Source: Escherichia coli
GTDB taxonomy: Bacteria > Pseudomonadota > Gammaproteobacteria > Enterobacterales > Enterobacteriaceae
Length of the DNA: 64,000 nucleotides
Assembly (NCBI RefSeq): GCF_017348835.2
Contig: NZ_CP071375.1
Reading direction: 5' to 3' (one strand)
Part shown: positions 1-64,000 of the stretch, in pieces
Position numbering within the stretch: the first letter of the stretch is position 1
Layout of the letters: the number at the start of each line of letters is the position of its first letter
The notes under the pieces: generated by a model
Databases searched by the model: none
Told to the model about the DNA's origin: nothing
The model's input: only the letters and a program-made list of their open reading frames with translations
Made by a program: the position numbers and the translations under genes

Positions 1-569
<569 letters not shown>

Positions 570-585
570 TTTCTTGCGTTATTTT

Positions 586-612
586 CGGCACCTTTTATGT
601 AGCGAAGGTGCC
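586..612 (+). terminator. stem-loop just downstream of cysB stop (CGGCACCTT...AAGGTGCCG)
   Basis: 9-bp inverted repeat with 9-nt loop; weak U-tract. Confidence 0.3.
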
Positions 613-899
613 GGAATATATTCTCTTTTGTTACTTATTTGTATACCGTGCACAATATTTTTATCCCTCATATTTATAGGGTAAATTACCTATAAAGTAG
701 TGTCTAATTACCCGCCTCGCAAATTCCAGTTTTCAAATATCTATTTCAGGTCAAAAGATTGAATTATTCACTGGAGACGATTCGTAAATTCGCTGGATTT
801 TTGACTAAAGTTTCTTTAGGATTTGTCTCATCGTATGATTAATTACACCAATCGTTCAACGTCTTGCTGATAAGTGATGGCGATTATATGAGGTTAGCA

Positions 900-1028
900 A
901 TGCCTTCTGGAAATCAGGAACCCCGCCGCGATCCTGAATTAAAACGTAAAGCCTGGCTGGCGGTTTTTCTTGGTTCTGCACTTTTCTGGGTGGTTGTCGC
1001 ACTGCTGATTTGGAAAGTGTGGGGATAA
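900..1028 (+). CDS. ymiA: small membrane protein YmiA (42 aa)
   Basis: ATG at 900, TAA at 1026-1028; hydrophobic core LAVFLGSALFWVVVALLIW; remembered K-12 position upstream of yciX. Confidence 0.7.
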   Translation: MPSGNQEPRRDPELKRKAWLAVFLGSALFWVVVALLIWKVWG

Positions 1029-1030
1029 CT

Positions 1031-1198
1031 ATGGTTGGTCAGGAGCAACTGGAGTCGTCACCATTATGCCAGGATAGTGACAATGAACCAGAAACGAAAC
1101 GGGAATGTTCCGTCGTTATTCCAGACGACTGGCAACTAACATCGCAGCAGCAAGCCTTTATAGAACTGTTTGCTGAAGATGATCAGCCGAAACAATAA
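1031..1198 (+). CDS. yciX: small protein YciX (55 aa from MVGQ start; ORF track offers alternative start at 1010)
   Basis: ORF track 1010..1198; ATG at 1031 lies 2 nt after ymiA stop, suggesting translational coupling. Confidence 0.65.
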   Translation: MVGQEQLESSPLCQDSDNEPETKRECSVVIPDDWQLTSQQQAFIELFAEDDQPKQ

Positions 1199-1311
1199 TT
1201 ATCATCATTCTTATTACCCATTTTTAATGAATTAAAGGGCTTTTAATACACCGCAGCAATAACAGGTTGAGTTATCTCAACACAAAGTAATAACCGTTAA
1301 GGGTGTAGCCT

Positions 1312-1407
1312 ATGATCAACACAAATATGAAATATTGGTCCTGGATGGGCGCGTTTTCTCTGTCGATGCTCTTCTGGGCCGAACTCCTCTGGATCATTAC
1401 TCACTGA
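1312..1407 (+). CDS. candidate small hydrophobic protein (31 aa, MINTNMKYWSWMGAFSLSMLFWAELLWIITH); possibly a ymi-family small protein
   Basis: ATG with AAGGG upstream; single predicted TM-like segment; followed 7 nt later by an intrinsic terminator; not in ORF track (below length cutoff). Confidence 0.4.
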   Translation: MINTNMKYWSWMGAFSLSMLFWAELLWIITH

Positions 1408-1413
1408 TCCCTG

Positions 1414-1434
1414 ACCCCGCTTCGGCGGGGTTTT
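1414..1434 (+). terminator. rho-independent terminator (ACCCCGC-TTCG-GCGGGGT + TTTT)
   Basis: GC-rich 7-bp stem, tetraloop, U-tract; sits between yciX/small ORF and acnA promoter. Confidence 0.55.
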
Positions 1435-1570
1435 CATTTGCTTTGCCACAAGCTTTCTCCTCTTTTATCAATTTGGGTTGTTATCAAATCGTTACGAGAT
1501 GTTTGTGTTATCTTTAATATTCACCCTGAAGAGAATCAGGGCTTCGCAACCCTGTCATTAAGGAGGAGCT

Positions 1571-4246
1571 ATGTCGTCAACCCTACGAGAAGCCAGTAAG
1601 GACACGTTGCAGGCCAAAGATAAAACTTACCACTACTACAGCCTGCCGCTTGCTGCCAAATCACTGGGCGATATCACCCGTCTACCCAAGTCACTCAAAG
1701 TTTTGCTCGAAAACCTGCTGCGCTGGCAGGATGGTAACTCGGTTACCGAAGAGGATATCCACGCGCTGGCGGGATGGCTGAAAAATGCCCATGCTGACCG
1801 TGAAATTGCCTACCGCCCGGCAAGGGTGCTGATGCAGGACTTTACCGGCGTACCTGCCGTTGTTGATCTCGCTGCAATGCGCGAAGCGGTTAAACGCCTC
1901 GGCGGCGATACTGCAAAGGTTAACCCGCTCTCACCGGTCGACCTGGTCATTGACCACTCGGTGACCGTCGATCGTTTTGGTGATGATGAGGCATTTGAAG
2001 AAAACGTACGCCTGGAAATGGAGCGCAACCACGAACGTTATGTGTTCCTGAAATGGGGAAAGCAGGCGTTCAGTCGGTTTAGCGTCGTGCCGCCAGGCAC
2101 AGGCATTTGCCATCAGGTTAACCTCGAATATCTCGGCAAAGCAGTGTGGAGCGAATTGCAGGACGGTGAATGGATTGCTTATCCGGATACACTCGTTGGT
2201 ACTGACTCGCACACCACTATGATCAACGGCCTTGGCGTGCTGGGGTGGGGCGTGGGTGGCATCGAAGCAGAAGCCGCAATGTTAGGCCAGCCGGTTTCCA
2301 TGCTTATCCCGGACGTAGTGGGCTTTAAACTTACCGGAAAATTACGTGAAGGTATTACCGCCACAGACCTGGTTCTCACTGTTACCCAAATGCTGCGCAA
2401 ACATGGCGTGGTGGGGAAATTCGTCGAATTTTATGGTGATGGTCTGGATTCACTACCGTTGGCGGATCGCGCCACCATTGCCAATATGTCGCCAGAATAT
2501 GGTGCCACCTGTGGCTTCTTCCCGATCGATGCTGTAACCCTCGATTACATGCGTTTAAGCGGGCGCAGCGAAGATCAGGTCGAGTTGGTCGAAAAATATG
2601 CCAAAGCGCAGGGCATGTGGCGTAACCCGGGCGATGAACCGATTTTTACCAGTACGTTAGAACTGGATATGAATGACGTTGAAGCGAGCCTGGCAGGGCC
2701 TAAACGCCCACAGGATCGCGTTGCACTGCCCGATGTACCAAAAGCATTTGCCGCCAGTAACGAACTGGAAGTGAATGCCACGCATAAAGATCGCCAGCCG
2801 GTCGATTATGTTATGAACGGACATCAGTATCAGTTACCTGATGGCGCTGTGGTCATTGCTGCGATAACCTCGTGCACCAACACCTCTAACCCAAGTGTGC
2901 TGATGGCCGCAGGCTTGCTGGCGAAAAAAGCCGTAACTCTTGGCCTCAAGCGGCAACCGTGGGTCAAAGCGTCGCTGGCACCGGGTTCGAAAGTCGTTTC
3001 TGATTATCTGGCAAAAGCGAAACTGACACCGTATCTCGACGAACTGGGGTTTAACCTTGTGGGATACGGTTGTACCACCTGTATTGGTAACTCTGGGCCG
3101 CTGCCCGATCCTATCGAAACGGCAATCAAAAAAGGCGATTTAACCGTCGGTGCAGTGCTGTCCGGCAACCGTAACTTTGAAGGCCGTATCCATCCGCTGG
3201 TTAAAACTAACTGGCTGGCCTCGCCGCCGCTGGTGGTTGCCTATGCGCTGGCGGGAAATATGAATATCAACCTGGCTTCTGAGCCTATTGGTCATGATCG
3301 TAAAGGCGATCCGGTTTATCTGAAAGATATCTGGCCATCGGCACAAGAAATTGCCCGTGCGGTAGAACAAGTCTCCACAGAAATGTTCCGCAAAGAGTAC
3401 GCAGAAGTTTTTGAAGGCACAGCAGAGTGGAAGGAAATTAACGTCACACGATCCGATACCTACGGCTGGCAGGAGGATTCAACCTATATTCGCTTATCGC
3501 CTTTCTTTGATGAAATGCAGGCAACACCAGCACCCGTGGAAGATATTCACGGTGCACGGATCCTCGCAATGCTGGGGGATTCAGTCACCACTGACCATAT
3601 CTCTCCGGCGGGCAGTATTAAGCCCGACAGCCCGGCAGGTCGATATCTACAAGGTCGGGGTGTTGAGCGGAAAGACTTTAACTCCTACGGTTCGCGGCGT
3701 GGTAACCATGAAGTGATGATGCGCGGCACCTTCGCCAATATTCGCATCCGTAATGAAATGGTGCCTGGCGTTGAAGGGGGGATGACGCGGCATTTACCTG
3801 ACAGCGACGTAGTCTCTATCTATGATGCCGCGATGCGCTATAAGCAGGAGCAAACGCCGCTGGCGGTGATTGCCGGGAAAGAGTATGGATCAGGCTCCAG
3901 CCGTGACTGGGCGGCAAAAGGTCCGCGTCTGCTTGGTATTCGTGTGGTGATTGCCGAATCGTTTGAACGAATTCACCGTTCGAATTTAATTGGCATGGGC
4001 ATCCTGCCGCTGGAATTTCCGCAAGGCGTAACGCGTAAAACGTTAGGGCTAACCGGGGAAGAGAAGATTGATATTGGCGATCTGCAAAACCTACAACCCG
4101 GCGCGACGGTTCCGGTGACGCTTACGCGCGCGGATGGTAGCCAGGAAGTCGTACCCTGCCGTTGTCGTATCGACACCGCGACGGAGTTGACCTACTACCA
4201 GAACGACGGCATTTTGCATTATGTCATTCGTAATATGTTGAAGTAA
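1571..4246 (+). CDS. acnA: aconitate hydratase A (891 aa)
   Basis: full-length ORF with AGGAGG RBS; aconitase family sequence recognised (e.g. [15 protein letters not shown]). Confidence 0.97.
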
Positions 4247-4252
4247 CAAGTA

Positions 4253-4287
4253 TTTGCTTGCCGGTTATTTTGCTTCCGGCAAGCAAA
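4253..4287. terminator. bidirectional stem-loop between convergent acnA and ribA (TTTGCTTGCCGG...CCGGCAAGCAAA)
   Basis: 12-bp inverted repeat with 11-nt loop between two convergent stops. Confidence 0.5.
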
Positions 4288-4309
4288 TGAATTACACAAT
4301 GCAAGAGGG

Positions 4310-4900
4310 TTATTTGTTCAGCAAATGGCCCATTTTCTCGGCTTTGGTATCGAGATAATGTTCGTTATTGGGGTTACGACCTACAATCAATGGTACGCGT
4401 TCAACAATATTAATCCCTGCTTCGGTCAGAATTTCGACTTTTTTCGGGTTATTGGTTAACAAGCGGACTTCATTGACGCCAAGGAGTTTGAACATATCAG
4501 CGCAAAGAGTGAAGTCGCGCTCATCAGCGGCGAAGCCTAACTGGTGGTTAGCCTCTACAGTATCGTAACCTTGATCCTGCAGTGCGTAAGCGCGGATTTT
4601 ATTCAGCAGACCAATGTTACGACCTTCCTGACGGTGATACAGCAAAATACCACGGCCTTCCTCGGCAATTTGCGTCAATGCCGCTTCGAGCTGGAAGCCA
4701 CAATCGCAGCGCAAGCTGAACAGGGCGTCACCGGTCAGACATTCGGAATGGACGCGCGCAAGTACCGGGGTATGCCCGGAAATATCGCCATAGACTAGCG
4801 CGACATGATCGTGTCCGGTTGCCAGTTCTTCAAATCCCACCATCAGGAAATCGCCCCATGGGGTTGGCAGTTTGGCTTCTGCCACACGTTTAAGCTGCAT
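4310..4900 (-). CDS. ribA: GTP cyclohydrolase II (196 aa from [10 protein letters not shown] start; ORF track extends to 4963)
   Basis: translation matches RibA from memory; shorter start chosen to match the canonical length. Confidence 0.93.
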
Positions 4901-5069
4901 GAAATTCTCCAGATAATGCTGGTTCTGTATTGGCTTATTTTGCCATAACGAGAAGGGGTTCACCTAATCACGACGCGTCGATCGTTCACGGAATGGCACA
5001 AATCTGTCAATTTTTCCTGGAACTGGCATTTTCAGTTATGATTGTGGGACTTATCAAAAAGGAGAGGCC

Positions 5070-5834
5070 ATGCGTTCGATTGCCCGACGTACCGCAGTGG
5101 GAGCTGCACTATTGCTTGTTATGCCAGTAGCCGTATGGATTTCTGGCTGGCGTTGGCAACCAGGAGAACAAAGTTGGCTACTAAAAGCGGCTTTTTGGGT
5201 TACTGAAACTGTCACCCAGCCCTGGGGCGTCATTACACATTTGATTTTATTCGGCTGGTTTCTCTGGTGTCTGCGTTTTCGCATTAAGGCTGCCTTTGTA
5301 TTATTTGCCATTCTGGCGGCCGCAATCCTTGTGGGACAAGGCGTTAAATCCTGGATCAAAGACAAAGTCCAGGAACCACGACCTTTTGTTATCTGGCTGG
5401 AAAAAACACATCATATTCCAGTTGATGAGTTCTACACTTTAAAGCGAGCAGAACGCGGAAATCTAGTGAAAGAACAGTTGGCTGAAGAGAAAAATATCCC
5501 ACAATATTTGCGTTCACACTGGCAGAAAGAGACGGGGTTTGCCTTTCCTTCCGGTCACACGATGTTTGCTGCCAGTTGGGCACTGCTGGCCGTTGGTTTG
5601 CTGTGGCCGCGTCGGCGAACGTTAACCATTGCTATCTTGTTGGTCTGGGCAACTGGAGTCATGGGAAGCCGCCTGCTGCTCGGGATGCATTGGCCACGCG
5701 ATCTGGTAGTAGCTACGTTGATTTCGTGGGCGCTGGTGGCGGTGGCAACGTGGCTTGCGCAACGAATTTGTGGGCCATTAACACCACCTGCGGAAGAAAA
5801 TCGCGAGATAGCGCAACGAGAACAAGAAAGTTAA
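5070..5834 (+). CDS. pgpB: phosphatidylglycerophosphatase B (254 aa, PAP2 family)
   Basis: GGAG RBS; multi-TM PAP2 motifs (PSGH, SRLLLGMHWPRD). Confidence 0.95.
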   Translation: MRSIARRTAVGAALLLVMPVAVWISGWRWQPGEQSWLLKAAFWVTETVTQPWGVITHLILFGWFLWCLRFRIKAAFVLFAILAAAILVGQGVKSWIKDKVQEPRPFVIWLEKTHHIPVDEFYTLKRAERGNLVKEQLAEEKNIPQYLRSHWQKETGFAFPSGHTMFAASWALLAVGLLWPRRRTLTIAILLVWATGVMGSRLLLGMHWPRDLVVATLISWALVAVATWLAQRICGPLTPPAEENREIAQREQES

Positions 5835-5982
5835 CGCTGGTTGATTTTCCGAATTTAGCCCTTAAATCATCAACAATGCGCGTGGATGCCATTTCGCAGA
5901 CGGCGCGAAAATGGTACTTTAAAGGGCTATTGCGGTAAGTTGACCATAATTTATTCGCTCTAACCACATAACGGGAAGTAAT

Positions 5983-6291
5983 GTGAAATATTTACTCATT
6001 TTCTTACTGGTGTTAGCGATCTTCGTGATTTCGGTCACGTTGGGTGCGCAGAACGATCAACAGGTGACGTTTAATTATCTGTTAGCGCAAGGGGAGTACC
6101 GTATTTCCACATTGCTGGCGGTATTGTTTGCTGCGGGTTTTGCTATCGGTTGGTTGATTTGTGGCCTGTTCTGGCTGCGAGTTCGTGTTTCCCTGGTGCG
6201 CGCTGAACGTAAAATAAAGCGACTGGAAAACCAGCTTTCACCCGCGACTGACGTGGCTGTAGTGCAGCACTCGTCAGCGGCGAAGGAATAA
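5983..6291 (+). CDS. lapA: LPS assembly protein LapA/YciS (102 aa), GTG start
   Basis: ORF track; two TM segments; directly upstream of lapB. Confidence 0.88.
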   Translation: MKYLLIFLLVLAIFVISVTLGAQNDQQVTFNYLLAQGEYRISTLLAVLFAAGFAIGWLICGLFWLRVRVSLVRAERKIKRLENQLSPATDVAVVQHSSAAKE

Positions 6292-6297
6292 CTTTCT

Positions 6298-7467
6298 ATG
6301 CTGGAGTTGTTGTTTCTGCTTTTGCCTGTAGCCGCTGCCTATGGCTGGTATATGGGCCGCAGAAGTGCGCAACAAAACAAGCAAGATGAAGCCAATCGCT
6401 TGTCGCGTGATTACGTAGCGGGGGTTAACTTCCTGCTTAGTAATCAACAGGATAAAGCGGTAGACCTGTTTCTCGATATGCTTAAAGAGGATACAGGCAC
6501 CGTTGAAGCCCACCTTACGCTCGGAAACCTGTTCCGTTCGCGTGGCGAAGTTGATCGCGCTATTCGCATCCATCAGACCCTAATGGAAAGCGCCTCGCTG
6601 ACCTATGAACAGCGTCTGTTGGCGATTCAACAACTGGGGCGTGATTACATGGCCGCCGGGTTATACGACCGCGCGGAAGACATGTTCAATCAGCTGACCG
6701 ATGAAACTGACTTCCGCATTGGCGCGCTGCAACAGTTGCTACAAATCTACCAGGCTACCAGCGAGTGGCAGAAAGCAATTGATGTTGCCGAACGCCTGGT
6801 GAAGCTGGGTAAAGATAAACAGCGCGTCGAAATTGCCCATTTCTACTGTGAGTTAGCCCTGCAGCATATGGCCAGCGACGATCTCGATCGTGCCATGACC
6901 TTGCTAAAAAAAGGGGCGGCGGCAGATAAAAACAGCGCCCGCGTATCCATCATGATGGGACGCGTGTTTATGGCGAAAGGAGAATACGCCAAAGCCGTCG
7001 AAAGTTTGCAACGCGTGATATCCCAGGACAGAGAACTGGTCAGCGAAACGCTGGAAATGCTGCAAACCTGCTATCAGCAGTTGGGTAAAACTGCCGAATG
7101 GGCAGAATTCCTGCAACGCGCGGTGGAAGAGAACACCGGTGCCGATGCTGAATTGATGCTTGCTGATATCATCGAAGCGCGCGACGGTAGTGAGGCCGCA
7201 CAGGTCTATATTACGCGCCAGCTTCAGCGTCATCCGACCATGCGTGTGTTCCATAAGTTAATGGATTACCACTTAAATGAAGCGGAAGAAGGGCGTGCCA
7301 AAGAGAGCCTGATGGTGCTGCGTGACATGGTTGGCGAAAAGGTACGTAGTAAGCCTCGTTATCGCTGCCAGAAATGTGGTTTTACCGCATACACCCTCTA
7401 CTGGCATTGTCCGTCTTGTCGGGCCTGGTCAACCATTAAACCGATTCGCGGTCTTGATGGCCTGTAA
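6298..7467 (+). CDS. lapB: LPS assembly protein LapB/YciM (389 aa), TPR repeats plus C-terminal rubredoxin-like Cys4 motif
   Basis: N-terminal TM, TPR-like repeats, C-terminal CQKCGF...CPSC. Confidence 0.95.
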   Translation: MLELLFLLLPVAAAYGWYMGRRSAQQNKQDEANRLSRDYVAGVNFLLSNQQDKAVDLFLDMLKEDTGTVEAHLTLGNLFRSRGEVDRAIRIHQTLMESASLTYEQRLLAIQQLGRDYMAAGLYDRAEDMFNQLTDETDFRIGALQQLLQIYQATSEWQKAIDVAERLVKLGKDKQRVEIAHFYCELALQHMASDDLDRAMTLLKKGAAADKNSARVSIMMGRVFMAKGEYAKAVESLQRVISQDRELVSETLEMLQTCYQQLGKTAEWAEFLQRAVEENTGADAELMLADIIEARDGSEAAQVYITRQLQRHPTMRVFHKLMDYHLNEAEEGRAKESLMVLRDMVGEKVRSKPRYRCQKCGFTAYTLYWHCPSCRAWSTIKPIRGLDGL

Positions 7468-7659
7468 TTTTTTAAAAAAACCGACTTTAGTTACAACATA
7501 CTATTTATTGATGTCCCATTGTGCTCCGGCAACGACGGCGCAGAAAAAGCCTGCCAGGGGAGAAATCGCAACTGTTAATTTTTTATTTCCACGGGTAGAA
7601 TGCTCGCCGTTTACCTGTTTCGCGCCACTTCCGGTGCCCATCATCAAGAAGGTCTGGTC

Positions 7660-8397
7660 ATGACGTTAACTGCTTCATCTTCTTCCCGCGCTGTTACGAA
7701 TTCTCCTGTGGTTGTTGCCCTTGATTATCATAATCGTGATGCCGCGCTGGCCTTTGTCGACAAGATCGACCCACGCGATTGTCGTCTGAAGGTCGGCAAA
7801 GAGATGTTTACATTGTTTGGGCCACAGTTTGTGCGCGAACTTCAACAGCGTGGTTTTGATATCTTTCTTGACCTGAAATTCCACGATATCCCCAACACTG
7901 CAGCGCACGCAGTCGCTGCTGCAGCTGACTTAGGCGTGTGGATGGTGAATGTTCATGCCTCTGGTGGGGCGCGTATGATGACCGCAGCGCGTGAGGCACT
8001 GGTTCCGTATGGCAAAGATGCACCGCTTTTGATTGCTGTGACAGTGTTGACCAGCATGGAAGCCAGCGACCTGGCCGATCTTGGCGTGACACTGTCACCT
8101 GCAGATTATGCAGAACGTCTGGCGGCACTGACGCAAAAATGTGGCCTTGATGGTGTTGTGTGTTCTGCTCAGGAAGCTGTGCGCTTTAAACAGGTATTCG
8201 GTCAGGAGTTCAAACTGGTTACACCGGGCATTCGTCCGCAGGGGAGTGAAGCAGGTGACCAGCGCCGCATTATGACGCCAGAACAGGCGTTGGCGGCTGG
8301 TGTTGATTATATGGTGATTGGTCGCCCGGTAACGCAATCGGTAGATCCAGCGCAGACGCTGAAAGCGATCAACGCCTCTTTACAGCGGAGTGCATGA
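7660..8397 (+). CDS. pyrF: orotidine-5'-phosphate decarboxylase (245 aa from MTLTASSS start; ORF track starts at 7600)
   Basis: OMP decarboxylase sequence recognised; overlaps yciH by 4 nt. Confidence 0.95.
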
Positions 8398-8723
8398 TGA
8401 GTGATTCCAACAGCAGTCTGGTCTACTCAACAGAAACCGGGCGTATTGATGAGCCCAAAGCGGCCCCAGTACGCCCTAAAGGCGATGGTGTGGTGCGTAT
8501 TCAGCGTCAGACCAGTGGACGTAAAGGTAAGGGCGTTTGCCTGATTACCGGTATCGCTCTCGATGATGCCGAACTGACAAAACTTGCAGCGGAACTGAAG
8601 AAAAAATGCGGCTGCGGCGGAGCAGTTAAAGATGGAGTTATTGAAATCCAGGGCGATAAGCGTGATTTATTAAAATCACTACTTGAAGCGAAAGGGATGA
8701 AGGTAAAACTCGCAGGCGGTTAA
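8394..8723 (+). CDS. yciH: SUI1/eIF1-family translation factor YciH (109 aa)
   Basis: ATGA overlap with pyrF stop; SUI1-like sequence. Confidence 0.92.
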
Positions 8724-8727
8724 CATA

Positions 8728-8754
8728 AAAAGCCACGGATATATCCGTGGCTTT
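8728..8754. terminator. stem-loop after yciH (AAAGCCACGGA-TATA-TCCGTGGCTTT), between convergent yciH and osmB
   Basis: 11-bp perfect inverted repeat with 4-nt loop, 4 nt after yciH stop. Confidence 0.5.
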
Positions 8755-8848
8755 CGAATATTTTACTGTGTGTATTATTCAGTTATTTCGTACTGAACAG
8801 AATCAAGCGTATTATAATTGCGAGTCGATAATCGACATTTATTTACGA

Positions 8849-9067
8849 TTATTTACCGACCTGGTGACCAATAACACCACCGACAGCTGCGCCACCTAAT
8901 GTACCCAACGTACTGCCATCGGTCAGTACTGCACCGCCTAATGCCCCTGCACCCGCGCCGATTGCGGTGTTGCGGTCCCGTTTAGACCAGTTAGAACAGG
9001 CACTCAGAGACATTGCCAGGGTAATTGCCAGAACAGCCGCGGTCATTTTTTTGCTCGTTACAAACAT
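8849..9067 (-). CDS. osmB: osmotically inducible lipoprotein OsmB (72 aa)
   Basis: lipobox LSAC, glycine-zipper repeats (GAGAGALGGAV). Confidence 0.93.
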   Translation of the reverse strand: MFVTSKKMTAAVLAITLAMSLSACSNWSKRDRNTAIGAGAGALGGAVLTDGSTLGTLGGAAVGGVIGHQVGK

Positions 9068-9335
9068 AATACTCTCTCCTGAATTTATGATTCACGGAAG
9101 TAAGCTCTCTATAACTATAATAGCTAAGAATAAGCATGGTGAAATTATTCCGTGAAATCCGTTCGCGCGCAGGGTTATATCACGCAGGTGATAATGACTT
9201 CCTGTTATATCGCTGATAATAATTTTATATCTTAAGAGTGTTAATAACAGGTAAATAGTCTTAATTATCAACCAGGAATCATCTTAGAGCGGATGATTTG
9301 CCAAACTGCAAATCATCCGTAGAGAAGGGAAATGG

Positions 9336-10085
9336 TTAAATGTCAACGACGTGAACGGTGAGTTTACTGTGCTCAAGATGCATCAGATCGCTGGTGCGTA
9401 TTTTCGAATCGGTAATCACGCGATTGAATCGCTCAACGGGACCGATGGAGTATGAATGTACAGCACCAAATTTCGAGCTGTCAGTCAGGACTATCGCTTC
9501 GCACTCTTTTTCCAGCACGGCATTCACCACATCGGTACGCATCATATCGCGACCGGTGAATCCAGTTTCAGGTTGCCAGCCATCAATACCAATAAATGCT
9601 TTGCTGAAATGTACCTGTTGGATGCACTGGCGTGTCAACGGGCCAACCATACTTTCGCTTTTTTTCTGGTACACGCCACCGAGCAAAATAACTTCACAAG
9701 GCGCGTCTTTCAGCAAATGCGCGATGTAGCTGCTGACCGTGATGATAGTGACATTTTTCTTCTGCTCCCCCAGAGTCCGGGCGAGCAGGGCATTGCTGCT
9801 GCCATTTTCGATAAAGATGGTTTCGCCCGGTTGAACCAGTGACGCGGCAAACTCGGCGAGTTCACGCTTCAGCGTATAGTTGCTCATCATACGGGTTTCG
9901 ACGTCATCACTATCAAGCGAAACTGCAAAGCCATGTGCACGGCGGAGGTAACTCAGTTTTTCGAGGGTGTTGAGATCCTGGCGAATGGTAACTTCAGAAA
10001 CTCCAGTGGCTTTTGCCAGATCGGTTACGCTAACCTGACCCTGGTCAATGACCATCTGTAGAATAGTTTGTTGTCGGGAATTCAT
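9336..10085 (-). CDS. yciT: DeoR-family transcriptional regulator YciT (249 aa)
   Basis: N-terminal DeoR HTH, C-terminal sugar-phosphate-binding domain; synteny. Confidence 0.9.
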
Positions 10086-10174
10086 CGCTGTAATTCTTAT
10101 AACGTTATAATACTAAATAAAAAAATACTGACGCGCCGGGCATCCTCAAATAGGAAAACCTGAAGGCACGATTG

Positions 10175-10348
10175 TTAAATCTCCCACGGTGCCTTCGGGA
10201 TGTCTGGCGTAGATTCAGCAACCTGGCGCAAGAGTTCTGCTTTAAGTATCTCGAGATTATGGATCGCAGAGTGGTAATCGCCTGCCACAAGGATATCTAA
10301 CACAATATCAATACGTTCGGCAACGCGCTGGGCATCAAATTCAGACAT
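10175..10348 (-). CDS. yciZ: small protein YciZ (57 aa from MSEFDAQ start; ORF track extends to 10357)
   Basis: ORF track; remembered K-12 small gene between yciT and pdeR. Confidence 0.7.
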
Positions 10349-10495
10349 CAAGGACATCCTTATAGCAAAAGGGGGAAAATGAATAATGCAAAAATTGCCG
10401 CTAAAAGAGAAGTGTTTAACAGCAACGGCTAATTATCATCCGGGAATACGATATATAATGACGGAATATAGCGCTAAGTATATATATTCATCTAC

Positions 10496-12481
10496 TTATG
10501 CGCGCTTCAGATAGCGTTTATACCAGCGTTCGAAGGCGACGGCGGGCATCGGTTTGGCAAACAAAAATCCTTGCCGCTCATTGATCCCATTCTTGGTTAA
10601 AAAAGCATCTTCCTTTGCACTCTCTACACCTTCGGCGATCACCTGAAGATTCAATGCCTGGGCCACAGCGACGATTGCCCGAACCAGTGACTGCGAGACA
10701 GGTTGTTTGTGAATATCTCGAACAAAAACCTGGTCAAGTTTAATCGCATCGATCGGAAAGCGCGCCAGTTGCGAAAGTGAAGAGTAGCCGGTACCAAAAT
10801 CATCCAGATGCACTTGCGCACCTAATTGGCTAAATTGTTGAATAACAGACAGTGCCAGCACATCATTCTCAATCAGGCAGCTCTCCGTCAGTTCAACATC
10901 AATAGGGCAGTATTCAAAATTGAGTTCCTGGAGAACCTGTTTCAGGGAGGTGAAAATGGTTTGATCTGCGAGCTGACGTGCAGAAATATTTACCGCCACT
11001 CGCAGGTTAATACCTTTATCCCGCCACTTTGCCACCTGGCGTACGACATCGAGAATCACCCAACGGCCTAAAGGCACAATTAGCCCTGACTCTTCGGCGT
11101 AGGAAATGAAGTCCAACGGTGGAATCAACCCACGTTCAGGTGACTGCCAACGTACTAGTGCTTCCAGACTGCGCACTTCGCCACGCCAGGTGATTTTCGG
11201 TTGATAGTGAATAACCAACTGATCGTTTTCCAATGCTTTACGCAAGTTGGTATCCAGCCAGAGATATTCAAATACCCGCTGATTCATTTCTGGAGTAAAA
11301 ACGCAAAATTGTCCTCGTCCGCCTTCCTTCGCTGTGTACATTGCTGTGTCGGCGTGACGAATAATAGCCGCGCTGTCCGAACCATGTTCGGGAGAGAGTG
11401 AAATACCCACTGAACAGCTGGTATAAACTTCAATTAAACCAATACGAAAGGGGAGGCGTAAGCGGGTCAAAATTCGTGATGCCATTGCTTCCAGCGCGCT
11501 TTGTGAGGTATTGGATGCGAGTACCAGAAACTCATCGCCACCCGGACGCGCCAACACCTGGTCATGTTCGAGACAGCTTAAAATGGCCAATGACACGTCG
11601 CGTAATAACTGGTCACCAAATAAATGCCCATAGGCGTCGTTGACCTTTTTAAAATTATCCAAATCAAGATACACAACCCCAACTTTATTGTTATCTGCAT
11701 GATTAATAGCGTGATCGATTAACTCCTGCATTGCGTTACGATTCGGCAGTCCGGTGATACTGTCGGTATTTGCCAGAATACGCAGTCGCTCCTGAGCGCG
11801 GCGCTCTTCGGTAATGTCGGTGCCGGAACAGATTAAAAAAATCTCGTTTTTGCCACTGCCGCTGTGGACAAATTTATTGCGAAACAGAAACAGCCGCTGG
11901 CCTTTACGTGTTGGTATCCACAGTTCGACTTCATATGCATTGCCGCTTCGAAAAAATACACGGTTATTGCGCCTGGATGCCGCAGCTTCACGACGGCTCA
12001 TAAACAGTTTAAACACGCTTTGCCCAATGACGTCGTGTTCTTTCAACCCTGTGTAATCTTCACATAACCGATTGAAGCGCTGGATATTCCCCCGGCTGTC
12101 GAGAATGACTATTGCGGAATGTGCTTCAGAAACTACCTGCTCAGCAAAGGAAAGCCCGTGTGATAAATCACGAGCAACTGCCGGTGTGTCATGCCATGCA
12201 GACGCGTTGCCAGCCCATTCCCGTTTATTGATTTTTCGTCCTACCAGATGCACAGAAAGATCGCTCTCATCGACGGTCAGACTCATCATCAGGCTGGAGG
12301 TGATGACCGTCATTTCCCTGATGCGAGCAGCCTGTTCGGCAGATAACTGCAACGTACGTTCAGGTTCTGTGGTTTCGGTGGTAGAAAAGCGCAAAACATC
12401 GCTGCTTTCCGTCAACCGCCAGTATGGATTGTGCGATCCGAGAAAGTTGTACAACGTTGTGGACTCCCTAACGGTTTTCAT
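10496..12481 (-). CDS. pdeR: c-di-GMP phosphodiesterase PdeR (Gmr/YciR), PAS-GGDEF-EAL (661 aa)
   Basis: GGDEF motif (RPGGDEFLVL) and EAL motif (SLEALVRW) both present. Confidence 0.93.
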   Translation of the reverse strand: MKTVRESTTLYNFLGSHNPYWRLTESSDVLRFSTTETTEPERTLQLSAEQAARIREMTVITSSLMMSLTVDESDLSVHLVGRKINKREWAGNASAWHDTPAVARDLSHGLSFAEQVVSEAHSAIVILDSRGNIQRFNRLCEDYTGLKEHDVIGQSVFKLFMSRREAAASRRNNRVFFRSGNAYEVELWIPTRKGQRLFLFRNKFVHSGSGKNEIFLICSGTDITEERRAQERLRILANTDSITGLPNRNAMQELIDHAINHADNNKVGVVYLDLDNFKKVNDAYGHLFGDQLLRDVSLAILSCLEHDQVLARPGGDEFLVLASNTSQSALEAMASRILTRLRLPFRIGLIEVYTSCSVGISLSPEHGSDSAAIIRHADTAMYTAKEGGRGQFCVFTPEMNQRVFEYLWLDTNLRKALENDQLVIHYQPKITWRGEVRSLEALVRWQSPERGLIPPLDFISYAEESGLIVPLGRWVILDVVRQVAKWRDKGINLRVAVNISARQLADQTIFTSLKQVLQELNFEYCPIDVELTESCLIENDVLALSVIQQFSQLGAQVHLDDFGTGYSSLSQLARFPIDAIKLDQVFVRDIHKQPVSQSLVRAIVAVAQALNLQVIAEGVESAKEDAFLTKNGINERQGFLFAKPMPAVAFERWYKRYLKRA

Positions 12482-12681
12482 GATGCATATCCTCCGGTTA
12501 ACTGCGGAGTCCGCGGTTAAATAAAAGGAACAACATGACTTACATGAAATTAACGGCGGCTAAACGCATTGTTTTTTTTATATATTTATTTGTAATCCAG
12601 TTTTGGAAAAACGCCAGTTTTCAAACGAAAGTCAGTTAAAAAATCTGCCTGGATATAACGAAGGTAGAGCGGGGAAATAAA

Positions 12682-12707
12682 CGGCCCATCCATGAGGAAT
12701 GGGCCGT
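12682..12707 (-). terminator. stem-loop immediately downstream of rnb stop (CGGCCCAT...ATGGGCCG)
   Basis: 8-bp inverted repeat with 10-nt loop, about 10 nt after rnb stop on the minus strand. Confidence 0.4.
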
Positions 12708-12716
12708 GAAAGGAGA

Positions 12717-14651
12717 TTACGCGACCGGGCGCGCAATAATGCTGCGGGTTTCCATGCGGACTTCGGCAATGGTGACGTCAATAACGTCAGTTACTTTGTA
12801 AACCGTTTCACCTTTAATTTGTACAGTGCCGTTTTCCTGGCTGCAAACCAGTTCATCGCGCACAGCGTGTAAGAAAGGTGCCGGAATAAAGGCGATAGCG
12901 CCGTTATCAACCAAACGAACACGCATGCCGCCACGGCTGATATCGACAATTTCCGCTGCGAAACGGGTGTCGGTCCCGGCTTTGTCTTTCAGGAAGCGTG
13001 CGTATAACCAGTCACCAACATCACGTTCTGCCATCCGGTTGAGACGGCGACGCTCGGCCATTTGCACAGTGATTTCATCCTGTGGACGCGTCGCAGTTTC
13101 GCCTTTGATAACCGCTTTCAGCAGACGGTGGTTGATCATGTCGCCATATTTACGGATCGGCGAAGTCCAGGTGGCGTATGCTTCCAGACCGAGGCCAAAG
13201 TGAGGACCGGGTTCAGTGCTAATTTCAGCAAATGACTGGAAGCGACGAATGCGGCTGTCGAGGAAACCAGTTGGTTGCGCATCCAGTTCACGACGCAGTT
13301 TGCAGAAACCGTCCAGCGTGAGCACTTCTTCGGCATCGACATGCAGACCGTGCGTTTTCAGCAACGCTGCCAGCGCGTCGGCATTCGCCGGATCAAAGCC
13401 CATATGCACGTTATAGATGCCAAAACCGAGCTTATCGCGCAGTACGCGGGCCGCACAAATATTAGCGGCGATCATCGCTTCTTCGACGATACGGTTGGCA
13501 ATGCGACGAGGCTCGGCGACGATATCCAGCACTTCACCTTTTTCACCGAGAATAAAGCGGTAATCCGGGCGATCTTTAAACACCAGTGCGTGGTTATGAC
13601 GCCACTCGCCGCGTCGTTGGCAAATTTGCGCTAGCAAACGGACTTGTTCGGCAATTGCTTCACTTTCAGGCTGCCAGTCACCGGTATTTTCCAGCCAGTC
13701 AGAAACCTGGTCATACACCAGCTTCGCTTTGGATTCGATGGTGGCGGCAAAGAATTCGATATTATCTTCAATGGTGCCATCAGCGGAGAGCGTCATGCGG
13801 CATGCCAGTACCGGGCGGACTTCATTGGCGCGCAGTGAGCAGAGATCGTCAGAAAGCTCGCGAGGCAGCATAGGGATGTTGAAGCCAGGCAGATAGTTGG
13901 TGAATGCGCGAATTTTCGCGGCTTTGTCCAGTTTGCTGCCTTCAGCAATCCACGCGGTTGGATCGGCAATCGCCACAATCAGCTGAAGTTTGTCATCCGG
14001 CAACGCCTTAGCGAAAAGGGCGTCATCCATATCTTCTGTGCTGGCACTGTCGATGGTGACAAAATCCAGCGCGGTCAGATCTTCACGAACCAGACCTTCA
14101 TCGAGCATTTCGGTAGCGACGCCGTCTGGTGCTTCTTTTTCCAGATTATGGCGCGCAAGTGTAACCCACCACGGTACAAAGTGGTCGTCACCAAAAGTGA
14201 TGTATTGTGTCAGTTCAGCATAGAAAGAACGATCGCCTTTCAGCGGATGGCGGCGCATTTCGGCAACCGCCCAGTCGCCTTCTTTAAACTCGTGGTTCAG
14301 GCCACGGGCTGCGCGGCAAGGAATGGCGTCTTTTAAGAGTGGATGATCAGGAACGATGGCCAGACGGTCATTTTTGCCCTGAACTTTACCCACGAAACGA
14401 GTCAGGAACGGTTCAACCAGTTCTTCTGGCTCTGCGGATTCACGTTCTTTTTCACTGTGGATCACCGCGATAATTCGGTCGCCATGCATGACTTTTTTCA
14501 TCTGCGGCGGCGGAATGAAATAACTTTTTTGCGCGTCGACTTCCAGGAAGCCAAAGCCTTTTTCTGTGGCTTTTACCACCCCTTCAGCGCGTGGCGTCTG
14601 GGAATGCAGTTGCTGTTTAAGCTGCGCTAGCAGCGGGTTGTCCTGAAACAT
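12717..14651 (-). CDS. rnb: exoribonuclease II (644 aa)
   Basis: full-length ORF; RNB catalytic and C-terminal S1 domain sequence recognised. Confidence 0.97.
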
Positions 14652-14718
14652 AATTGTCTATTTTGGTGGCCATTAGAGCGGCTGACAGTTTTACGCGAAT
14701 CTGTCTGACGCGGCAAGG

Positions 14719-15846
14719 TTAATATGTCTCACCCAACGCGATTTTTAAGCGATTTATCCAGCCACACAGCCCGCTCCATACCAGCAGATTAATAATCTGC
14801 GTTGATGATTTTTCGTGTTCGAGTAAAGGGCTGAACTGGGCGGCGCTAAAGCGATCGGGTGCTCGGGTCAGCCATTGTATCGCCTGAACGGTAGCGCGCT
14901 CAACAGAATGACGGTCAGCCCATTGGTTAATTTCATTTTCGCCCTTGCGCATAAGGGTGCTGATTTTTTTATATTCATTTGATGAATCCATACAGGTGGC
15001 AAAACAAGCAGGACTGCCATTTATCCGCGCGCATAACAACGCCGCAAGCTGATTATCCGGCTGTGTATTAACCCGTGTGCTGTTTAACAACCTTTCGAGA
15101 AGGGAAAGTGAAATAGGGTGGAGAGAGAGTATTTCGGCCAGTTGGCAAAGTTCTGCAGTTGAACTTTTTGTGTGTTCTTCAGGTAGTTTTTCCACCTCAT
15201 AGCTGCTTCGCCAGCGTAATGATTCATCAGCAAACAGTGACGCGTCGGCGTAGTTTTGTATCTCCAGCCCGGGTAACCAGCGTACCGGATGCCCGAGATA
15301 AGCCTGAAATGTCGCAATTGTCCGCGCCTGAAAGCCAATAAAACCAATGATTTGGTTAATGATCACACAGTCCCAGGCAGTAAGACCGACGTCATTCAGA
15401 TGCTGGCGCGATCGGTTGTCGATAATAGAAGGCGAGCTAGCCAGTTGGCGGGCATATTGCGTGATTTGTGCCAACCGATGATTACTTTCCCTGGTGGAAT
15501 CAGGCCCGGGGAGCGGCGTAAGTCGCGCCGAATAGTAGTTACATAACCGCTGGACGCCGCAAACCTGAGCAACCGTCAGGGCCGTCGACAAGCGTTCATA
15601 AGCGGTGAAGGTCTGTGAACGGGTCACGGTAAGCTGGTCAGGGAACAAATCCACTGCAAGAACACGCGCAGGGTCCAGCCATGAAAGGAAGGGGGCCAGC
15701 GTTTCTTTTTCAAGGATCACGTCGAGTAGAAAGGGATCGCTGACCTTTGCGGCTTCCGGGACCAGAGGCAGAACGTCATACTCCGTAGTACTGGATTGCG
15801 TTTCATGATACCACTGGCTTTTGCCGGTGATGTGGCGTTGTTCCAT
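14719..15846 (-). CDS. yciW: YciW, CMD (carboxymuconolactone decarboxylase)-like protein (375 aa from MEQRHITG start; ORF track extends to 15924)
   Basis: ORF track; synteny between rnb and fabI. Confidence 0.82.
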
Positions 15847-15951
15847 GGGCGCTCCTTGGTCGTAAAGGAAATCGTTATCCTGACGCAAGGCGGGAAGGGG
15901 AGAAAGACGGATCGGCGATAACAAATATCAGAAAGGTATAACAGAGATAAC

Positions 15952-15970
15952 GGGCGGCAGAACGCCGCCC
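15952..15970 (-). terminator. stem-loop downstream of fabI (GGGCGGC-AGAAC-GCCGCCC)
   Basis: 7-bp GC-rich inverted repeat about 20 nt after fabI stop. Confidence 0.4.
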
Positions 15971-15989
15971 ATCTTTACCAACAGAACGA

Positions 15990-16778
15990 TTATTTCAGTT
16001 CGAGTTCGTTCATTGCAGCAATGCTGAAACCGCCGTCAACGTGGACCACTTCACCGGAGATACCGGCAGAGAGATCGGAGCACAGGAATGCCGCAGAGTT
16101 ACCCACATCTTCAATAGTAACGGTACGGCGAATCGGGGTAACGGCTTCGCAATGAGCCAGCATTTTGCGGAAGTCTTTGATGCCGGAGGCCGCCAGAGTA
16201 CGGATCGGACCAGCAGAGATGGCGTTAACACGCACACCTTCCGGACCCATCGCGTTCGCCATATAGCGCACGTTCGCTTCCAGAGACGCTTTTGCCAGAC
16301 CCATAACGTTGTAGTTCGGGATAGCGCGCTCAGCGCCAAGGTAGGAAAGGGTCAGCAGGGCAGAACCCGGATTCAGCATGGAGCGGCAAGCTTTTGCCAT
16401 TGCAACGAAGCTGTAGGAGCTGATGTCGTGGGCGATTTTGAAGCCTTCACGAGTAACGGCGTTAACATAGTCACCATCCAGTTGATCGCCAGGTGCAAAA
16501 CCAATAGAGTGTACGAAACCGTCAAATTTCGGCCAAACTTTCCCCAGTTCAGCGAACATGGTGTCGATGCTGGCATCTTCGGCAACATCGCACTGCAGAA
16601 CGATGTCAGAACCCAATTGAGCGGCAAATTCTTCTACGCGGCCTTTCAGTTTGTCGTTCTGGTAGGTGAATGCCAGTTCAGCTCCTTCGCGGTGCATCGC
16701 CTGAGCGATACCGTAGGCGATGGACAGTTTGCTGGCAACACCGGTTACCAGAATGCGCTTACCGGAAAGAAAACCCAT
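15990..16778 (-). CDS. fabI: enoyl-ACP reductase (NADH) FabI (262 aa)
   Basis: SDR-type NAD-binding motif [13 protein letters not shown]; FabI sequence recognised. Confidence 0.97.
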
Positions 16779-17212
16779 AGCTTTAATCCTTATTGTTGAT
16801 GCTTGTTGTGCCTGAAAATCAGGCGATTCGTCGTTTTAGTAAACAGTACGAACAGATAAACGGTTATTATAATCAACCTGGCTGTGGGTGGCTATAGTTG
16901 CGCTTTCTGTACCGGAGAGAAGCTGCGGTACAGAGCATTTTGCGTTATCTACTCTTGACGCCTGCAAGGGGTAGGTTGGGGAAATATCTTATAGAATCTG
17001 ACTATGAAACTATTCGTATTAGCTCCGATAAGTTTGATGATGAAAACAGAACTGGCGACAACAAGTAGCTGCCTTTCTGATGAATTTACCCCAACTTAAT
17101 ATTGTCAACTATCTTCACAGAATCTCCACAATCTCTTCATTATCAGAATATGCACCATGAATAAGTTAAAAATACTTTCCATTACTTTGGAGAAACGTAT
17201 AATCAGCAAAAA

Positions 17213-17230
17213 TGAGAACGATCATTCTCA
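17213..17230. promoter_or_regulatory. perfect palindrome TGAGAA-N6-TTCTCA about 25 nt upstream of the TetR start; candidate TetR-family operator
   Basis: 6-bp perfect inverted repeat arms; TATAAT-like hexamer at 17198-17203 just upstream. Confidence 0.35.
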
Positions 17231-17255
17231 CCAAGTGATAGGCCAGGAGACAGAA

Positions 17256-17822
17256 ATGACCAGCAAGCTGGAGATACGCCACAAACAGCGTCAGGATGAA
17301 ATCATTAACGCCGCCCGTCGGTGTTTTCGTCGCTGCGGGTTTCATGCCGCCAGTATGTCGCAAATTGCCAGCGAAGCTCAGCTTAGCGTGGGTCAGATAT
17401 ATCGTTACTTCGCCAACAAAGACGCCATTATTGAAGAGATGGTTCGCCGTATCATCGACTTTCGTATTGCCCAAATGGACATTGACGCGCGTACCGATCA
17501 CTTCCCGGAAGTCCTTGCCTTGCGTAAATCCTTAAATGAGGACGACGACGCGCTGATGCTGGAAGTGGCTGCAGAAGCCACACGCAACCCGCGGGTTATG
17601 GCAATGCTTGAAGAAGCTGACGCCAGAATGTTCGCTAACGGTTGTGCACATATGAAAAGAATGCATCCCCATCTTAGCGACGAGCACATTCGTTGCTGCG
17701 TTGAAGTGTTTGCTACCATGATGGAAGGTACGGTTTATCGTCGTTTAACACCGCAAAAAAGCGATCCACAACATCTGCAGGAATTATATCAGGATATTGT
17801 TAGTATGTTGATAAATAAATAA
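17256..17822 (+). CDS. TetR/AcrR-family transcriptional regulator (188 aa from MTSK start; ORF track starts at 17157)
   Basis: N-terminal TetR HTH (SMSQIASEAQLSVGQIYRYFANKDAI); AGGAG RBS 8 nt upstream of 17256. Confidence 0.85.
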   Translation: MTSKLEIRHKQRQDEIINAARRCFRRCGFHAASMSQIASEAQLSVGQIYRYFANKDAIIEEMVRRIIDFRIAQMDIDARTDHFPEVLALRKSLNEDDDALMLEVAAEATRNPRVMAMLEEADARMFANGCAHMKRMHPHLSDEHIRCCVEVFATMMEGTVYRRLTPQKSDPQHLQELYQDIVSMLINK

Positions 17823-17842
17823 GAACAGAATTAACCAATAGC

Positions 17843-17866
17843 GGGGGATATTAATCCCCCTTATTT
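17843..17866 (+). terminator. stem-loop after TetR gene (GGGGGAT-ATTA-ATCCCCC + TTATTT)
   Basis: 7-bp GC-rich inverted repeat followed by T-rich run, 20 nt after TetR stop. Confidence 0.45.
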
Positions 17867-17923
17867 CATTGCGAAATTCATTTCGCGATGCGGGTTCGTT
17901 ATAACTGAATATCCCTGACATAT

Positions 17924-17960
17924 CCTCATTAATTTTAATGAGGAGGGTATTTCTCACCCT
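17924..17960. promoter_or_regulatory. two adjacent inverted repeats (CCTCATTAA-TT-TTAATGAGG; AGGGT-N7-ACCCT) directly upstream of the efflux operon RBS; candidate operator or promoter
   Basis: 9-bp perfect palindrome plus a second 5-bp inverted repeat within 50 nt of the MFP start. Confidence 0.35.
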
Positions 17961-17970
17961 GGAGAAAATA

Positions 17971-19092
17971 ATGAAGTATATAGCAACATCTGTAGTGGCA
18001 ATGCTGCTCTTATCTGGTTGTGATAATACGCAAAGTAACAATTCATCCCCGTCAGAAACAGAAGTCGGCGTTGTTACAGTCAAATCTCAACCGGTCTCGG
18101 TAGTCAGTGAATTAACCGGACGCACCAGTGCTGCGCTCAGTGCCGAAGTACGTCCGCAGGTTGGGGGAATTATCCAGAAACGCTTATTTAAGGAAGGTGA
18201 TCTGGTCAAGGCTGGACAGCCGCTCTACCAGATTGATGCGGCCAGTTATCAGGCTGCATGGAATGAAGCTCGGGCAGCATTACAACAAGCACAGGCACTG
18301 GTAAAAGCCGATTGCCAGAAAGCGCAGCGTTATGCCCGACTGGTGAAAGAGAACGGTGTTTCACAACAGGATGCTGATGATGCTCAGTCTACCTGTGCAC
18401 AAGATAAAGCCAGTGTAGAGGCGAAAAAAGCCGCACTGGAAACTGCGCGCATTAATCTTGACTGGACCACGGTAACCGCACCGATTTCAGGGCGCATTGG
18501 CATTTCGTCGGTAACCCCTGGCGCACTGGTGACCGCGTCGCAAGATACAGCGTTAACGACTATTCGTGGTCTGGATACAATGTATGTCGACCTCACTCGC
18601 TCCAGTGTCGATTTATTACGTCTGCGTAAACAGTCACTGGCGACCAACAGTGACACCATGAGCGTCTCACTTATTCTGGAAGATGGCACAACCTACAGCG
18701 AAAAAGGGCGTCTGGAACTCACCGAAGTCGCTGTAGATGAGTCTACCGGTTCGGTGACATTACGGGCGATTTTCCCCAATCCACAACAGCAGTTATTACC
18801 GGGAATGTTTGTTCGCGCTCGTGTCGATGAAGGCGTGATGGAAGACGCTATTCTCGCGCCGCAACAGGGCGTCACGCGCGATGCTAAAGGCAATGCAACT
18901 GCGCTGGTGGTGAATAAAGACAATAAAGTAGAGCAGCGAACGCTCGAAACGGGAGAAACATATGGTGATAAATGGCTGGTGCTAAACGGCCTGCACAACG
19001 GCGACCGACTGATTGTTGAAGGTTCTGCAAAAGTCACTTCAGGGCAGACGGTCAAGGCTGTTGAAGTTCAGGCTAATGGAGGCAACGCCTGA
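17971..19092 (+). CDS. RND efflux periplasmic adaptor (membrane fusion lipoprotein), AcrA/MexA-like (373 aa from MKYIATS start)
   Basis: lipoprotein signal with lipobox LLSGC; coiled-coil and beta-barrel MFP architecture; GGAG RBS. Confidence 0.9.
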   Translation: MKYIATSVVAMLLLSGCDNTQSNNSSPSETEVGVVTVKSQPVSVVSELTGRTSAALSAEVRPQVGGIIQKRLFKEGDLVKAGQPLYQIDAASYQAAWNEARAALQQAQALVKADCQKAQRYARLVKENGVSQQDADDAQSTCAQDKASVEAKKAALETARINLDWTTVTAPISGRIGISSVTPGALVTASQDTALTTIRGLDTMYVDLTRSSVDLLRLRKQSLATNSDTMSVSLILEDGTTYSEKGRLELTEVAVDESTGSVTLRAIFPNPQQQLLPGMFVRARVDEGVMEDAILAPQQGVTRDAKGNATALVVNKDNKVEQRTLETGETYGDKWLVLNGLHNGDRLIVEGSAKVTSGQTVKAVEVQANGGNA

Positions 19093-22000
19093 TGTTTTCG
19101 CGCTTTTTTGTTCGCCGCCCGGTCTTTGCCTGGGTTATCGCCATTTTGATTATGTTGGCGGGGATTCTGGCTATTCGCACATTGCCCGTCGCGCAATATC
19201 CTGACGTTGCGCCACCGACCATTAAAATTTCAGCCACTTATACTGGTGCTTCTGCCGAAACGCTGGAGAACAGCGTGACTCAGGTTATCGAGCAACAACT
19301 CACTGGGCTTGATAATTTACTCTATTTCAGCTCAACCAGCAGCTCTGATGGTTCGGTCAGTATTAATGTGACCTTTGAACAAGGTACCGATCCAGATACT
19401 GCACAGGTTCAGGTGCAGAATAAAATTCAGCAGGCCGAGTCGCGCCTACCCAGCGAAGTGCAGCAAACGGGTGTTACGGTGGAGAAATCACAAAGCAACT
19501 TTTTGCTGATTGCTGCCGTGTATGACACCACTGACAAAGCCTCCAGTTCGGATATCGCCGACTGGTTGGTTAGTAACGTTCAGGACCCGCTGGCGCGTGT
19601 TGAAGGTGTGGGGAGTCTGCAAGTCTTTGGCGCGGAATACGCTATGCGCATCTGGCTTGACCCGGCCAAACTGGCGTCTTATTCGCTAATGCCTTCAGAC
19701 GTGCAAAGTGCTATTGAAGCGCAAAACGTGCAGGTTACTGCCGGGAAAATAGGGGCATTGCCTTCACCGAATACTCAGCAACTGACCGCAACGGTACGTG
19801 CGCAGTCTCGCTTGCAGACGGTGGATCAGTTCAAAAATATTATCGTGAAAAGCCAGTCAGACGGCGCAGTTGTTCGTATAAAAGATGTGGCTCGTGTTGA
19901 GATGGGCAGTGAAGATTATACCGCTATCGGCAAACTTAACGGTCACCCGTCTGCCGGGGTTGCTGTAATGCTTTCGCCCGGTGCGAATGCGCTGAATACG
20001 GCGACGCTGGTCAAGGATAAGATTGCCGAATTCCAGCGGAACATGCCGCAGGGATACGACATCGCTTACCCGAAAGACAGCACTGAATTTATTAAAATCT
20101 CTGTAGAGGACGTAATTCAGACGCTGTTTGAAGCCATCGTATTGGTGGTTTGCGTGATGTATTTATTCCTGCAAAACCTGCGTGCCACACTGATTCCGGC
20201 GTTAGCTGTCCCCGTCGTTTTGCTGGGCACATTCGGCGTTCTTGCGTTGTTTGGCTATTCGATTAATACCCTGACGTTGTTTGCAATGGTGCTGGCGATC
20301 GGCTTGCTGGTGGACGATGCCATTGTGGTAGTGGAGAACGTCGAACGCATTATGCGTGACGAAGGGTTGCCCGCGCGTGAAGCCACGGAAAAATCAATGG
20401 GCGAGATTTCTGGCGCACTGGTTGCCATTGCGCTGGTGTTGTCAGCCGTATTCCTGCCTATGGCCTTCTTTGGGGGATCTACGGGGGTAATTTATCGTCA
20501 GTTTTCGATAACCATTATCTCCGCAATGCTGCTTTCCGTGGTGGTGGCATTGACCTTGACTCCCGCCCTGTGCGGTTCCGTCCTCCAGCATGTTCCGCCA
20601 CATAAAAAAGGCTTTTTCGGCGCATTTAACCGCTTTTACCGCCGTACTGAAGATAAATATCAGCGAGGCGTAATTTATGTCCTGCGCCGTGCTGCTCGAA
20701 CGATGGGGCTTTATCTCGTACTGGGTGGTGGAATGGCCCTGATGATGTGGAAACTGCCGGGCAGTTTCTTACCCACTGAAGACCAGGGCGAAATCATGGT
20801 GCAGTACACGCTGCCGGCCGGGGCGACCGCTGCCCGTACAGCAGAAGTGAATCGCCAGATTGTTGACTGGTTCCTGATTAACGAGAAAGCAAATACCGAT
20901 GTCATTTTTACCGTTGATGGTTTCAGTTTTAGCGGCAGCGGACAGAACACCGGGATGGCGTTTGTTTCGTTGAAAAACTGGTCTCAACGTAAAGGGGCAG
21001 AAAACACCGCCCAGGCTATCGCCCTACGGGCAACCAAAGAGCTGGGCACAATTCGTGATGCCACGGTATTTGCGATGACGCCGCCAGCCGTTGATGGGCT
21101 GGGGCAAAGCAATGGTTTTACGTTTGAATTGTTAGCTAACGGTGGAACCGATCGCGAAACACTACTGCAAATGCGTAATCAGTTGATAGAAAAAGCGAAT
21201 CAAAGTCCGGAGTTACATTCTGTTCGTGCCAATGATTTGCCACAAATGCCGCAATTGCAGGTAGATATTGATAGTAATAAAGCGGTGTCATTAGGGTTGA
21301 GTTTGAATGATGTCACCGACACCCTGTCCAGTGCGTGGGGCGGTACTTATGTGAATGACTTTATTGACCGTGGTCGTGTGAAAAAAGTCTACATTCAGGG
21401 CGACAGTGAATTTCGTTCCGCGCCGTCAGACTTAGGTAAATGGTTTGTGCGCGGTAGCGATAACGCCATGACACCATTCTCTGCTTTTGCGACCACCCGC
21501 TGGCTGTATGGACCGGAAAGACTGGTGCGCTACAACGGTTCTGCAGCCTATGAAATTCAGGGGGAAAATGCGACTGGCTTTAGTTCCGGCGATGCAATGA
21601 CAAAAATGGAGGAACTGGCAAACAGTCTTCCTGCGGGAACAACCTGGGCCTGGAGTGGTTTGTCATTGCAGGAGAAACTGGCCAGCGGTCAGGCATTGAG
21701 TCTGTATGCAGTTTCTATTCTGGTGGTTTTCCTCTGCCTTGCAGCACTGTACGAAAGCTGGTCAGTCCCGTTCTCGGTCATTCTGGTGATCCCTCTGGGG
21801 CTTCTTGGCGCGGCGCTGGCGGCCTGGATGCGTGATTTAAACAACGATGTTTACTTCCAGGTGGCGCTATTAACCACTATCGGCTTGTCGTCGAAAAACG
21901 CCATTCTGATTGTGGAATTTGCTGAAGCGGCGGTTGCAGAGGGCTATTCCTTGAGTCGTGCGGCATTACGCGCGGCGCAGACTCGTTTACGCCCAATCAT

Positions 22001-22199
22001 TATGACCTCGCTGGCGTTTATTGCGGGGGTAATGCCGCTGGCGATAGCAACCGGCGCAGGGGCGAACAGCCGCATCGCCATTGGTACGGGCATTATTGGC
22101 GGTACGCTGACCGCTACGTTGCTGGCTATTTTCTTTGTTCCTCTGTTTTTTGTACTGGTGAAACGTTTGTTTGCCGGTAAACCGCGCCGTCAGGAGTAA
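19092..22199 (+). CDS. RND (HAE1 family) inner-membrane multidrug efflux pump, AcrB/MexB-like (1035 aa)
   Basis: 12-TM RND architecture, characteristic N-terminus (MFSRFFVRRPVFAWVIAILIML); start overlaps MFP stop (ATGA). Confidence 0.93.
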   Translation: MFSRFFVRRPVFAWVIAILIMLAGILAIRTLPVAQYPDVAPPTIKISATYTGASAETLENSVTQVIEQQLTGLDNLLYFSSTSSSDGSVSINVTFEQGTDPDTAQVQVQNKIQQAESRLPSEVQQTGVTVEKSQSNFLLIAAVYDTTDKASSSDIADWLVSNVQDPLARVEGVGSLQVFGAEYAMRIWLDPAKLASYSLMPSDVQSAIEAQNVQVTAGKIGALPSPNTQQLTATVRAQSRLQTVDQFKNIIVKSQSDGAVVRIKDVARVEMGSEDYTAIGKLNGHPSAGVAVMLSPGANALNTATLVKDKIAEFQRNMPQGYDIAYPKDSTEFIKISVEDVIQTLFEAIVLVVCVMYLFLQNLRATLIPALAVPVVLLGTFGVLALFGYSINTLTLFAMVLAIGLLVDDAIVVVENVERIMRDEGLPAREATEKSMGEISGALVAIALVLSAVFLPMAFFGGSTGVIYRQFSITIISAMLLSVVVALTLTPALCGSVLQHVPPHKKGFFGAFNRFYRRTEDKYQRGVIYVLRRAARTMGLYLVLGGGMALMMWKLPGSFLPTEDQGEIMVQYTLPAGATAARTAEVNRQIVDWFLINEKANTDVIFTVDGFSFSGSGQNTGMAFVSLKNWSQRKGAENTAQAIALRATKELGTIRDATVFAMTPPAVDGLGQSNGFTFELLANGGTDRETLLQMRNQLIEKANQSPELHSVRANDLPQMPQLQVDIDSNKAVSLGLSLNDVTDTLSSAWGGTYVNDFIDRGRVKKVYIQGDSEFRSAPSDLGKWFVRGSDNAMTPFSAFATTRWLYGPERLVRYNGSAAYEIQGENATGFSSGDAMTKMEELANSLPAGTTWAWSGLSLQEKLASGQALSLYAVSILVVFLCLAALYESWSVPFSVILVIPLGLLGAALAAWMRDLNNDVYFQVALLTTIGLSSKNAILIVEFAEAAVAEGYSLSRAALRAAQTRLRPIIMTSLAFIAGVMPLAIATGAGANSRIAIGTGIIGGTLTATLLAIFFVPLFFVLVKRLFAGKPRRQE

Positions 22200-22202
22200 G
22201 TT

Positions 22203-23576
22203 ATGTTGCGTCGTTCTCTTATTTTTCTGGTGCTGTTGAGTGCGGGATGTGTCTCGCTCGATCCCCACTACAGCACGCCTGAATCCCCAATCCCGGCGAC
22301 CTTGCCGGGAGCACAGGGCCAGGGAAAGGCAATCAGCCATGACTGGCAGCAGGTGATCCACGATCCCCGATTGCAGCAAGTGGTGACTATTGCACTGAAC
22401 AGTAACCGCGATGTGCAAAAAGCGATTGCTGATATTGACTCAGCACGGGCGCTCTATGGGCAAACTAATGCGTCGTTATTCCCGACGGTGAATGCGGCCT
22501 TAAGTTCAACCCGCAGTCGTTCGCTGGCGAATGGTACGGAAACCACTGCCGAGGCTGACGGCACGGTGTCCAGTTTTACGTTAGATCTGTTTGGTCGTAA
22601 TCAGAGTTTATCTCGGGCGGCGCGAGAAACCTGGCTTGCCAGTGAATTTACAGCCCAGAACACCCGTTTAACGCTGATTGCTGAAATCAGCACCGCCTGG
22701 CTGACACTGGCGGCCGATAACAGCAACCTGGCCCTGGCAAAAGAAACGATGACCAGTGCAGAAAACTCATTGAAAATTATCCAGCGCCAGCAACAGGTTG
22801 GCACGGCGGCAGCGACAGATGTCAGTGAGGCGATGAGTGTTTATCAGCAAGCGCGCGCCAGCGTTGCCAGCTATCAGACACAAGTGATGCAGGATAAAAA
22901 TGCGCTGAACTTACTGGCAGGTACAACGCTTGAGGAAAATTTGCTACCGGGAACACTGGAAAGCCTGCCGGAACAGATGATAAGTCTGGTTCCTGCGGGA
23001 GTGTCATCTGACGTTCTGCTGCGTCGCCCGGATATCCAGGAAGCGGAACATAATTTGAAGAGCGCCAATGCCGATATTGGCGCGGCGCGGGCTAACTTTT
23101 TCCCGACGATTTCGCTGACTGCCAGCGCTGGTGTTGGCAGTGACGCATTGTCGTCGTTGTTCAGCCACGGAATGCAGATCTGGTCATTTACGCCATCGGT
23201 CACATTACCGCTGTTCACTGGCGGAAGTAATCTGGCGCAGCTTCGTTACGCAGAAGCACAAAAGCGTGGACTCATTGCCACCTATGAAAAAACCGTTCAG
23301 AGCGCATTTAAAGATGTCGCTAACGCACTGGCGCGGCGGACCACGCTTGAAGAGCAACTGGATGCACAGCGCCAGTATGTTAAAGCTGAGCAACAAACGG
23401 TCGATGTTGGCTTGCGTCGCTATCAGACGGGTGTTGGTGATTACCTGACCGTGTTGACGGCGCAGCGCAGCTTGTGGAGCGCACAGCAGGAGCTGCTGGC
23501 ACTGCAACTGACTGATTTTACAAACCGAATCACGCTCTGGCAGTCGCTGGGCGGCGGCATGTCATCACTCAAGTAA
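22203..23576 (+). CDS. outer-membrane efflux lipoprotein, OprM/NodT-family OMF (457 aa)
   Basis: lipobox LSAGC; OMF family repeats; 3 nt after RND stop. Confidence 0.9.
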   Translation: MLRRSLIFLVLLSAGCVSLDPHYSTPESPIPATLPGAQGQGKAISHDWQQVIHDPRLQQVVTIALNSNRDVQKAIADIDSARALYGQTNASLFPTVNAALSSTRSRSLANGTETTAEADGTVSSFTLDLFGRNQSLSRAARETWLASEFTAQNTRLTLIAEISTAWLTLAADNSNLALAKETMTSAENSLKIIQRQQQVGTAAATDVSEAMSVYQQARASVASYQTQVMQDKNALNLLAGTTLEENLLPGTLESLPEQMISLVPAGVSSDVLLRRPDIQEAEHNLKSANADIGAARANFFPTISLTASAGVGSDALSSLFSHGMQIWSFTPSVTLPLFTGGSNLAQLRYAEAQKRGLIATYEKTVQSAFKDVANALARRTTLEEQLDAQRQYVKAEQQTVDVGLRRYQTGVGDYLTVLTAQRSLWSAQQELLALQLTDFTNRITLWQSLGGGMSSLK

Positions 23577-23584
23577 GGAATAAT

Positions 23585-24748
23585 ATGGCTAGAGTCTCTC
23601 TTTCATGGGCATTGATTCTTGGTCTTTTAGCCGGTATCGGCCCGATGTGTACCGATCTTTATTTGCCGGCTTTGCCGGAGATGTCTGAGCAACTGGCGGC
23701 AACCACGACCATAACGCAATTAACGCTGACTGCATCACTGATCGGTCTTGGCGTCGGACAACTGTTATTTGGCCCTCTGAGCGACAAAATAGGGCGTAAA
23801 CGTCCGTTAATCTTGTCGTTGCTATTGTTTATTGTTTCTTCCATTTTGTGCGCGACAACGAACAATATTTACTGGCTGGTGATCTGGCGTTTTATTCAAG
23901 GGATCGCGGGGGCGGGTGGTTCGGTGCTCTCTCGTTCTATTGCTCGTGACAAATATCAGGGAGTAACGTTGACCCAGTTTTTTGCGCTGTTAATGACGGT
24001 GAATGGCCTGGCACCGGTGTTGTCGCCAGTGCTGGGCGGGTACATTGTTAGCACTTTTGACTGGCGCACTTTATTCTGGGTAATGGCTGAAATTAGCACC
24101 GTATTGTTGCTGGGCTGCGTGTTATTTATTAATGAGACCTTGCCAGAAAATAAAAGGGGCTCATCATTGCTATTAACCGGACGAAGCGTGGTGCAGAACC
24201 GCCGTTTTATGCGCTTTTGCCTGATTCAAAGTTTTATGCTGGCAGGTTTGTTTGCGTATATCGGCTCTTCGTCGTTCGTGTTGCAGAAGGAATTTGGCTT
24301 TAGTCCAATGCAATTTAGCCTGGTGTTTGGCCTTAACGGCATCGGACTTATCATTGCTTCATGGATCTTTTCGCGTCTGGCGCGACGGATTAATGCGATG
24401 ACATTGTTGCGAGGTGGCCTGATAGCGGCAATTTTGTGTGCATTGCTCACGGTCTTATGCGCATGGACACAATTGCCCATTCCGGCACTGGTGGCATTAT
24501 TTTTCACTATTGCATTTTGTAGCGGCATCGGCACTGTTGGCGGGGCAGAGGCTATGAGTGCAGTAGGGACGCAGGAATCTGGAACGGCGTCTGCGTTGAT
24601 GGGGATGAGCATGTTTGTCTTCGGCGGTATAGCCGCGCCATTGTCGGGATTTGGCGGAGAAACACTGTTAAAAATGAGTCTGGCAATTACGGTGTGTTAT
24701 ACACTGGCATTCCTGGTTGCTCTCACCAGAATCGACAATCAAAAGTAA
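23585..24748 (+). CDS. MFS transporter, Bcr/CflA drug-resistance subfamily (387 aa)
   Basis: 12-TM MFS with motif GPLSDKIGRKRP; AAGGA RBS; 8 nt after OMF stop. Confidence 0.88.
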   Translation: MARVSLSWALILGLLAGIGPMCTDLYLPALPEMSEQLAATTTITQLTLTASLIGLGVGQLLFGPLSDKIGRKRPLILSLLLFIVSSILCATTNNIYWLVIWRFIQGIAGAGGSVLSRSIARDKYQGVTLTQFFALLMTVNGLAPVLSPVLGGYIVSTFDWRTLFWVMAEISTVLLLGCVLFINETLPENKRGSSLLLTGRSVVQNRRFMRFCLIQSFMLAGLFAYIGSSSFVLQKEFGFSPMQFSLVFGLNGIGLIIASWIFSRLARRINAMTLLRGGLIAAILCALLTVLCAWTQLPIPALVALFFTIAFCSGIGTVGGAEAMSAVGTQESGTASALMGMSMFVFGGIAAPLSGFGGETLLKMSLAITVCYTLAFLVALTRIDNQK

Positions 24749-24752
24749 TGAA

Positions 24753-24789
24753 TACCTCATCCTGAGGGGGGGGCCCTGTCAGGATGAGG
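24753..24789. terminator. stem-loop between convergent MFS gene and sapF (ACCTCATCCTGA...TCAGGATGAGGT)
   Basis: 12-bp perfect inverted repeat with G-rich 13-nt loop in a 50-bp gap between two convergent stops. Confidence 0.5.
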
Positions 24790-24798
24790 TGCAGAACA

Positions 24799-25605
24799 CT
24801 AACGGTCCTTACGCCACGCATCCGCCGTCAATGCTTCGCCAAAGTGCCCGGCAATCAGCCGTTTGGTGAGTTCATGCAGCGGTGATGCCAGCACATCCGC
24901 GGTGCTGCCTCGCTCGACAACCTCGCCCTGATGCATCACCAGCACCTGGTCGCTAATGTGCTTCATCATTCCGATATGCTGGGTAACATAAATATACGAA
25001 ATGCCCTGTTTTTCCTGTAATTCCAGCATCAGATTAATCAACTGCGAACGCATCGACATATCCAGTGAAGCGAGGGCTTCATCGGCAATAATGACTTTTG
25101 GGCGCAATATCAGCGCGCGCGCCAGACCCAGACGCTGTTTTTGCCCGGGGGCCAACATATGCGGATAGTAACTGACGTGATCCGGTAGCAGCCCAACCAT
25201 ACGCATCGTTTCAATAATCTGTTTGCGACGCTGTTCCGGTTCCAGGTTGGTGTTCAGGCGCAGTGGAAAATCCAGAATTTGCGAGATACGTTGACGGGGA
25301 TTCAACGAGGTCGAAGGATCCTGAAAAATCATGCGAATACGCTGACTGCGGAAGGAATAATCGCCAAAATGCAGTGGATGATCGTCAATCAATAACTCGC
25401 CGCTGGTAGGTTCTATCATTCCCGCCAGCATTTTTGCCAGCGTGGATTTACCCGAACCATTCTCGCCGATAATCGCCAGTGTCTGGCCTTCACGTAGCGT
25501 AAAGCTCAAGGGTTTTACCGCTTCTACGGTTTGACGACGAAACCAGCCGGTCCGGTAGCGGAACGTTTTACTTAAATTACGCACTTCAAGCAGCGTTTCG
25601 ATCAT
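24799..25605 (-). CDS. sapF: peptide ABC transporter ATP-binding protein SapF (268 aa)
   Basis: Walker A GENGSGKST, ABC signature; sap operon synteny. Confidence 0.95.
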   Translation of the reverse strand: MIETLLEVRNLSKTFRYRTGWFRRQTVEAVKPLSFTLREGQTLAIIGENGSGKSTLAKMLAGMIEPTSGELLIDDHPLHFGDYSFRSQRIRMIFQDPSTSLNPRQRISQILDFPLRLNTNLEPEQRRKQIIETMRMVGLLPDHVSYYPHMLAPGQKQRLGLARALILRPKVIIADEALASLDMSMRSQLINLMLELQEKQGISYIYVTQHIGMMKHISDQVLVMHQGEVVERGSTADVLASPLHELTKRLIAGHFGEALTADAWRKDR

Positions 25606-25606
25606 C

Positions 25607-26599
25607 TCACTCTTTCTCCATGTTCAGCGGGAAATGACAGGCATAGAGATGATTTTTCGCCCCCGTCAAACGTGGCGTCACAATGCATTCTCGTTGTGCA
25701 TACGGGCAACGTGGCCCCAGACGACAACCAATCGGTAACTGTTCCAGCAGTGGGATAGCGCCAGGCAGCGTATTGAGGCGACTTTTATGCGGCATCGCGC
25801 TGCCGAAGTCTGGTATCGCGCGGATCAGCGCCTGGGTATAAGGATGATGTGGCATCGTCACCAACTCCTTACTTGGCGCGGTTTCCACCGTTTGACCGCA
25901 GTAAAGCACGTTAATTTTATCCGCCCATTGGCTAAGCATTTGTAAGTCATGGCTGATAAGCAAAATAGTGGTATTGCTGTTTTGGTTGAGACGCGTCAAC
26001 AGGCGAAAGATTTGCGCCTGGGTTGTTGGCTCCATTGAGTTTGTCGGTTCGTCAGCAATCAGCAGACGCGGTTGATTCGCCAGTGCAATGGCTATCATCA
26101 CTTTCTGACATTCACCTTCGGTCAACTCATAGGGAAAACTGCGCATCGCATCTTTGTGATCTTTAATCCCCACGCGGTGCAGCAGTTCAATGGCACGGCG
26201 TTTGCGCCAGCCAAAACGCTGCCACCAACGGCCTTTATAGGTCCAGGCTGGGATGTTTTGCATCAACTGGCGATCCACACGTTCTGAAGGATCAAGACAC
26301 GACTGCGGTTCCTGGAAAATCATCGACACGTTGTGACCAACCAGCTTGCGCCGTTCGCGTGCGGAGAGACGCAGCAAATCGATATCATCAAAACGCATAC
26401 GGTCTGCAGTAACACGCCAGTTATCTTTATTCACCCCACAAATCGCTTTCGCAATCAAACTCTTGCCGGAACCGGATTCGCCAACAAGACCGCGGATTTC
26501 ACCTTCGGTTAAGGTCATACTTACCCGGTCAACGGCTTTAACCCACTCATCCCCGGTTTTAAATTCAATAGTCAGGTTACGAATATCGAGTAATGGCAT
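25607..26599 (-). CDS. sapD: peptide ABC transporter ATP-binding protein SapD (330 aa)
   Basis: Walker A GESGSGKS; start overlaps sapC stop. Confidence 0.95.
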
Positions 26600-27489
26600 T
26601 ATTCCACCCCCGCAATAATTGCACGACGGACACCGTCGCCAAGGAGGTTAACCAACAGCACGCTAATCATAATTGCCGCACCAGGCAGCATGACAGTCCA
26701 CGGGGCGACATAAATCAGTTCCAGCGCATCACCGAGCATCGCTCCCCATTCAGGCGAGGGGAGTTGTGCGCCGAGATCGAGAAAGCCCAGCGCGGCGATA
26801 TCGAGAATTGCCATCGACAGTGCGCGGGTGATCTCGGTGACCAGCCCGGCGGTGATGTTAGGCATCACAGCAAACCAGAGAATATTCAGCGTTGATGCGC
26901 CATCCAGACGGGCGGCGATCACGTACTCTTTTTCCAGTTCGTCATGCACCATGCTGTAAATCGAACGTACCATACGCGGCAGCAATGCCAGCCAGACAGC
27001 AAACATGGCGTGGGACAAACTCGGTCCGGCAAACGCTACAACGATAATTGCCAGCAGCAGCGAAGGGATCGCCAGTAAGGTATCCAGAATATGGTTAAGC
27101 ACCGCTGAGCGGAGGCCGTGCGTCGCCCCGGCGAAGGTGCCCAGTACCAGGCCACAGATCGTCGCGGCAAGTGTCACCACAAATGCGCCACCCACGGTTG
27201 GCGCAGCTCCGCTCAGTAAACGGCTTAAAACATCGCGTCCGAGGTCGTCAGTCCCCAGGAAGAAAGAAACTTCGCCATAGCGCGACCATGATGGCGGCAA
27301 TAATTGATAACCGAGAAATTGCTGGTCGATGCCGTAAGGCGCAAACCAGCCGCCAAAAATACACAGTACAGCCAGCCCCGCGCAGCCGTACAGGCCGACC
27401 ATCGCAGAGGCGTCACTATAAAATTTGCGCCAGGCGGTACGCAGCGTGCCCGGCGGGCGCTTTTCGCTGTATACGCTATCGTAAGGCAT
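26599..27489 (-). CDS. sapC: peptide ABC transporter permease SapC (296 aa)
   Basis: ABC permease TM pattern; overlaps sapB and sapD. Confidence 0.95.
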
Positions 27490-28441
27490 ACCATTCCTTA
27501 TGTTTCAGAGGGTTAGCCATGGCACCCAAAATATCAGAAATCACGTTAACAATAATGACCAGTGAGCCACACACCATCACTCCGGCGGAAATGGCTGCGT
27601 AATCCTGCTGGCGGATGGCGTTAATTAACCAGCGCCCTAAACCCGGCCAGCTAAAAACCATTTCGGTGATCATCGCCAGCGTCAGCATGGTGGAAAACTG
27701 TAAGCCCAGGCGAGGAATAACCGGCGGTAACGCGTTATGCAGAACGTGGCGACGCAAAATAGTAAAGCGCGACAAACCACGGGTCGCCGCCGCTTTTACA
27801 TAGTTCTGGTCATACACTTCGATAGTGCTGATACGCATCAGGCGGATCACTTCAGTTGTTGGCGCAACCGACAGGGTGATCACGGGCAATATCATATGGC
27901 GGATTGCGCTCATGATCATTTCATCCCGCCATGGTGAGTCCGAAAGCCAGGCATCAATCAACGCAAAACCGGTAATCGGTTTCACTTCGTAGAGCAGATC
28001 GAAACGCCCTGAAACGGGCAACCAACCTAGCGTGAGTGAACAAAACAGCGTCAACAGAAGCGCCAGCCAGAACACCGGGATTGAAAAGCCCAGCAAGGCG
28101 ATGGCGTTGATCAAGTTATCCTGCCACTTATGGCGCGTAATCCCGGCAATCATCCCCACGGGGATGCCAACAATCAGCGCAAAACCGAAGGCGAGGATGC
28201 ACAGTTCCATCGTCGCCGGGAAGACCTCTTTTAACTGTTCGGCAATTGGTTGACCGTTAATGCTGGAAACACCAAAATCCCAGTGGATCAGGCCGTTAAA
28301 CCAGAACACCCAGGCATTCCACAGTGACGCGCCTTGTAACGGCGCGTGTGGAGTGAAATAGCTCAAGCTGAAGCCAACGAAGGTCAGCAGGAACAAGGTG
28401 ACAATCAATAACAAAATGCGGCGTAAGGTGAAGATAATCAT
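27476..28441 (-). CDS. sapB: peptide ABC transporter permease SapB (321 aa)
   Basis: ABC permease; 4-nt overlap with sapA stop. Confidence 0.95.
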
Positions 28442-30081
28442 GGTTTTTTCACCTCATCCTGTTTCTCGCGATACACCCCAGCAAAGGAGGCGTTACCAAA
28501 CGGGCTAAGTACCAGACCTTTGATATCGTACCGATAGGCCTGCAAACGCAATGACGACGCCAGCGGCAGAATAGGTAATTCCTGCGCCAGAATACTTTGC
28601 GCTTCGTCATAGGCTTCAATACGCGCCGCCAGCTGCTGCGAAGAGAGCGCCTTACGCAATACGCTGTCGAATTTCGGATCGCACCAGTGGGCGAGGTTGG
28701 TCTGCGAATGAATTGCCGCGCAGCTCAGTAACGGACGGAAGAAACTGTCCGGGTCGTTACTGTCCGTCGCCCAACCGGATAACGTCAGATCATGGCTCAT
28801 ATCCATCAACCGCGCCTCCTGGAAGCGACCTTCTACCGGCACAATCACCACTTTTACGCCAACCTGCGCCATATCCGCCTGAATCAGTTCGGCAGTTTTC
28901 AGTGGACTGGGGTTCCACGCCTGCGAACGTGTTGGCACCCACAGTTTCAGCGTTAAATTTTCCAGCCCCAACGACTTCAACTGTTCGCGCGATTTCGCCG
29001 GATTGTATTCAGTAATTTTAGCCTCGTTGTCATAGGCCCACGAGGCGCGCGGTAAAATAGAGGCCGCTGTTTCAGCCGTACCATAATAGATGGATTGCAT
29101 CAGGCGCTGGTTATTAATCGCCAGTGCCAGCGCATGGCGGACAGCGGGATTATTTAGCGGCGGTTTGGCGGTGTTAAATGCCAGATAGGCGACGTTCATC
29201 CCAGGACGCAGCGTTAAACGCAAGCGCGGGTCGTCACGCAAAATGGATAGCTGGCTGGCAGCAGGCCAGGCCAGAACGTCGCATTCCCCGGTCAGGAGTT
29301 TCGACAGACGTCCGGTGCCGCCGGAGCCTAAATCCACCACCACCTGCGGCATTAACGGTTTACCGCGCCAGAAGTCATCATGACGTTGTAGGCGAATAAA
29401 TTGCCCGGCGCGGTATTCCGACAACTGATATGGCCCAGTGCCGACCGGTTGACGGTCGAGTTGCTCCTGGCGATCTTCTTTCTCTAACTTCCGGGCATAT
29501 TCTGCCGACATGACCGAAGCATAATGGGTTGCGAGGTGCCACAAAAAAGAAGCATCCGGCTGAGCCAGACGGAACTCAACGGTATGATTATCCAGTTTAC
29601 GGACGCTTTTCACGTTATCGGCAAATTGCAGGCTGTCGAAGTAGGGGAAGTTGCTGCCGTTGACGTTATGCCACGGGTTGTTGCGGTCAAAAATTCGCTG
29701 GAAGGTAAACACCACATCGTCGGCATTCATTTTACGAGTGGGAGTAAACCAGTCGGTTTTTTGAAACGGAACATCGCGACGTAGGTGGAAGCGATAGGTC
29801 GCGCCGTTGTCGAGTACTTCCCAGCTTTCGGCAAGTTCTGGCATCAGGCGATAGGTATAGGGATCGACATCCAGCAGTCGATCATAAAACTGGGCGGCAA
29901 GGGTATCGACAATTAACCCACTGCTCGCTTTGGATGGGTTAAAGGTGTTGACTTGCCCGCTGACGCAATAGACAAAACCGCTGTCGCGGATATCAACATG
30001 CGGGGGGGATTCAGGCGCGGCGATTGCCTGACCACTCACAAGTCCAGCAATCACCAAAAGAGACGATAATACCTGGCGCAT
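28438..30081 (-). CDS. sapA: periplasmic peptide-binding protein SapA (547 aa)
   Basis: signal peptide; family 5 solute-binding protein; first gene of sapABCDF. Confidence 0.95.
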
Positions 30082-30185
30082 AATATTAAGGGATTTTATG
30101 TAAAGAGGCTATCTTACTAATATTTAATGACATTTGCCATTACCGTTTGTGTTCAGGGGTCGTAATGAGGGCCGTGTGGTTGGTC

Positions 30186-30216
30186 GTTGAACAGATGGCG
30201 TCGCCATCTGTTCAAC
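30186..30216. repeat. 31-bp perfect palindrome (GTTGAACAGATGGCG-T-CGCCATCTGTTCAAC) in the ymjA-sapA intergenic region
   Basis: 15-bp perfect inverted repeat arms with a single central base; about 105 bp upstream of sapA start. Confidence 0.6.
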
Positions 30217-30329
30217 ATTCGTACCCGTGATTTCTCTATAACTATAACTCACAGAACAACTTAGCGAGGAGCAGAGCGGTACGATCGTGAGAAACCCATT
30301 AAAGCCCGCTGCAGTGCGTGTCATTGTTA

Positions 30330-30358
30330 GCCGGATGCGGTGTGAACGCTTTATCCGG
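30330..30358. repeat. REP-like element (CCGGATGCGG...TTATCCGG)
   Basis: matches the enterobacterial REP palindrome pattern. Confidence 0.5.
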
Positions 30359-30393
30359 ACAACGATACTGACCGATCGTCTGCAATTAAATAA

Positions 30394-30639
30394 TTACTCA
30401 TTACCCCATTGATTCAAAAACTCTGCGATCTCATCAATGCGTACGGGATTAATCCCCGCTTCAGCAGCCATTTCATGTTGGGCTTCTTCGCTGATCTCTT
30501 CATTGTTCATCAAACGGGTGAGCAGTAACTGGAAGTAGTGGGCCAGAGGTGTGCGTTCAGCGTCTGCGACAGGCTCTGCGCATTCGGTCGCGTACTCATC
30601 GGCAATATCAAAATATTTTAGCGGGATATCGTGGTTCAT
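30394..30639 (-). CDS. ymjA: YmjA, DUF2543 protein (81 aa)
   Basis: ORF track; synteny between sapA and puuP. Confidence 0.85.
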
Positions 30640-30772
30640 TATTTGCCCCTGGGGTTAATGCGCTAAGCATAAGGGCGGATGATAGCACTCGTGATCCGGG
30701 TCATACATCTTTTTATAGTTAATGGCGCGGTGCATTACCCTCAGGCAGGATAATGCGCCGCGCATCCGACTA

Positions 30773-32158
30773 TTACGTTTCGCTCACCGGTGTTCTGTCG
30801 CCATCATACAACGGCACTTTGCGATAGCGGCGGATCAGATACCATAAATATGCGCCGCCTAACGAAGCCCATACCAGACCGAGTGTCAGTGACGTTGACT
30901 CGAGGTTAACCCACAGCACACCAACCGTCAGCGCGCCAACCAGCGGCATCAGCAAATAGTGGAAGTGATCCTTCCAGCTTTTATTCATTCCTTTACGCCG
31001 CCAGAAATGATTAAACACCGACAGATTCACGAAGGTAAACGCCACCAGAGCACCGAAGTTAATTAACGCTGTGGCGGTAACTAAATCGAAGAACAGCGCC
31101 GACAACGCGACAATCCCGACCATAATGACGTTCAGTGCCGGAGTCCGCCATTTTGGGTGCACATAGCCAAACACGCGCTCCGGAAACACATTGTCACGCC
31201 CCATCACATACAGCAGACGCGACACGCTGGCATGTGAAGCCAGGCCAGACGCTAACGTGTTCACAAACGTGGTGCAGAGGAAAATCGACTGGAAGAGCTT
31301 GCCGCCGACGTACAGCGCAATTTCAGGCAGTGCGGCATCCGGATCTTTAAAGCGGCTGATATCGGGAAAGAACAGTTGCATAAAGAACGACGCAGCGATA
31401 AAGATAACGCCGCCGTATACCGCCGTCAGGAAGATGGCTTTCGGGATCACGCGTGCGGCGTCCGGCGTCTCTTCCGAAAGCGTGGTCACCGCATCGAAAC
31501 CAAGGAAAGAGAAACAGACAATTGTCGCCCCGGTTATAATCGGGATCAGGTGCGCGTTCTCGCTGATAAACGGCTGAAGTGACCAGACGGTGCCTACGCC
31601 TTCTCCTTTATGCAGTCCCTGAACCACCAGGAAGATAAACACCACCATGATGGAGATTTGCACCAGTACAAACAGGGTATTGAAGTTAGCAACCAGATTG
31701 ACGCTCTTCAGGTTCGCGGCGGTTAAAATGGCGACGAAGGTTACCACCCACACCCACGGCGGCACTTCCGGGAAGAGGGCGGAGAGATAGATTTTCGCCA
31801 ACAAGACGTTAATCATCGGCAAAAAGAGATAATCCAGCAGTGATGACCAGCCGACCATAAAGCCGACGTGCGGGTTAATCGACTTTTGCGCGTAGGTATA
31901 GGCCGAACCGGCCTCCGGAAACTGGCGAACCAGTTTGCCGTAGCTGATAGCGGTAAACAGCACACCCGCCAGCGCCAGCAAATAGGACGCCGGAACGTGA
32001 CCGTCGCTAATGCCTGACACAATGCCAAAAGTATCGAACACAGTCATCGGCGTGAGATAGGCCAGACCCATCATTACCACCTGCCACAATTTCAGTGATT
32101 TTCGCAGACGGGTTTTGCCGGGTTGCGCAGCAATATTCAGTGGTGAATTAATAGCCAT
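30773..32158 (-). CDS. puuP: putrescine importer PuuP, APC family (461 aa from MAINSPLN start; ORF track extends to 32212)
   Basis: 12-TM amino acid/polyamine permease; synteny with puu cluster. Confidence 0.92.
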
Positions 32159-32446
32159 AATTGCTGCCTCCCCTGCGTAATAAGGTTTGCGGTCGTGTCG
32201 ACCTGAAATCAAACCTGTTTAGCAAGGGAAGCAAAGGGGGCGGAGTCCAGTCAGTAGCAGGAGGGGCGCATACGCAACCTCCCTCGCCATGCGGGGATTT
32301 AATCATCGGCATCATCTCATTTCCTCGTCACAGTCTTAATCGTTAACGGAAGCCCGTTGCCGCCTGCGCTCCATAACGCGACATCCGGGAAATGTCTGGA
32401 TTACCAGCAAATGTCAGGCCTGGCTCCGCTCAGGCCGATGAAACAA

Positions 32447-32458
32447 CCCCGCAAGGGG
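32447..32458 (-). terminator. short GC hairpin (CCCC-GCAA-GGGG) immediately after puuA stop, T-rich on the transcribed strand
   Basis: 4-bp GC stem with tetraloop followed by TTGTTTCAT on the minus strand. Confidence 0.4.
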
Positions 32459-32460
32459 TA

Positions 32461-33879
32461 CTATGCGTTTTTCAACATCCACTCAATTTCTGTTTCTGTG
32501 ATGAGGCGCTCAAACTGCAACAGCTCATCATTTTTACAGGCGTGATAGACATGGCAAAACCGTTCGCCTAAATAGCGGCGCAGGTGATCATTCTCGATAA
32601 ACTCACCCAGGGCATCGCTCTGGCGAATCGGGAAGGGTAAGCCATCCTGTTCCAGCCCGTTGCCTTCGACTTCTTCCTGCAACGGCAGCTCGTTATCAAG
32701 ACCGTGCAAAATACCGGCAAAAATCGCTGCCATCACCAGATATGGGTTGGCATCGGCACCCGCCACGCGATATTCCACGCGGTGATTATGGCGATCGCCG
32801 CATGGAATACGCAGGGCGACGGTGCGGTTGTTATGGCCCCACGACGCCTGCGTCGGTACATACATCCCCGGCTGGAAGCGGCGATACGAGTTCACGTTTG
32901 GTGCCAGCAACGCCATTGATGACGGCATCAGATCGATCATTCCGGCGAGCATTTTTTTCAGCAGCGGCGAATCTTCGCCTTCCGCGTCAGAAAGCACGTT
33001 CTCGCCACGATTATTTTGCATACTGATATGGATATGCATCCCGCTGCCCGCGTGCTCTTCATACGGCTTCGCCATAAAAGTGGCGTGCATCTTATGCTTT
33101 TCTGCCATCAGACGCACCAGGCGTTTTAGTGCCAGCGCATCATCGCAGGCTTCCAGCACGTTATCGGTATGGTAAAGATTGATTTCAAACTGACCCGGCG
33201 AGGCCTCAGCGACCGCGCCATCTGCCGGAATCAGCTGTAACTGCGCCAGTTCATCAATATCATTGAGCACGTCGGCGAAGTGATTGAGGTTATCAACGGA
33301 GTAAACCTGGCTTTGTGTATTGCGGTCATCGGTGCCGGGCGCGCAGGGCGGTTGCAGATACCCTTCAGCGTCACGCTGGCGATCCAGTAAATAGAACTCC
33401 AGCTCTACCGCTACGACCGGAAACAATCCGCGCTGGCGCAGCTGCTGCCACAGGCGGTTAAGAACGTTCCGCGGCTCAACGTCAAAGGGAGCGCCATCTT
33501 CATCGACCATGGTCAGGAGCATCTGACCGATAAACTCTGGATCGGCGGCAGAAGGGGTTAAGGAACCGAGAACAGGAACACAGGTACGATCCGGCTCGCC
33601 CATTTCCTGACCCAGACCTGCTTCTTCTACTACGTTGCCCAGAATATCCATTGCAAACACCGAGGCCGGGAAATAACATCCTTTCTCGAGCTTCTTCAGG
33701 CTTGAAACAGGAATACGTTTTCCACGGAAGCAACCATTCAAATCGGTAAGTAAAACATCAACATATTGCGTATTCGGGTAGCGCTCCAGGTAGCGTTTCA
33801 CTTCCTGCGTAAAGGCGCTACCCCGCCTCTCTTCTGACTGCTGAACAAAGTTCTCTACTTCAACGATATTGGTTTCCAT
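32461..33879 (-). CDS. puuA: gamma-glutamylputrescine synthetase PuuA (472 aa from METNIVEV start; ORF track extends to 33957)
   Basis: glutamine synthetase-family sequence. Confidence 0.95.
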   Translation of the reverse strand: METNIVEVENFVQQSEERRGSAFTQEVKRYLERYPNTQYVDVLLTDLNGCFRGKRIPVSSLKKLEKGCYFPASVFAMDILGNVVEEAGLGQEMGEPDRTCVPVLGSLTPSAADPEFIGQMLLTMVDEDGAPFDVEPRNVLNRLWQQLRQRGLFPVVAVELEFYLLDRQRDAEGYLQPPCAPGTDDRNTQSQVYSVDNLNHFADVLNDIDELAQLQLIPADGAVAEASPGQFEINLYHTDNVLEACDDALALKRLVRLMAEKHKMHATFMAKPYEEHAGSGMHIHISMQNNRGENVLSDAEGEDSPLLKKMLAGMIDLMPSSMALLAPNVNSYRRFQPGMYVPTQASWGHNNRTVALRIPCGDRHNHRVEYRVAGADANPYLVMAAIFAGILHGLDNELPLQEEVEGNGLEQDGLPFPIRQSDALGEFIENDHLRRYLGERFCHVYHACKNDELLQFERLITETEIEWMLKNA

Positions 33880-33952
33880 GATTCTTCGCCTTTGGTTTGT
33901 TTTCCGCTCGTTATCAAAGCGTAAAATATAATGACCACCATTCGAATCTGTA

Positions 33953-33992
33953 TGCAAACTAAATGTTTGTCAAATGTTAAATTGAGTTTGCA
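33953..33992. promoter_or_regulatory. AT-rich divergent puuA/puuD control region with inverted repeat TGCAAACT...AGTTTGCA and AAATGTT direct repeats; candidate PuuR operator region
   Basis: 8-bp inverted repeat separated by 24 nt, centred in the 211-bp divergent intergenic region. Confidence 0.3.
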
Positions 33993-34090
33993 AAAATGAA
34001 AATCCACTGCTAGATTGAAAAAATATTGAACATAAAGGTCATTTAAACCGCAGTAATGGCGATAATTTAGTCCACTTAGTGAGATTGAGC

Positions 34091-34855
34091 ATGGAAAATA
34101 TAATGAACAATCCGGTTATCGGTGTCGTAATGTGCAGGAACAGGCTTAAGGGGCATGCGACCCAGACTCTGCAAGAAAAGTACCTGAATGCCATCATCCA
34201 TGCAGGCGGCTTGCCAATTGCGTTACCACATGCGCTGGCGGAACCGTCCTTACTTGAACAACTTTTGCCGAAACTCGATGGCATTTATCTTCCTGGTAGT
34301 CCCAGCAATGTGCAGCCGCACCTATATGGTGAAAACGGCGATGAGCCTGACGCCGATCCCGGGCGTGATCTTCTGAGCATGGCGTTAATTAATGCCGCAC
34401 TCGAAAGGCGCATCCCCATTTTCGCCATCTGCCGGGGGTTACAGGAACTGGTGGTGGCAACCGGTGGTTCGTTGCATCGCAAGCTGTGCGAACAGCCTGA
34501 ATTGCTGGAACATCGGGAAGATCCCGAACTGCCGGTGGAACAGCAATATGCGCCGTCGCACGAAGTTCAGGTTGAAGAGGGGGGATTACTGTCTGCATTG
34601 TTACCTGAATGTAGCAACTTTTGGGTAAACTCTCTGCATGGACAAGGGGCGAAGGTCGTTAGCCCGCAGTTGCGTGTTGAAGCTCGCTCGCCGGATGGCC
34701 TGGTTGAGGCGGTGAGCGTCATCAATCATCCTTTCGCGCTGGGCGTACAGTGGCACCCGGAATGGAACAGTAGCGAGTACGCGCTTTCGCGTATATTGTT
34801 CGAGGGCTTTATCACCGCTTGTCAGCACCATATCGCTGAAAAACAGCGACTCTGA
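34091..34855 (+). CDS. puuD: gamma-glutamyl-GABA hydrolase PuuD (254 aa from MENIMNN start)
   Basis: class I glutamine amidotransferase-like with catalytic Cys motif (AICRG). Confidence 0.93.
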   Translation: MENIMNNPVIGVVMCRNRLKGHATQTLQEKYLNAIIHAGGLPIALPHALAEPSLLEQLLPKLDGIYLPGSPSNVQPHLYGENGDEPDADPGRDLLSMALINAALERRIPIFAICRGLQELVVATGGSLHRKLCEQPELLEHREDPELPVEQQYAPSHEVQVEEGGLLSALLPECSNFWVNSLHGQGAKVVSPQLRVEARSPDGLVEAVSVINHPFALGVQWHPEWNSSEYALSRILFEGFITACQHHIAEKQRL

Positions 34856-34881
34856 CCACTACAGTTTAAGGAAATGCAAAT

Positions 34882-35439
34882 ATGAGTGATGAGGGACTGG
34901 CGCCAGGAAAACGCTTGTCGGAAATCCGCCAGCAGCAGGGGCTTTCACAACGTCGTGCCGCCGAACTCTCCGGGCTGACTCACAGTGCTATCAGTACGAT
35001 AGAACAGGATAAAGTCAGCCCTGCCATCAGTACGCTGCAAAAGCTGCTGAAGGTGTATGGTCTGTCACTCTCGGAATTCTTTTCCGAGCCGGAAAAACCT
35101 GATGAGCCGCAGGTCGTCATTAATCAGGACGATTTAATTGAGATGGGCAGTCAGGGTGTGTCAATGAAGCTGGTTCATAACGGTAACCCGAATCGCACGC
35201 TGGCGATGATCTTTGAAACGTACCAGCCTGGCACAACCACTGGGGAAAGAATTAAGCATCAGGGTGAGGAAATAGGCACTGTACTGGAAGGTGAAATTGT
35301 TCTGACGATTAATGGTCAGGATTACCACCTCGTCGCGGGGCAAAGTTATGCCATTAATACCGGCATCCCGCACAGTTTCAGTAATACGTCGGCAGGTATT
35401 TGCCGAATTATCAGCGCCCATACGCCCACCACGTTTTAA
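34882..35439 (+). CDS. puuR: HTH-type repressor PuuR (185 aa), XRE HTH plus cupin domain
   Basis: N-terminal HTH (LSQRRAAELSGLTHSAISTIEQ); C-terminal cupin. Confidence 0.93.
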   Translation: MSDEGLAPGKRLSEIRQQQGLSQRRAAELSGLTHSAISTIEQDKVSPAISTLQKLLKVYGLSLSEFFSEPEKPDEPQVVINQDDLIEMGSQGVSMKLVHNGNPNRTLAMIFETYQPGTTTGERIKHQGEEIGTVLEGEIVLTINGQDYHLVAGQSYAINTGIPHSFSNTSAGICRIISAHTPTTF

Positions 35440-35588
35440 TCTTTTTGTTCTGTAAGCCGGGTAAGCGCAATGCGCCCGGCAATCCATAAAGAATGTCGCC
35501 AGAAATAAACGGGCATACGGCCCGGGGATCTCTGCGCCCCGACGTTCACAAACTGCATATATCTGATAGACGTGAAACAGGAGTCATA

Positions 35589-37076
35589 ATGAATTTTCAT
35601 CATCTGGCTTACTGGCAGGATAAAGCGTTAAGTCTCGCCATTGAAACCCGCTTATTTATTAACGGTGAATATACTGCTGCGGCGGAAAATGAAACCTTTG
35701 AAACCGTTGATCCGGTCACCCAGGCACCGCTGGCGAAAATTGCCCGCGGCAAGAGCGTCGATATCGACCGTGCGGTGAGCGCAGCACGCGGCGTATTTGA
35801 ACGCGGCGACTGGTCACTCTCTTCTCCGGCTAAACGTAAAGCGGTACTGAATAAACTCGCCGATTTAATGGAAGCCAACGCCGAAGAGCTGGCACTGCTG
35901 GAAACTCTCGACACCGGCAAACCGATTCGTCACAGTCTGCGTGATGATATTCCCGGCGCGGCGCGCGCCATTCGCTGGTACGCCGAAGCGATCGACAAAG
36001 TGTATGGCGAAGTGGCGACCACCAGTAGCCATGAGCTGGCGATGATCGTGCGTGAACCGGTCGGCGTAATTGCCGCCATTGTACCGTGGAACTTCCCGCT
36101 GCTGCTGACCTGCTGGAAGCTTGGCCCGGCGCTGGCAGCAGGGAACAGCGTTGTCCTGAAACCGTCTGAAAAATCACCGCTCAGTGCGATTCGTCTCGCC
36201 GGGCTGGCTAAAGAGGCAGGCTTGCCGGATGGTGTGTTGAACGTGGTGACGGGTTTTGGTCATGAAGCGGGGCAGGCGCTGTCGCGTCATAACGATATCG
36301 ATGCCATCGCCTTTACCGGTTCAACCCGTACCGGGAAACAGCTGCTGAAAGATGCGGGCGACAGCAACATGAAACGCGTCTGGCTGGAAGCGGGCGGCAA
36401 AAGCGCCAACATCGTTTTCGCTGACTGCCCGGATTTGCAACAGGCGGCAAGCGCCACCGCAGCAGGCATCTTCTACAACCAGGGTCAGGTGTGCATCGCC
36501 GGAACGCGCCTGTTGCTGGAAGAGAGCATAGCTGATGAATTCTTAGCCCTGTTAAAACAGCAGGCGCAAAACTGGCAGCCGGGCCATCCACTTGATCCCG
36601 CAACCACCATGGGCACCTTAATCGACTGCGCCCACGCCGACTCGGTCCATAGCTTTATTCGGGAAGGCGAAAGCAAAGGGCAACTGTTGTTGGATGGCCG
36701 TAACGCCGGGCTGGCTGCCGCCATCGGCCCGACCATCTTTGTGGATGTAGACCCGAATGCGTCCTTAAGCCGCGAAGAGATTTTCGGTCCGGTGCTGGTT
36801 GTCACGCGTTTCACATCAGAAGAACAGGCGCTACAGCTTGCCAACGACAGCCAGTACGGCCTTGGCGCGGCGGTATGGACGCGCGACCTCTCCCGCGCGC
36901 ACCGCCTGAGCCGACGCCTGAAAGCCGGTTCCGTCTTCGTCAATAACTACAACGACGGCGATATGACCGTGCCGTTTGGCGGCTATAAGCAGAGCGGCAA
37001 CGGTCGCGACAAATCCCTGCATGCCCTTGAAAAATTCACCGAACTGAAAACCATCTGGATAAGCCTGGAGGCCTGA
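35589..37076 (+). CDS. puuC: gamma-glutamyl-gamma-aminobutyraldehyde dehydrogenase PuuC (495 aa from MNFHHLAY start; ORF track starts at 35493)
   Basis: aldehyde dehydrogenase family with catalytic Cys (GQVCIAG). Confidence 0.94.
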   Translation: MNFHHLAYWQDKALSLAIETRLFINGEYTAAAENETFETVDPVTQAPLAKIARGKSVDIDRAVSAARGVFERGDWSLSSPAKRKAVLNKLADLMEANAEELALLETLDTGKPIRHSLRDDIPGAARAIRWYAEAIDKVYGEVATTSSHELAMIVREPVGVIAAIVPWNFPLLLTCWKLGPALAAGNSVVLKPSEKSPLSAIRLAGLAKEAGLPDGVLNVVTGFGHEAGQALSRHNDIDAIAFTGSTRTGKQLLKDAGDSNMKRVWLEAGGKSANIVFADCPDLQQAASATAAGIFYNQGQVCIAGTRLLLEESIADEFLALLKQQAQNWQPGHPLDPATTMGTLIDCAHADSVHSFIREGESKGQLLLDGRNAGLAAAIGPTIFVDVDPNASLSREEIFGPVLVVTRFTSEEQALQLANDSQYGLGAAVWTRDLSRAHRLSRRLKAGSVFVNNYNDGDMTVPFGGYKQSGNGRDKSLHALEKFTELKTIWISLEA

Positions 37077-37077
37077 A

Positions 37078-38358
37078 ATGACCGAACATACCAGCAGTTA
37101 CTACGCCGCCAGTGCGAATAAATACGCGCCATTCGACACGCTGAATGAGTCAATTTCCTGCGACGTTTGCGTGGTTGGCGGCGGCTATACCGGGCTGTCT
37201 TCCGCGCTACATCTGGCGGAAGCGGGCTTTGACGTAGTGGTTCTCGAAGCCTCACGCATCGGCTTTGGCGCCAGCGGACGCAACGGCGGGCAGCTTGTAA
37301 ACTCCTACAGCCGCGACATCGACGTGATCGAAAAAAGCTACGGCATGGACACCGCCCGTATGCTCGGCAGCATGATGTTCGAGGGTGGCGAGATCATCCG
37401 CGAACGTATCAAACGCTATCAGATTGACTGCGACTACCGCCCCGGCGGCCTGTTTGTGGCGATGAATGATAAACAGCTCGCCACACTCGAAGAGCAGAAA
37501 GAGAACTGGGAACGCTACGGCAATAAACAGCTGGAGCTGCTGGACGCCAACGCCATTCGCCGCGAGGTCGCCAGCGATCGCTACACTGGTGCGCTGCTGG
37601 ATCACAGCGGCGGGCATATTCACCCGCTGAACCTCGCCATTGGTGAAGCCGATGCCATTCGTCTCAACGGCGGACGTGTGTATGAGCTTTCTGAGGTGAC
37701 GCAGATCCAGCACACCACGCCCGCCGTGGTGCGTACTACCAAAGGCCAGGTGACGGCGAAGTATGTGATTGTCGCCGGGAATGCGTACCTGGGCGATAAA
37801 GTGGAGCCGGAACTGGCGAAGCGTAGTATGCCGTGCGGCACGCAGGTGATCACCACTGAGCGGCTGTCAGAAGATTTAGCCCGTTCGCTGATCCCGAAAA
37901 ACTACTGTGTGGAAGACTGTAACTATCTGCTTGATTACTACCGTCTTACCGCCGACAACCGTTTGCTGTACGGCGGCGGCGTGGTGTACGGCGCCCGCGA
38001 CCCGGATGACGTTGAGCGTCTTGTGGTGCCGAAACTGCTGAAAACCTTCCCGCAGCTGAAGGGCGTGAAAATTGATTACCGCTGGACGGGCAACTTCCTG
38101 CTGACCCTGTCACGGATGCCGCAGTTCGGTCGCCTCGATACCAACATCTATTACATGCAGGGTTACAGCGGCCACGGCGTCACCTGTACCCACCTCGCCG
38201 GGCGTCTGATTGCCGAACTGCTGCGCGGCGACGCCGAACGTTTCGATGCCTTCGCCAATCTGCCGCATTACCCGTTCCCCGGCGGGCGCACGCTGCGCGT
38301 ACCGTTTACCGCGATGGGCGCGGCTTATTACAGCCTGCGCGATCGTCTGGGCGTTTAA
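37078..38358 (+). CDS. puuB: gamma-glutamylputrescine oxidase PuuB (426 aa), FAD-dependent
   Basis: FAD-binding N-terminus VCVVGGGYTGLSSA. Confidence 0.94.
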   Translation: MTEHTSSYYAASANKYAPFDTLNESISCDVCVVGGGYTGLSSALHLAEAGFDVVVLEASRIGFGASGRNGGQLVNSYSRDIDVIEKSYGMDTARMLGSMMFEGGEIIRERIKRYQIDCDYRPGGLFVAMNDKQLATLEEQKENWERYGNKQLELLDANAIRREVASDRYTGALLDHSGGHIHPLNLAIGEADAIRLNGGRVYELSEVTQIQHTTPAVVRTTKGQVTAKYVIVAGNAYLGDKVEPELAKRSMPCGTQVITTERLSEDLARSLIPKNYCVEDCNYLLDYYRLTADNRLLYGGGVVYGARDPDDVERLVVPKLLKTFPQLKGVKIDYRWTGNFLLTLSRMPQFGRLDTNIYYMQGYSGHGVTCTHLAGRLIAELLRGDAERFDAFANLPHYPFPGGRTLRVPFTAMGAAYYSLRDRLGV

Positions 38359-38395
38359 TTTCCGATTAACAGTGAAGAGTCAAAAGGTGTGAAAC

Positions 38396-39661
38396 ATGAG
38401 CAACAATGAATTCCATCAGCGTCGTCTTTCTGCCACCCCGCGCGGGGTTGGCGTGATGTGTAACTTCTTCGCCCAGTCGGCTGAAAACGCCACGCTGAAG
38501 GATGTTGAGGGCAACGAGTACATCGATTTCGCCGCAGGCATTGCGGTGCTGAATACCGGACATCGCCACCCTGATCTGGTCGCGGCGGTAGAGCAGCAAC
38601 TGCAACAGTTTACCCACACCGCGTACCAGATTGTGCCGTATGAAAGCTACGTCACCCTGGCGGAGAAAATCAACGCCCTTGCCCCGGTGAGCGGGCAGGC
38701 TAAAACTGCGTTCTTCACCACCGGCGCGGAAGCGGTGGAAAACGCGGTGAAAATCGCCCGCGCCCATACCGGACGCCCTGGTGTGATTGCGTTTAGCGGC
38801 GGCTTCCACGGTCGTACGTATATGACTATGGCGTTAACTGGAAAGGTCGCGCCGTACAAAATCGGCTTCGGCCCGTTCCCTGGTTCGGTGTATCACGTAC
38901 CTTATCCGTCAGATTTACACGGCATTTCAACACAGGACTCCCTCGACGCCATCGAACGCTTGTTTAAATCAGACATCGAAGCGAAGCAGGTCGCGGCGAT
39001 TATTTTCGAACCGGTGCAGGGCGAGGGCGGTTTCAACGTTGCACCCAAAGAGCTGGTTGCCGCCATTCGCCGCCTGTGCGACGAGCACGGTATTGTGATG
39101 ATTGCTGATGAAGTGCAAAGCGGCTTTGCGCGTACCGGTAAGCTGTTTGCCATGGATCATTACGCCGATAAGCCGGATTTAATGACGATGGCGAAAAGCC
39201 TCGCGGGCGGGATGCCGCTTTCGGGCGTGGTCGGTAACGCGAATATTATGGACGCACCTGCGCCGGGCGGGCTTGGCGGCACCTACGCCGGTAACCCGCT
39301 GGCGGTGGCTGCCGCGCACGCGGTGCTCAACATTATCGACAAAGAATCACTCTGCGAACGCGCGAATCAACTGGGCCAGCGTCTGACAAACACGCTGATT
39401 GATGCCAAAGAAAGCGTTCCGGCCATCGCGGCGGTACGCGGTCTGGGGTCTATGATTGCGGCAGAGTTTAACGATCCGCAAACGGGCGAGCCGTCAGCGG
39501 CGATTGCACAGAAAATCCAGCAACGCGCGCTGGCGCAGGGACTGCTTCTACTGACCTGTGGCGCATACGGCAACGTGATTCGTTTCCTGTATCCGCTGAC
39601 CATCCCGGATGCGCAATTCGATGCGGCAATGAAAATTTTGCAGGATGCGCTGAGAGATTAA
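38396..39661 (+). CDS. puuE: 4-aminobutyrate aminotransferase PuuE (421 aa), PLP-dependent class III
   Basis: class III aminotransferase sequence; puu cluster synteny. Confidence 0.94.
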   Translation: MSNNEFHQRRLSATPRGVGVMCNFFAQSAENATLKDVEGNEYIDFAAGIAVLNTGHRHPDLVAAVEQQLQQFTHTAYQIVPYESYVTLAEKINALAPVSGQAKTAFFTTGAEAVENAVKIARAHTGRPGVIAFSGGFHGRTYMTMALTGKVAPYKIGFGPFPGSVYHVPYPSDLHGISTQDSLDAIERLFKSDIEAKQVAAIIFEPVQGEGGFNVAPKELVAAIRRLCDEHGIVMIADEVQSGFARTGKLFAMDHYADKPDLMTMAKSLAGGMPLSGVVGNANIMDAPAPGGLGGTYAGNPLAVAAAHAVLNIIDKESLCERANQLGQRLTNTLIDAKESVPAIAAVRGLGSMIAAEFNDPQTGEPSAAIAQKIQQRALAQGLLLLTCGAYGNVIRFLYPLTIPDAQFDAAMKILQDALRD

Positions 39662-39688
39662 TACGCAGAAGCAGGGGCAACGCAATAA

Positions 39689-39770
39689 TGCCTGATACGC
39701 TGCGCTTATCAGACCTGCAAACGACGTATTGATTATGTATGCCGGATAAGGCGTTCACGCCGCATCCGGC
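39689..39770. repeat. pair of REP elements (BIME-like) between puuE and pspF (GCCTGATACGCTGCGCTTATCAG... and GCCGGATAAGGCGTTCACGCCGCATCCGGC)
   Basis: both match the canonical enterobacterial REP palindrome types. Confidence 0.75.
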
Positions 39771-39791
39771 AAGTTGTATTGCCCAACTTCG

Positions 39792-40769
39792 CTAAATCTG
39801 GTGCTTTTTCAACAACGCGCGGAACTGATGATAGGTTAACCCCAGTAATTCAGCCGCGCGCTTCTGGTTATATTTCCCTTGTTGCAAACTGAGTTGCAGC
39901 AACTCTTTTTCCTGCTGCATCTGAAACTCACGTAAATCCAGCGGCAGCGTCGGAAGCGAGGTGGTTTCTGAAACGGCGATGGCTTCTTCAGGTGGACGCC
40001 GTTTAAAGGGATCAATAATGATGTCATCAAGCGGATAATCGCTGGTGCCGTGGCGATACACTGAACGTTCCACCACGTTTTTCAATTCACGAATATTTCC
40101 CGGCCAGCGATAATTCAGCAATGTTTCTCTGGCGTGTTCGGTAAAACCCGGGAACAGAGGCAGCTTGATTTCCCGACACATCTGGATGGCAAAGTGTTCT
40201 GCCATTAACATAATGTCGCTTTCGCGTTCGCGTAGTGGCGGCAGTTGTACAACATCAAAAGCCAGCCGGTCGAGAAGGTCAGCGCGAAAAGTACCTTCAT
40301 TGACCATCGCCGGGAGATCGGCATTCGTCGCGCATACCAACCGCACATTCACCTGCAACGGCTGGCTGCCGCCAACGCGCTCCAGTTCACCGTACTCAAT
40401 CACGCGCAATAATTTTTCCTGCACCATCATCGGTGCTGTAGCGAGTTCATCAAGAAATAGCGTACCGCCGTCGGCACGTTCAAATCTCCCTGGATGACGT
40501 TTTTGCGCACCGGTAAACGCCCCCGCTTCGTGACCAAACAGTTCGGAATCCAGCAGATTTTCATTTAACGCCGCGCAGTTAAGGGAAATAAACGGCCCTT
40601 GCCAACGGGAGGAGAGATAATGCAGGCGGCTGGCGATCAGCTCTTTACCGGTGCCGCGTTCGCCGATGATGAGCACCGGTTTGTCCAGCGGTGCGAGATG
40701 CGAAACCTGTTCCAGCACTTCGAGAAAGCTGTTCGCCTCACCAAGTAAATTATCTTTGTATTCTGCCAT
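39792..40769 (-). CDS. pspF: sigma54-dependent psp operon activator PspF (325 aa from MAEYKD start)
   Basis: AAA+ sigma54-activator domain (GERGTGKE; GAFTGA motif); C-terminal HTH. Confidence 0.95.
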   Translation of the reverse strand: MAEYKDNLLGEANSFLEVLEQVSHLAPLDKPVLIIGERGTGKELIASRLHYLSSRWQGPFISLNCAALNENLLDSELFGHEAGAFTGAQKRHPGRFERADGGTLFLDELATAPMMVQEKLLRVIEYGELERVGGSQPLQVNVRLVCATNADLPAMVNEGTFRADLLDRLAFDVVQLPPLRERESDIMLMAEHFAIQMCREIKLPLFPGFTEHARETLLNYRWPGNIRELKNVVERSVYRHGTSDYPLDDIIIDPFKRRPPEEAIAVSETTSLPTLPLDLREFQMQQEKELLQLSLQQGKYNQKRAAELLGLTYHQFRALLKKHQI

Positions 40770-40863
40770 GATGAAATTCGCCACTTGTTAGTGTAATTCG
40801 CTAATTCATCCTGGCATGTTGCTGTTGATTCTTCAATCAGATCTTTATAAATCAAAAAGATAA

Positions 40864-41604
<741 letters not shown>

Positions 41605-41657
41605 TAACATCCAGGCGGCGTCCGAAAGCGCCGCCGCTCATCGTCTAAGGAGTACTT

Positions 41658-41882
41658 ATGAGCGCGCTATTTCTGGCTATTCCATTAACCATTTTTGTGC
41701 TGTTTGTTTTACCGATCTGGTTATGGCTGCATTACAGCAATCGTTCTGGTCGCAGTGAATTGTCGCAAAGTGAGCAGCAGCGATTAGCGCAACTGGCTGA
41801 TGAAGCAAAACGGATGCGCGAACGTATTCAGGCGCTGGAATCTATTCTTGATGCAGAACATCCGAACTGGAGGGATCGCTAA
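41658..41882 (+). CDS. pspB: phage shock protein B (74 aa)
   Basis: single TM; synteny. Confidence 0.93.
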   Translation: MSALFLAIPLTIFVLFVLPIWLWLHYSNRSGRSELSQSEQQRLAQLADEAKRMRERIQALESILDAEHPNWRDR

Positions 41883-42241
41883 TGGCGGGCATTAATCTCA
41901 ATAAAAAATTATGGCGTATTCCACAGCAGGGCATGGTCCGTGGCGTCTGCGCCGGGATTGCCAACTATTTTGATGTACCGGTAAAACTGGTGCGTATCCT
42001 GGTGGTGCTGTCGATTTTCTTCGGTCTGGCGCTGTTTACCCTGGTTGCTTACATCATTTTGTCATTTGCGCTTGATCCAATGCCGGACAACATGGCCTTT
42101 GGTGAGCAGCTACCTTCCAGCAGTGAATTGCTGGATGAAGTCGACCGTGAACTGGCGGCAAGTGAAACGCGTTTACGCGAGATGGAACGTTATGTCACTT
42201 CCGATACATTCACGTTACGTAGCCGTTTCCGTCAACTGTGA
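41882..42241 (+). CDS. pspC: phage shock protein C (119 aa)
   Basis: start overlaps pspB stop; PspC domain. Confidence 0.93.
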
Positions 42242-42249
42242 GGAAAGTT

Positions 42250-42471
42250 ATGAATACTCGCTGGCAACAGGCCGGGCAAAAGGTGAAGCCTGGTTTCAAA
42301 TTAGCAGGCAAGCTGGTACTTCTTACCGCACTGCGCTATGGCCCGGCGGGTGTGGCGGGCTGGGCGATAAAATCAGTTGCTCGCCGACCGCTGAAAATGT
42401 TGCTGGCTGTGGCGCTGGAACCGCTGTTAAGTCGGGCTGCCAATAAACTGGCACAGCGTTATAAAAGGTGA
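42250..42471 (+). CDS. pspD: phage shock protein D (73 aa from MNTRWQQ start)
   Basis: ORF track 42238..42471; shorter start chosen to match the canonical length. Confidence 0.85.
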
Positions 42472-42545
42472 GGGGAGTTTCGCAAAAATTGTTAAATCTC
42501 AGGCCTATAATGGATGGCAATTTTCATCCATAGAAGGACGCTTAC

Positions 42546-42860
42546 ATGTTTAAAAAAGGCTTACTTGCTCTGGCACTGGTGTTTTCACTGCCCGTTTTCG
42601 CCGCTGAACACTGGATCGATGTTCGTGTTCCAGAGCAGTATCAGCAAGAGCACGTTCAGGGGGCCATCAATATTCCCCTGAAGGAAGTGAAAGAGCGCAT
42701 TGCCACCGCCGTTCCGGATAAAAACGACACCGTGAAAGTGTATTGCAATGCCGGACGCCAGTCCGGGCAGGCAAAAGAGATCCTTAGCGAGATGGGATAT
42801 ACCCACGTTGAGAACGCCGGTGGCCTGAAAGACATCGCAATGCCGAAGGTCAAAGGTTAA
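42546..42860 (+). CDS. pspE: thiosulfate sulfurtransferase PspE (104 aa), rhodanese domain
   Basis: signal peptide; rhodanese active-site Cys (YCNAGRQS). Confidence 0.93.
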   Translation: MFKKGLLALALVFSLPVFAAEHWIDVRVPEQYQQEHVQGAINIPLKEVKERIATAVPDKNDTVKVYCNAGRQSGQAKEILSEMGYTHVENAGGLKDIAMPKVKG

Positions 42861-42876
42861 AAGAATTCACCATGAG

Positions 42877-42899
42877 CGGCGCTTATGCGCCGTTTTTTT
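42877..42899 (+). terminator. rho-independent terminator after pspE (CGGCGC-TTAT-GCGCCG + TTTTTTT)
   Basis: GC stem with tetraloop followed by a 7-T tract. Confidence 0.7.
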
Positions 42900-43070
42900 C
42901 TGTCACACCTTATTTACATCCCCATAGATTATTTGCGTCAGCTCACAAATACGCTTTTTCCCTGGTGAAAAATGATTTCCTGCGTGACTAAAACCCTTGT
43001 GCTCAATTGACAGTTTATTTTCTGCGGAGTAGTCTCTCGTTTCATGGGACCGCTACCACGGAAAGGCAAC

Positions 43071-44750
43071 ATGAAACAGAAAATTACGGATTACCTGGAC
43101 GAAATCTACGGTGGAACATTTACCGCAACTCATTTACAGAAACTTGTAACGCGTCTTGAGAGTGCGAAACGATTAATTACACAGCGACGTAAAAAACACT
43201 GGGATGAAAGTGACGTCGTGTTAATTACCTATGCCGATCAATTTCACAGTAATGATTTAAAACCACTACCCATATTTAATCAGTTCTACCATCAATGGCT
43301 GCAAAGCATTTTTTCACATGTTCATTTATTACCTTTTTACCCATGGTCATCTGATGATGGATTTTCGGTAATTGATTATCATCAGGTCTCCAGTGAAGCG
43401 GGGGAGTGGCAGGATATTCAGCAGCTCGGTGAATGCAGTCATTTAATGTTTGATTTTGTCTGCAACCATATGTCGGCAAAAAGTGAATGGTTTAAAAACT
43501 ATTTGCAACAGCTTCCGGGTTTTGAAGATTTCTTTATTGCGGTTGATCCGAAAACCGATCTCAGTGCCGTCACCCGTCCGCGTGCGTTACCGCTATTAAC
43601 GCCGTTTCAAATGGATGATAATTCCACGCGCCATTTATGGACCACCTTTAGCGACGATCAAATTGACCTCAATTACCGTAGCCCTGAAGTGTTGCTGGCG
43701 ATGGTGGATGTATTGCTGTGCTACCTGGAAAAGGGCGCAGAATATGTCCGTCTGGATGCCGTTGGCTTTATGTGGAAAGAGCCGGGAACAAGCTGCATCC
43801 ATCTGGAAAAAACACATCTGATTATCAAACTGTTACGGTCGATTATTGATGACATCGCGCCAGGTACGGTGATTATTACTGAGACGAATGTTCCGCATAA
43901 AGATAACATTGCTTACTTTGGCGAAGGCGATGACGAAGCGCATATGGTGTACCAGTTCTCGCTGCCGCCGCTGGTGTTACATGCGGTGCAAAAACAGAAC
44001 GTCGAGGCGCTGTGCCAGTGGGCGCAAAGTCTGAGCTTGCCCTCCGGTAAAACGACCTGGTTTAACTTCCTCGCCTCTCACGATGGCATCGGGCTGAACC
44101 CACTGCGGGGCTTGTTACCAGAAAGCGAAATATTAGCGCTGGTCGAGGCATTACAGCAGGAAGGTGCATTAGTAAACTGGAAAAATAATCCCGACGGTAC
44201 GCGCAGTCCCTATGAAATAAATGTCACCTATATGGATGCGTTAAGCCGCCGCGAGAGTAGCGATGAAGAACGTTGCGCCAGGTTTATCCTTGCCCATGCG
44301 ATTTTGTTAAGTTTCCCCGGTGTGCCAGCGATATATATTCAAAGTATTCTGGGCTCGCGTAATGATTACGCAGGTGTCGAAAAACTCGGATATAACCGTG
44401 CGATTAACCGTAAAAAATATCACAGTGAAGAGATAACACGAGAACTGAACGATGAAGCTACATTAAGGCATGCGGTATATCATGAGTTGTCGCGTTTAAT
44501 TACACTTCGTCGCAGCCATAACGAGTTTCATCCGGATAATAATTTTACCATCGATACGGTTAATTCATCCGTAATGCGTATTCAAAGAAGTAACGCTGAT
44601 GGTAATTGTCTGACTGGATTGTTTAATGTCAGTAAAAATATTCAGCATGTAAATATTACTGATCTGCATGGTCGGGATCTGATTAGTGAAGTTGATATAT
44701 TGGGTAATGAAATAACGCTGCGCCCCTGGCAGGTTATGTGGATTAAATAA
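43071..44750 (+). CDS. ycjM: GH13-family sucrose-phosphorylase-like glycoside phosphorylase YcjM (559 aa from MKQKITDY start)
   Basis: GH13_18-like sequence; first gene of ycjM-V cluster. Confidence 0.9.
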   Translation: MKQKITDYLDEIYGGTFTATHLQKLVTRLESAKRLITQRRKKHWDESDVVLITYADQFHSNDLKPLPIFNQFYHQWLQSIFSHVHLLPFYPWSSDDGFSVIDYHQVSSEAGEWQDIQQLGECSHLMFDFVCNHMSAKSEWFKNYLQQLPGFEDFFIAVDPKTDLSAVTRPRALPLLTPFQMDDNSTRHLWTTFSDDQIDLNYRSPEVLLAMVDVLLCYLEKGAEYVRLDAVGFMWKEPGTSCIHLEKTHLIIKLLRSIIDDIAPGTVIITETNVPHKDNIAYFGEGDDEAHMVYQFSLPPLVLHAVQKQNVEALCQWAQSLSLPSGKTTWFNFLASHDGIGLNPLRGLLPESEILALVEALQQEGALVNWKNNPDGTRSPYEINVTYMDALSRRESSDEERCARFILAHAILLSFPGVPAIYIQSILGSRNDYAGVEKLGYNRAINRKKYHSEEITRELNDEATLRHAVYHELSRLITLRRSHNEFHPDNNFTIDTVNSSVMRIQRSNADGNCLTGLFNVSKNIQHVNITDLHGRDLISEVDILGNEITLRPWQVMWIK

Positions 44751-44763
44751 AAAGGAACATCTC

Positions 44764-46056
44764 ATGATTAAATCAAAAATCGTGCTGTTATCAGCACTGG
44801 TTTCCTGCGCCCTGATTTCAGGCTGTAAAGAAGAAAATAAAACCCATGTATCCATCGAATTTATGCATTCTTCGGTGGAGCAGGAGCGTCAGGCAGTTAT
44901 CAGTAAATTGATTGCCCGTTTTGAAAAAGAAAACCCGGGCATCACCGTTAAACAAGTGCCAGTGGAAGAAGATGCCTATAACACCAAAGTCATCACCCTT
45001 TCACGTAGCGGCTCGCTGCCGGAAGTGATCGAAACCAGCCATGACTACGCCAAAGTTATGGACAAAGAGCAGCTTATCGATCGTAAAGCGGTTGCCACGG
45101 TCATCAGCAACGTTGGTGAAGGCGCGTTTTACGATGGCGTACTGCGTATTGTGCGCACCGAAGATGGGAGTGCCTGGACCGGTGTTCCTGTCAGCGCCTG
45201 GATTGGCGGCATCTGGTATCGCAAAGATGTGCTGGCAAAAGCCGGGCTGGAGGAGCCGAAAAACTGGCAGCAGCTGCTGGACGTTGCACAGAAACTGAAT
45301 GACCCGGCGAATAAAAAATACGGTATTGCGCTGCCTACAGCAGAAAGCGTGTTGACGGAACAATCCTTCTCCCAGTTTGCGTTATCCAACCAGGCCAACG
45401 TCTTTAACTCTGAAGGCAAAATCACCCTTGATACACCAGAGATGATGCAGGCGCTGACTTATTACCGCGACCTTGCCGCCAACACCATGCCGGGTTCTAA
45501 CGATATCATGGAAGTGAAAGACGCCTTTATGAACGGCACCGCGCCGATGGCGATTTACTCCACCTATATCCTTCCGGCTGTAATTAAAGAAGGCGACCCG
45601 AAAAACGTCGGTTTCGTGGTGCCAACCGAGAAAAACTCTGCGGTCTACGGCATGTTGACCTCGCTGACTATTACCGCCGGGCAAAAGACCGAAGAGACGG
45701 AAGCGGCGGAAAAATTTGTCACCTTTATGGAACAGGCGGACAACATTGCCGACTGGGTGATGATGTCGCCAGGCGCGGCGCTGCCAGTGAACAAAGCGGT
45801 GGTGACTACCGCCACCTGGAAAGACAACGACGTTATTAAGGCGCTGGGTGAACTACCGAATCAGCTAATCGGTGAACTGCCTAATATTCAGGTCTTTGGC
45901 GCAGTAGGGGATAAAAACTTTACCCGCATGGGCGATGTGACGGGTTCTGGTGTGGTGAGCTCCATGGTGCATAACGTCACCGTGGGTAAAGCCGATCTCC
46001 CTGGCACGCTACAAGCGAGCCAGAAAAAGTTGGATGAACTGATCGAACAGCACTAA
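44764..46056 (+). CDS. ycjN: ABC sugar transporter periplasmic binding protein YcjN (430 aa)
   Basis: signal peptide with lipobox-like LISGC; family 1 SBP. Confidence 0.9.
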   Translation: MIKSKIVLLSALVSCALISGCKEENKTHVSIEFMHSSVEQERQAVISKLIARFEKENPGITVKQVPVEEDAYNTKVITLSRSGSLPEVIETSHDYAKVMDKEQLIDRKAVATVISNVGEGAFYDGVLRIVRTEDGSAWTGVPVSAWIGGIWYRKDVLAKAGLEEPKNWQQLLDVAQKLNDPANKKYGIALPTAESVLTEQSFSQFALSNQANVFNSEGKITLDTPEMMQALTYYRDLAANTMPGSNDIMEVKDAFMNGTAPMAIYSTYILPAVIKEGDPKNVGFVVPTEKNSAVYGMLTSLTITAGQKTEETEAAEKFVTFMEQADNIADWVMMSPGAALPVNKAVVTTATWKDNDVIKALGELPNQLIGELPNIQVFGAVGDKNFTRMGDVTGSGVVSSMVHNVTVGKADLPGTLQASQKKLDELIEQH

Positions 46057-46076
46057 ACCCAGGACAGGAATCCGCA

Positions 46077-46958
46077 ATGAACAGGCTTTTTTCAGGTCGT
46101 TCCGATATGCCGTTTGCGCTGCTGCTTCTCGCGCCCAGCTTATTACTGCTGGGCGGTCTGGTGGCGTGGCCGATGGTGTCGAATATCGAAATCAGTTTTT
46201 TACGTCTGCCGCTCAATCCCAACATCGAGTCAACGTTTGTTGGGGTGAGTAACTATGTGCGCATTCTCTCCGATCCCGGCTTCTGGCACTCGCTGTGGAT
46301 GACGGTCTGGTATACGGCGCTGGTGGTGGCGGGCAGCACCGTGCTCGGGCTGGCCGTGGCGATGTTTTTCAACCGCGAGTTCCGCCTGCGCAAAACCGCG
46401 CGTTCGCTGGTGATCCTCTCCTACGTAACGCCGTCCATTTCGCTGGTGTTTGCCTGGAAATACATGTTCAACAACGGCTACGGCATTGTGAACTACCTCG
46501 GCGTCGATCTTCTGCATCTCTATGAGCAGGCACCGCTGTGGTTCGATAATCCGGGCAGTAGCTTTGTGCTGGTGGTGCTGTTCGCCATCTGGCGCTACTT
46601 CCCGTATGCCTTTATCTCGTTTCTGGCGATTTTGCAGACCATCGACAAATCGCTGTACGAAGCGGCAGAGATGGATGGCGCTAATGCCTGGCAGCGGTTT
46701 CGCATCGTCACGCTGCCCGCAATTATGCCGGTCCTGGCGACGGTGGTGACTCTGCGCACCATCTGGATGTTTTACATGTTCGCTGATGTTTATCTGCTGA
46801 CAACCAAGGTCGATATTCTCGGTGTCTATCTCTACAAAACCGCCTTTGCCTTTAATGACTTAGGGAAAGCGGCGGCGATCTCGGTGGTGCTCTTCATCAT
46901 TATTTTCGCTGTCATTCTGCTGACCAGGAAACGGGTGAACCTCAATGGCAACAAATAA
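46077..46958 (+). CDS. ycjO: ABC sugar transporter permease YcjO (293 aa)
   Basis: MalF/G-type permease with EAA loop. Confidence 0.9.
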   Translation: MNRLFSGRSDMPFALLLLAPSLLLLGGLVAWPMVSNIEISFLRLPLNPNIESTFVGVSNYVRILSDPGFWHSLWMTVWYTALVVAGSTVLGLAVAMFFNREFRLRKTARSLVILSYVTPSISLVFAWKYMFNNGYGIVNYLGVDLLHLYEQAPLWFDNPGSSFVLVVLFAIWRYFPYAFISFLAILQTIDKSLYEAAEMDGANAWQRFRIVTLPAIMPVLATVVTLRTIWMFYMFADVYLLTTKVDILGVYLYKTAFAFNDLGKAAAISVVLFIIIFAVILLTRKRVNLNGNK

Positions 46959-47787
46959 ACGCACACTCAGTCGTATCGGATTTTACTGCGGGCTGGCGCT
47001 GTTTCTCATCATCACGCTGTTTCCGTTTTTTGTGATGCTGATGACCTCGTTCAAGAGCGCAAAAGAGGCGATCTCGCTGCATCCTACGCTGCTGCCGCAA
47101 CAGTGGACGCTGGAGCATTACGTCGACATTTTTAACCCGGTGATATTCCCGTTTGTCGACTATTTCCGTAACAGCATGGTGGTGTCGGTAGTTTCATCCG
47201 TGGTGGCGGTATTTCTCGGCATTCTCGGGGCTTACGCGCTTTCCCGCCTGCGCTTTAAAGGGCGGATGACCATCAACGCCAGCTTTTACACGGTATACAT
47301 GTTCTCCGGCATTTTGCTGGTGGTGCCGCTGTTCAAAATCATCACCGCGCTTGGCATTTACGACACCGAGATGGCGCTGATCATTACCATGGTGACGCAA
47401 ACCCTGCCCACCGCCGTGTTTATGCTGAAAAGCTACTTCGACACCATCCCTGATGAGATCGAAGAAGCGGCGATGATGGATGGCCTCAACCGTCTGCAAA
47501 TTATCTTCCGTATCACCGTGCCCCTGGCGATGTCCGGGCTGATATCGGTGTTCGTCTACTGCTTTATGGTGGCGTGGAACGACTATCTGTTTGCGTCGAT
47601 TTTCCTCTCCAGCGCCAGCAATTTCACCTTACCAGTGGGCCTGAACGCGCTGTTCAGTACGCCTGATTACATCTGGGGACGCATGATGGCGGCCTCGCTG
47701 GTGACCGCATTGCCGGTGGTGATTATGTATGCGCTTTCGGAACGTTTTATTAAGAGTGGTTTGACCGCCGGTGGCGTGAAGGGCTAA
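46945..47787 (+). CDS. ycjP: ABC sugar transporter permease YcjP (280 aa)
   Basis: permease with EAA motif (EEAAMMDG); overlaps ycjO. Confidence 0.9.
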   Translation: MATNKRTLSRIGFYCGLALFLIITLFPFFVMLMTSFKSAKEAISLHPTLLPQQWTLEHYVDIFNPVIFPFVDYFRNSMVVSVVSSVVAVFLGILGAYALSRLRFKGRMTINASFYTVYMFSGILLVVPLFKIITALGIYDTEMALIITMVTQTLPTAVFMLKSYFDTIPDEIEEAAMMDGLNRLQIIFRITVPLAMSGLISVFVYCFMVAWNDYLFASIFLSSASNFTLPVGLNALFSTPDYIWGRMMAASLVTALPVVIMYALSERFIKSGLTAGGVKG

Positions 47788-47817
47788 AGCGGCCAGTTTA
47801 TTGACAAGGAGTTTTAA

Positions 47818-48813
47818 ATGAAAAAGTTAGTAGCCACGGCACCGCGCGTAGCGGCGCTGGTTGAGTATGAAGACAGGGCGATTTTAGCCAATGAAGTGAA
47901 GATCCGCGTGCGTTTCGGCGCGCCGAAGCACGGGACGGAAGTGGTCGATTTCCGCGCCGCCAGCCCGTTTATCGATGAAGACTTTAACGGTGAATGGCAG
48001 ATGTTCACCCCGCGCCCGGCAGATGCGCCGCGCGGCATTGAGTTTGGCAAATTCCAGCTTGGCAACATGGTGGTTGGCGACATTATCGAATGCGGCAGCG
48101 CCGTTACCGATTACGCGGTGGGCGACAGCGTATGCGGCTACGGCCCGCTTTCCGAAACGGTCATCATTAACGCGGTGAATAACTACAAGCTGCGCAAAAT
48201 GCCGAAAGGCAGTTCGTGGAAAAACGCCGTCTGCTACGACCCGGCGCAGTTTGCCATGAGCGGCGTGCGCGATGCCAACGTGCGCGTAGGGGATTTTGTG
48301 GTGGTGGTAGGGCTTGGCGCGATTGGTCAAATTGCCATCCAACTGGCGAAACGCGCTGGCGCGTCTGTGGTGATTGGCGTCGATCCTATCGCCCATCGCT
48401 GTGATATTGCCCGTCGCCACGGCGCGGATTTCTGCCTTAACCCCATCGGCACTGACGTAGGGAAAGAGATCAAAACGCTGACCGGCAAGCAGGGTGCCGA
48501 TGTGATTATCGAAACCAGCGGCTACGCCGACGCGCTGCAATCGGCACTGCGCGGCCTGGCTTACGGCGGCACCATCTCCTATGTCGCGTTTGCCAAACCG
48601 TTTGCCGAAGGTTTCAACCTCGGACGCGAAGCGCATTTCAATAACGCCAAAATTGTCTTCTCCCGCGCGTGCAGCGAACCGAACCCGGATTATCCGCGCT
48701 GGAGCCGTAAGCGTATTGAAGAAACCTGCTGGGAACTGCTGATGAACGGTTATCTCAATTGTGAAGATTTAATCGACCCGGTGGTGACCTTTGCTAACAG
48801 CCCGGAAAGCTAA
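47818..48813 (+). CDS. ycjQ: zinc-dependent MDR-family dehydrogenase YcjQ (331 aa as read here)
   Basis: AAGGAG RBS; Rossmann motif VVVGLGAIGQ; I remember K-12 listing a longer product, so the start is uncertain. Confidence 0.85.
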   Translation: MKKLVATAPRVAALVEYEDRAILANEVKIRVRFGAPKHGTEVVDFRAASPFIDEDFNGEWQMFTPRPADAPRGIEFGKFQLGNMVVGDIIECGSAVTDYAVGDSVCGYGPLSETVIINAVNNYKLRKMPKGSSWKNAVCYDPAQFAMSGVRDANVRVGDFVVVVGLGAIGQIAIQLAKRAGASVVIGVDPIAHRCDIARRHGADFCLNPIGTDVGKEIKTLTGKQGADVIIETSGYADALQSALRGLAYGGTISYVAFAKPFAEGFNLGREAHFNNAKIVFSRACSEPNPDYPRWSRKRIEETCWELLMNGYLNCEDLIDPVVTFANSPES

Positions 48814-48888
48814 ATGCAGTACGTTGACCAGCATCCGGAACAGAGCATCAAAATGGGCGTTACGTTTTAATTCAAAGGAATGAAAAAA

Positions 48889-49677
48889 ATGAAAATCGGC
48901 ACACAGAATCAGGCGTTCTTTCCGGAAAACATTCTAGAGAAATTTCGTTATATCAAAGAGATGGGCTTCGATGGTTTTGAAATCGACGGCAAACTGCTGG
49001 TCAACAACATCGAAGAAGTGAAAGCGGCGATCAAAGAAACTGGTTTACCGGTGACCACCGCCTGCGGTGGCTATAACGGCTGGATTGGCGACTTTATCGA
49101 AGAGCGTCGTCTTAATGGCTTAAAGCAGATAGAGCGCATTCTCGAAGCGCTGGCAGAAGTGGGCGGTAAAGGTATCGTCGTTCCGGCAGCGTGGGGCATG
49201 TTTACCTTCCGCTTACCGCCGATGACTTCACCGCGCAGCCTGGACGGCGACCGTAAAATGGTGAGCGATTCCCTGCGCGTACTGGAACAGGTAGCCGCGC
49301 GTACCGGAACCGTGGTGTATCTCGAACCGTTAAACCGTTATCAGGATCACATGATCAACACCCTCGCCGATGCCCGCCGTTACATCGTCGAAAACGATCT
49401 TAAACATGTGCAGATTATCGGCGATTTCTATCACATGAATATCGAAGAAGATAACCTGGCGCAGGCGCTGCATGACAACCGCGACCTGCTCGGTCATGTG
49501 CATATTGCCGATAACCATCGTTATCAGCCGGGCAGCGGCACCCTGGATTTCCACGCGCTGTTTGAACAACTGCGCGCCGATAATTATCAGGGCTATGTGG
49601 TGTATGAAGGGCGCATTCGGGCAGAAGATCCTGCCCAGGCGTACCGTGATTCTTTGGCCTGGTTGCGTACCTGCTAA
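48889..49677 (+). CDS. ycjR: sugar-phosphate isomerase/epimerase (TIM barrel) YcjR (262 aa from MKIGTQ start)
   Basis: xylose-isomerase-like TIM barrel sequence. Confidence 0.88.
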   Translation: MKIGTQNQAFFPENILEKFRYIKEMGFDGFEIDGKLLVNNIEEVKAAIKETGLPVTTACGGYNGWIGDFIEERRLNGLKQIERILEALAEVGGKGIVVPAAWGMFTFRLPPMTSPRSLDGDRKMVSDSLRVLEQVAARTGTVVYLEPLNRYQDHMINTLADARRYIVENDLKHVQIIGDFYHMNIEEDNLAQALHDNRDLLGHVHIADNHRYQPGSGTLDFHALFEQLRADNYQGYVVYEGRIRAEDPAQAYRDSLAWLRTC

Positions 49678-49686
49678 GAGGTCTTT

Positions 49687-50742
49687 GTGAAAAGTGCAAT
49701 GACAAGCTCTCCGCTGCGGGTCGCGATCATAGGCGCGGGCCAGGTGGCGGATAAAGTTCATGCTTCGTACTACTGCACCCGCAACGATCTGGAACTGGTG
49801 GCTGTCTGTGACAGCCGCCTTTCCCAGGCGCAGGCGCTGGCAGATAAATACGGTAATGCATCCGTGTGGGACGATCCGCAGGCCATGCTGCTGGCGGTGA
49901 AACCTGACGTGGTTAGCGTCTGCTCACCTAACCGTTTTCATTACGAACATACCCTGATGGCACTGGAAGCGGGCTGCCATGTGATGTGCGAAAAACCGCC
50001 CGCCATGACGCCAGAACAGGCGCGGGAAATGTGCGATATCGCGCGCAAACAGGGCAAGGTGCTGGCCTACGACTTTCACCATCGTTTTGCGCTCGATACG
50101 CAACAGCTGCGTGAACAGGTGACCAACGGCGTTTTGGGAGAGATTTACGTTACCACCGCCCGCGCCCTGCGTCGCTGCGGCGTTCCCGGCTGGGGTGTCT
50201 TTACCAATAAAGAACTGCAGGGTGGTGGCCCGCTGATCGACATCGGCATTCATATGCTGGATGCTGCAATGTATGTGCTGGGCTTTCCGGCGGTGAAAAG
50301 CGTGAATGCGCATAGTTTTCAAAAGATCGGCACGCAAAAGAGCTGTGGTCAATTTGGCGAGTGGGATCCGGCAACTTACAGCGTCGAAGATTCGCTGTTT
50401 GGCACCATTGAATTTCATAACGGCGGCATTCTGTGGCTGGAAACGTCATTTGCACTCAACATCCGCGAACAGTCGATTATGAACGTCAGCTTTTGCGGTG
50501 ATAAAGCCGGTGCGACGCTGTTTCCAGCACATATCTACACCGATAACAACGGTGAATTAATGACGCTGATGCAACGGGAAATGGCAGACGACAACCGCCA
50601 TTTGCGCAGCATGGAAGCCTTTATCAATCACGTACAGGGCAAGCCCGTGATGATAGCCGATGCCGAGCAGGGGTACATCATCCAGCAACTGGTGGCGGCG
50701 TTGTATCAATCCGCAGAAACAGGGACGCGTGTGGAATTATGA
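49687..50742 (+). CDS. ycjS: Gfo/Idh/MocA-family NAD(P)-dependent oxidoreductase YcjS (351 aa), GTG start
   Basis: N-terminal Rossmann fold (RVAIIGAGQVA). Confidence 0.88.
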   Translation: MKSAMTSSPLRVAIIGAGQVADKVHASYYCTRNDLELVAVCDSRLSQAQALADKYGNASVWDDPQAMLLAVKPDVVSVCSPNRFHYEHTLMALEAGCHVMCEKPPAMTPEQAREMCDIARKQGKVLAYDFHHRFALDTQQLREQVTNGVLGEIYVTTARALRRCGVPGWGVFTNKELQGGGPLIDIGIHMLDAAMYVLGFPAVKSVNAHSFQKIGTQKSCGQFGEWDPATYSVEDSLFGTIEFHNGGILWLETSFALNIREQSIMNVSFCGDKAGATLFPAHIYTDNNGELMTLMQREMADDNRHLRSMEAFINHVQGKPVMIADAEQGYIIQQLVAALYQSAETGTRVEL

Positions 50743-53006
50743 CCAGGCCAGTAACGTTATCAGAACCCCATTTCAGCCAGCATACCCTGAACAAGTATGC
50801 ATCACTGATGGCGCAGGGGAACGGCTATCTTGGGCTTCGCGCCAGCCATGAAGAAGATTACACGCGCCAGACGCGCGGCATGTATCTGGCGGGGCTGTAT
50901 CATCGGGCGGGTAAAGGTGAAATCAACGAACTGGTGAACCTGCCCGATGTGGTGGGGATGGAGATTGCCATAAATGGTGAGGTTTTCTCATTATCCCGCG
51001 AAGCCTGGCAGCGTGAGCTTGACTTTGCCAGTGGCGAATTACGCCGCAGCGTTGTCTGGCGTACCAGCAACGGCACAGGTTACACCATCGCCAGCCGTCG
51101 CTTTGTTTCGGCAGACCAACTGCCGCTCATTGCGCTGGAAATCACTATTACTCCACTGGACGCCGACGCGTCAGTGCTGATTTCAACAGGCATTGACGCC
51201 ACGCAAACCAATCACGGTCGCCAACATTTCGACGAAACCCAGGTGCGGGTGTTTGGTCAGCATCTGATGCAGGGGATCTACACCACCCAGGATGGACGCA
51301 GTGATGTGGCCATCAGCTGTTGCTGTAAGGTGAGCGGTGATGTGCAGCAATGCTATACCGCCAAAGAGCGCCGTTTGCTGCAACATACCAGCGCGCAACT
51401 TCACGCAGGCGAAACGCTGACGCTGCAAAAACTGGTGTGGATCGACTGGCGGGATGACAGGCAAGCTGCTTTAGACGAGTGGGGCAGTGCGTCGCTTCGC
51501 CAGCTTGAAATGTGTGCGCAGCAGAGTTACGACCAACTTCTTGCAGCATCAACAGAAAACTGGCGTCAGTGGTGGCAGAAACGTCGTATCACGGTAAACG
51601 GCGGCGATGCGCACGATCAGCAAGCGTTAGATTATGCGCTTTATCATCTGCGCATCATGACGCCTGCTCACGACGAGCGCAGCAGTATTGCGGCAAAAGG
51701 CTTAACCGGAGAAGGCTACAAAGGCCACGTTTTCTGGGATACAGAAGTATTTTTGCTACCGTTTCATCTGTTTAGCGATCCGACGGTTGCCCGAAGTTTA
51801 CTGCGTTATCGCTGGCACAACTTGCCAGGCGCGCAGGAGAAAGCGCGACGCAACGGCTGGCAGGGCGCGCTATTTCCGTGGGAGAGCGCACGCAGTGGTG
51901 AAGAAGAGACGCCGGAATTTGCCGCCATTAACATTCGCACCGGGCTGCGGCAAAAAGTGGCCTCGGCGCAGGCTGAACATCATCTGGTCGCCGATATCGC
52001 CTGGGCGGTTATTCAATACTGGCAGACAACGGGGGATGAAAGTTTCATTGCTCATGAAGGCATAGCGCTACTTCTGGAGAGCGCAAAGTTCTGGATTAGC
52101 CGCGCGGTAAGGGTTAACGACCGTCTGGAAATTCATGATGTTATTGGGCCAGACGAATATACCGAACATGTCAATAATAACGCCTTCACCAGCTATATGG
52201 CGTATTACAACGTCCAGCAGGCGCTGAACATCGCTCGTCAATTTGGCTGTAGCGACGTTGCGTTTATCCATCGCGCCGAAATGTTCCTCAAAGAGTTGTG
52301 GCTGCCAGAAACTCAGCCCGACGGCGTTTTGCCGCAGGATGATTCGTTTATGGCTAAGCCGGCGATTAATCTGGCGAAATACAAAGCGGCGGCGGGGAAG
52401 CAAACCATTCTGCTGGATTATTCACGCGCAGAAGTGAACGAGATGCAGATCCTCAAACAAGCTGATGTGGTGATGCTCAATTACATGCTGCCGGAGCAGT
52501 TCTCAGCGGCATCGTGTCTTGCCAATCTGCAATTTTATGAACCGCGCACTATTCACGACTCGTCATTAAGTAAAGCAATCCACGGCATTGTTGCCGCACG
52601 CTGTGGCCTGCTGACCCAAAGTTATCAGTTCTGGCGCGAGGGGACTGAAATCGATCTTGGTGCTGATCCGCATAGTTGTGATGATGGTATCCATGCTGCC
52701 GCAACTGGCGCTATCTGGCTGGGGGCGATTCAGGGTTTTGCCGGGGTGAGCGTGCGTGACGGTGAATTGCATCTAAATCCGGCGTTACCTGAGCAGTGGC
52801 AACAGTTGTCTTTCCCTCTGTTCTGGCAGGGCTGCGAATTACAGGTCACGCTCGACGCGCAGCGTATTGCGATTCGAACTTCTGCGCCCGTTTCACTGCG
52901 TTTGAACGGCCAGCTTATATCCGTGGCTGAAAAATCTGTTTTCTGTTTGGGTGATTATATTTTGCCCTTCAATGGGACCGCTACCACGCATCAGGAGGAT
53001 GAATGA
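50739..53006 (+). CDS. ycjT: GH65-family glycoside phosphorylase (kojibiose phosphorylase-like) YcjT (755 aa)
   Basis: GH65 sequence; overlaps ycjS and ycjU by 4 nt. Confidence 0.9.
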
Positions 53007-53662
53007 AACTGCAAGGGGTAATTTTCGATCTGGATGGTGTAATCACCGATACCGCGCATCTGCATTTCCAGGCGTGGCAGCAGATTGCCGCTGAAATTGG
53101 CATCAGCATTGATGCGCAGTTTAACGAATCCCTAAAAGGGATTAGCCGCGATGAGTCTCTGCGGCGCATTCTGCAATACGGGGGCAAAGAGGGCGACTTT
53201 AACTCGCAGGAGCGGGCGCAACTGGCGTATCGCAAAAATCTGCTCTACGTCCACTCACTGCGCGAACTGACGGTTAATGCCGTTCTGCCGGGGATCCGGC
53301 CTTTGCTGGCAGATCTCCGCGCACAGCAGATCCCGGTAGGGCTGGCTTCCGTCTCCCTGAATGCGCCGACGATTTTAGCGGCGCTGGAGCTGCGCGAGTT
53401 TTTCACCTTCTGCGCGGATGCTTCCCAACTTAAAAACTCGAAACCGGATCCGGAAATCTTTCTCGCTGCTTGTGCCGGGCTGGGCGTGCCGCCGCAGGCA
53501 TGTATCGGCATTGAAGATGCGCAGGCGGGCATTGACGCCATTAACGCCAGCGGTATGCGCTCGGTGGGGATCGGCGCGGGCTTAACCGGGGCGCAATTAC
53601 TATTGCCTTCAACGGACTCCCTGACCTGGTCGCGGTTATCGGCCTTCTGGCAAAACGTATAG
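53003..53662 (+). CDS. ycjU: beta-phosphoglucomutase YcjU (219 aa), HAD superfamily
   Basis: HAD motif I DLDGVITD. Confidence 0.92.
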
Positions 53663-53675
53663 CAAAGGAATCAAC

Positions 53676-54758
53676 ATGGCTCAGCTTTCGTTACAACATA
53701 TTCAAAAAATCTACGATAACCAGGTGCATGTGGTGAAGGACTTCAACCTGGAAATTGCCGATAAAGAGTTCATCGTATTTGTCGGCCCGTCGGGCTGCGG
53801 TAAATCGACCACCCTGCGCATGATTGCCGGGCTTGAGGAGATCAGCGGCGGCGATCTGTTGATCGACGGCAAACGAATGAATGACGTTCCAGCCAAAGCA
53901 CGCAATATCGCGATGGTGTTCCAGAACTACGCGTTGTATCCGCATATGACGGTCTACGACAACATGGCGTTTGGCCTGAAGATGCAAAAAATCGCCAAAG
54001 AGGTGATTGATGAGCGGGTGAACTGGGCGGCGCAAATTCTCGGCCTGCGTGAGTACCTGAAACGCAAGCCGGGCGCGCTTTCCGGCGGGCAACGCCAGCG
54101 TGTGGCGCTCGGGCGGGCGATTGTGCGCGAAGCGGGCGTGTTTTTAATGGATGAACCGCTCTCTAACCTTGATGCCAAGCTGCGCGTACAAATGCGCGCA
54201 GAGATCAGCAAGCTGCATCAGAAACTGAACACCACCATGATCTACGTGACCCACGATCAGACCGAAGCGATGACCATGGCGACGCGGATTGTGATTATGA
54301 AAGACGGGATTGTTCAGCAAGTGGGTGCGCCGAAAACCGTTTATAACCAACCCGCGAATATGTTTGTTGCCGGATTTATTGGATCACCAGCGATGAATTT
54401 TATTCGCGGCACGATCGATGGCGATAAATTCGTTACGGAAACGCTTAAATTAACCATTCCCGAAGAGAAATTAGCGGTTCTGAAAACACAGGAAAGTTTG
54501 CATAAGCCCATCGTGATGGGAATACGCCCGGAAGATATTCATCCGGACGCGCAAGAGGAAAATAACATTTCCGCCAAAATTAGCGTGGCAGAATTAACCG
54601 GTGCGGAATTTATGCTCTACACCACGGTTGGGGGGCACGAGTTAGTGGTCCGTGCTGGTGCGTTAAATGATTATCATGCAGGAGAAAATATCACCATTCA
54701 TTTTGATATGACGAAATGTCATTTCTTTGATGCAGAAACGGAAATAGCAATTCGCTAA
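53676..54758 (+). CDS. ycjV: ABC sugar transporter ATP-binding protein YcjV, MalK-like, intact 360 aa
   Basis: Walker A GPSGCGKST, signature LSGGQRQR, C-terminal TOBE-like domain; reading frame uninterrupted. Confidence 0.9.
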   Translation: MAQLSLQHIQKIYDNQVHVVKDFNLEIADKEFIVFVGPSGCGKSTTLRMIAGLEEISGGDLLIDGKRMNDVPAKARNIAMVFQNYALYPHMTVYDNMAFGLKMQKIAKEVIDERVNWAAQILGLREYLKRKPGALSGGQRQRVALGRAIVREAGVFLMDEPLSNLDAKLRVQMRAEISKLHQKLNTTMIYVTHDQTEAMTMATRIVIMKDGIVQQVGAPKTVYNQPANMFVAGFIGSPAMNFIRGTIDGDKFVTETLKLTIPEEKLAVLKTQESLHKPIVMGIRPEDIHPDAQEENNISAKISVAELTGAEFMLYTTVGGHELVVRAGALNDYHAGENITIHFDMTKCHFFDAETEIAIR

Positions 54759-54802
54759 ATACAGGGGGAAGGCATTCCCCCAGGATAATACAAGGAACAA
54801 TA

Positions 54803-55708
54803 ATGAAAAAGTTATTACCCTGTACCGCACTGGTGATGTGTGCGGGAATGGCCTGCGCACAGGCCGAGGAAAAGAACGACTGGCACTTTAATATCGGCGC
54901 GATGTACGAAATAGAAAACGTCGAGGGTTATGGCGAAGATATGGATGGGCTGGCGGAGCCTTCTGTCTATTTTAATGCCGCCAACGGGCCGTGGAGAATT
55001 TCTCTGGCCTATTATCAGGAAGGGCCGGTAGATTATAGCGCGGGTAAACGTGGAACGTGGTTTGATCGCCCGGAGCTGGAGGTGCATTATCAGTTCCTCG
55101 AAAGCGATGATTTCAGTTTCGGCCTGACCGGCGGTTTCCGTAATTATGGTTATCACTACGTTGATGAACCGGGTAAAGACACGGCGAATATGCAGCGCTG
55201 GAAAATCGCGCCAGACTGGGATGTGAAACTGACTGACGATTTACGTTTCAACGGTTGGTTGTCGATGTATAAATTTGCCAACGATTTGAACACGACCGGT
55301 TACGCTGATACCCGTGTCGAAACGGAAACAGGTCTGCAATATACCTTCAACGAAACGGTTGCTTTGCGAGTGAACTATTATCTCGAGCGCGGCTTCAATA
55401 TGGACGACAGCCGCAATAACGGTGAGTTTTCCACGCAAGAAATTCGCGCCTATTTGCCGCTGACGCTCGGCAACCACTCAGTGACGCCATATACGCGCAT
55501 TGGGTTGGATCGCTGGAGTAACTGGGACTGGCAGGATGATATAGAACGTGAAGGCCATGATTTTAACCGTGTGGGTTTATTTTACGGTTATGATTTCCAG
55601 AATGGTCTTTCCGTTTCGCTGGAATACGCGTTTGAGTGGCAGGATCACGACGAAGGCGACAGCGATAAATTCCATTATGCAGGTGTCGGCGTAAATTACT
55701 CGTTCTGA
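54803..55708 (+). CDS. ompG: outer-membrane porin OmpG (301 aa)
   Basis: signal peptide; beta-barrel with C-terminal YSF. Confidence 0.93.
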   Translation: MKKLLPCTALVMCAGMACAQAEEKNDWHFNIGAMYEIENVEGYGEDMDGLAEPSVYFNAANGPWRISLAYYQEGPVDYSAGKRGTWFDRPELEVHYQFLESDDFSFGLTGGFRNYGYHYVDEPGKDTANMQRWKIAPDWDVKLTDDLRFNGWLSMYKFANDLNTTGYADTRVETETGLQYTFNETVALRVNYYLERGFNMDDSRNNGEFSTQEIRAYLPLTLGNHSVTPYTRIGLDRWSNWDWQDDIEREGHDFNRVGLFYGYDFQNGLSVSLEYAFEWQDHDEGDSDKFHYAGVGVNYSF

Positions 55709-55722
55709 TAATGGGCTAAATT

Positions 55723-55796
55723 GCCGGATGCGGCGCGAGTACTTTATCCGATCTATAAATGTAGGCCGGATAAGATGCGCTAGCATCGCATCCGGC
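55723..55796. repeat. two REP-like palindromes (BIME-like) between convergent ompG and ycjW
   Basis: GCCGGATGCGGCGCGAGTACTTTATCCG and GGCCGGATAAGATGCGC...GCATCCGGC. Confidence 0.7.
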
Positions 55797-55818
55797 ATTC
55801 AGGCAAGGTAGCTGGTAT

Positions 55819-56817
55819 TTATTTCAGCGTCATATGCGTGGCAACGGTAATATTCTGTGGTGACGGTTTTCCAGAAATTAAGCGGAATAATAACTCGCAG
55901 CTTTGTTGACCTAACTCCTGCGTCGGAACATCGATGCCGCCCGGTGCAGGCGTTAAAATAAATGACAGCGTTTCATTGCTATAACCCACCACCGCTAACT
56001 GCTGCGGAATAGCAATATTTTTCTCTGCTGCCGCACGATAAATGCTCATTAATTTCAGGCTGTCAGTGGCAAACACCGCCTCAGGCAACGGTGACTGGCT
56101 TAATAATTCTCTCGCGGCTTGCAGTGCTGTTTCATGGGTATAACCGCCGTCAACAATCCATTCATCACGCACTGCAATATTATGCGCGGACAGACTTTGC
56201 TTATAACCATTTACCCGATCCACTGAAACATGGACATCAAGCGGTGCATGAAGGCAGGCAATGTTTTTATGTCCATTCTCAATTAATGCATCGGTTAGCG
56301 CAATGCTGTCACCAAAATTATCGGTATCGACAGAATAAACATGGGCATATTGACCTTCAACTTTGCCAATCACCACGACAGGAATATCGTATTTATCAAG
56401 TTGGGCAAAAAATGACTCATCCGCTGGCGAACTTAGCATAATAATGCCTTTAATCATTTTCTGCTTAATTGTGCTTTCACATTTTTGTAAGTCTTCTGCC
56501 AGGTTGTGCGACGTTTGTAATATCACGTCGAAACCTTCTTCTTCCGCTTTGGCGGTGATGGCATGTAGAACTTCTGAGAAAAACGGATTACCCGCCGTAG
56601 TTTTGGTCGAACGGGTAGAAATCACCATAATGGCATCAAAACCCGAAGAGGTCAGCGCGCGGGCCAGCTTGTTTGGCTGATACTGTAATTCTTCAATGGC
56701 CCGTAACACTTTTTCGCGCGCTTCCGGGGAGATATTGGTTTGCTTATTCAGCACGCGTGATACGGTGGATTTTGATACGCCTGCAACCCTGGCAATATCA
56801 TAAATAGTAGGGGACAT
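55819..56817 (-). CDS. ycjW: LacI-family transcriptional regulator YcjW (332 aa)
   Basis: N-terminal LacI HTH ([20 protein letters not shown]). Confidence 0.92.
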
Positions 56818-56971
56818 AGGTCAGGAACTCCGTCCGAACGTGAATGCTGCACATCTTATGGAGTTCGCCCGTCGATGACAACACGGGCAGTTGATAATCA
56901 ATGGTCTGGCCCCCACATTCATATCCTTACGAACGATTTTTTTCTGGTCTTCAGAGCAGCACAGGACAGCA

Positions 56972-58369
56972 ATGAAGCGACTTAAAAATGAACTCAATGC
57001 GCTGGTGAATCGGGGTGTCGACAGACATCTGCGCCTCGCTGTAACCGGACTTAGCCGCAGCGGCAAAACAGCGTTTATCACCGCGATGGTTAATCAGTTG
57101 CTTAATATTCATGCCGGAGCACGCTTGCCGCTGTTAAGTGCGGTGCGTGAAGAGCGCCTGCTGGGCGTAAAACGCATTCCCCAGCGTGACTTTGGCATTC
57201 CGCGCTTCACCTATGATGAAGGGCTGGCGCAGTTATATGGCGATCCACCCGCCTGGCCAACGCCAACGCGCGGCGTCAGTGAAATCCGCCTGGCGCTACG
57301 TTTTAAATCGAATGATTCGCTGCTACGCCACTTTAAGGATACCTCCACGCTGTATCTGGAGATTGTGGATTACCCCGGCGAATGGTTGCTCGACCTGCCG
57401 ATGCTGGCGCAGGATTACTTAAGCTGGTCGCGCCAGATGACGGGCTTACTCAATGGTCAGCGCGGCGAATGGTCGGCGAAATGGCAAATGATGTGCGAAG
57501 GGCTGGACCCGCTAGCGCCTGCCGACGAAAACCGGCTGGCAGACATTGCCGCCGCGTGGACCGATTATCTCCACCACTGTAAACAGCAGGGGCTGCACTT
57601 TATTCAGCCAGGGCGCTTTGTCTTGCCGGGAGATATGGCAGGTGCGCCCGCGCTGCAATTCTTCCCGTGGCCGGATGTCGATGCCTGGGGCGAGTCCAAA
57701 CTCGCGCAGGCCGATAAGCATACCAATGCCGGAATGCTGCGCGAGCGGTTTAATTATTACTGCGAGAAGGTGGTGAAGGGGTTCTATAAGAACCATTTTC
57801 TGCGCTTTGACCGCCAGATTGTGCTGGTGGATTGCCTGCAACCTCTCAACAGTGGGCCACAGGCATTTAATGATATGCGTCTGGCGCTGACGCAGCTGAT
57901 GCAAAGTTTTCACTACGGGCAGCGAACCCTGTTCCGGCGTTTGTTTTCGCCGGTTATCGATAAGCTATTGTTTGCTGCCACTAAAGCAGACCATGTGACC
58001 ATCGATCAGCACGCTAATATGGTTTCATTACTGCAACAACTGATTCAGGATGCCTGGCAAAATGCGGCGTTCGAAGGGATCAGCATGGACTGCCTGGGGC
58101 TGGCGTCAGTTCAGGCGACCACCAGCGGCATTATTGATGTTAACGGTGAGAAAATCCCGGCGCTGCGTGGTAATCGACTTAGCGATGGCGCACCGCTCAC
58201 TGTTTATCCTGGCGAAGTTCCCGCACGTTTGCCTGGTCAGGCGTTCTGGGATAAGCAAGGCTTCCAGTTTGAGGCATTTCGTCCGCAGGTGATGGATGTC
58301 GACAAACCGCTGCCGCATATTCGTCTTGATGCCGCGCTGGAATTTTTAATAGGAGATAAATTGCGATGA
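56972..58369 (+). CDS. ycjX: YcjX, P-loop NTPase of the DUF463 family (465 aa from MKRLKNE start)
   Basis: Walker A-like GLSRSGKT; ORF track starts at 56891. Confidence 0.88.
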
Positions 58370-59427
58370 CCGAACCGTTAAAACCACGTATTGATTTCGA
58401 CGGTCCGCTGGAGGTCGATCAGAATCCAAAATTCAGGGCGCAGCAGACCTTTGACGAAAATCAGGCGCAAAATTTTGCCCCGGCCACGCTCGATGAAGCG
58501 CCTGAAGAAGAGGGGCAAGTTGAAGCGGTAATGGATGCAGCGTTACGTCCGAAACGCAGCCTGTGGCGCAAAATGGTGATGGGCGGGCTGGCTCTGTTTG
58601 GCGCAAGCGTTGTCGGGCAGGGTGTACAGTGGACAATGAATGCCTGGCAAACTCAGGACTGGGTGGCGCTGGGTGGATGTGCCGCTGGGGCATTGATTAT
58701 CGGCGCTGGCGTAGGTTCTGTGGTAACAGAGTGGCGGCGCTTATGGCGCTTGCGACAGCGCGCCCATGAACGCGACGAAGCGCGCGATTTGTTGCACAGC
58801 CACGGCACGGGCAAAGGCCGCGCATTTTGCGAAAAACTGGCGCAGCAGGCGGGTATTGATCAGTCGCATCCGGCGCTACAACGCTGGTATGCCTCAATCC
58901 ATGAAACGCAAAACGACCGTGAAGTGGTCAGCCTGTATGCGCATTTGGTCCAGCCAGTTTTAGATGCCCAGGCGCGGCGCGAAATCAGCCGTTCGGCGGC
59001 GGAATCAACGTTGATGATTGCGGTCAGCCCGCTGGCGTTGGTCGATATGGCGTTTATCGCCTGGCGCAATCTGCGTTTAATTAATCGCATCGCCACGCTG
59101 TATGGCATTGAACTGGGATATTACAGCCGTTTGCACCTGTTCAAGCTGGTATTGCTGAATATCGCTTTCGCCGGAGCCAGCGAACTGGTGCGCGAAGTGG
59201 GGATGGACTGGATGTCGCAAGATCTCGCTGCTCGTTTGTCTACCCGCGCAGCTCAGGGGATTGGTGCAGGACTTCTGACGGCACGACTCGGGATTAAAGC
59301 TATGGAGCTTTGCCGCCCGCTGCCGTGGATTGACGATGACAAACCTCGCCTTGGGGATTTCCGTCGTCAGCTTATCGGTCAGGTGAAAGAAACGCTGCAA
59401 AAAGGCAAAACGCCCAGCGAAAAATAA
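58366..59427 (+). CDS. ycjF: YcjF, DUF697/UPF0283 membrane protein (353 aa)
   Basis: 4-nt overlap with ycjX; TM segments. Confidence 0.88.
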
Positions 59428-59486
59428 TGCAATATCGGGTGCTGACCGGATATCTTTACGCCGAAGTGCCCGTTTTTCCGTCTTTG

Positions 59487-59504
59487 TGTCAATGATTGTT
59501 GACA
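59487..59504. promoter_or_regulatory. TyrR-box-like palindrome TGTCAA-N6-TTGACA upstream of tyrR (candidate autoregulatory site)
   Basis: perfect palindrome fitting the TGTAAA-N6-TTTACA pattern, about 70 bp upstream of tyrR ATG. Confidence 0.5.
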
Positions 59505-59574
59505 GAAACCTTCCTGCTATCCAAATAGTGTCATATCATCATATTAATTGTTCTTTTTTCAGGTGAAGGTTCCC

Positions 59575-61116
59575 ATGCGTCTGGAAGTCTTTTGTGAAGA
59601 CCGACTCGGTCTGACCCGCGAATTACTCGATCTACTCGTGCTAAGAGGCATTGATTTACGCGGTATTGAGATTGATCCCATTGGGCGAATCTACCTCAAT
59701 TTTGCTGAACTGGAGTTTGAGAGCTTCAGCAGTCTGATGGCCGAAATACGCCGTATTGCTGGTGTTACCGATGTGCGTACTGTCCCGTGGATGCCTTCTG
59801 AACGTGAGCATCTGGCGTTGAGCGCGTTACTGGAGGCGTTGCCTGAACCTGTGCTCTCTGTCGATATGAAAAGCAAAGTGGATATGGCAAACCCGGCGAG
59901 CTGTCAGCTTTTTGGGCAAAAATTGGATCGCCTGCGCAACCATACCGCCGCACAATTGATTAACGGCTTTAATTTTTTACGCTGGCTGGAAAGCGAACCG
60001 CAAGATTCCCATAACGAGCATGTCGTTATTAATGGGCAGAATTTCCTGATGGAGATTACGCCTGTTTATCTTCAGGATGAAAATGATCAACACGTCCTGA
60101 CCGGTGCGGTGGTGATGTTGCGATCAACGATTCGTATGGGCCGTCAGTTGCAAAATGTCGCCGCCCAGGACGTCAGCGCCTTTAGTCAAATTGTCGCCGT
60201 CAGCCCGAAAATGAAGCATGTTGTCGAACAGGCGCAGAAACTGGCGATGCTAAGCGCGCCGCTGCTGATTACGGGTGACACAGGTACAGGTAAAGATCTC
60301 TTTGCCTACGCCTGTCACCAGGCAAGCCCCAGAGCGGGCAAACCTTACCTGGCGCTGAATTGCGCGTCTATACCAGAAGATGCGGTCGAGAGTGAACTGT
60401 TTGGTCATGCTCCGGAAGGGAAGAAAGGGTTCTTTGAGCAGGCGAACGGTGGTTCGGTGCTGTTGGATGAAATAGGGGAAATGTCACCACGGATGCAGGC
60501 GAAATTACTGCGTTTCCTTAATGATGGCACTTTCCGTCGGGTTGGCGAAGACCATGAGGTGCATGTCGATGTGCGGGTGATTTGCGCTACGCAGAAGAAT
60601 CTGGTCGAACTGGTGCAAAAAGGCATGTTCCGTGAAGATCTCTATTATCGTCTGAACGTGTTGACGCTCAATCTGCCGCCGCTACGTGACTGTCCGCAGG
60701 ACATCATGCCGTTAACTGAGCTGTTCGTCGCCCGCTTTGCCGACGAGCAGGGCGTGCCGCGTCCGAAACTGGCCGCTGACCTGAATACTGTACTTACACG
60801 TTATGCGTGGCCGGGAAATGTGCGGCAGTTAAAGAACGCTATCTATCGCGCACTGACACAACTGGACGGTTATGAGCTGCGTCCACAGGATATTTTGTTG
60901 CCGGATTATGACGCCGCAACGGTAGCCGTGGGCGAAGATGCGATGGAAGGTTCGCTGGACGAAATCACCAGCCGTTTTGAACGCTCGGTATTAACCCAGC
61001 TTTATCGCAATTATCCCAGCACGCGCAAACTGGCAAAACGTCTCGGCGTTTCACATACCGCGATTGCCAATAAGTTGCGGGAATATGGTCTGAGTCAGAA
61101 GAAGAACGAAGAGTAA
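59575..61116 (+). CDS. tyrR: transcriptional regulator TyrR (513 aa from MRLEVF start)
   Basis: ACT-PAS N-terminus, sigma54-activator-like AAA+ core, C-terminal HTH. Confidence 0.95.
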   Translation: MRLEVFCEDRLGLTRELLDLLVLRGIDLRGIEIDPIGRIYLNFAELEFESFSSLMAEIRRIAGVTDVRTVPWMPSEREHLALSALLEALPEPVLSVDMKSKVDMANPASCQLFGQKLDRLRNHTAAQLINGFNFLRWLESEPQDSHNEHVVINGQNFLMEITPVYLQDENDQHVLTGAVVMLRSTIRMGRQLQNVAAQDVSAFSQIVAVSPKMKHVVEQAQKLAMLSAPLLITGDTGTGKDLFAYACHQASPRAGKPYLALNCASIPEDAVESELFGHAPEGKKGFFEQANGGSVLLDEIGEMSPRMQAKLLRFLNDGTFRRVGEDHEVHVDVRVICATQKNLVELVQKGMFREDLYYRLNVLTLNLPPLRDCPQDIMPLTELFVARFADEQGVPRPKLAADLNTVLTRYAWPGNVRQLKNAIYRALTQLDGYELRPQDILLPDYDAATVAVGEDAMEGSLDEITSRFERSVLTQLYRNYPSTRKLAKRLGVSHTAIANKLREYGLSQKKNEE

Positions 61117-61121
61117 GCGCG

Positions 61122-61156
61122 AATATGCCTGATGGTGCAACACCATCAGGCATATT
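61122..61156. terminator. bidirectional stem-loop between convergent tyrR and tpx (AATATGCCTGATGGTG-CAA-CACCATCAGGCATATT)
   Basis: 16-bp perfect inverted repeat with 3-nt loop. Confidence 0.6.
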
Positions 61157-61159
61157 AAC

Positions 61160-61666
61160 TTATGCTTTCAGTACAGCCAGAGCTGCTTCGTAATCCGGCT
61201 CGGTGGTGATTTCATCCACCAGCTGGCTGAAAATCACATTGTCATTTTCATCAATAACCACAACGGCACGCGCTGCCAGACCTTTCAGTGGGCCATCAGC
61301 AATTGCCACACCGTAGGCTTGCAGGAATTCAGCGTTACGGAAAGTGGAGAGGGTGATAACGTTGTTCAGACCTTCTGCGCCGCAGAAACGAGACTGGGCG
61401 AACGGCAGATCGGCAGAGATACACAGCACAACGGTGTTGTCGATCTCGGTTGCCAGTTGGTTAAACTTACGTACTGATGCGGCGCAAACACCGGTATCAA
61501 TACTCGGGAAAATGTTCAGCACTTTGCGTTTACCCGCAAACTGACCGAGGGTGACGTCAGACAGATCTTTTGCCACGAGAGTAAAAGTCTGCGCTTTGCT
61601 ACCCGCCTGCGGGATGGAATTGGCGACTGTAACCGGGTTGCCCTGGAAATGAACGGTTTGTGACAT
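61160..61666 (-). CDS. tpx: thiol peroxidase Tpx (168 aa)
   Basis: atypical 2-Cys peroxiredoxin sequence. Confidence 0.95.
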
Positions 61667-61774
61667 GATTATCTTTCCTGTTTACATATAGTTAACGTCA
61701 CACCTAGTTTATGCTAACTGTCAATAACACAGCAAACGCTATTTGCGCTTAATCCGCAGACCACCGCGACAACA

Positions 61775-62724
<950 letters not shown>

Positions 62725-62750
<26 letters not shown>

Positions 62751-63453
62751 GATGCCAGCGCAGCAAGTTTGCCATCGCAAAGATATATTTTTCGCTGGCT
62801 TCGTCGGAGGAGATGGGCGGAAACTCTGCGGTGATGCAATGCAAGTTGAGATCTGCACACCAACTGCCGAAAGAGCCAGGCGTTTCATAACCGACGCTGG
62901 TTACCAGAGGCAATTCAAACGCCTGGGCCAGCCATTCGCCTAATTCGCTGTGTCTGGGATCTTCAATACAAGCCAGTGGATCGTGGAATGAGACCACCCA
63001 GGCAGGTTGAATGCGGTGTATAAGCTGGCACAGCGCCTGGGTTTCAGGTTCGGAGCCAGGTTTGTCACCTGTCAGTAATACGACATCACGTTCTTCAGCG
63101 GCGCTGTTCCAGCGATAAACCGTTTCACCTTCCTTCCAGTTCGCCGCCGGAAAGTTTCTGTTTAAATCCACACCATTAGCATTGGCCCGTAACCCCAGCT
63201 GGCAGCCGTCAGGATTCACACACAGCACCACATGATGGCGGCGCAAAGAAGGTGTCAAAGTCCGCAGAGCACAGGAGAGCGTGACGACCGAAGAGTTTTC
63301 ATCACCGTGAGTGCCAGCCAGAATCAAACCACTTTCGCGACTGGCTGCAGGGGCAGGAAACCAGATTAACGGCGCGCCCAATAATGAACGTCCGTAATGT
63401 TCTGTTCCGGGCGGAAATGCGCCGCGTTCGGCGCGTGGGCGGGTTACGGTCAT
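62725..63453 (-). CDS. mpaA: murein peptide amidase A MpaA (242 aa from MTVTRPRAER start), M14-type zinc carboxypeptidase fold
   Basis: ORF track extends to 63513; 3' end overlaps ycjG 3' end by 26 bp. Confidence 0.9.
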
Positions 63454-63743
63454 GATCGTCTCTGGTTCAGGAAGTATTACAGGCAGTGTTGTGCAAATTT
63501 TGCGGATTATCAAATCCTTTTCTTCAACGCTATGTCATCGATCTTGTATCACCTTTTTGCCGGAAGTTGTTTGTATTTTCATTGATGTGCAGATATTAGA
63601 ATTGTCGTAATGTTATATACATGGCGTATTTTATTCTTATTGGTTCTACACATGTTAATCGCATCTGATTGATCAGTTCACCTTAATAAGTTTAATAAAT
63701 CGTACTGCACATAGTACAGTACGATGGTAGCTATATAATTGAT

Positions 63744-64000
63744 TTACATGAAGAATGGCTTATCGCCATCAGTCCCGGGTTGATTGATGCCTATATTCTC
63801 ACCAATGTGTTTCTCAGGTTTATCGATGATATCTGTAATTAATGCTGCGACACTCTTACGTGATACGATCGTACCTTTGAATGGTTCATTGCGTGAGGTA
63901 AGCTCATAATCAATAATATCTTCATCCGTCAGCCAGGCAGGGCGAAGAATTGTATATTCCAGTCCAGAAGCCTCAATTGCATCCGCAGCCCTGCGGAATG
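63744..64000 (-). CDS. 3' end of an unidentified minus-strand ORF running off the window (C-terminus ...GDKPFFM)
   Basis: open frame from window end to TAA (plus-strand TTA at 63744-63746); product not recognised from about 85 residues. Confidence 0.35.
   Translation of the reverse strand, partial: FRRAADAIEASGLEYTILRPAWLTDEDIIDYELTSRNEPFKGTIVSRKSVAALITDIIDKPEKHIGENIGINQPGTDGDKPFFM

Follow-up and report, generated by a model that had tools for sequence, protein, structure and literature searches.

A conserved strong TyrR box upstream of tyrR in Escherichia coli, probable site of TyrR autorepression

The tyrR locus

The window analysed here, a stretch of 64,000 nucleotides of Escherichia coli DNA (contig NZ_CP071375.1 of assembly GCF_017348835.2), carries the ycjF and tyrR genes with an intergenic region of 147 bp between them (59428-59574). 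The region extends from the end of the ycjF open reading frame at 59427 to the tyrR ATG at 59575. The gene downstream is annotated tyrR by RefSeq, and its translated open reading frame scores 1057 bits against the NCBIfam equivalog NF008085 (cutoff 576). A profile match to the TyrR/PhhR helix-turn-helix is found at residues 460-507 of TyrR. The tyrR gene is both the regulated gene and the source of the binding protein. An 18-bp element, TGTCAATGATTGTTGACA, occurs once in the window, at 59487-59504 on the + strand. An earlier note on this DNA had placed it upstream of tyrR as a candidate autoregulatory TyrR box, and the single exact occurrence and the limits of the intergenic region bear out that location. 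The features of the region are the following.

59487..59504, no strand assigned: candidate strong TyrR box, TGTCAA-TGATTG-TTGACA; 10/12 match to the consensus, G-N14-C, conserved, identical to K-12
59487..59492, no strand assigned: left half-site TGTCAA, with the essential G at 59488; invariant in 80/80 sequences
59499..59504, no strand assigned: right half-site TTGACA, with the essential C at 59503; kept in 76/80 sequences; identical in sequence to the sigma-70 -35 consensus, but with the -10 at a distance of 29 bp
59511..59516, + strand: weak -35-like hexamer TTCCTG (-35 to -30, inferred), 17 bp upstream of the -10; 2/6 match to TTGACA
59534..59539, + strand: -10 hexamer TATCAT (-12 to -7); TATCAT or TATTAT in 80/80 sequences; 6 nt upstream of the mapped transcription start site
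59546, + strand: tyrR transcription start site (A) of Kim et al. (2012), 29 nt upstream of the ATG
59575..61116, + strand: tyrR coding sequence, 513 amino acids plus stop; open reading frame, NF008085 equivalog, K-12 b1323

The ycjF-tyrR intergenic region shows no difference from that of E. coli K-12 MG1655. The 401 bases around the box match 5,415 of 5,426 complete E. coli genomes, in which the genes at this place are annotated ycjF and tyrR. In the tyrR region a K-12 coordinate (NC_000913.3) equals the window position plus 1,327,145, and the box lies at 1,386,632-1,386,649 of the K-12 chromosome. Beyond the intergenic region, the window departs from MG1655 by 54 mismatches in 4 kb and by an insertion of 7.9 kb, and it comes from an E. 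coli strain other than K-12. The inserted segment, at 16902-24785, is absent from MG1655, in which ycjD separates fabI from sapF. The segment has five open reading frames, all on the + strand, which encode a TetR-family regulator, an HlyD-type membrane-fusion protein, an AcrB-type RND pump, an outer-membrane efflux protein and an MFS transporter.

Sequence of the box and chance level

A strong TyrR box has been defined as one with at least 10 of 12 matches to the consensus, in which a G and a C 14 bp apart are essential (PMC4374768). The element upstream of tyrR matches TGTAAA-N6-TTTACA at 10 of 12 positions (TGTcAA-N6-TTgACA), and the G and C are found at positions 2 (59488) and 17 (59503). 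The assignment to this type in the earlier note thus stands, and by the published rule the box is a strong one. The note had also termed the sequence a perfect palindrome. This is correct for the 6-bp arms TGTCAA and TTGACA, which are exact reverse complements, but not for the spacer TGATTG, which is not self-complementary.

Sites with two or fewer mismatches to the TyrR consensus number 4 in the window against 2.2 expected, and at least 4 are present in 19 of 100 shuffled sequences. Perfect 6-N6-6 inverted repeats in the window number 22, with ~16 expected. No site in the window other than TGTCAATGATTGTTGACA combines a 10/12 match with a perfect 6-N6-6 inverted repeat. A consensus match by itself is weak evidence, as it is no rarer than chance in the window, and the case for the box therefore rests on context and conservation. 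What goes far beyond chance is the position at the promoter of the cognate regulator, the presence of the box in 79 of 79 species, and an identity of the arms of 0.996 versus 0.50 for the remaining intergenic positions.

Some other matches in the window lie far from tyrR. The sequence TGTCACACCTTATTTACA, at 42901-42918, matches at 10/12 with G-N14-C and is located just past the pspE terminator hairpin, with the start of ycjM ~150 nt further downstream; the match is probably due to chance. The sequences TGTTAAATTGAGTTTGCA (33975-33992, 10/12) and TGGAAAATATAATGAACA (34092-34109, 9/12) map, by comparison with K-12, within the divergent puuA-puuD region or at its edge, and they are more likely related to the control of this region by PuuR than to TyrR.

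Conservation in Enterobacteriaceae

The upstream region of tyrR was compared in one genome per species, which gave 80 tyrR loci, 79 of them with enough upstream sequence. Represented are Escherichia, Buttiauxella, Klebsiella, Enterobacter, Citrobacter, Salmonella, Kosakonia and other genera, with TyrR proteins that are 85-99% identical. Counts over 80 sequences include the window itself and are not counts of independent events, as the sequences are related by descent.

All 79 Enterobacteriaceae species have, within 200 nt upstream of tyrR, a box of at least 10/12 with G-N14-C. The 79 loci have 83 such boxes, with a second box in four loci, and the distance from box to ATG varies from 66 to 81 nt across the 79 species. 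Elsewhere in these loci such boxes occur at a background rate of 0.026 per kb. The left arm TGTCAA is unchanged in 80/80 sequences. The right arm TTGACA is found in 76/80, and the changes, which are in the Buttiauxella group, affect solely the third, non-consensus base (TTAACA or TTCACA). The essential G and C of the box are invariant in the 80 orthologous sites; spacer positions 8, 9 and 12 are free to vary.

Compared with the window, the arms have a mean identity of 0.996, the spacer of 0.69, the -10 hexamer of 0.96 and the remaining intergenic positions of 0.50. No other 18-mer of the intergenic region is as well conserved across the 79 species as the box, with both half-sites conserved, and in most genera the dyad reaches 7 bp (CTGTCAA...TTGACAG). 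Conserved half-sites together with a variable centre form a pattern that indicates the site of a dimeric protein.

Position relative to the tyrR promoter

A tyrR transcription start site has been reported at 1,384,715 in NC_000913.2, with a 5′UTR of 29 nt (Kim et al., 2012; PLoS Genet, Table S1). The 51-mer given upstream of this start reads TTGTTGACAG...CATATTA. The start is carried to position 59546 of the window through sequence identical to that of K-12. Read support is low (4 reads, one dataset), and the site is accepted mainly because it agrees with the conserved -10 hexamer. The searchable text of the Cappable-seq supplements, which represent a second dataset, has no entry near 59546, and for tyrR an internal site only is given by Mendoza-Vargas (2009). 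A minor start with 2 reads is also listed 411 nt upstream of the tyrR ATG (Kim et al., 2012); mapped from K-12, it falls at 59164, inside ycjF.

The distance between the box and the -10 hexamer is exactly 29 bp in 80/80 sequences, whereas the -10 and the ATG are separated by a variable 31-46 nt. Relative to the transcription start, the box is at -59 to -42, centred on -50.5, and it ends 6 bp upstream of TTCCTG. The first bases of this weak -35-like hexamer are retained, TTC in 79/80 sequences and TTCC in most, and a CTTCC motif is conserved in the footprint. The box is therefore in the promoter region of a gene for which negative control by TyrR has been reported (PMC5343134).

A conserved CTG, which is GTG in E. 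coli, is present at 59528-59530 (-18 to -16), 3 nt upstream of the -10 hexamer and 42 bp from the start of the left arm. It resembles the start of a TyrR half-site and is followed by no conserved right arm.

The tyrR box among other TyrR boxes

The K-12 upstream regions of aroF, tyrP, aroL, mtr, aroP, tyrB and aroG were put through the same box scan. Boxes of 10-12/12 with G-N14-C were found ~200 nt or less before the start of aroF, tyrP, aroL, mtr, aroP and aroG; the scan found no box of 10-12/12 with G-N14-C upstream of K-12 tyrB. The aroL sites agree with the TyrR sites in the RegulonDB-based supplement of Mendoza-Vargas (2009). The tyrR box shares with the boxes of these six genes the 18-bp length, G-N14-C, the A/T-rich centre and the position within about 200 nt of the start. 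With 10/12 matches and 6/6 arm symmetry, it is on a par with the 10/12 boxes of aroF, aroL and aroP. The comparison with regulon boxes that the earlier note had proposed thus comes out in its favour, the tyrR box being equal in quality to those upstream of established members. Its arms display a symmetric departure from the consensus (C at position 4, G at position 15), which leaves the symmetry at 6/6; otherwise this symmetry is found in aroG only.

A further difference concerns the number of boxes. In aroF, tyrP, aroL and aroP a strong box is accompanied by a weaker one at a distance of 23 bp, whereas tyrR is without such a partner. Every 18-mer in 59380-59620 was scored against the TyrR consensus, with 6/12 as the listing threshold. 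No weak box with G-N14-C is present at a 23-bp offset, and the 18-mers at +23 and -23 score ~2/12 and 4/12 by hand count. As these are not box-like, the tyrR operator is a lone strong box and not a tandem of strong and weak boxes. Two candidates for a partner box were rejected: TGACCGGATATCTTTACG (59443-59460, 7/12) is not conserved, and TGTCATATCATCATATTA (59529-59546, 6/12) is without the C and is conserved only in its first bases. Mapped TyrR boxes elsewhere in the region had been named as an observation that would speak against the autoregulatory reading, and this finds no support, as no other site of at least 8/12 is present in the ycjF-tyrR intergenic region.

Outside the intergenic region, the 3′ end of the ycjF coding sequence has a 7/12 site with G-N14-C, GGTGAAAGAAACGCTGCA (59382-59399), whose start precedes the strong box by 105 bp, or about 10 helical turns. 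Its counterpart in other Escherichia and Citrobacter species scores 9-10/12 (e.g. GGTAAAAGAGACGTTACA), a conservation that is confounded by coding constraint.

The aroG operator is like that of tyrR in having a single strong, fully symmetric box and no adjacent weak box, and the repression described for aroG is modest (PMC4374768). The two differ in position. The aroG box overlaps the -10 (PMC4374768), whereas the tyrR box, at -59 to -42, precedes the -35 region.

Across the gammaproteobacteria, tyrR is a core member of the TyrR regulon (PMC5343134). In the RegPrecise reconstructions of TyrR/PhhR regulons, tyrR is among the most conserved members, in six lineages (PMC5343134). This agrees with the 79/79 found here in Enterobacteriaceae, where the TyrR proteins are at least 85% identical.

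Alternative readings of the element

The right arm TTGACA (59499-59504) is a perfect sigma-70 -35 consensus and is conserved in 76/80 sequences, and the element might for this reason be mainly a promoter signal, with TTGACA as the -35 of a tyrR promoter and the left arm incidental. The spacing argues strongly against it. The conserved TATCAT is 29 bp downstream in 80/80 sequences, far outside the 16-18 bp of a sigma-70 promoter, and the hexamer found 17 bp from TTGACA, CAAATA, matches poorly and lacks conservation. The promoter scan gave no + strand promoter that uses the TTGACA arm, and the mapped start fits the TATCAT promoter. The left arm, needless for a -35, is invariant in 80/80 sequences; in the Buttiauxella group it is the right arm that departs from TTGACA, with the TyrR consensus score kept. 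A pure -35 element is ruled out by the spacing and the conservation of the left arm, and we consider a mainly promoter-related role to be highly improbable. As judged from the mapped start, the box (-59 to -42) is located upstream of the core promoter, which does not use the TTGACA arm as its -35. This same placement at -50.5, upstream of a poor TTCCTG, is an architecture commonly seen in promoters that depend on an activator. In tyrP, mtr and aroP P3, strong boxes that precede the -35 are the sites from which TyrR activates (PMC7142922), and TyrR bound upstream of the weak -35 of tyrR might likewise recruit RNA polymerase, with positive or dual autoregulation as in tyrP and mtr. TyrR control of tyrR has, however, been described as negative (PMC5343134), and the K-12 annotation of TyrR as a 'dual regulator' concerns the whole regulon. 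Positive or dual autoregulation is thus judged very unlikely; an activator role in particular conditions is a small possibility.

The symmetry of the element could also reflect a structure in RNA or DNA, e.g. a hairpin that ends or stabilizes the ycjF transcript, or the site of another regulator of CRP/FNR type. The RNA is predicted to fold into a short hairpin of -8.5 kcal/mol (z = -1.84), and the element is located 60 nt past the ycjF stop codon. Against a hairpin function, equally good folds are obtained in 10 of 200 shuffled sequences, there is no T-run after the element, and a scan of 59300-59700 detected no terminator-like site. The right-arm changes in the Buttiauxella group are without compensation in the left arm, such that pairing is broken, yet they are tolerated at a position that is non-consensus for TyrR. 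An intrinsic terminator of ycjF was accordingly rejected: the stem is A/T-rich and lacks a T-run, the z value is as given above and the arm changes are uncompensated. The consensus for CRP is TGTGA-N6-TCACA. A CRP site resembles the tyrR box in its palindromic TGT.A...T.ACA appearance and in a position upstream of a weak -35, but the half-site sequence is different and the TGTCA and TGACA cores are separated by 8 bp instead of 6 bp, a spacing that rules out a CRP-type site. The chance that a nucleic acid structure or another regulator accounts for the element is close to negligible.

Autoregulation of tyrR

We take TGTCAATGATTGTTGACA to be the sequence given as the TyrR box of tyrR in the Pittard reviews of 1991 and 2005, which are said to describe a roughly two-fold autorepression of tyrR that is independent of aromatic amino acids; a 1982 paper by Camakaris and Pittard is entitled 'Autoregulation of the tyrR gene'. 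The TyrR autoregulatory operator at tyrR is already known and is not new. The full 18-mer TGTCAATGATTGTTGACA was not found in the searchable text of the literature, where its 12-nt halves occur in unrelated papers only.

The 18-bp element very probably serves as the operator for repression of tyrR by its own product. From the analysis, this reading is based on the sequence, its agreement with the strong-box definition, its location at the cognate gene, the geometry of the promoter and the depth of conservation; TyrR binding, the negative sign of the regulation, the definition of a strong box and the transcription start are from the literature. E. coli TyrR negatively controls tyrR (PMC5343134). 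The autorepression that the earlier note had proposed is therefore supported by the identity of tyrR, the quality of the box, its conservation in 79 species and this reported negative control.

In the proposed mechanism, a TyrR dimer would bind with its C-terminal helix-turn-helix domains on the half-sites TGTCAA and TTGACA. Because the operator consists of one strong box and has no weak box beside it, its occupancy should need neither formation of the tyrosine-driven hexamer nor a neighbouring site. Occupancy of a lone box fits a modest, cofactor-independent negative feedback. TyrR bound at -59 to -42 would occupy the DNA on which the alpha C-terminal domains and sigma region 4 of the polymerase dock, and fewer initiations would result. 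A centre at -50.5, upstream of a weak -35, is unusual for simple steric repression. Hindrance of the polymerase from -59 to -42 is for this reason put forward as what we infer to be the most likely step.

Autoregulation might instead go beyond occlusion by one dimer and involve a higher-order or looped TyrR complex, or anti-activation at the alpha C-terminal domain, neither of which has been described for the tyrR promoter. This is suggested by the fixed 29-bp spacing (80/80), by the distance of the CTG, which at 42 bp corresponds to four turns, and by the ycjF site ten turns (105 bp) upstream. We regard it as unlikely, with some small chance of being correct.

Beyond a correct annotation the significance of the tyrR box is little, as it is the classical operator of a well-studied E. 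coli regulator. The comparison of Enterobacteriaceae adds a clean picture of this operator, with invariant half-sites that flank a variable spacer in 79 species, a fixed 29 bp to the -10, a position at -50.5 and no weak partner. The box may be of use in engineering the tyrR promoter of strains for aromatic amino acid production and as a positive control for motif scans.

Follow-up and report, generated by a model that had tools for sequence, protein, structure and literature searches.

A palindrome upstream of mpaA in Escherichia coli as a putative gene-end RNA hairpin of the neighbouring oxidoreductase transcript

Bacterial operons can carry partial terminators or attenuators between their cistrons, as exemplified by the rpsU-dnaG terminator in the rpsU-dnaG-rpoD operon and by the rplL-rpoB attenuator. 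Other intercistronic or 3'-terminal hairpins stabilise the mRNA, such as the REP hairpins between malE and malF and the hairpin of the Rhodobacter puf operon. The element described here is a palindrome located between mpaA and the gene of an SDR family oxidoreductase in a stretch of 64,000 nt of Escherichia coli DNA, hereafter the window, and it shares features with both groups. As in rpsU-dnaG and rplL-rpoB, a stem-loop appears soon after a stop codon, with a U-containing tract behind it, the flanking genes are co-transcribed, and downstream transcription is expected to be reduced rather than abolished. However, the U-tract of the palindrome hairpin is weaker than in those two systems, termination is here predicted from the sequence, and in E. 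coli the downstream cistrons have been lost, the element either ending the transcript or preceding the unrelated gene mpaA. As in malE-malF and puf, a stable hairpin past the proximal cistron could block 3' exonucleases and lead to differential expression within an operon. Unlike the malE-malF REP hairpins, it occurs in a single copy per genome and is not a REP or BIME element.

The palindrome and its surroundings

The gene order at the locus is tyrR (+), tpx (-), ycjG (+), mpaA (-), the SDR family oxidoreductase gene (-), two alpha/beta hydrolase genes (-) and pgrR (+), and positions 63400-64000 of the window are 100% identical to E. coli strain PE164. The SDR gene ends with a TAA stop codon (63746 to 63744), encodes a product of 212 aa with NmrA-like/NAD_binding_10 domains, and is the intact full-length form of the K-12 pseudogene ymjC, for which a literature search yielded presence/absence association data only (PMC9602453). 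The spacer that separates it from mpaA (63454-63743) has a G+C content of 34.5%, compared to 51.3% for the window, in agreement with its earlier description as an AT-rich region of 290 bp. The same earlier note had placed the palindrome upstream of mpaA, which is right with regard to location, but the distance to the mpaA start is ~245 nt while only 18 nt separate the palindrome from the SDR stop codon. As a name for the full 290 bp, mpaA promoter region is loose, as 63662-63743 are the remnant of an operon spacer and only 63454-63583 (~130 bp) are common to nearly all E. coli. The features of this interval are listed in Table 1.

Table 1. Features between the SDR gene and mpaA, in window coordinates and in the direction of transcription
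Feature	Position	Strand	Basis or remark
SDR family oxidoreductase gene, 3' part	63744-64000, continuing past the window end	minus	PE164 annotation, translation, Pfam domains of homologues
Stop-to-hairpin spacer, 18 nt	63726-63743	minus	first 9 nt (AUCAAUUAU) conserved across genera, next 9 nt not
Full hairpin, sense RNA AUCGUACUGUAC-UAU-GUGCAGUACGAU	63699-63725	minus	fold, register kept in other genera, covarying pairs
Hairpin, 5' arm	63725 to 63714	minus	
Hairpin, loop	63713-63711	minus	
Hairpin, 3' arm	63710 to 63699	minus	
Tail UUAUUAAACUUAUU, orphaned Shine-Dalgarno AAGGUGA (63684 to 63678) and ACUGA	63673-63698	minus	comparison with other genera
ATG near the place of the lost adh_short start codon, shifted by a 7-nt insertion	63662-63664	minus	alignment and sequence reading
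mpaA (murein tripeptide amidase)	62725-63453, ATG at 63453	minus	next gene downstream of the hairpin, same strand

In plus-strand reading, the palindrome CGTACTG-N9-CAGTACG is present at 63701-63723 exactly as had been claimed, with CGTACTG at 63701-63707, CACATAGTA at 63708-63716 and CAGTACG at 63717-63723. The inverted repeat is longer than first noted, with perfect 9-bp arms (ATCGTACTG/CAGTACGAT) that span 63699-63725, and no other inverted repeat of 7 nt or more occurs in the 290-bp spacer. Repeats of this general kind are common, since the window has 76 with arms of 7 bp and loops of 3-12 nt, and its dinucleotide shuffles give 45 +/- 9. Perfect 9-bp arms are rare in the shuffles (2.65 +/- 1.9 per 64 kb), with ~0.012 expected per 290-bp spacer. 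On the minus-strand RNA, which is the sense strand of the SDR transcript, the stem comprises 12 pairs, including one U.G, closed by a 3-nt UAU loop, with a predicted stability of -16.2 kcal/mol. The plus-strand counterpart of the U.G pair is a C.A mismatch, and the fold reaches -12.0 kcal/mol; the stem thus grows from 9 to 12 pairs on the sense-strand RNA only, by means of the G.U pair. Furthermore, a sense segment of 82 nt folds better than 200 out of 200 shuffles (z = -3.7). A plus-strand terminator was considered and rejected, as it would combine the weaker fold with AUGGUAGCUAUA in place of a U-tract. Around ten loci in the window have repeats with 9-bp arms. One of them is a long perfect inverted repeat at 61125-61150, between the convergent 3' ends of tyrR and tpx, which is presumably a bidirectional terminator.

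The earlier note had offered, as one reading, that the palindrome is the terminator hairpin of the upstream minus-strand gene. Assignment to that gene is borne out by the position, the G.U extension, the conservation of the register and the covariation, while the designation as a terminator fares less well, given a mediocre U-tract, no call in a terminator scan and an intercistronic place in the ancestral operon. A stable sense-strand stem-loop, as expected for an intrinsic terminator, starts 18 nt after the TAA. It is followed in the window by UUAUUAAACUUAUUAAGGUGA, where the U-tract (UUAUUAAAC) is interrupted and poor. Using a TransTermHP-style decay-weighted formula, the tail UUAUUAAACUUAUU scores -3.7, which places it in the top 1.8% of window 15-mers. 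A consensus terminator scan with a rule of at least 5 T in 8 did not call the site in E. coli, due to the interruption of the U-tract, or in K. aerogenes. The positions of the uridines in the tail also vary among orthologues (UUAUU, UUCUU, UUAGU), and no match was found in Rfam 15, where the best overlapping hit (E = 2) reaches 15.6 bits and the gathering score of the family is 91. In K-12, no other hairpin or terminator call is found between ycjY and mpaA, and a regulon list gives ycjY-ymjDC-mpaA as a single PgrR-regulated unit (PMC5934670). This listing, in a strain where the element is missing, is consistent with a hairpin that limits read-through, though it does not amount to proof.

The hairpin in gene clusters of other genera

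Most enterobacterial reference genomes have no close orthologue of the SDR protein. At 81-85% identity, it is found sporadically in Pseudocitrobacter, Citrobacter koseri, Klebsiella aerogenes/Salmonella, Kluyvera, Enterobacter sichuanensis and Raoultella. In all of these relatives, the SDR gene is the third gene of a cluster in which a divergent LysR regulator is followed by two alpha/beta hydrolases, the NmrA-like SDR, an adh_short SDR and an OYE flavin oxidoreductase. Those genera share the hairpin, with an unchanged register, and so do two E. coli strains that have the full cluster elsewhere in the chromosome. In full clusters, the SDR-adh_short spacer has 72 nt and reads TAA, 18 nt, CCCGUACAGC-loop-GCAGUACGGG, UUAUUAAACUUAUCAAGGUGAACUG(A)GAUG. 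The hairpin therein lies 18 nt past the SDR stop and ~14 nt ahead of the adh_short ribosome-binding site, and it is always followed by the UUAUUAAACUUAUCAAGGUGAACUG..AUG of adh_short. With regard to more remote relatives, Serratia homologues are without the element, and distant SDR homologues (up to 70% identity; Burkholderia, Stenotrophomonas, rhizobia) lie in different contexts with no equivalent hairpin.

The window aligns to the cluster spacer from the stop codon to ~63673, through hairpin, tail and Shine-Dalgarno sequence, and the homology ends there; for 63454-63661, no homology to the cluster in other genera was found within the flanks compared. This alignment demonstrates that the palindrome is a homologue of the intercistronic hairpin of the cluster. 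The resident E. coli copy (pgrR-ycjY-...-SDR, beside mpaA) is, on the same alignment, a cluster whose two distal genes were lost just past the adh_short start, with retention of the hairpin, the AU-rich tail, an orphaned Shine-Dalgarno sequence and an ATG. The sequence past the ATG at 63662-63664 is unrelated to adh_short. A conserved small ORF behind the orphaned Shine-Dalgarno sequence was also considered, and was rejected as the open frame has 22 codons in the window against 9 in the divergent Escherichia L098.

The complete six-gene cluster is found in 2 out of 5426 E. coli genomes, those of strains C8 and RMDEC465. The sites differ between the two, being beside cobT/ldtA in one case and beside paoD in the other, and a cluster found at differing chromosomal sites is thus mobile, which implies that it moved horizontally as a unit. 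In Enterobacter sp. J49 (3140-4467), a degenerate copy of the hairpin is the last part with homology to the cluster, and 330 nt further downstream lies a phage-type integrase gene.

Comparison of E. coli with the full clusters allows the constraint on the spacer to be gauged, as identity at the 4-fold degenerate sites in the SDR gene is as low as 35-39%, which amounts to saturation. The 9 nt just before the hairpin retain 1-2 identical positions and the 3-nt loop retains 0-1, while the stem core CGUA/UACG is invariant. Two basal pairs have changed jointly, from C-G and C-G to A-U and U-A. Towards the loop, the apical pair 35-41 is A-U, C-G or U-A and the pair 34-42 is C-G or U-G. Across the alignment, 84.7% of the cells are paired, compared to 19-40% when the 3' partner is slid by 1-3 columns, and the covariation score is 0.215 against 0.115 in column shuffles, none of which reach 0.215 (0/500). 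This covariation is supportive of a folded RNA, though the independent events are few, essentially one split between Escherichia and the rest plus one apical pair. The basal 6-bp stem alone is universal, as all non-Escherichia copies have an A.A mismatch at pair 8 and one lineage (L110) also has G.G at pair 7. As far as the Shine-Dalgarno sequence, the tail is identical at 22-24 of 25 positions despite the saturated 4-fold sites, which can be explained by the downstream ribosome-binding site alone. Wherever adh_short follows, the predicted stability of the hairpin ranges from -12 to -18 kcal/mol.

Distribution and maintenance within E. coli

Of 5426 complete E. coli genomes, 2939 (54%) carry the element, in a single copy and always at this locus, and in the remaining 46% the whole region is deleted. 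The exact 31-mer is found in 1972 of the carriers; another 956 differ from it by one mismatch and 2 by two, and a 10-bp internal deletion accounts for the other 9. About a third of the carriers are therefore imperfect, with one stem mismatch in 956/2939, mostly due to the B1-type allele G63719T. Where the distal genes are gone, the stability is erratic. In contrast to the -16.2 kcal/mol of the window, the B1-type allele (as in E24377A) has one broken stem pair and -10.0 kcal/mol, a divergent Escherichia lineage with an 8-nt deletion in the hairpin region has -6.3 kcal/mol, and MEC2025, where a 6-bp stem remains after the 10-bp internal deletion, has -3.9 kcal/mol; the copy of Enterobacter sp. 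J49 has -6.5 kcal/mol. The outermost stem pair is lost in KY1497, another of the variants sampled. In all sampled variants, the Escherichia stem lesions are uncompensated. Together with the frequent deletions, these uncompensated lesions show at best weak selection on the element within E. coli.

The ycjY-to-mpaA locus as a whole has decayed by several independent routes across E. coli. In K-12, B and O104:H4, a deletion from ~63580 takes the distal spacer and most of the SDR gene, which leaves the pseudogene ymjC. Strain S87 has a separate deletion with its junction at ~63727, right beside the palindrome. Of the two hydrolase genes, the second has a frameshift in PE164 and is missing altogether from K-12 and from the metagenomic contig L099. 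B1-type strains (E24377A, 2020S05-013-18-1) have an 18-bp insertion (ATGCTGACTTAGATGTAA) at ~63604 relative to the window. In the divergent Escherichia L098 (2501-3136), the SDR gene has two compensating frameshifts, with 18 aa that differ, and the tail has further deletions besides the 8-nt deletion in the hairpin region; its synonymous sites are 90% identical to those of the window strain, and the 150 bp beside mpaA are 98% identical.

Proposed role and competing readings

The palindrome probably acts as a gene-end RNA hairpin of the SDR transcript, a putative leaky terminator or 3' stabiliser for ycjY-SDR. An RNA hairpin is favoured over a protein operator based on its position past the ribosome, the sense-strand G.U extension, the covariation, no nearby promoter call and no second copy of the motif. 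In the proposed mechanism, once RNA polymerase moves out of the SDR cistron, the hairpin would fold beyond the reach of the ribosome that terminates there and, together with the UUAUU... tail, would constitute a weak and leaky intrinsic terminator. A further effect may be to stop 3'-to-5' exonucleases and thus to protect the upstream message. The ancestral operon would have relied on the hairpin to set the ratio between the expression of proximal and distal genes; termination there could only be partial, since a strong terminator would silence two genes. In the E. coli strain analysed, it would mark the 3' end of the ycjY-SDR transcript and limit read-through from the PgrR-controlled promoter into mpaA. 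"Leaky terminator or stabiliser" appears to be the furthest that the evidence reaches, and the poor maintenance of the hairpin in Escherichia, with stem mismatches, internal deletions and the loss of the region in 46% of genomes, is a point against such a role.

The same observations would be explained if the hairpin had served the intact five-gene operon alone and were functionless, not-yet-decayed DNA in the commonest E. coli allele. The weak selection within E. coli gives this neutral account substantial weight, and we regard it as a serious though minority possibility. The stability is uniformly high with adh_short downstream and erratic without the distal genes, mutations in the stem are uncompensated, internal deletions occur, the region is absent in 46% of genomes, and the neighbours are decaying too, as seen in the frameshift of hydrolase 2 in PE164, the double frameshift of SDR in L098 and the pseudogenes of K-12. 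On the other hand, the changes in the E. coli allele are not all losses, as pair 8 went from A.A to U-A and two apical pairs were added, and a stable 12-bp hairpin with a U-rich tail after a transcribed gene would affect RNA polymerase and exonucleases whether selected or not. A more ambitious and rather doubtful proposal is that the hairpin and its near-invariant AU-rich tail would together make up a cis-regulatory RNA dedicated to the mobile hydrolase-SDR-OYE cluster, for instance a factor-responsive attenuator or a 5'/3' stability switch for adh_short/OYE. If this were true, the 54%/46% presence/absence would decide the wiring of mpaA, a gene for a peptidoglycan-recycling amidase, to the PgrR-controlled ycjY promoter, and the ycjY-ymjDC-mpaA operon of K-12 would have arisen, in a strain-specific manner, as a by-product when the element was deleted. 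An operator for a dimeric protein other than LexA, which would bind CGTAC-N13-GTACG and act on an internal promoter of the distal genes, or on mpaA in E. coli, appears unlikely. The half-sites CGTA/TACG are invariant and their spacing is fixed in all orthologues, the arms form a perfect DNA palindrome in E. coli, and symmetric protein contacts could also yield symmetric changes in the flanks. However, no sigma-70-like promoter was called beside the site in E. coli or K. aerogenes, the mpaA start codon is ~245 nt away, and an asymmetric position (CAG/CAG) is found in all non-Escherichia copies. Moreover, a search for a second copy found the motif once per locus and absent from the divergent pgrR/ycjY promoter, and a single copy in the genome means that there is no regulon. 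The pair adjacent to the loop is U-A in C. koseri and C-G in K. aerogenes, two near-identical sequences, and this covariation fits a fold better than an operator.

The palindrome had been described in the earlier note as a superficial likeness of a LexA box with an off-canon CTG-N9-CAG spacing, and this holds, as the spacing is 9 bp and there is no CTG-N10-CAG register at the site. LexA motif scoring, which had been proposed as a check, was carried out with a heterology-index matrix from 26 E. coli LexA boxes, reportedly those in the lists of Lewis 1994 and Fernandez de Henestrosa 2000; the numbers are approximate. The training boxes have indices of 0.5-9.8, compared to at least 22 for every overlapping 20-mer, and when all 20-mers of the window are ranked by the approximate matrix, the best overlapping one comes only 540th. 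The outer pentamers TACTG and CAGTA of the E. coli palindrome do resemble the SOS box consensus TACTG(TA)5CAGTA (PMC6590174). A hypothetical insertion of one base into the spacer would lower the index to ~9, and a spacer one base short of a plausible LexA box explains why the site drew attention in the first place. An SOS box controlling mpaA has nevertheless next to no chance of being correct, and this reading was rejected on the grounds of the wrong spacing (N9 instead of the canonical N10), the index and the symmetry, which is confined to Escherichia, as the orthologue arms are GTACAG...CAGTAC. Furthermore, the site is missing from K-12, whose SOS regulon is the reference, and it lies off any promoter, with the mpaA ATG ~245 nt away and no promoter call nearby. 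By the same approximate matrix, the best 20-mer of the window is AACGGTATGATTATCCAGTT at 29578-29597 (index 8.5), in which CGG replaces the invariant CTG. A role at the level of DNA, as a recombinase target or as a cruciform or slippage hotspot that shapes the locus, is considered very improbable. The S87 junction is directly beside the palindrome, two independent deletions fall inside it (MEC2025, L098), the homology in Enterobacter sp. J49 breaks after the hairpin and before a phage-type integrase gene, and the cluster occupies differing chromosomal loci in different strains. However, these cases are single instances, the truncation in E. coli lies ~35 nt past the hairpin and the K-12 deletion junction (~63580) is unrelated to it. 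On reading the sequence, no attC core (RYYYAAC/GTTRRRY) or dif-like context was seen, and instability of a palindrome would count as a side effect with no function. A REP/BIME/ERIC-like repeat was also rejected, as the element occupies one place per genome in the 2939 genomes and occurs once per locus.

With the palindrome read as a gene-end hairpin, an ordinary kind of feature that belongs to the 3' end of the neighbouring gene, a false SOS-box lead is eliminated. The region upstream of mpaA in many E. coli is, in part, a fossil operon spacer that contains a hairpin, a ribosome-binding site and an ATG, and that bears witness to two redox genes lost from a cluster mobile among Enterobacteriaceae. 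Since K-12 has deleted the element, the coupling of mpaA to the PgrR-regulated ycjY promoter described for K-12 may not extend to the carriers, and may fail in the half of the strains that keep the hairpin, which would make mpaA a case of regulatory wiring that differs between strains. At its other end, mpaA (-) is convergent with ycjG (+), and the 3' ends of the two genes overlap by 26 bp (62725-62750), as they do in annotated reference strains.
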